The position numbers and the translations under genes were made by a program. Shown here piece by piece: positions 1 through 889 of a DNA stretch of 889 nucleotides. Source of the stretch: Escherichia coli (GTDB lineage: Bacteria > Pseudomonadota > Gammaproteobacteria > Enterobacterales > Enterobacteriaceae); the NCBI RefSeq assembly GCF_003334385.1, contig NZ_QOWN01000143.1; one strand, written 5' to 3'. The notes beneath the pieces were generated by a model. It did not search any database and was not told where the DNA came from. It saw only the letters and a program-made list of their open reading frames with translations. Positions within the stretch are counted from its first letter, which is position 1. The number at the start of each line of letters is the position of its first letter.

Positions 1-602
1 GACGACCACAGCGTTCTGTTCTGCAGTTGGTCCGTGGTGCTGTCCGCCGTCTCCCTGACCATCCGGATGTTAAAGGGGCGGGGAGGCAGATTATCCAGAA
101 TCACCGAGGCCAGGAACTGTGAGGTGGTCTTGCCGTTAATGGTGACATCCTTTTCTGTCACCCAGTTACCGTTACGCTGTAACTGAATCAGCAGACGGAC
201 AGAGGACGGATTACGGTCACCCTTTGACGTGGTCTCCACCAGTGACTGCACCCCGAAGGTAACCCGCAGACGGTCAATGTTCGCTGACGTGATGGTGCGC
301 GTCACCGGCTTTGCCTTCGTCACCTCCACGCCCAGTGCGGTTTCCGCCCCGGAGGACTCAAAGCCTTCCGGCGGTGTCTGCTCCTGCTCCCCGGCACGCC
401 AGACGGCGGTCACACCGTGTATCACGGGATTACCGTCCGTGTCCGTCAGCGGGGTTTTGTTCACCAGAATACTCTGCAGTCCCTTCACCGGGCCTTCTAT
501 CGGTCCCTCACCAATCGCATCAATCACACTCATCATCTGCGTGGATTTGAGATTATCCTTCGCCTCGCGCGGTGTGTGCGCCCTGCCGCCGCCTTTGCCC
601 AT
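1..602 (-). CDS. J: Host specificity protein J / tail tip central fibre protein, N-terminal 200 codons; start codon at 602..600, ORF continues beyond the left edge of the window
   Basis: Reverse complement of 1-602 is an uninterrupted reading frame: ATG at 602..600, then 200 sense codons with no stop (MGKGGGRAHTPREAKDNLKSTQMMSVIDAIGEGPIEGPVKGLQSILVNKTPLTDTDGNPVIHGVTAVWRAGEQEQTPPEGFESSGAETALGVEVTKAKPVTRTITSANIDRLRVTFGVQSLVETTSKGDRNPSSVRLLIQLQRNGNWVTEKDVTINGKTTSQFLASVILDNLPPRPFNIRMVRETADSTTDQLQNRTLWSS...). From memory this aligns colinearly with the N-terminus of phage lambda J (MGKGSSKGHTPREAKDNLKSTQLLSVIDAISEGPIEGPVDGL...TPPEGFESSG...TRTITSANIDRLRFTFGVQALVETTSKGDRNP...NLPPRPFNIRM...DSTTDQLQN.TLWSS) at high but not complete identity. 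A strong Shine-Dalgarno sits 7 nt upstream. No database search was run. Confidence 0.9.
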   Translation of the reverse strand, partial: MGKGGGRAHTPREAKDNLKSTQMMSVIDAIGEGPIEGPVKGLQSILVNKTPLTDTDGNPVIHGVTAVWRAGEQEQTPPEGFESSGAETALGVEVTKAKPVTRTITSANIDRLRVTFGVQSLVETTSKGDRNPSSVRLLIQLQRNGNWVTEKDVTINGKTTSQFLASVILDNLPPRPFNIRMVRETADSTTDQLQNRTLWS

Positions 603-606
603 TACA

Positions 607-615
607 TCACCTCTT
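607..615 (-). promoter_or_regulatory. Ribosome binding site (Shine-Dalgarno) of J
   Basis: Minus-strand sequence upstream of the ATG reads ggtAAGAGGTGAtgtaATG; the GAGG core (613..610) lies 7 nt from the start codon at 602. Confidence 0.65.
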
Positions 616-635
616 ACCGTGATAATTGTTCACTC

Positions 636-668
636 ACAAAAACAACAGGCACCCCGGAGGATGCCTGT
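636..668 (-). terminator. Rho-independent terminator-like hairpin on the tail-operon strand, about 35 nt upstream of the J start
   Basis: Minus-strand RNA: ACAGGCA-U-CC-[UCCG]-GG-G-UGCCUGU followed by UGUUUUUGUG. The 7 bp GC-rich stem (668..662 paired with 651..645) extends to about 10 bp via one U.G wobble and two C-G pairs around a 4-nt loop. On the plus strand the same hairpin is followed by ATCATGACTG (no U tract), so it is orientation-specific. Pairing was checked by hand only, not with a folding program. Confidence 0.55.
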
Positions 669-675
669 ATCATGA

Positions 676-711
676 CTGAATAAAAATTCTGAATATCTTC
701 ACATTTTCACA
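676..711. repeat. Short tandem direct repeats: CTGAATA x2 (676-682, 689-695) and TTCACA x2 (698-703, 706-711)
   Basis: Read directly from the sequence: gaCTGAATAaaaattCTGAATAtcTTCACAttTTCACAaa. The repeat periods are 13 and 8 bp. Function unknown; they overlap the candidate promoter and a CRP-like site. Confidence 0.5.
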
Positions 712-733
712 AACTGACTGTGGCGCTGATAAT
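706..733 (+). promoter_or_regulatory. Candidate sigma70 promoter firing antisense to the tail operon
   Basis: TTCACA (706-711; 5/6 to TTGACA), a 16 bp spacer, then GATAAT (728-733; 5/6 to TATAAT). Predicted transcription start near 740. It sits in the AT-rich spacer and a plus-strand terminator lies about 60-100 nt downstream. Hexamer matching only, no experimental support. Confidence 0.3.
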
Positions 734-739
734 TTCGCT

Positions 740-837
740 GCGTTAATTTTTTTTGTCGTGACATAAGAATAATTCCTTACACTTAATCTTCGTAACTCTC
801 CCGCAGTTCCTGTCCGCGATCACTGCGGGATTTTTTT
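740..837 (+). ncRNA. Candidate small antisense RNA of about 95-100 nt (hypothetical), from the predicted start near 740 to the plus-strand terminator
   Basis: No plus-strand ORF exists here: there is no ATG between 673 and 845, and GTG/TTG starts hit stops within 1-8 codons. The interval is bounded by a promoter-like element upstream and a strong intrinsic terminator downstream. I do not recognise it as a known sRNA family. Confidence 0.2.
799..837 (+). terminator. Rho-independent terminator on the plus strand (antisense to the tail genes)
   Basis: Perfect inverted repeat TCCCGCAGT (799-807) / ACTGCGGGA (822-830) gives a 9 bp stem with 6 G-C pairs around a 14-nt loop, followed immediately by TTTTTTT (831-837) and then ATTCTTTTT. 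On the minus strand the hairpin is preceded by an A-run and followed by GAGTTACGAAG, so it would not terminate tail-operon transcription. The loop is longer than typical. Confidence 0.6.
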
Positions 838-844
838 ATTCTTT

Positions 845-889
845 TTACCCCTGCCGCCCGATAACCACGACCTTTCCGCCCCCGCCTTC
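845..889 (-). CDS. C-terminal end (14 codons plus stop) of a probable tail assembly protein I homologue; gene enters from beyond the right edge
   Basis: Reverse complement of 845-889 translates as EGGGGKVVVIGRQG followed by TAA (stop at 847..845). From memory lambda I ends ...DEGDGGQVVVIGR, so the Gly-run plus VVVIGR motif matches, and I lies directly upstream of J in lambda. The fragment is very short, and the other two minus frames are also open across this edge, so the call rests on motif and synteny. Confidence 0.5.
   Translation of the reverse strand, partial: EGGGGKVVVIGRQG

Follow-up and report, generated by a model that had tools for sequence, protein, structure and literature searches.

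[quoted passage not shown] When lambda binds its receptor, LamB, the HDII-insertion of gpJ swings outward in a rigid-body rotation and the plug formed by gpI is loosened, and the receptor-binding domain of lambda J is a C-terminal Ig-like domain (PMC11101478).

Small RNAs have been described from enteropathogenic and enterohaemorrhagic strains of Escherichia coli that bear on the DNA next to this gene. PasB, an 83-nt Hfq-dependent sRNA of EPEC E2348/69, was found by RIL-seq and northern blotting (Pearl Mizrahi et al. 2021, PMC8550237). EcOnc22, EcOnc23, and EcOnc24 were recorded as Hfq-CRAC peaks in O157:H7 Sakai, and EcOnc22 gave a northern band of about 85 nt and was destabilised in the absence of Hfq (Tree et al. 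2014, PMC4104026, Table S2). Experiments have shown an expressed, Hfq-bound RNA of about 83–85 nt only for the E2348/69 and Sakai variants (PMC8550237, PMC4104026). A 2026 survey of Pas sRNAs reported 1158 PasB matches, with differences of a few nucleotides among them. The sources used here for comparison with PasB were PMC8550237 and the preprint of Zhu et al. 2026.

Gene content and family assignment

The whole stretch of DNA that was analysed, referred to as the window, is 889 bp long. In the reverse-complement translation of positions 1–602, 200 codons starting with MGKGGGRAHTPREAKDNLKSTQMM are open, with no stop codon and no frameshift in the window. By homology, this segment (1..602, minus strand; codons 1–200 plus 2 nt) was assigned to the 5′ part of the tail tip or host specificity gene J, the ATG of which is the complement of 600–602 and which continues past the left edge of the window. 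The J Shine–Dalgarno region, AGAGGTGA (607..614, minus strand), was read from the sequence 4–6 nt 5′ of the ATG; its GAGGT core is the complement of 609–613, and the region is unchanged in the four relatives compared. The other end of the window (845..889, minus strand) holds the 3′ end of the tail assembly gene I, comprising its last 14 codons (...EGGGGKVVVIGRQG) and the stop codon TAA, the complement of 845–847. J is placed directly downstream of gene I in the window. The nearest records show the order G-T-H-M-L-K-I-J, and the DNA matches of the window in these records carry an annotated J together with tail assembly protein I. The preliminary description of the J 5′ part was right about the content of the sequence, but it left unmentioned the minus-strand orientation of the gene and its continuation past the left edge.

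The NCBIfam model lambda_TipJ was matched over model positions 1–200 of 1163 with an E value of 1.7e-124, its full-length cut-off of 1950 bits being out of reach for a 200-residue fragment. The PHROG families 'tail protein and host specificity' and 'central tail fiber J' also matched the J fragment (E about 1e-110), as did the lambda 'Tip attachment protein J' in the PDB (8iyk, 9e7m; E about 1e-100). Within the fragment, J residues 86–200 (3..347, minus strand) correspond to the FNIII-A domain of gpJ (Pfam PF24801, FNIII-A_GpJ, E 2.2e-37). J residues 1–85 (348..602, minus strand) correspond, by homology to lambda gpJ, to the beginning of the 'HDII-insertion' region of the hub as that domain is described in PMC10721106 and PMC11101478, with a boundary that is not exact.

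More distant relatives matched the fragment as well, among them an F2-pyocin tail fibre (E 4e-11), a J-like gp24 (E 3e-14), and many phages of Klebsiella, Pseudomonas, and Ralstonia at below 60% identity. These matches would fit a J-like tip protein from outside the lambdoid phages, either of a remoter siphovirus (T1-like or other) or of an F-type tailocin. Such an origin is extremely improbable, however, since the distant tip proteins are 26–39% identical to the fragment compared with 96–98.5% for those of Stx-converting lambdoid phages, and since the flanking gene I and the I–J sRNA locus match E. coli lambdoid prophages. The preliminary description had named best matches outside the J family as the outcome that would speak against it; the best matches were all J-family tail tip proteins. 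With the homology, domain content, synteny, and start site observed here, positions 1–602 are almost certainly the minus-strand beginning of J, following gene I, in an Escherichia lambdoid siphovirus or prophage, and the 200 residues make up the hub portion at the N-terminus of the tail tip protein.

Relation of the J fragment to lambda gpJ

BLASTP against lambda gpJ (J02459, 15505–18903) showed 156 identical and 175 positive residues out of 200 with no gaps (E 3e-109), and the DNA identity to lambda over 1–602 was 466/602 (77.4%). Third codon positions account for 84 of the 136 DNA differences, and the codons that differ from lambda comprise 64 synonymous and 44 non-synonymous ones. This third-position and synonymous bias is what purifying selection on a coding sequence produces. 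The six conserved lambda J blocks listed in the preliminary description are all present, starting at residues 9, 76, 101, 126, 171, and 187 in both proteins. Of the substitutions that it gave as examples, MM for LL and VW for VF were confirmed, but 'GGGRA for SSKGH' was off by one residue in its register; the true change relative to lambda gpJ is GGRA for SSKG at residues 5–8, between G4 and H9 of both proteins.

The window has the same gene and the same conserved blocks as phage lambda. That it is lambda itself or a laboratory lambda derivative is nevertheless refuted by the DNA identity of 77.4% and by residue differences at 44 of 200 positions. In addition, the I–J gap measures 242 bp compared with 60 bp, the sRNA cassette in it is absent from lambda, and the E. 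coli copies of the lambda class are 95–100% identical to lambda. The statement that the window derives from a distinct lambdoid element and not from lambda itself thus holds, the protein identity being 78% to lambda versus 98.5% to a Stx2a-converting phage.

Full-length J has about 1130–1180 codons, of which the window covers 200. A further explanation is that the fragment comes from a decayed cryptic prophage with a truncated or defective J, the 200 codons being a remnant. Truncated copies of this class do exist, since the Sakai prophages Sp14 and Sp15 have here an annotated J homologue of just 1176 bp, and with up to 11 copies of the segment per E. coli genome, many are likely to reside in defective prophages. 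Against decay stand the 200 codons free of stops and frameshifts, the bias of the substitutions towards synonymous ones, and a start codon and Shine–Dalgarno region that are intact and identical to those of the viable isolated phage PhiR5_1. A remnant is therefore unlikely, and the gene J that begins in the window would be intact beyond it.

Allele class and abundance

The closest phage protein to the J fragment is that of the Stx2a-converting phage Stx2_EH1846 (98.5% identical), and the J of an E. coli NCTC9112 prophage is identical to it at 197 of 200 residues. A tBLASTn search of 50,697 phage records gave 143 records at 95–99% identity, seven at 80–95%, and 107 at 60–80%. The first group consists mostly of Stx-converting phages, and the last includes lambda and its relatives at 77–78%. 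When 5426 complete E. coli genomes were searched, window-type DNA was found in 1889 of them, with a median of two copies and up to 11, and the lambda-type J 5′ end was found in 4345, in copies that are 95–100% identical to lambda. A guess that the window-type J outnumbers the lambda type was wrong by these counts.

The window J is the second common allele class and is ordinary rather than rare, being a J 5′ end of the Stx-phage allele class that is already annotated in thousands of genomes. The preliminary description had called the domain clearly diverged from lambda; the divergence is real, but it is not unusual, as E. coli has two common allele classes and this is one of them. It was also observed that the two classes of E. 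coli J 5′ end are discrete, intermediates being almost absent.

Mosaic structure of the J segment

Over the whole 889 bp, the window was 95.5% identical to PhiR5_1, about 92% identical to many Stx1a- and Stx2c-converting phages, and up to 95.7% identical to E. coli prophages; over the J part, the best match among the complete E. coli genomes was 96.0%. No identical record was found in the complete E. coli genomes, in IMG/VR by an exact 45-mer scan, or in metagenome contigs by an exact 60-mer scan. The IMG/VR scan returned one contig, 90.6% identical, and the metagenome scan returned five relatives, about 95% identical over J.

The mismatches to the metagenome relatives are clustered. At window positions 51–250 there are none per 50 nt in three of four relatives and at most two in the fourth, and at 301–350 there are 7–12 per 50 nt in all four. 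Furthermore, different relatives match the window exactly over different stretches. The clustered mismatches are the usual recombinational mosaic. The allele class, typified by Stx-converting phages and PhiR5_1 and standing about 22% from lambda in both DNA and protein, is reshuffled by recombination within the class.

Structural role of the fragment and host range

By homology to the lambda tip, the part of J in the window would lie on the outer face of the trimeric cone, below the gpM ring, and it would bind the plug protein gpI by β-sheet augmentation through its HDII-insertion and FNIII-A domains. J residues 1–200 would accordingly be named an assembly and gating module rather than a receptor binder, a role that fits the strong conservation of the fragment as well as the presence of a matching gene I linked to it. 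The window ends at J codon 200, and the C-terminal receptor-binding part of J lies beyond it; the earlier placement of the receptor determinant at the C-terminus, outside the window, agrees with PMC11101478.

The earlier view that this segment does not reveal host range is borne out by the J proteins of PhiR5_1 and NCTC9112, which are near-identical N-terminally and 22–26% identical at the C-terminus. In their alignment, each 100-column block of columns 1–800 is 95–100% identical, and the last three blocks are 66%, 26%, and 22% identical, with 22–26% identity over the last 180 columns or so. A sharp recombination joint is seen in this pair ahead of the receptor-binding end. Some lambdoid phages use OmpC or FhuA. 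The two classes of J N-terminus recombine with unrelated C-terminal receptor-binding parts, which makes phage typing by the J 5′ end misleading. What the J fragment does provide is a place for the window, at the I–J junction of a common lambdoid tail module; host range is not inferable from it.

A predicted sRNA gene in the I–J gap

The gap between I and J contains a predicted sRNA gene (741..837, plus strand), antisense to I and J, which was assigned to the PasB/EcOnc22 family as a window-type variant by comparison of the locus, promoter, and terminator and by folding. A sigma-70-like promoter (706..733, plus strand) with −35 TTCACA, a 16-nt spacer, and −10 GATAAT matches the consensus at 10 of 12 positions. 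The putative terminator hairpin (799–830, plus strand) is followed by a U7 tail (831–837) that ends 7 nt before the I stop codon. The start of the RNA is predicted near 741 from the −10 element, or near 755 by analogy with the 83-nt PasB of E2348/69, and the RNA body upstream of the terminator comprises about 58 nt and is largely unstructured.

Comparison with nine relatives showed that the promoter block (677–740) is identical at 58–62 of 64 positions. The first position of the −10 element (window 728) is G in the window copy, and all nine aligned relatives have TATAAT; the change to GATAAT might lower expression of this copy of the sRNA. In an alignment of ten I–J loci the promoter is near-invariant and the terminator conserved, and the RNA body occurs in several variants, with the short motifs UCCUU and AUCUU common to the bodies of all ten sequences. 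The window, PhiR5_1, and NCTC9112 have one RNA variant in common (97/97). The outer stem arms of the terminator, CCGCAG and CUGCGG, are unchanged in every variant compared, and the stem is therefore uninformative for covariation. The I–J gap is itself mosaic, with an apparent joint just upstream of the conserved sRNA promoter.

PasB of E2348/69 maps to NC_011601 1466343–1466261 on the minus strand, between I (which ends at 1466255) and J (which starts at 1466496), and when the northern probe for PasB is reverse-complemented, it agrees with window positions 811–833 at 20 of 23 positions. The Sakai coordinates in Table S2 of PMC4104026 were carried over to NC_002695.2 with a shift of about +137 to +146 nt, calibrated on AgvB1 alone and required for any placement of EcOnc sRNAs on that record, after which EcOnc22, EcOnc23, and EcOnc24 fall on the RNA body of Sakai I–J loci. 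Identification of the I–J RNA with AgvB or AsxR was rejected, as those map downstream of PR′ and not in the tail operon, and the Rfam AgvB model has no match here.

The window-type RNA, present in ST131 and CFT073 among others, was found at 1749 places in 1254 of the 5426 complete E. coli genomes, more than the E2348/69-type RNA, which was found at 999 places in 956 of them. Neither type is annotated at any place in the complete E. coli genomes scanned, and no Rfam family reached its gathering threshold on the window, E2348/69, or Sakai I–J loci. A match to Rfam MicX, a Vibrio sRNA, at 636–837 (plus strand) reached 21 bits (E 0.035), far below its gathering score of 75, was driven by two hairpins, and was set aside as chance, as were two snoRNA-like Rfam matches in the window. 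The published PasB survey probably missed the window-type variant: its search was by megablast with 28-nt words, the variant and PasB have no exact run in common longer than 25 nt, and its count of 1158 fits the E2348/69 type alone.

The long I–J gap of this J class is thus not empty, holding a predicted sRNA gene of an experimentally supported family that is unmarked by genome annotation or Rfam. The evidence is evenly balanced on whether the gap encodes an unnamed and unannotated sister of PasB/EcOnc22, one that keeps the promoter and terminator, differs in its body, and would for that reason probably act on other targets. If so, tail operons would carry interchangeable sRNA 'morons' that combine a conserved scaffold with a variable seed. 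The unannotated sRNA variant is the only mildly new item in the window; it is of a known kind and lies outside 1–602.

The J leader hairpin and other features of the gap

A scan for terminator-like structures showed a hairpin in the J sense (635..668, minus strand), with 10 pairs (645–668) and then UGUUUUUGUG; it precedes the J ATG by about 35 nt. Its fold has a free energy of −25.2 kcal/mol (z = −5.25), and none of 200 shuffles was as stable. E2348/69 keeps the hairpin, with a different loop and stem top. Judged from its form and position, it may be an intrinsic terminator that is read through by Q-modified polymerase, or else a stabilising or processing stem.

A 19-codon frame, MIQASSGVPVVFVSEQLSR*, on the complement of 614–673 overlaps the leader hairpin, and its stop codon overlaps the J Shine–Dalgarno region. 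The frame is open in E2348/69 too and has no Shine–Dalgarno of its own; it is probably non-coding, a by-product of the hairpin.

The body of the E2348/69-type PasB contains the 11-mer ACAAAAACAAC, which is also found as the plus strand of the J leader (window 637–647), and PasB is thus complementary to the J mRNA leader at this point. The window-type sRNA body does not contain this 11-mer. Pairing of the sRNA with the J leader found no support, as the RNAduplex energies were no better than those of dinucleotide shuffles (60 of 300 as good for the window, 57 of 300 for E2348/69). The 11-mer common to PasB and the J leader is probably a low-complexity chance match.

In the alignment, two metagenome contigs (L009 and L010) carry about 100 bp of inserted sequence in the interval from the J start to the sRNA promoter. 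The insertion carries a different hairpin and T-run (CCCCGGTATCAGCAGATACCGGGGTTTTC) on the sRNA strand, which replaces the leader hairpin of the window.

Comparison with known systems

The J fragment and lambda gpJ (PDB 8IYK, 8XCG, 9E7M) are colinear and ungapped over residues 1–200, with 78% identity, and they have in common the FNIII-A domain, the place after gene I, and a leader hairpin before the start codon. They differ at 44 of 200 residues, and the DNA identity is 77%. The C-terminus of lambda I ends in ...EGDGGQVVVIGR, whereas that of the window I ends in ...EGGGGKVVVIGRQG. The hairpin and T-run before J in lambda are analogous to those of the window but have another sequence, and this is the sole hairpin in the 60-bp I–J gap of lambda, which has no sRNA cassette. 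The window gap (603–844), in contrast, is 242 bp long, four times longer, and carries the predicted sRNA gene.

The closest likeness is to the Stx1a-, Stx2a-, and Stx2c-converting phages, PhiR5_1, and the E. coli prophages of NCTC9112 and 55989, which are 96–98.5% identical in protein and 92–96% identical in DNA over the window, including the I–J gap and the end of I. None of these records is identical to the window, however, which is a mosaic of stretches that it shares with different members.

Among the sRNAs, EcOnc22, EcOnc23, and EcOnc24 lie in the I–J gaps of the Sakai prophages Sp15, Sp14, and Sp11, respectively, and are likewise on the strand antisense to the tail genes, but the RNA body in Sp15, that of EcOnc22, is a third sequence variant. 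PasB lies in the same I–J gap, again antisense to the tail genes, with its 3′ end a few nucleotides from the I stop codon; its promoter region is identical to that of the window at 60 of 64 positions, and the 3′ arm of the terminator and the U7 tail are identical. The two RNAs differ, however, in their bodies, which agree at 38 of 60 aligned columns (70 of 102 over the whole RNA) with a longest exact shared run of 25 nt, and in the −10 element, which is TATAAT in E2348/69 and GATAAT in the window. By this comparison, the predicted sRNA of the window is a member of the PasB/EcOnc22 group at the level of the family and a distinct variant, not PasB itself.

Follow-up and report, generated by a model that had tools for sequence, protein, structure and literature searches.

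A putative small RNA gene of the PasB/EcOnc22-24 family in the I-J tail gene spacer of a lambdoid phage or prophage from Escherichia coli

The DNA analysed here is a stretch of 889 nucleotides from Escherichia coli (the window), and the spacer between its two tail genes, I and J, is in our view likely an RNA moron, i.e. a gene of the PasB/EcOnc22-24 family encoding an Hfq-dependent, trans-acting small RNA (sRNA). The gene would have been inserted between I and J of a lambdoid phage or prophage and would be read antisense to both, its transcript starting near 739-741 from a sigma-70 promoter of its own (706-733) and ending at a Rho-independent terminator (799-837) just before I. The predicted RNA consists of three parts, a 5' stem-loop made of a U-run and an A-R-N tract, an unpaired region containing AAUCUUC, and a terminator hairpin with a U7 tail, a construction typical of base-pairing sRNAs that depend on Hfq. 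From its homology with the members already studied, it would be made in the lysogen, be stabilised by Hfq, and act through its unpaired region in trans on mRNAs of the host and of other horizontally acquired elements. The homology itself, the position, and the conservation of promoter, terminator and 5' helix could all be observed directly. The evidence supports assigning the spacer unit to an sRNA family that has already been described, as PasB and as EcOnc22-24, of which the window carries an uncharacterised allele, here called W.

The I-J spacer and its flanking tail genes

Both tail genes run along the minus strand, on which the 5' part of the tail tip/host specificity gene J (1-602; minus-strand reading MGKGGGRAHTPREAKDNLKST...) has its start ATG at 602-600 and the 3' end of the tail assembly gene I (845-889) its stop TAA at 847-845, so that the spacer spans 603-844 and has the 242 bp reported in the first-pass annotation. 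These identities agree with the annotation of the homologous regions of PhiR5_1, E2348/69 and O157 Sakai, in which J is annotated as protein J, and the C-terminus of I, ...GGGGKVVVIGRQG, matches the I ORF of another locus, L003. A putative Shine-Dalgarno region of J, AAGAGGUGA, was read from the sequence at 607-615 (minus strand). The corresponding spacer of lambda measures 60 bp (15445-15504), in line with the few tens of bp given in the first pass, and the AT-richness noted there was borne out as well, the spacer having a GC content of 0.393, the J part one of 0.591 and the I part one of 0.667. Across the sub-region 673-844 the GC content is 0.366.

Just upstream of J, a terminator scan and an inverted repeat mark an intrinsic-terminator-like hairpin on the sense strand (635-668, minus strand), consisting of a 10-bp stem with one mismatch and a loop of 4 (668-645), followed by UGUUUUUGUG (644-635). 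It folds at z = -3.9, and the Sakai version at z = -5.8. In lambda (z = -2.9) and in another form of the spacer, 'u0' (z = -5.2), this place before J is taken by unrelated hairpins with T-runs. Indeed, the 60-bp spacer of lambda is nothing but such a sense-strand hairpin with its T-run, followed by the ribosome-binding site of J, and the extra DNA of the window, about 170-180 bp from the hairpin at 668-635 to the I stop, is the sRNA unit. The promoter scan found no minus-strand promoter within the spacer, on which ground a convergent pair of sRNAs was ruled out.

Among lambdoid phages, such additions are familiar as morons; lom and bor are morons of lambda. Like the morons of the concept of Juhala et al. 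2000 (as cited in PMC4104026), the unit is extra DNA of deviant composition lying between genes that are otherwise nearly adjacent, and it would be expressed from the prophage, but it differs in that its product would be an RNA instead of a protein and in being transcribed antisense to the operon that hosts it. The resemblance to a moron proposed in the first pass therefore holds up relative to lambda, given the length (242 against 60 bp), a promoter and terminator of its own, and a GC content of 0.37 against 0.59-0.67. That the spacer instead encodes a small protein, as in a classical moron, is extremely improbable. Mechanical ORFs of 17-26 aa can be drawn on both strands, but none is conserved in frame, length or sequence across the W, E and S alleles described below and the u0 form, and the indels between alleles are not multiples of three. 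The protein-coding moron was rejected for this absence of ORF conservation across alleles.

The window as a whole is found again in 150 phage records and in 1890 of 5426 complete E. coli genomes, the closest of which is 95.7% identical over the window, and the promoter block and the terminator arm are near-invariant in more than 100 independent viral contigs. Together, this recurrence and near-invariance argue that the spacer is not chance DNA. The database records carry no feature annotation at the spacer unit.

Promoter, predicted transcript and RNA structure

Viral contigs were sampled twice, once from the terminator arm and once from the promoter block. The predicted sigma-70-type promoter (706-733, plus strand) consists of a -35 element TTCACA at 706-711, a 16-bp spacer, and a -10 element GATAAT at 728-733, and the plus-strand promoter-like element of the first-pass annotation was recovered in our scan with 10 of 12 consensus positions matched. 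The scan made two overlapping calls, which are the only site in the window, compared with 0.5 +/- 0.7 in shuffled sequences. Upstream of the -35 lies an AT-rich block (673-705, plus strand) that is invariant in the terminator-anchored alignment, and the promoter block as a whole (673-746) is almost invariant among the sampled viral contigs. The pattern TTCACA-16-NATAAT was present in 115 of 117 terminator-anchored copies; conversely, the terminator arm was found in 117 of 140 promoter-anchored copies, with the stem kept in most of the others. The antisense unit would have been called into doubt had close relatives conserved neither promoter nor terminator, and both turned out to be near-invariant across copies.

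Within the upstream block there is a CRP-like site, TCTGA-N6-TCACA, at 688-703 (one match, where 0.03 would be expected), matching TGTGA-N6-TCACA at 9 of 10 core positions. Its half-sites were found in all 117 terminator-anchored copies, and also in the Sakai allele, there with another central hexamer. Its centre precedes the -10 hexamer, counted from the first base of the latter, by ~32 bp (695.5 against 728), which for a start at 739-741 places it at about -43.5 to -45.5; class II sites are centred at -41.5. A regulatory role of the site may be proposed from the motif.

The -10 hexamer of the window is rare and probably weaker than the usual one, since among 142 sampled copies TATAAT was found in 123, AATAAT in 18, and GATAAT, the window type, in only 1. 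For the same reason the window copy may be expressed weakly. It is even conceivable, though rather unlikely, that this copy is largely silent because the first T of the -10 has become a G, so that the window would hold a decaying or weakly expressed gene of an otherwise functional family; some other copies of the sRNA, in L147 and L126, are clearly disrupted, from which it follows that loss of the unit does occur. An NCBIfam search with the 36-aa start of the insertion in L147, a fragment too short for the purpose, gave no match. Against decay in the window, however, the promoter retains 10 of the 12 consensus positions, the critical A2 and T6 of the -10 included, variants with AATAAT are common (18 copies), and the Sakai allele, which combines AATAAT with a poor -35, is still detected by northern blotting. 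In addition, the remainder of the unit is intact and scores equal to the copy in PhiR5_1.

The sRNA gene of the W allele is placed at 739-837 (plus strand), with a predicted primary transcript of ~98 nt. The first pass had suggested a transcript of roughly 100 nt from about 740, and this stands in so far as the -10 predicts a start at 739-741 and thus ~98 nt, but the published homologues are shorter (83-85 nt). The published 5' end of PasB corresponds to ~753 in the window, which would give an RNA of 85 nt; the mismatch between ~740 and ~753 could reflect processing or imprecise mapping. A PasB-type 5' end would take away half of the 5' helix that we propose; this helix requires the U-run, and the -10 points to ~739-741, which would give the longer transcript of ~98 nt.

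The proposed 5' stem-loop (747-771, plus strand) was derived from the model alignment and pairs the U-run plus GUC (747-757) with GACA and AAGAAUA (760-771). Among 31 distinct sequences, 97% of the cells at these positions were paired, compared with 47-68% when the partners were slid. At three pairs both partners have changed, as in one that is U-A in 17 sequences and G-C in 11, although these changes were counted on an alignment fitted to the model, and they track allele identity, so that they represent few independent events. Three A-R-N repeats, AAGAAUAAU (765-773), overlap the 3' half of this stem-loop, and runs of three or more such repeats are found in the 3' half of the helix in all three alleles. 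Since A-R-N repeats are reported as the motif bound by Hfq (Tree et al. 2014, PMC4104026), we infer that this tract would bind the distal face of Hfq.

Downstream of the helix, the consensus structure leaves a central region unpaired (772-798, plus strand) that contains the conserved core AAUCUUC (785-791); ATCTT is invariant in an alignment of 25 sequences. This region is likely to be the seed, a placement in line with the proposal that the seed of PasB directly precedes the terminator (bioRxiv 10.64898/2026.05.13.724894).

The terminator (799-837, plus strand) was confirmed as claimed in the first pass, with perfect 9-nt arms (799-807/822-830) around a 14-nt loop, followed by T7 at 831-837. 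The U-tract ends just before I, also as claimed, with 7 nt between T7 and the I stop codon, so the RNA would lie entirely in intercistronic DNA, antisense to the late mRNA and overlapping neither coding sequence. The core CCCGCAG/CTGCGGG is found at 800-806/823-829, and the U tail of 7 lies within the at least 6 expected of the family. In 30 of 31 distinct family sequences the stem is invariant, with a variable loop, and consequently the stem offers no evidence from covariation. The consensus fold has the invariant 7-bp terminator stem and the unpaired central region with AAUCUUC, and the RNA from 753 to 837 folds at z = -2.6.

Relation to PasB, EcOnc22-24 and other prophage RNAs

The plus-strand RNA pictured in the first pass would run antisense to the tail operon and end before I, and homologous spacers are known to make such an RNA in both EPEC and EHEC. 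In EPEC O127:H6 E2348/69, PasB (pathogenicity-associated sRNA B) is an 83-nt RNA from prophage PP6 (NC_011601.1, 1466343-1466261, minus strand; PMC8550237 Table S6, where its note field is blank), confirmed by northern blot and dependent on Hfq for its stability (Pearl Mizrahi et al. 2021, PMC8550237). The supplementary rows for PasB carry the values 37 and 7, which we take to be 37 RIL-seq interactions and a 7-nt U tract. Both tail genes of E2348/69 run along the plus strand, I ending at 1466255 and J starting at 1466496 after a spacer of 240 bp, and these coordinates place PasB antisense within the spacer, its 3' end being 6 nt away from the stop of I. The layouts of PasB and of the window unit therefore agree in the I-J position, the antisense strand and the 3' end abutting the I stop. 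The two spacers can be aligned base by base throughout, and the PasB northern probe, AATCCCGCAGTGATCGCGGAGCT (PMC8550237 Table S6), matches 810-832 of the window with 3 mismatches in 23 positions, where no such match would be expected by chance.

In detail, PasB and the window unit share a promoter block that is 89% identical over 80 nt, a terminator stem and U7 tail that are identical over 25 nt, the three-part architecture, and one form of the J-proximal spacer module. The TTCACA-16-TATAAT arrangement with its AT-rich block, by which the PasB family can be recognised, is present at 673-733, with the variant -10 GATAAT in place of the TATAAT of PasB. The terminator loop also differs, having 11 nt in PasB and 14 nt in the window. 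Overall identity is 72%, but the W body is only ~61% identical to that of PasB, with indels, and hence the targets of W are probably at least partly different; the targets of PasB are not transferable to the W allele.

In EHEC Sakai, EcOnc22 of prophage Sp15 was found as an Hfq-CRAC peak and as a northern band of ~85 nt that is destabilised in a delta-hfq strain, with the homologues EcOnc23 in Sp14 and EcOnc24 in Sp11 (PMC4104026 Table S2). All three sets of coordinates fall within Sakai I-J spacers, on the strand antisense to I and J. These coordinates refer to NC_002695.1 and are shifted by ~+139-141 relative to NC_002695.2 (~+139 by calibration with AgvB1, ~+141 as implied by the EcOnc22/23/24 probe), which explains the apparent location of the peaks ahead of the promoter when the current Sakai record is used; EcOnc15 gave no information on the shift. 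In Sp15, Sp14 and Sp11, the EcOnc22/23/24 northern probe falls within the body of the PasB-like unit; its local alignment score is 28 on the three Sakai loci, and in the window it stays below the reporting score (>=18) on both strands. Like the window, EcOnc22-24 have the antisense position between I and J, the terminator stem, AAUCUUC, the A-R-N tract and the CRP-like half-sites, and they differ in carrying the S body allele, a replaced -35 region and leader, and the 'u8' form of the J-proximal module.

From the northern probe and the coordinates of EcOnc22-24, we conclude on sequence grounds that PasB and EcOnc22-24 are alleles of one gene or family at one position of the tail operon. This link is drawn in the present analysis, as no statement equating the two was found in the literature searched; the survey of Zhu, Shabalina and Storz 2026 (10.64898/2026.05.13.724894) goes without EcOnc, the antisense orientation or the promoter, and the only other paper found that names EcOnc22 gives its function as 'unknown'. 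In support of the assignment of W to the same family, a covariance model (R1) built from 12 E-type (E2348-like) and S-type (Sakai-like) sequences, with no W-type among them, matches the window at 739-837 with 69.6 bits and an E value of 2.5e-15 over model positions 1-98 of 98. The window copy obtains the same score as the copy of phage PhiR5_1, and in lambda the model found nothing. Expression, size and Hfq dependence are taken from the literature on the homologues, and by homology the size of ~83-85 nt and the Hfq-dependent stability would carry over to the W allele.

The first-pass suggestion to look in Rfam was followed with Rfam 15 at E <= 10, which has no PasB family and yielded no family above threshold; the only hit was MicX, at 21 bits against a gathering score of 75 and driven by the terminator. 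A further comparison is with the anti-sRNAs AgvB and AsxR (Tree et al. 2014; RF02702, RF02703), which are likewise prophage-encoded, short and Hfq-bound, have their own promoter and terminator, and combine a conserved 3' part and A-R-N motifs with a variable target-recognition part, i.e. a swappable specificity on a fixed scaffold. However, their locus is the PR' moron site (downstream of PR'), outside the tail operon, and they are 51-60 nt long with a conserved 3' region of ~42 nt, against a predicted 85-98 nt of unrelated sequence in the window. PasB, for its part, is not known to act as a sponge. Neither RF02702 nor RF02703 matched the window at E <= 10, and identity with AgvB/AsxR was rejected because these sit at the PR' moron site.

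With the homologues in view, it can also be asked whether there is an RNA gene at all. Consensus scans do not prove function, and lambda, which lacks the unit, also has a sense-strand hairpin upstream of J, so the promoter match might be fortuitous and the hairpins might serve as terminators of the tail operon, insulators or stabilisers of its mRNA. We regard this as very improbable, as it is contradicted by northern blots and Hfq crosslinking of the homologues, with transcripts of the right size, strand and position detected in two strains. Moreover, the promoter block is near-invariant, and the T-run of the plus-strand terminator is on the antisense side only.

Alleles, distribution and possible mode of action

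The spacer is a mosaic. Its J-proximal part occurs in at least three unrelated forms and the sRNA body in at least three alleles, W, E and S, together with chimeras between alleles, and every pairing of a J-proximal form with a body allele that we tested does occur. Mean pairwise identity is ~0.91 in the promoter, 0.68 in the body, 0.97 in the 3' arm of the terminator and 0.90 in the adjacent I coding sequence. It was also observed that the body is the least conserved part of the unit, which is unusual for a strongly constrained trans-acting seed.

The commonest allele is W, which was found in 1253 of 5426 complete E. coli genomes (~23%) at 1749 places, and in 36 phage records. It occurs in Stx1a, Stx2a and Stx2c phages. 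The E allele, that of PasB, was found in 887 of the 5426 genomes (907 places, 14 phage records), and the S allele, that of EcOnc22-24, in 542 (1241 places, 5 phage records). In the published PasB census (Zhu et al.), which used blastn with the E2348/69 PasB, word size 28 and coverage >75%, there were 1158 PasB hits in total and PasB was in 24 phages (bioRxiv 10.64898/2026.05.13.724894); our genome count for the E allele, 887, is close to that total. When PasB was searched against the window by blastn at word size 28, no match was returned, and at word size 11 only the 25-nt terminator match was found, the coverage reaching 43% if a spurious second match of 11 nt is counted. For want of a match at word size 28, the W allele was very probably left uncounted by the census, which reflects a limit of the search setting and not of homology. 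The W sequence was not found in the literature searched either. Outside Escherichia/Shigella no unit was seen at the stringency of an exact pattern, which diverged copies could escape; a search with a degenerate promoter pattern in one genome per species gave two exact matches, both of them in E. coli prophage DNA that had been assigned to other taxa.

That the body varies freely bears on how the RNA would act. It can be hypothesized that the function is mainly in cis, i.e. that the antisense RNA or convergent transcription tunes J or triggers processing of the late transcript, instead of or besides any action in trans. The RNA lies wholly inside the late operon, antisense and perfectly complementary to the I-J intercistronic mRNA; the body is free to vary (0.68) with promoter and terminator fixed, as a function of antisense transcription alone would allow, and body alleles are found with J-proximal modules in every combination. 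On the other hand, PasB seems to have many trans partners in RIL-seq, and its dependence on Hfq was seen in cultures without induction, in which the late operon is silent. The body keeps the AAUCUUC core and an unpaired region, the RNA covers neither coding sequence nor ribosome-binding site, and it pairs with the J leader no better than shuffled sequences do. We therefore consider a mainly cis-acting role unlikely, though deserving of some weight. Pairing in trans of the sRNA body with the J leader was rejected as a candidate, 81% of shuffled sequences having paired at least as well.

The interpretation that we prefer is an RNA acting in trans, on mRNAs of the host and of other horizontally acquired elements, and the expression, start site, seed and targets of the window copy would follow from it by extension from the homologues. 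A broader interpretation, plausible but put forward tentatively, is that the unit is a modular cassette in which a fixed and possibly cAMP-CRP-responsive promoter and a fixed terminator enclose a swappable body that would recombine freely among lambdoid prophages. On this view PasB and EcOnc22-24 are one family, W, its commonest form in E. coli, would have targets distinct from those of PasB and EcOnc22, and published censuses would undercount the family more than twofold.

An sRNA family at the I-J position was already established experimentally, and our findings open no new category. What they do indicate is that PasB of EPEC and EcOnc22-24 of EHEC, treated as separate in the literature searched, are alleles of one gene, and that the W allele is commoner than either of the studied alleles, yet unannotated and missed by the settings of the only census. 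The near-constancy of promoter and terminator, combined with the exchange of the body, points to selection on when the RNA is made and to freedom in what it targets. Although the result is an incremental one, it bears on predicting how Stx phages and other lambdoid prophages may rewire the regulation of their hosts.

A CRP-like site and the leader of the sRNA

Just 5' of the -35 hexamer of the PasB/EcOnc22-24-family sRNA gene lies a CRP-like site, TCTGA-N6-TCACA (window 688-703), which is the only match within the window against 0.03 expected by chance, and which was found in all of the copies in our terminator-anchored sample of viral contigs (117/117). The Sakai allele retains the site, with another central hexamer. 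The level of PasB has been described as higher in the non-activating than in the activating condition (PMC8550237). Relative to a class II CRP site, the centre of the site in the window lies ~3 bp farther upstream. The non-activating and activating conditions of the PasB study were reportedly LB and glucose-containing DMEM, respectively, and a catabolite link is no more than a guess. Downstream, the leader of the sRNA carries a T-run (window 747-754 and homologues) that differs in length among the copies, from ~5 to 10 T, and the published 5' end of PasB maps to its last T.

Disrupted copies, records filed under other taxa and the Sakai coordinates

In two copies, the sRNA unit is broken directly after the -35 hexamer. 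In one of them (L147 477-666, minus strand), a foreign element has been inserted that starts with TGAACCGCCCCGGGAATCC and carries an ORF, MTKNTRFSPEVRQRAV..., and that presumably resembles an IS3-family element; a search of NCBIfam with a 36-aa fragment from the insertion gave no match. In the other (L126 955-1144), the promoter block continues into unrelated sequence, taken to be from inside J, and if this putative origin is correct, it would mean a deletion or rearrangement. Two further loci carrying the unit are filed under other taxa, namely L157 (Collinsella sp. MAG contig JAIJJM010000066.1; W allele, as in the window) and L158 (Parendozoicomonas haliclonae NZ_FWPT01000051.1; S allele, as in Sakai). 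Both contain E. coli lambdoid prophage tail DNA, probably through mis-binning or contamination and not because these taxa are its true hosts. Care is also needed with the 2014 EcOnc coordinates, for which Table S2 used NC_002695.1 as the reference (PMC4104026). Between 1.94 and 2.90 Mb these are shifted by ~+139 to +141 nt in the current NC_002695.2, and using them on the current Sakai sequence misplaces the sRNAs.

Hairpins of the I-J spacer forms

The most frequent spacer form in the IMG/VR sample, 'u0' (343 bp; L003 5809-6151), was seen with the W as well as the E allele. Its J-proximal module is longer and different, and it has a 14-bp hairpin that resembles a bidirectional terminator, with T-runs flanking it on either strand. 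Every I-J spacer form, including the 60-bp spacer of lambda, has a sense-strand GC-rich hairpin that leads into a T-rich run 20-35 nt 5' of the J start, lying on the minus strand at 635-668 in the window, with counterparts at L123 763-790 (lambda), L003 ~5895-5945 and L152 ~830-865. These hairpins are unrelated in sequence, yet equal in position and shape across the spacer forms, with fold z-scores of -2.9 to -5.8. No named element of lambda is known at this position. The structure preceding J resembles an intrinsic terminator or a hairpin that stabilises the mRNA, and Q-modified polymerase would be expected to pass through it.

Follow-up and report, generated by a model that had tools for sequence, protein, structure and literature searches.

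We propose that the spacer between the tail genes I and J carries an intrinsic (Rho-independent) terminator inside the operon, and we consider it likely that this element stops unmodified RNA polymerase and is read through by Q-modified polymerase. The element is a G+C-rich hairpin followed by a U-tract at positions 636–668 of the window, by which we mean the whole 889-nucleotide stretch of Escherichia coli DNA that was analysed, and it lies on the minus strand, in the direction of the tail operon. The features of the window are the following, each with the evidence for it.

1–602, minus strand: 5' part of gene J (host-specificity or central tail fibre protein); J annotation in Escherichia phage PhiR5_1 and in E. 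coli prophages
603–635, minus strand: J leader with the Shine-Dalgarno sequence AAGAGGUGA (615–607) and no promoter-like site; reading of the sequence and promoter scan
636–644, minus strand: U-tract UGUUUUUGU, directly 3' of the stem; sequence, with a U-run in 14 of 14 hairpin variants
645–668, minus strand: predicted terminator hairpin with a 10-bp stem (one G·U) and a UCCG tetraloop; pattern scan, folding and stem pairing in relatives (97.9% of stem cells)
669–705, no strand assigned: A+T-rich block running from the hairpin to the PasB -35, highly conserved across spacer variants; spacer comparison
706–733, plus strand: predicted PasB promoter TTCACA-16-GATAAT, directed away from J; scan (10 of 12 matches)
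740–837, plus strand: PasB-family sRNA gene, antisense to the tail operon; homology, probe match, promoter and terminator
799–837, plus strand: PasB terminator, a 9-bp stem (799–830) with T7 (831–837); scan and folding
845–889, minus strand: 3' end of gene I (tail assembly protein), TAA stop at 847–845; annotation in relatives

The hairpin and its U-tract

Many Stx1- and Stx2-converting phages contain near-identical DNA, as do prophages in 1748 of the 5426 complete E. coli genomes. Annotation of these copies names the flanking genes I and J, and the spacer itself (603–844, 242 bp) bears no annotation in the near-identical phage and prophage records. PhiR5_1 is 98.5% identical to the window across the spacer, and the N-terminus of J in the window shares 78% identity with J of HK629 (Lambdavirus). 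Homologues of J occur in 1659 phage records.

On the minus strand, positions 668–645 read ACAGGCAUCC-UCCG-GGGUGCCUGU, which gives ten pairs, six of them G-C and one G·U, around a four-nucleotide loop. Three features expected of an intrinsic terminator occur here together, namely a G+C-rich stem-loop, a U-rich tract within 0–2 nt of it and a fold that is favoured over the alternatives. The U-tract is broken by G residues, and its tail score of 4.06 is on a par with those of the other terminators scored. A d'Aubenton-Carafa-type score of +30, obtained with modern energy parameters in place of the original ones, falls in the range of textbook terminators. The pattern scan called four terminator-like sites in the window, where 1.0 ± 1.1 were expected, the stem of this hairpin being the longest. 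On the plus strand the palindrome is followed by no T-run, and the signal is therefore one-directional, serving the operon direction only.

The sequence-only reading had placed a GC-rich hairpin with a 3' U-tract at this very site on the tail-operon strand, about 35 nt before the J start; the coordinates and strand were correct, and since the J start codon (ATG) is at 602–600 on the minus strand, the end of the U-tract (636) lies 33 nt upstream of it. That reading also left no place for a dedicated J promoter between the hairpin and the ribosome binding site, and the scan agrees, finding no promoter-like site on the minus strand there. Folding, one of the checks that the sequence-only reading had named, came out in its favour: the 46-nt hairpin segment folds at -20.6 kcal/mol, whereas its shuffled versions average -10.4 ± 2.6 and 0 of 200 reach the same stability (z = -3.9). 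The 24-mer of the hairpin alone folds at -18.2 kcal/mol, and the hairpin is retained when a 211-nt context is folded, in the minimum free energy structure as well as in the centroid.

The same 211-nt context shows, in both structures, a small hairpin that can form in the J leader at 603–626 on the minus strand (UAUCAC ... GUGAUG), with most of the Shine-Dalgarno sequence held in its 8-nt loop.

The PasB gene on the opposite strand

The opposite strand of the spacer carries a small RNA gene which the sequence-only reading had missed. RIL-seq in EPEC E2348/69 identified PasB as an Hfq-dependent sRNA of 83 nt (Pearl Mizrahi et al. 2021, PMC8550237). According to Table S6 and the annotation file of that paper, its gene in prophage PP6 is flanked by E2348C_1436 (I) and E2348C_1437 (J) and lies on the strand opposite to them. 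The sRNA is also treated in a preprint by Zhu, Shabalina and Storz (2026). The PasB northern probe (AATCCCGCAGTGATCGCGGAGCT) matches the window at 20 of its 23 bases, at about 812–831, and the two loci align throughout. Counted from the -10, the 5' end of the RNA falls at about 740, and by homology to the 83-nt E2348/69 RNA at about 754; the -10 itself is TATAAT in E2348/69 and in the L007-type spacer described below. PasB is absent from Rfam. A match to the MicX family, obtained by searching Rfam with both strands at E ≤ 10, covered 636–837 on the plus strand and scored 21 bits, where the gathering score is 75; it joins two generic hairpins and was dismissed as chance.

Among the first 33 rows of Table S2 of Tree et al. 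(2014, PMC4104026), EcOnc22, EcOnc23 and EcOnc24 of EHEC Sakai are RNAs of about 85 nt that are destabilised without Hfq. The probe shared by these three maps to the PasB-homologous segment of the I–J spacer of Sakai Sp15 (about 843–927 of locus L211), and on these rows and on sequence comparison EcOnc22/23/24 and PasB appear to belong to one sRNA family that shares its I–J position; Table S6 of PMC8550237 gives no EHEC homologue for PasB. Taken at face value on NC_002695.2, the EcOnc22 CRAC peak in those rows would sit on the hairpin, an artefact of a version shift of about +140 nt that we measured at AgvB1. The Sakai coordinates of Tree et al. (2014) refer to NC_002695.1 and are displaced by about +140 nt relative to NC_002695.2 at 1.94 Mb. 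Sy et al. (2020) also mapped to NC_002695.1, presumably with the same shift, and old sRNA tables can mislead when used on the current record. The anti-sRNAs AgvB and AsxR were considered and set aside, as they locate to the moron site at PR' and not to the tail operon.

By eye, a CRP-like half-palindrome (TCTGA-N6-TCACA, 688–703) is present in the conserved block just upstream of the PasB -35, with its centre about 44 bp before the predicted PasB start, which is a non-canonical spacing. Levels of PasB are reportedly higher in LB than in DMEM, and this would fit activation by cAMP-CRP through the candidate site.

The presence of PasB makes the I–J spacer a moron site that carries a known sRNA. 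The sequence-only reading had offered, as an alternative, that the hairpin might be the 3' end of a moron transcript. That part of its interpretation fell, because the moron in this spacer is PasB, which is transcribed on the opposite strand from its own promoter (706–733) to its own terminator (799–837), and the hairpin lies outside it, on the minus strand and upstream of the PasB promoter. The part that stood comprises a terminator signal on the operon strand, no J promoter, and Q in PhiR5_1.

The hairpin could instead be the 3' end of a separate sRNA on the operon strand, either a transcript of about 85 nt started divergently at the PasB -10 or a product cut from the 3' UTR of I. The region 5' of the hairpin is conserved and A/U-rich, the hairpin with its U tail resembles an Hfq-binding module, and the PasB -10 is near-palindromic, reading AATTAT on the minus strand at 734–729. 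However, the scan accepts no minus-strand site as promoter-like, and the sole candidate -35 (ACGACA) is poor and set at a 19-nt spacing. Published Hfq data point the same way: the whole of RIL-seq table S5 for EPEC E2348/69, an uninduced lysogen, has PasB as its only I–J spacer RNA, and within the first 33 rows of the EHEC Hfq-CRAC Table S2, again from uninduced cells, the only spacer peak (EcOnc22–24) falls on the PasB homologue after the shift of about +140 nt. HK97-like phages, T1-like phages and lambda, the last with a weaker hairpin, moreover have a signal at this place without PasB, and we regard an operon-strand sRNA as very unlikely.

Conservation and turnover at the I–J junction

Our comparison covered 190 related spacer copies taken from viral contigs, with the conserved block that adjoins the hairpin as the anchor. 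The hairpin itself was present in 105 of the 190, in 14 sequence variants, across which 97.9% of the stem cells are paired. Stem pair 7 is U-A, U·G or C-G among these variants, the loop is UCCG, UCAG, CACG or CGGUGA, and one rare variant (L070 type) has a C·A mismatch in the stem. The U-run is constant while at least four unrelated J leaders and ribosome binding sites come after it, with ATG or GTG starts; a comparison of related phages, which the sequence-only reading had suggested, thus found the paired hairpin with its U-tract kept in front of unrelated sequences. A formal covariation test was not significant, only one pair having changed on both sides and 106 of 500 shuffles equalling the result; the spacer sequences are close relatives, too closely related for this test to decide, and for that reason we rely on the turnover of signals at this position across phages.

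The commonest alternative, the L007-type spacer (at least 69 copies), keeps the PasB module and has exchanged the hairpin for another operon-strand hairpin, CCCCGGUAUC-UGCU-GAUACCGGGG followed by UUUCUCUUU. This hairpin was not called by the stricter terminator scan, and the L007-type spacer gave chance-level matches only in Rfam. Within L007 (about 1000–1200), the sequence beyond ...GAATTTTTAT is a replacement of some 180 bp that includes the palindrome CCCCGGTATC-TGCT-GATACCGGGG, flanked by A- and T-runs. In the L051 type, represented by two loci, exactly that palindrome has been lost between short direct repeats.

These comparisons bear on the idea that the hairpin belongs to the PasB moron, either terminating PasB or acting at the DNA level, as a palindrome for protein binding or as a recombination boundary, with no role as RNA. 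The PasB -35 is 38 bp downstream of it, most copies have it together with the PasB module, and mosaic junctions directly flank it on both sides. PasB nevertheless runs away from the hairpin and stops at its own terminator (799–837), the palindrome has no T-run on the plus strand, and the base changes in the stem preserve pairing and not a fixed DNA motif. That the L007 type keeps the PasB module and swaps the hairpin points to selection for an RNA signal and not for a sequence. A role confined to the PasB moron is, in our estimation, highly improbable.

The L034-type spacer (L034, 300–1200) has, directly upstream of J, a promoter-less PasB remnant and then an antisense sodC, which encodes a Cu,Zn superoxide dismutase (NF007628, E = 5e-66) and has its own terminator. 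No operon-strand terminator was found before J in these sodC-carrying spacers, which means that the I–J terminator is not essential; it is favoured but dispensable.

Other phages have different signals at the same junction. The I–J spacer of HK542 (HK97-like) contains GCCACC-UCCG-GGUGGC with U7, that of Serratia phage Niamh GCCCC...GGGGC with U7, and those of the T1-like phages JMPW2 and Rogue1 contain AACCCGCC...GCGGGUU with U-runs. Lambda, HK629 and Evi share AAACCGCC-UGCG-GGCGGUUU followed by UGUCAUUU, unrelated in sequence to the hairpin of the window. We term it weaker because, in lambda, it was missed both by the terminator pattern scan and by the whole-genome scan, the latter of which extends stems greedily. 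Relatives in Providencia, Vibrio and Klebsiella have no I–J spacer at all. Unrelated hairpins that replace one another at a single position support a function for these putative signals.

In JMPW2 (L214, 297–373) and Rogue1 (L215, 291–370) the terminator is followed, within 10 nt or less, by an extended -10-like element seen by eye (TGTATAAT or TGTAGAAT), which suggests that J probably has its own promoter and forms a separate transcription unit in these virulent phages. Elsewhere in the lambdoid late operons, terminator-like hairpins on the operon strand follow E, J and lom, respectively, in PhiR5_1 (L213; 32904–32924, 44893–44912 and 45645–45674) and in lambda (L212; 7163–7180, 18920–18935 and 19612–19633). 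Hairpins in the intergenic gaps of PhiR5_1 are what an antiterminated operon would be expected to look like. When the I–J hairpin is added, J is bracketed by terminator-like signals.

The hairpin might act mainly on RNA stability or processing. After an endonucleolytic cut it would block 3' exonucleases, shield the H-M-L-K-I message and set the amounts of upstream tail mRNA and J mRNA, with little useful termination. The stem is stable (-18 to -21 kcal/mol) and persists in context, similar hairpins follow the major capsid gene E in lambda and PhiR5_1, plausibly in a protective role, and a Q-modified polymerase, from what is established for lambda Q, would disregard the hairpin as a terminator. 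The strictly kept U-run speaks otherwise, being needed for termination and not for exonuclease blocking, and the equivalent T1-like hairpin, together with its promoter-like element, marks a true transcription-unit boundary. We think stability fairly unlikely to be the main role. It is compatible with a terminator and not exclusive of it, and transcripts that end or are trimmed at the hairpin would likely gain a stable 3' hairpin as a secondary effect.

Probable read-through into J and comparison with known systems

A consensus scan revealed no sigma-70-like promoter on the minus strand anywhere in the window, the interval from the hairpin to J included. In PhiR5_1, Q is encoded at 17469–17849 and the late genes follow the order Nu1...H-M-L-K-I-J-lom; both are seen in that phage, the window being too short for either. 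Lambda Q renders RNA polymerase terminator-resistant along the whole late operon. With no J promoter, and with Q in the near-identical PhiR5_1, read-through by Q-modified polymerase is the natural route to J expression, and J, having no promoter of its own, would be made from the long late transcript.

For the intra-operon terminator that we favour, the course of events may be pictured as follows. When polymerase lacking the Q modification, from stray or divergent initiation in a lysogen, reaches the spacer, the hairpin would form on the U-tract and the RNA would be released some 33–40 nt before the J start. Termination at this point would silence J together with lom and the tail fibre genes that follow it. 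During lytic growth, Q-modified polymerase coming from PR' would be terminator-resistant and would pass the hairpin. Both termination and read-through in vivo are what we infer, the latter from established lambda biology. In keeping with this picture, the I and J transcripts are near background in the E2348/69 lysogen (base means of 4.8 and 15). A point against it is that a lysogen has little operon-strand transcription to stop, which makes the selective benefit of a terminator less obvious.

Perhaps the terminator before J is a selected checkpoint in many lambda-like and T1-like siphophages, gating J and the genes behind it as a separate unit, and in prophages with PasB would also stop divergent transcription from the PasB -10; the product would be an RNA from the operon strand, about 85 nt long and with a 3' end of the Hfq type. 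We hold this broader proposal to be quite unlikely. If it were true, the gated genes would be the receptor-binding gene, lom, the tail fibres and conversion genes, and the RNA of about 85 nt could be a partner or sponge in the PasB network.

An intra-operon I–J terminator would give the tail operon of Stx-type and related prophages one more control signal, so far unannotated, and would explain a J gene without a promoter. It also presents the I–J junction as a recurrent transcription boundary and as an insertion site for extra genes (PasB and the virulence-linked sodC). Removal of the spacer would delete the terminator before J as well, and neighbouring signals should consequently be kept or controlled for when PasB or EcOnc22–24 are deleted or cloned. 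The general view of lambdoid late transcription is unchanged by it.

Terminators within lambdoid late operons that are overridden by Q are textbook knowledge. The t'J sites downstream of lambda J are reportedly due to Luk and Szybalski, and lambda tR' is likewise said to be read through under Q. The element in the window resembles tR' and t'J in being a G+C-rich hairpin with a U-run, intergenic, on the late-operon strand, with no promoter after it and in a Q-encoding lineage; it differs in its position, which is between I and J and not after Q or J. In the records and literature searched we found no description or annotation of an I–J terminator in lambda or in Stx phages, and no usable map of lambda 3' ends. 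PasB and EcOnc22–24 are already published; what we did not find described is the I–J terminator and its recurrence at this junction across lambda-like, HK97-like and T1-like phages.

As with the PasB and EcOnc22–24 loci, the window has a homologous PasB gene in the same I–J spacer, whereas the hairpin under study lies ahead of the PasB promoter, on the other strand. With the T1-like phages JMPW2 and Rogue1 it shares a strong hairpin and T-run at the same gene junction and, unlike them, it has no promoter-like site after the terminator. The I–J junction behaves like an insertion site for the morons of lambdoid phages (Juhala et al. 2000, as cited within PMC4104026 and PMC2629481): PasB, or PasB and sodC, is inserted there with its own signals, a short way upstream of the receptor-binding gene, and the 'ant moron' that lies 5' of the P22 tailspike gene is a similar case. 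In contrast to a moron's own terminator, the hairpin belongs to the operon strand, and HK97-like phages, T1-like phages and lambda have hairpins at this junction without a moron.

Follow-up and report, generated by a model that had tools for sequence, protein, structure and literature searches.

The promoter of pasB, the prophage-borne gene of a small regulatory RNA (sRNA) in Escherichia coli, is preceded by a conserved dyad (TCTGA-N6-TCACA), and the way in which this element has been preserved among related prophages makes it probable that it serves as a functional regulator-binding site. While the sRNA itself was already known, the presence at its promoter of a conserved dyad with a defined architecture is new. 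The dyad consists of the half-sites TCTGA (positions 688-692) and TCACA (699-703) on the plus strand, which are separated by a 6-bp spacer (693-698) and followed by a TTT flank (704-706).

The window, i.e., the entire 889-nt stretch of DNA analyzed here, shares 80-95% identity with about 150 lambdoid and Stx-converting phages, as well as with many E. coli prophages, over their tail-tip region; by homology, it represents the tail region of a Stx-phage-like, lambdoid prophage. Its left part (3..602, minus strand) holds the 5' part of the tail-tip/host-specificity gene J, of which the first 200 codons are present from the ATG start codon (602..600) to the point where the gene runs off the left end. 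The J translation starts MGKGGGRAHTPREAKDNLKST, and a protein J annotation is present in the homologous phage PhiR5_1 and in E. coli records. At the other side of the window (845..889, minus strand), the tail assembly gene I is represented by its final 14 codons; it has its stop codon at 847..845 and runs off the right end. Its translation ends VVVIGRQG, and the homologues are annotated likewise. The spacer between I and J is 242 nt long and contains a self-contained plus-strand transcription unit that is oriented opposite to the tail genes. On the strand of the tail genes (minus), a terminator-like hairpin followed by TGTTTTTGTG is found at 645..668, just upstream of the J start codon and inside the late operon, and the minus-strand region 640-712 folds with a z-score of -4.7. 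The hairpin is restricted to one kind of upstream context (hereafter hairpin-type); unrelated sequence takes its place in the CFT073-type and in other contexts.

By homology, the plus-strand unit in the I-J spacer is the published Hfq-dependent sRNA gene pasB, because both the PasB Northern probe and the PasB coordinates in strain E2348/69 map onto homologous sequence. Window positions 813-832, when reverse-complemented, give the probe (table S6 of PMC8550237), and the E2348/69 coordinates (1466343..1466261; 83 nt) fall on homologous sequence whose counterpart in the window is located at about 753-837. The homology to the validated E2348/69 transcript includes the probe region, the terminator and the location in a lambdoid I-J spacer. 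In the window, the predicted primary pasB transcript (740..837, plus strand; about 98 nt) starts at an invariant G740 and ends with an intrinsic terminator (799..837, plus strand) in which a stem formed by 799-807 and 822-830 is followed by seven T (831-837). An Rfam search of the window yielded no family for pasB; the only match below E = 0.1, a spurious one to MicX, scored 21 bits where the gathering threshold is 75, and it is due to the terminator.

PasB was described as an Hfq-dependent prophage sRNA of the EPEC strain E2348/69 (Pearl Mizrahi et al., 2021; PMC8550237). Comparing the wild type with a delta-hfq strain, that study obtained log2 fold changes of -6.8 and -2.4 for it, and it took part in 37 RIL-seq interactions. 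PasB belongs to the EPEC accessory sRNAs with the most interactions; Hfq dependence and mRNA pairing were reported for the E2348/69 copy only (PMC8550237). This copy and the one in the window share the I-J locus, the orientation opposite to the tail genes and the terminator, and their promoter regions (680-745) are nearly identical, with three differences. In contrast, the sRNA bodies (about 755-812) have strongly diverged, and the window represents a different and more common sequence variant. A near-identical promoter in front of a diverged body could stem from mosaic recombination or from a promoter that is more tightly constrained than the RNA. A match to the pasB-type spacer was detected in 1748 of the 5426 complete E. 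coli genomes, that is, in about a third of them. Neither of the two papers on PasB (PMC8550237; Zhu, Shabalina & Storz 2026 preprint, 10.64898/2026.05.13.724894) treats its promoter, its transcriptional control or a regulator, and the words "promoter" and "CRP" are absent from the preprint.

The published 5' end of PasB, which was taken from RNA-seq coverage and an approximate Northern size, lies just past the first U run of the predicted transcript, 13-15 nt downstream of G740. Since no -10 region is conserved for it, this published end probably reflects processing or a loss of coverage. The predicted transcript start (735-752; TCGCTGCGTTAATTTTTT) resembles the 3' arm of the terminator with its U tract (820-837; TCACTGCGGGATTTTTTT), and the position of the first U run just before the published 5' end of the 83-nt PasB suggests either 5' processing or an internal duplication. 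In the single-stranded part of PasB, the stretch 764-779 (TAAGAATAATTCCTTA) is similar to the consensus of the RcsAB box, probably by coincidence; a role as the seed region of the sRNA is more likely.

With its position between two tail genes, pasB is reminiscent of the "moron" genes of prophages (e.g., lom and bor of lambda, or sodC in Gifsy-type and E. coli prophages), which possess their own promoter and terminator inside the late operon. Like these, pasB is a self-contained unit that sits among the tail genes and is expressed in the lysogenic state, and its slot is occupied by sodC in some relatives. Unlike the morons, it carries a non-coding sRNA as its cargo and is transcribed against the late operon. 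In the prophages concerned, sodC (encoding a Cu,Zn-superoxide dismutase, on the same strand as pasB) replaces the J-proximal part of the spacer together with the whole pasB promoter, including the dyad. Loci of this type were found in L091 (NZ_CP148426.1; 589-1301) and in the IMG/VR sequences L221, L225, L228, L249, L262, L271 and L306; the PasB body and terminator follow sodC at a distance of about 85 nt, and no promoter is recognisable for them, so that PasB may there be silent or a read-through product from the sodC 3' end.

For the comparative analysis of the promoter, relatives were gathered with anchors positioned outside of the dyad (the sRNA body and ATCTT...CTGCGGGATTTTTT), so that the sample is unbiased toward the site. 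With GenBank phages and RefSeq genomes added, this collection comprised 187 segments with 79 unique 200-nt sequences, corresponding to 80 alignment rows when the window is included. Seventy of the 80 rows are promoter-bearing. The remaining 10 (seven sodC insertions and three chance matches) lack the entire promoter, and consequently no promoter-bearing sequence with a mutated half-site was excluded along with them.

The transcription of pasB is served by a sigma-70 promoter on the plus strand, antisense to the tail genes, with a -10 hexamer GATAAT (728..733; TATAAT in most relatives) and a -35 hexamer TTCACA (706..711) that are separated by 16 nt; the start at G740 is predicted from the -10 region. 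Among the 70 unique promoter-bearing variants, the -10 region is kept as N-A-T-A/C-A-T with invariant positions 729, 730, 732 and 733, and it begins 24 nt after the TCACA of the dyad in all variants except one (69/70). The -35 region is the most variable part of the promoter: TTCACA is present in 40 variants, TTCTGT in 11, TCCGGC in seven, and TTTACA, TCCGCA, TCTGCA and TTTGCA in three each. Further upstream, at about -60 to -55, lies a conserved A-tract (ATAAAA, 680..685, plus strand), which may be contacted by alpha-CTD in the manner of a UP element or may flank the dyad. Across at least five upstream contexts, none of the 70 variants departs from it at positions 680 and 682-685, and position 681 is retained in 67/70. 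When judged by eye against the consensus (-59 to -38), the distal subsite of a UP element (683-693) is matched at 7/11 positions, while the match to the proximal subsite is poor. Within the promoter spacer, at about -20 to -17, G720, T721 and G723 are invariant in 70/70 variants and their neighbours vary. Alternative promoters, with TTCACA at 698-703 as the -35 region or with a reading on the minus strand, had no conserved -10 region.

The dyad lies just upstream of the -35 region within the 22-mer AATTCTGAATATCTTCACATTT (685..706, plus strand), whose core spans 688-703 and is centred at 695.5. The original prediction had singled out this 22-mer for its perfect right half-site TCACA with the TTT flank and a left half TCTGA in place of TGTGA, a description that proved correct, and had placed its centre about 45 bp upstream of the transcription start; we calculate -44.5 relative to G740. 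A core match of 9/10 to TGTGA-N6-TCACA is expected 0.03 times per window, and it was present in 6 of 200 shuffles.

Both half-sites are intact in each of the 70 unique promoter-bearing variants. Polymorphism affects five of the six spacer positions (693, 694, 695, 697 and 698) and not a single one of the 10 in the half-sites (Fisher p = 0.0014); the forms taken by the spacer are ATATCT, ATTTCT, AACTCT, AATTCT, GTTTAT and ATTTCC. The dyad is kept across at least five unrelated upstream contexts, with junctions at about 678-688, and at least seven versions of the -35 region, counts of lineages that are soft in that all relatives are Escherichia prophages linked by recombination and their sequences are not independent. 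It is likewise retained in lineages that show about 50% divergence in the -35 region, in the spacer between the promoter hexamers and at the 5' end of the sRNA. In one lineage (u19/u22/u76), both flanks and four of the six spacer positions differ and both half-sites are retained. The invariant block as a whole comprises A680, A682-685, T688-A692, T696 and T699-T706, with the dyad as the most conserved part of the I-J spacer. A scan of genome contigs with ATAATTTCNCTGNGTTA gave one true match, in E. albertii, where the CFT073-type site is intact; the remaining contig matches were AT-rich chance matches and a repeat in one MAG. A literature search for the site sequence retrieved no paper that contains it. 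The distribution of substitutions between half-sites and spacer is that of a protein-binding site and points to a dimeric protein, without saying which one. Taken together, the fixed half-sites, the free spacer, the fixed distance to the -10 region, the A-tract and the drifting -35 region suggest an activator-type promoter at which a dimeric DNA-binding protein acts.

A different organization of the same stretch had been envisaged in the original prediction, which read two tandemly iterated words as a regulator-binding array. These words exist: CTGAATA is found at 676-682 and 689-695 (13 nt from start to start), and TTCACA at 698-703 and 706-711 (8 nt). In dinucleotide-preserving shuffles of the spacer or of the region 670-760, however, a 7-mer was repeated within 20 nt in 10-17% of the cases, a 6-mer within 12 nt in 16-29%, and both in 5-10%; the tandem repeats are not statistically unusual and are incidental. 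The first CTGAATA copy (plus strand) sits at a mosaic junction and is not conserved, as positions 676, 677 and 679 are polymorphic and relatives show CGGAATA, GGCATA or GTGAATA in its place; the second TTCACA copy is the poorly conserved -35 hexamer. The conserved copy of each pair is exactly one arm of the dyad, and the repeats vary among close relatives that have the dyad intact. With units that are neither conserved as repeats nor above chance, cooperative binding of a regulator to iterated CTGAATA and TTCACA words is already contradicted by the comparative data, and we assign it hardly any probability.

CRP recognizes 22-bp sites of two-fold symmetry with the core TGTGA-N6-TCACA, and it activates transcription from positions around -41.5 (class II) or around -61.5, -71.5 and -92.5 (class I). 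The extent to which the dyad qualifies as such a site depends on the matrix used. With an approximate classical 22-mer matrix, built from 20 footprinted sites, the 22-mer scored 14.75 bits, which is above 17 of the 20 leave-one-out training scores and was reached by 0.2-0.3% of shuffles; no other match of at least 14 bits was found with this matrix in 803 kb of lambdoid DNA. With a 16-mer matrix derived from 107 MEME-predicted sites under the CRP ChIP-seq peaks of ETEC H10407 (PMC4287617), the dyad scored 4.9 bits. This value corresponds to the 5th percentile of the bound sites and is at background level: 24-79% of shuffles attained it, and lambdoid DNA contains 1.2 such matches per kb. The predicted resemblance to a CRP site thus stands out from the background on the classical matrix and fails to do so on the ChIP-seq matrix. 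The loss in score is caused mainly by the C at CRP position 5 of the left half-site. This base is invariant in 70/70 variants and is the rarest at this position among the ChIP half-sites (1/214); a G instead would give 11.9 bits. That a disfavoured base is kept although G raises the score indicates that selection has not been maximising the affinity for CRP. Because the ChIP-matrix score of the dyad falls between those of two classical functional sites, malK (4.7) and galP1 (6.2), weak binding of CRP is nevertheless biochemically plausible.

The location of the dyad is also unusual for CRP. The original prediction had it near, but not exactly at, a class II position, and this assessment holds: the centre at -44.5, calculated from the predicted start, is 3 bp off -41.5 and does not coincide with a position competent for activation, and the spacing is fixed in 69/70 variants. 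In H10407, CRP sites cluster at about -40.5 and -92.5 (PMC4287617). The pasB site is absent from the 111 listed CRP ChIP-seq peaks of this strain (PMC4287617), an absence that would count as evidence only if this strain carries pasB. No usable report of CRP acting from about -43.5 or -44.5 emerged from a literature search. Like class II CRP promoters such as galP1 and CRP-activated sRNA promoters such as cyaR, the pasB promoter has a dyad that adjoins or overlaps a weak -35 region and in which a 6-bp spacer accompanies a half-site of the TGTGA type, an A/T-rich stretch just upstream of it, a ChIP-matrix score close to that of galP1, and, as at a CRP site, constrained half-sites around a free spacer. 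It differs from them in the position of the centre, in the left half TCTGA with its invariant C where CRP prefers G, and in that many variants possess a good -35 region together with a consensus -10 region. Two of these features, the invariant C and the centring at -44.5, speak against a canonical site for CRP.

In EPEC, PasB levels are higher in overnight static LB than in exponential DMEM cultures, and the CRP-repressed sRNA Spf is about fivefold lower in static overnight LB than in DMEM (PMC8550237). As support for CRP this contrast is circumstantial; control by sigma-S, FNR or growth phase would account for it just as well, given that SdsR and FnrS, like PasB, are raised in static LB (PMC8550237). 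Elsewhere in PhiR5_1 (L309, PV340545.1), a perfect CRP core (TGTGACTAACTTCACA; 48385-48400) lies upstream of a "putative adhesin/invasin" gene (48657-49730), and a strong CRP match (TGTGACTTGAATCGCA; 7776-7791) is located between kil and hipD; both are better CRP candidates than the pasB site in this type of phage.

Other regulator motifs were judged by eye against consensus sequences. The FNR motif (TTGAT-N4-ATCAA) is matched at 6/10 positions, and the DeoR operator at 9/16. For Cra, whose motif is TGAA-N4-TTCA with CG in the middle, the central positions are free to vary and TGAG is present in one lineage; for LexA (CTG-N10-CAG), the sequence reads CTG-N10-CAT, with an invariant T replacing the essential G. 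The sequence at 677-690 (TGAATAAAAATTCT) matches 13/14 positions of the ARG-box core of ArgR; it is confined to the window-type context, has no partner box and was judged to be a chance match. A marbox would require the non-conserved positions 706-714. The NarL 7-2-7 arrangement and sigma-54 fit worse than CRP or fail the comparative data. TCTGA read as a sigma-E -10 region has no conserved -35 region, and the sigma-28 -10 sequence (GCTGATAA) is found only in this window. The original prediction had also raised a phage repressor or Cro-like operator. In the complete 50-kb genome of PhiR5_1, which is 95.5% identical, the dyad is present once, and no match with one mismatch or fewer occurs in the cI-cro region; a CI/Cro-type operator is unlikely, because a related complete phage has a single copy of the dyad and nothing similar in its immunity region.

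Among the readings that treat the dyad as an operator, we tentatively favour an upstream operator of the pasB promoter bound by CRP, a reading that we regard as possible and by no means secure. That the operator instead belongs to a dimeric regulator other than CRP, activating from about -44.5, is only slightly less probable in our estimate. Candidates would be a host factor or an orphan protein of the CRP/FNR family that reads TCTGA/TGTGA half-sites 11 bp apart. Such a protein would account for a C that is invariant just where CRP disfavours it most, for an equally invariant spacing that is not of class II, and for the background-level score on the ChIP-derived CRP matrix, and the substitution pattern, which indicates a dimeric protein without its identity, is compatible with it. 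Yet apart from CRP no E. coli factor is known to have a site of the TGTGA-N6-TCACA type; FNR, Cra, ArgR, LexA, DeoR, NarL and MarA/SoxS all fit worse by eye; and the lack of a second copy of the dyad in the related phage genome gives no hint of a phage regulon. In its more specific form, in which an orphan CRP/FNR-family or other host regulator works on a -35-poor promoter with the invariant C and the fixed spacing as the marks of its specificity, we hold this explanation to be unlikely.

Readings without an operator fare less well. The block might be preserved as an UP-like A-tract for alpha-CTD, the TT of the -35 region and intrinsic curvature, with no dedicated regulator and with a coincidental likeness to CRP sites. 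The invariance of the A-tract (680-685) and of TTT (704-706) would be in keeping with this, as would the low ChIP-matrix score and the near-consensus -10 region of most variants, many of which also have a 5/6 -35 region and might not need an activator. A UP element, however, leaves fixed TCTGA and TCACA around six freely varying base pairs unexplained, its consensus is only partially matched, and the block is retained in lineages whose -35 hexamers match at just 2-3/6 positions; we regard this reading as improbable. Phage mosaicism might also have produced the block as a short shared linker that joins recombined modules and has no regulatory role. The block is indeed the intersection of segments shared to the left in some lineages and to the right in others (in Stx1_132418 the identity is 100% over 672-708 and is lost beyond, and the CFT073-type homology starts at 680), and in lineages of the hairpin type the hairpin on its left is conserved almost as well as the block. 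But a shared block must pre-exist for recombination to use it, the u19/u22/u76 lineage has kept its half-sites amid changes on both flanks and in the spacer, and the non-random placement of substitutions would not be expected under neutral hitch-hiking, which makes a mere linker very unlikely. Least credible among these readings, and rejected by us, is an element acting as RNA, a small hairpin that the minus-strand mRNA of the late tail operon would form between I and J. In the window, the minus-strand sequence 680-710 folds at -5.4 kcal/mol (z = -2.3), and the variable positions would sit in or next to the loop; across 16 variants of this 31-mer, however, the stability is not maintained (-1.3 to -5.4 kcal/mol, with z near 0 in many), pairs of the outer stem are broken without compensatory change, and the fold of the plus strand is negligible.

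Returning to the operator bound by CRP, we envisage the dyad (about -52 to -37) as the upstream operator of the sigma-70 promoter of pasB, next to a -35 region that has not been preserved. A dimeric DNA-binding protein would occupy the dyad and help RNA polymerase to start at G740, with the alpha-CTD of the polymerase possibly contacting the A-tract at about -60 to -55. Trimming would subsequently shorten the resulting Hfq-dependent transcript from about 98 nt to about 83 nt. The best candidate for the protein would be cAMP-CRP, acting on a weak and atypically placed site, and CRP at the dyad would couple the output of PasB to the carbon and energy status of the cell.

Regulator sites in front of promoters are commonplace and do not constitute a new system, and the result is incremental either way. 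PasB is nevertheless a widespread sRNA whose control is undescribed in publications, and a conserved operator with defined half-sites and spacer provides a handle on the signal that switches on a prophage sRNA in the lysogen. If the regulator is not CRP, the site could be used as bait for a new regulator, and PasB would be the first recognised member of its regulon. If it is CRP, PasB would join the catabolite-controlled sRNAs CyaR, McaS and Spot 42, and prophage riboregulation would be tied to the carbon status of the host.

What the first reader, a model, noticed from the sequence alone, without database searches (positions are those of the whole stretch)
799..847. Plus-strand terminator abuts the I stop codon, insulating I from antisense transcription
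The U-tract of the plus-strand terminator (831-837) ends 7 nt before the complement of the I stop codon (845-847). On the sense (minus) strand the same element is only an A-run followed by a hairpin with no U-tract, so it would not stop I-to-J transcription. This asymmetric arrangement would allow an antisense promoter in the spacer without convergent transcription into I. The 14-nt loop is unusually long, and its CCGCG core might instead form a protein-binding or processing site.
Basis: inference. Interest (0 to 1): 0.3.

Follow-up and report, generated by a model that had tools for sequence, protein, structure and literature searches.

The report
Terminator of a PasB-family prophage sRNA
The hairpin and T-run next to the tail gene I stop codon form the transcription terminator, and probably the Hfq-binding 3' end, of a small regulatory RNA gene of the known PasB / EcOnc22-24 family, which sits backwards between tail genes I and J of lambda-like prophages; it is real but ordinary.

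Summary
On the + strand, 799-807 pairs perfectly with 822-830 (9 bp, 14-nt loop, -15.7 kcal/mol, z = -4.0). A U7 tract follows at 831-837 and ends 7 nt before the complement of the gene I stop codon (845-847). The reverse strand folds equally well but has no U tract.

The element is not a free-standing insulator. It is the intrinsic terminator of an ~83-nt sRNA gene (about 755-837, + strand) that lies antisense in the I-J spacer. The spacer is homologous to the PasB locus of EPEC E2348/69. PasB is an Hfq-dependent sRNA shown by Northern blot, and its annotated 3' end is the last U of the same tract. By my coordinate mapping, the spacer also matches EcOnc22/23/24 of EHEC Sakai.

The idea of a CCGCG protein-binding site in the loop is not supported: the loop is the most variable part of the 3' module, and its length here comes from an allele-specific 5-nt insertion.

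The window carries a common but uncharacterised allele, 73% identical to PasB. Interest is low. By-products are about 20 alleles, tandem arrays, a conserved CRP-like site and a sodC insertion at the same spot.

The parts
799..830 (+). Terminator hairpin: 5' arm 799-807, loop 808-821, 3' arm 822-830.
   Evidence: The arms form a perfect 9-bp inverted repeat. The fold is -15.7 kcal/mol with z = -4.0. In a scan anchored on the promoter, and so unbiased for the terminator, 41 of 51 unique units carry the stem core CCCGCAG/CTGCGGG. The alternative stems keep pairing through double changes.
831..837 (+). U7 tract; predicted 3' end of the sRNA at about 837.
   Evidence: The run is read directly from the sequence. 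The homologous E2348/69 PasB 3' end (1466261) is the last U of its U7 tract. RIL-seq records a longest U tract of 7 for PasB.
755..837 (+). PasB-family sRNA gene, about 83 nt by homology. The primary transcript may start near 740.
   Evidence: Window 590-889 aligns at 91% to the E2348/69 PasB locus. The sRNA itself is 73% identical to PasB. The PasB Northern probe matches 20 of 23 nt at 810-832. The Hfq-CRAC peaks EcOnc22/23/24 map to the equivalent body after coordinate correction.
783..791 (+). Conserved single-stranded motif TTAATCTTC just upstream of the terminator; candidate seed.
   Evidence: Its mean identity across 77 unique units is 0.94, while the flanking body is 0.56-0.65. It is unpaired in the MFE fold. 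Zhu et al. propose that the PasB seed lies in this position.
706..733 (+). Sigma-70 promoter-like site Pa: -35 TTCACA at 706-711, a 16-nt spacer, and -10 GATAAT at 728-733. The predicted start is about 740.
   Evidence: The site matches 10 of 12 consensus positions, and 2 sites were found against 0.5 expected. The -10 is TATAAT in E2348/69. A729 is kept in 74 of 77 units and T733 in 76 of 77.
744..749 (+). Alternative -10-like hexamer TAATTT (Pb). It would give a start at about 755-757, which matches the 83-85 nt RNA.
   Evidence: T744 is kept in 77 of 77 units, A745 in 77 of 77 and T749 in 74 of 77. It is retained in the sodC-class spacers that have lost Pa. Which promoter is used was not resolved.
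688..703 (+). Conserved palindrome TCTGA-N6-TCACA, a CRP-like site and a likely regulator-binding site of the sRNA promoter.
   Evidence: It has one mismatch to TGTGA-N6-TCACA, and 0.03 such matches are expected in shuffles. It is present in 87 of 97 terminator-anchored units at a fixed distance. That CRP actually binds is inference.
845..889 (-). 3' end of tail assembly gene I, with the stop TAA as the complement of 845-847.
   Evidence: The translation is EGGGGKVVVIGRQG*. Homologous records annotate this gene as I. The full-length homologue hits phrog_32, tail assembly protein.
1..602 (-). 5' part of the host-specificity / central tail fibre gene J, with ATG as the complement of 600-602.
   Evidence: It hits phrog_1727 and phrog_31 at E = 1e-110. 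Homologous records annotate it as J.
636..668 (-). Sense-strand hairpin (668-645) followed by UUGUUUUUGU, about 35 nt upstream of the J start. It is not part of the sRNA.
   Evidence: The terminator scan lists it. The fold is -18.7 kcal/mol with z = -4.5. It has a G.U pair on the minus strand that is a C/A mismatch on the + strand. Lambda has an analogous hairpin plus U-run before J.

Best explanation
The hairpin 799-830 plus U7 831-837 is the Rho-independent terminator of a small RNA gene transcribed on the + strand, antisense to the late tail genes, from a promoter inside the I-J spacer. The RNA (about 755-837, ~83 nt) belongs to the PasB family of EPEC, which I also equate with EcOnc22/23/24 of EHEC. 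These are prophage-encoded, Hfq-dependent, trans-acting sRNAs.

Inferred mechanism: RNA polymerase starts at a sigma-70 promoter, which lies at 706-733 and/or uses the -10 at 744-749 and is probably controlled through the conserved palindrome 688-703. It transcribes about 83-98 nt and terminates at the U tract. The terminator hairpin with its 3' oligo-U tail then serves as the Hfq-binding module. The single-stranded region just upstream, including the conserved UUAAUCUUC, base-pairs with target mRNAs.

Keeping the transcript out of gene I is a consequence of this terminator, not a separate function. The whole unit is an insertion (a moron) between the I stop codon and an older hairpin in front of J.

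Shown here: sequence, fold, homology, conservation and synteny. Shown by others for homologues: expression, size, Hfq dependence and RIL-seq partners. Inferred for this allele: expression, Hfq binding and targets.
For: Fold and statistics.

Homology to the E2348/69 PasB locus:
- Window 590-889 aligns at 91%.
- PasB is annotated at NC_011601 1466343-1466261 on the minus strand, 83 nt, between E2348C_1436 (I) and E2348C_1437 (J), which are on the plus strand.
- The Northern probe AATCCCGCAGTGATCGCGGAGCT is the reverse complement of the terminator, and 20 of 23 nt match window 810-832.

Experimental data on PasB:
- Its level drops in the hfq deletion strain (log2FC -6.8, padj 2e-40, and -2.4).
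- It has 37 RIL-seq partners, 30 of them CDS or 5'UTR.
- It is the second RNA in 99-100% of chimeras, and its longest U tract is 7.

EHEC Sakai:
- EcOnc22/23/24 are Hfq-CRAC peaks on the + strand in the I-J spacers of Sp15, Sp14 and Sp11. The Northern band is ~85 nt and is destabilised in the hfq deletion strain.
- After a +137 coordinate correction, calibrated on AgvB and AsxR, the peaks cover exactly the sRNA body.

Conservation and context:
- The architecture is conserved in 12 phage and prophage spacers and in 77 unique units.
- The terminator always lies 4-7 nt from the I stop.
- Compensatory stem variants exist: CCCACAG/CTGTGGG, and CCCGT...ACGGG.
- Lambda has only a 60-nt spacer and lacks the unit.
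Against: There are no expression, 3'-end or Hfq data for this particular allele, which is only 73% identical to PasB and to EcOnc22. Rfam 15 has no family for it, so no curated model confirms membership. The 5' end is unresolved: the consensus promoter predicts about 98 nt, while the homologues are reported as 83-85 nt. The EcOnc22-24 equivalence rests on my coordinate-offset calibration and is not stated in any paper I read. In the canonical class the stem is invariant, so covariation support comes from only two or three variant classes.
Confidence: 0.9

Rival explanations
1. The hairpin's main role is to insulate gene I from convergent antisense transcription, and the antisense transcript itself has no function.
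For: The terminator is unidirectional and lies 4-7 nt from the I stop in every unit examined. In E2348/69 the counts for I and J are very low (baseMean 5 and 15) against 482-1082 for PasB.
Against: The transcript is a conserved, Hfq-dependent RNA with 37 RIL-seq partners. It has a conserved single-stranded motif and a conserved promoter. Selection therefore acts on the RNA, not only on stopping transcription. Lambda does without both the promoter and the terminator, so there is nothing to insulate unless the sRNA gene is present.
Confidence: 0.07
2. The long loop with its CCGCG core is a protein-binding or RNA-processing site.
For: CCGCG occurs in the two commonest allele groups.
Against: The loop is the most variable segment of the 3' module (0.48 mean identity). 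At least 20 different loops occur on the same stem. The extra length is an allele-specific 5-nt insertion. Within the window's own allele group CCGCG changes to CCGTG (L003).
Confidence: 0.03
3. The hairpin works on the sense (minus) strand in the late I-J mRNA, as an RNase III site or as a 3' stabiliser of the I segment. In this reading the + strand terminator is secondary.
For: The minus strand folds slightly better (-17.0 kcal/mol, z = -4.1). The hairpin lies directly after the I stop codon.
Against: The T-run on the + strand is conserved (0.96), and the + strand RNA is experimentally detected in homologues. Nothing on the minus strand requires the A-run. Lambda lacks this hairpin.
Confidence: 0.05
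4. The antisense RNA and a small sense-strand ORF (764-699, 21 aa, with an AAGGA Shine-Dalgarno sequence) form a type I toxin-antitoxin-like pair.
For: The ORF and a plausible ribosome-binding site exist in the window. The 5' end of the sRNA overlaps its start.
Against: The start codon is not conserved. The commonest variant of the same allele has ATA in place of ATG (GATATA against GACATA), and E2348/69 and other alleles have no ATG there. The peptide is basic and hydrophilic, unlike type I toxins.
Confidence: 0.02

Closest known systems
PasB sRNA of EPEC O127:H6 E2348/69 (Pearl Mizrahi et al. 2021, PMC8550237; Zhu, Shabalina and Storz 2026, bioRxiv 10.64898/2026.05.13.724894)
   Same: It has the same position and orientation: antisense in the I-J spacer of a lambdoid prophage, with its 3' end a few nt from the I stop. 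The promoter region is homologous. The 3' arm of the terminator and the U7 tract are identical. The motif TT(A/G)ATCTTC upstream of the terminator is conserved.
   Different: The sRNA is only 73% identical overall, and 65% in the 44-nt body. The window allele has a 5-nt insertion in the terminator loop. The -10 is GATAAT here and TATAAT in PasB. This allele is too divergent to be one of the variants with 'a few nucleotide differences' described in the preprint. Its expression and targets are untested.
EcOnc22 / EcOnc23 / EcOnc24 of EHEC O157:H7 Sakai (Tree et al. 2014, PMC4104026, Table S2)
   Same: These are Hfq-crosslinked RNAs on the strand opposite to I and J, in the I-J spacers of prophages Sp15, Sp14 and Sp11. 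The Northern band is ~85 nt and is destabilised without Hfq. They share the terminator stem and the TTAATCTTC motif.
   Different: They are a different allele, 72.5% identical to the window. The identification depends on my +137 correction between genome versions. The papers I read do not link them to PasB.
Other prophage sRNA morons of EHEC and EPEC (AgvB, AsxR, PasA/PasC, PasD/STnc100)
   Same: They are short Hfq-dependent sRNAs with their own promoter and intrinsic terminator, inserted in lambdoid prophages, often convergent with phage genes.
   Different: Those lie at the moron site downstream of pR' and Q, near the lysis genes, not in the tail operon. There is no sequence similarity, and Rfam models for them do not hit the window.
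Canonical Hfq-binding 3' module of enterobacterial sRNAs (Otaka et al. 2011; Ishikawa et al. 2012, as cited in PMC4104026)
   Same: It has a GC-rich terminator hairpin, a 3' tail of 7 U, and a U-rich single-stranded stretch just upstream (UUAAUCUUCGUAACUCU).
   Different: Hfq binding was not tested for this allele. The loop is longer than in most such terminators.

Membership tests
PasB / EcOnc22-24 sRNA family | The gene lies in the spacer between tail genes I and J of a lambdoid (pro)phage, on the strand opposite to I and J. | tested here: met
   I and J were identified by translation, PHROGs and the annotation of homologues. In E2348/69, PasB is on the minus strand and I and J are on the plus strand. 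Of 142 terminator matches, 100 have I and J homologues antisense on both sides.
PasB / EcOnc22-24 sRNA family | Sequence homology to the reference sRNA and its locus. | tested here: met
   The locus alignment is 91% identical. The sRNA is 73% identical, and the terminator 3' arm plus U tract is identical. The Northern probe matches 20 of 23 nt. Homology in the body is weak (65%).
PasB / EcOnc22-24 sRNA family | An RNA of about 83-85 nt is expressed, with its 3' end at the U tract. | not testable with these tools
   This is shown only for homologues, by Northern blot and RNA-seq coverage. There are no data for this allele.
PasB / EcOnc22-24 sRNA family | Hfq binding and Hfq-dependent stability. 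| not testable with these tools
   Homologues show log2FC -6.8 in the hfq deletion strain, RIL-seq chimeras and CRAC peaks. Here only the sequence features of an Hfq module are present.
Rho-independent (intrinsic) terminator | A GC-rich stem-loop is followed immediately by a U-rich tract on the transcribed strand. | tested here: met
   The 9-bp stem has 6 G-C pairs, folds at -15.7 kcal/mol, and is followed directly by U7. The opposite strand has no U tract.
Rho-independent (intrinsic) terminator | Transcript 3' ends map to the U tract. | not testable with these tools
   In the homologue, the annotated end 1466261 is the last U, and RIL-seq read ends lie at 1466260. This was not measured for the window's allele.
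Phage moron (autonomous transcription unit inserted between conserved phage genes) | It has its own promoter and terminator, and it is absent from related phages at the same junction. | tested here: met
   The promoter-like site and the terminator are both present. The lambda I-J spacer is 60 nt and lacks the unit. Other phages carry 1-4 tandem units, or a sodC gene, at the same junction.
Type I toxin-antitoxin / cis-antisense pair | A conserved small toxin ORF lies on the opposite strand and is overlapped by the RNA. | tested here: not met
   The start codon of the 21-aa ORF 764-699 is lost in the commonest variant of the same allele and in other alleles.
CRP-dependent promoter (considered for the sRNA promoter) | A TGTGA-N6-TCACA site lies at a class I or class II distance from the start, and expression depends on CRP-cAMP. 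| tested here: inconclusive
   The core matches 9 of 10 positions at 688-703, with 0.03 matches expected by chance. It is conserved in 87 of 97 units. Its centre is 48.5 bp from the -10 at 744; in lac P1 this distance is 49.5 bp (my own knowledge). From the -10 at 728 it is 32.5 bp, which is 3 bp off class II. PasB is higher in LB than in DMEM, which fits. No binding or crp-mutant data exist.

The most novel reading that the evidence does not exclude
PasB-family RNAs may also act in cis or between prophages. Each one is perfectly complementary to the I-J junction of the late tail mRNA of its own phage type, and partly complementary to that of related phages. A resident prophage could therefore use it to modulate or sabotage J (host-specificity protein) expression from its own late transcript, or from co-resident or superinfecting lambdoid phages. 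The ~20 alleles and the tandem arrays of up to four different units at one junction would then reflect diversifying competition between phages, not only host regulation.
Probability: 0.1. Interest if true: 0.55.

Novelty: new member of a known kind. Interest (0 to 1): 0.15.

Why it matters
For the finding as stated, little changes. It is the ordinary terminator of a known kind of prophage sRNA, and genome annotation simply misses it because there is no Rfam family or RefSeq feature for it.

It has modest practical value:
- It links two literatures (EHEC EcOnc22-24 and EPEC PasB) to one locus type.
- It shows the family is much more diverse than BLAST with the 83-nt reference reveals. I found about 20 alleles at 90% identity, with conserved promoter, seed-like motif and terminator stem but variable body and loop.
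- It marks the I-J junction as a recurrent insertion site for antisense cargo, carrying 1-4 sRNA units or sodC.

These points could help build a covariance model and design experiments on how Stx and related prophages rewire host regulation.

Tried and rejected
- **Rfam.** The permissive scan of the window found nothing near threshold. The best hit was MicX at 21 bits against a gathering score of 75, driven by the terminator. A gathering-threshold scan of the E2348/69 and Sakai spacers found no family either.
- **AgvB / AsxR lead.** I recalled these anti-sRNAs first, but they lie at the pR' moron site, not in the tail operon.
- **Small sense-strand ORFs** (764-699 and 823-743). I rejected them as genes because the start codons are not conserved.
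- **RNAalifold on 20 mixed alleles.** It returned no consensus structure, because MAFFT misaligned the alternative-stem class. I used per-unit folds and stem tabulation instead.
- **Promoter pattern TCTGANNTNNTTCACATTT.** It does not match the window's own variant. About half of the unique hits had no hairpin plus T-run downstream and looked like chance matches, so I filtered by terminator and context.
- **Minus-strand promoter.** I looked for one that would use the sense-strand terminator at 668-636 and found none by scan or by eye.
- **5' end.** I could not decide between promoter Pa (start ~740) and Pb (start ~756). Both -10 elements are conserved.
- **Cis targets.** No RIL-seq chimeras between PasB and the I or J genes appear in the stored part of Table S3, but the late genes are silent in those cultures, so this says little.

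Full report
**Context.** The window is part of the tail region of a lambda-like (pro)phage, read antisense. On the minus strand, positions 889-845 encode the C-terminus of tail assembly protein I (EGGGGKVVVIGRQG*, with TAA as the complement of 845-847). Positions 602-1 encode the first 200 residues of the host-specificity / central tail fibre protein J (phrog_1727 and phrog_31, E = 1e-110). Homologous records are annotated the same way. The I-J spacer is 603-844, which is 242 nt. The J start is the complement of 600-602.

**The observation.**
- Arms 799-807 and 822-830 are perfectly complementary, with 14 nt between them.
- On the + strand the fold is -15.7 kcal/mol, z = -4.0, and none of 200 shuffles folds as well.
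- Seven T follow directly (831-837), and 7 nt later comes the complement of the I stop.
- The reverse strand folds as well (-17.0 kcal/mol), but GAGAGUUACG follows it, so the element terminates in one direction only.

**What it is.** The spacer is homologous to the I-J spacer of prophage PP6 in EPEC E2348/69 (91% over window 590-889). Pearl Mizrahi et al. (PMC8550237, Table S6) annotate the sRNA PasB at that locus:
- It lies at NC_011601 1466343-1466261 on the minus strand and is 83 nt long.
- It sits between E2348C_1436 (I, 1465575-1466255, +) and E2348C_1437 (J, 1466496-1469969, +).
- Its Northern probe is the reverse complement of the terminator, and 20 of 23 nt match window 810-832.
- Its annotated 3' end is the last U of the U7 tract, 6 nt from the I stop. 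This corresponds to window position 837.

PasB behaves as an Hfq-dependent sRNA:
- It is confirmed by Northern blot and depends on Hfq (log2FC -6.8 and -2.4 in the hfq deletion strain).
- It has 37 RIL-seq partners, 30 of them CDS or 5'UTR, and is the second RNA in 99-100% of chimeras, which is the signature of an Hfq-bound sRNA.
- It is more abundant in LB ('non-activating') than in DMEM.
- Zhu, Shabalina and Storz (bioRxiv 2026) describe PasB as embedded in an operon of phage structural genes. [quoted passage not shown]

**Link to EHEC.** Tree et al. (PMC4104026, Table S2) list three homologous Hfq-CRAC peaks on the + strand: EcOnc22 (Sp15), EcOnc23 (Sp14) and EcOnc24 (Sp11). EcOnc22 gives a ~85 nt Northern band and is destabilised without Hfq. 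In the current Sakai record, the I-J spacers of these three prophages lie at exactly those places, with I and J on the minus strand. The table uses older coordinates. I calibrated the shift with Rfam hits for AgvB and AsxR and obtained about +137. With that shift the three peaks cover GAUGCCUGAAAAAUAACUCCAUAACGUUAAUCUUCAUCGUUCUCUCCCGCAGCUCCGCUAACUC, which runs from the sRNA body into the terminator loop. None of the papers I read states the PasB = EcOnc22-24 equivalence. It is my inference.

**Conservation.** Twelve phage and prophage spacers share the whole architecture. They include Stx1a, Stx2a and Stx2c phages, VT1-Sakai, phage 2851 and the PhiR phages. I then ran two scans of IMG/VR.
- *Terminator-anchored scan*. 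It gave 142 matches across the loci then held, and 100 of them have I and J homologues antisense on both sides. Within the scan loci alone there were 128 matches, 97 of them I-adjacent units. In all 97 the T-run ends 4-7 nt from the I stop.
- *Promoter-anchored scan*, unbiased for the terminator. It gave 51 unique units with a hairpin plus T-run 134-152 nt downstream. Of these, 41 have the stem core CCCGCAG/CTGCGGG. Nine have CTCCCGT...ACGGGAG, where the fifth pair changes from C-G to T-A. One has CCCACAG/CTGTGGG, where the fourth pair changes from G-C to A-T.

The helix is therefore maintained through double changes.

Across 77 unique units, the conserved segments are these:

| Segment | Window coordinates | Conservation (fraction identical to the window, or count) |
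|---|---|---|
| Palindrome TCTGA-N6-TCACA | 688-703 | about 1.0, partly by selection of the set; 87 of 97 in the unbiased set |
| A -10 hexamer | 728-733 | A729 74/77, T733 76/77 |
| TAnnnT | 744-749 | T744 77/77, A745 77/77, T749 74/77 |
| T-run | 750-754 | 0.83 |
| TTAATCTTC | 783-791 | 0.94 |
| Stem arms | 799-807 and 822-830 | 0.83 and 0.95 |
| U tract | 831-836 | 0.96 |
| sRNA body | 755-782 | 0.56-0.65 |
| Terminator loop | 808-821 | 0.48 |

At 90% identity there are about 20 alleles. The window belongs to the commonest one in my sample. It is 73% identical to E2348/69 PasB and 72.5% identical to Sakai EcOnc22.

It was right that this is a one-way terminator serving an antisense promoter in the spacer. 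But the unit is an sRNA gene, and the hairpin plus U7 tail is also the standard Hfq-binding module, so 'insulation of I' is a by-product. The long loop is an allele-specific 5-nt insertion (TTCCTGTCCGCGATCA against CTCCGCGATCA). The CCGCG core is not conserved, even within this allele group, where CCGTG also occurs. A specific binding or processing site in the loop is therefore unlikely.

**How it most likely works.**
- *Shown:* the sequence elements, the fold, homology and synteny.
- *Shown for homologues:* a ~83-85 nt Hfq-dependent RNA ending at the U tract, with many mRNA partners.
- *Inferred for this allele:* transcription starts in the spacer and terminates at 831-837. Hfq binds the 3' module. 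The unpaired region 783-798 pairs with targets (it is unpaired in the MFE fold).

The 5' end is unresolved. Promoter Pa (TTCACA-16-GATAAT at 706-733, a 10-of-12 match) predicts a start near 740 and a ~98 nt RNA. The invariant TAnnnT at 744-749 (Pb) predicts a start at ~756 and 82-83 nt, which matches the reported sizes. The sodC-class spacers keep Pb but not Pa.

**Origin.** Lambda itself has a 60-nt I-J spacer with no such unit. It does have a sense-strand hairpin plus U-run just before the J ribosome-binding site (AAACCGCCTGCGGGCGGTTTTGTCATTT). The window has an analogous sense-strand hairpin at 668-645 followed by UUGUUUUUGU (-18.7 kcal/mol, z = -4.5). Its U.G pair is a mismatch on the other strand. 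The sRNA unit is therefore an insertion (a moron) between the I stop and an older pre-J hairpin.

**Verdict.** The feature is real, and its kind is already known and understood. This allele is uncharacterised. Interest is low.

Noticed in passing
window 636-668 (minus strand); lambda L017 215-243: A strong sense-strand hairpin plus U-rich run (ACAGGCAUCCUCCGGGGUGCCUGUUGUUUUUGU, -18.7 kcal/mol, z = -4.5) sits about 35 nt upstream of the J start, inside the late operon. One pair is G.U on the sense strand and a C/A mismatch on the other strand. Lambda has an unrelated hairpin plus U-run at the same place. What it terminates or stabilises is unknown.
   Followed up: partly
window 688-703 (+): TCTGAATATCTTCACA matches the CRP core TGTGA-N6-TCACA at 9 of 10 positions (0.03 matches expected by chance). 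It is conserved at a fixed distance in 87 of 97 units. Its centre is 48.5 bp from the invariant TAnnnT at 744, which is close to lac class I geometry. PasB is higher in LB than in glucose-rich DMEM. Together these suggest catabolite control, which is untested.
   Followed up: partly
window 706-749 (+): There are two overlapping promoter candidates. Pa has -35 at 706-711 and -10 at 728-733. Pb has its -10 at 744-749, with T744, A745 and T749 nearly invariant across all alleles. They predict RNAs of 98 nt and 83 nt. Only the shorter size matches published sizes, so the RNA either starts at Pb or is processed at the U-run 747-754.
   Followed up: partly
L063 7471-8460; also L027, L031, L076, L093, L162, L163, L189, L198: Some phages carry 3-4 tandem PasB-like units of different alleles in one I-J spacer of about 930 nt. 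Each unit is about 220 nt and has its own CRP-like site, -10, body and terminator. One unit uses a different terminator stem (CTCCCGT...ACGGGAG).
   Followed up: partly
L042 2151-3070; also L036, L037, L044, L054, L061, L104, L114: In another class the I-J spacer (about 850 nt) carries a sodC-like Cu/Zn superoxide dismutase ORF (by eye; not run against a family library) on the strand antisense to I and J, with its own terminator. It replaces the sRNA promoter, but the body and terminator of the window's allele remain downstream, starting at GTTAATG.
   Followed up: partly
Sakai NC_002695.2: L012 1192-1431, L013, L014: After a ~+137 nt shift between genome versions, the EcOnc22/23/24 Hfq-CRAC peaks (Tree et al. 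2014) fall on the PasB-like units of Sp15, Sp14 and Sp11. The EPEC PasB and EHEC EcOnc22-24 names therefore appear to describe one family. The papers I read do not make this link.
   Followed up: yes
window 735-752 and 820-837 (+): A direct repeat, TCGCTGCGTTAATTTTTT / TCACTGCGGGATTTTTTT (78% identical), has copies 85 nt apart, about the length of the sRNA. The 5' boundary of the sRNA thus resembles the 3' half of its own terminator. It may be a relic of unit duplication, or it may be chance.
   Followed up: no
window 699-764 (minus strand): A 21-aa basic ORF (MSRQKKLTQRNYQRHSQFVKM) with an AAGGA ribosome-binding site is overlapped by the 5' end of the sRNA. Its ATG is not conserved, even in the commonest variant of the same allele, so it is probably not a gene.
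   Followed up: yes
L008 (phage PPompW_EH1992) spacer, 342 nt: This spacer has different sequence where the other phages carry the pre-J hairpin, including extra sequence between the J start and the sRNA promoter. The sRNA unit itself (E2348/69-type allele) is intact.
   Followed up: no
window 636-837 (+): There is a weak Rfam hit to the Vibrio MicX sRNA (21 bits against a gathering score of 75, E = 0.035). It is driven mainly by the terminator and a short UUCCUUAC match, and I treat it as chance.
   Followed up: yes
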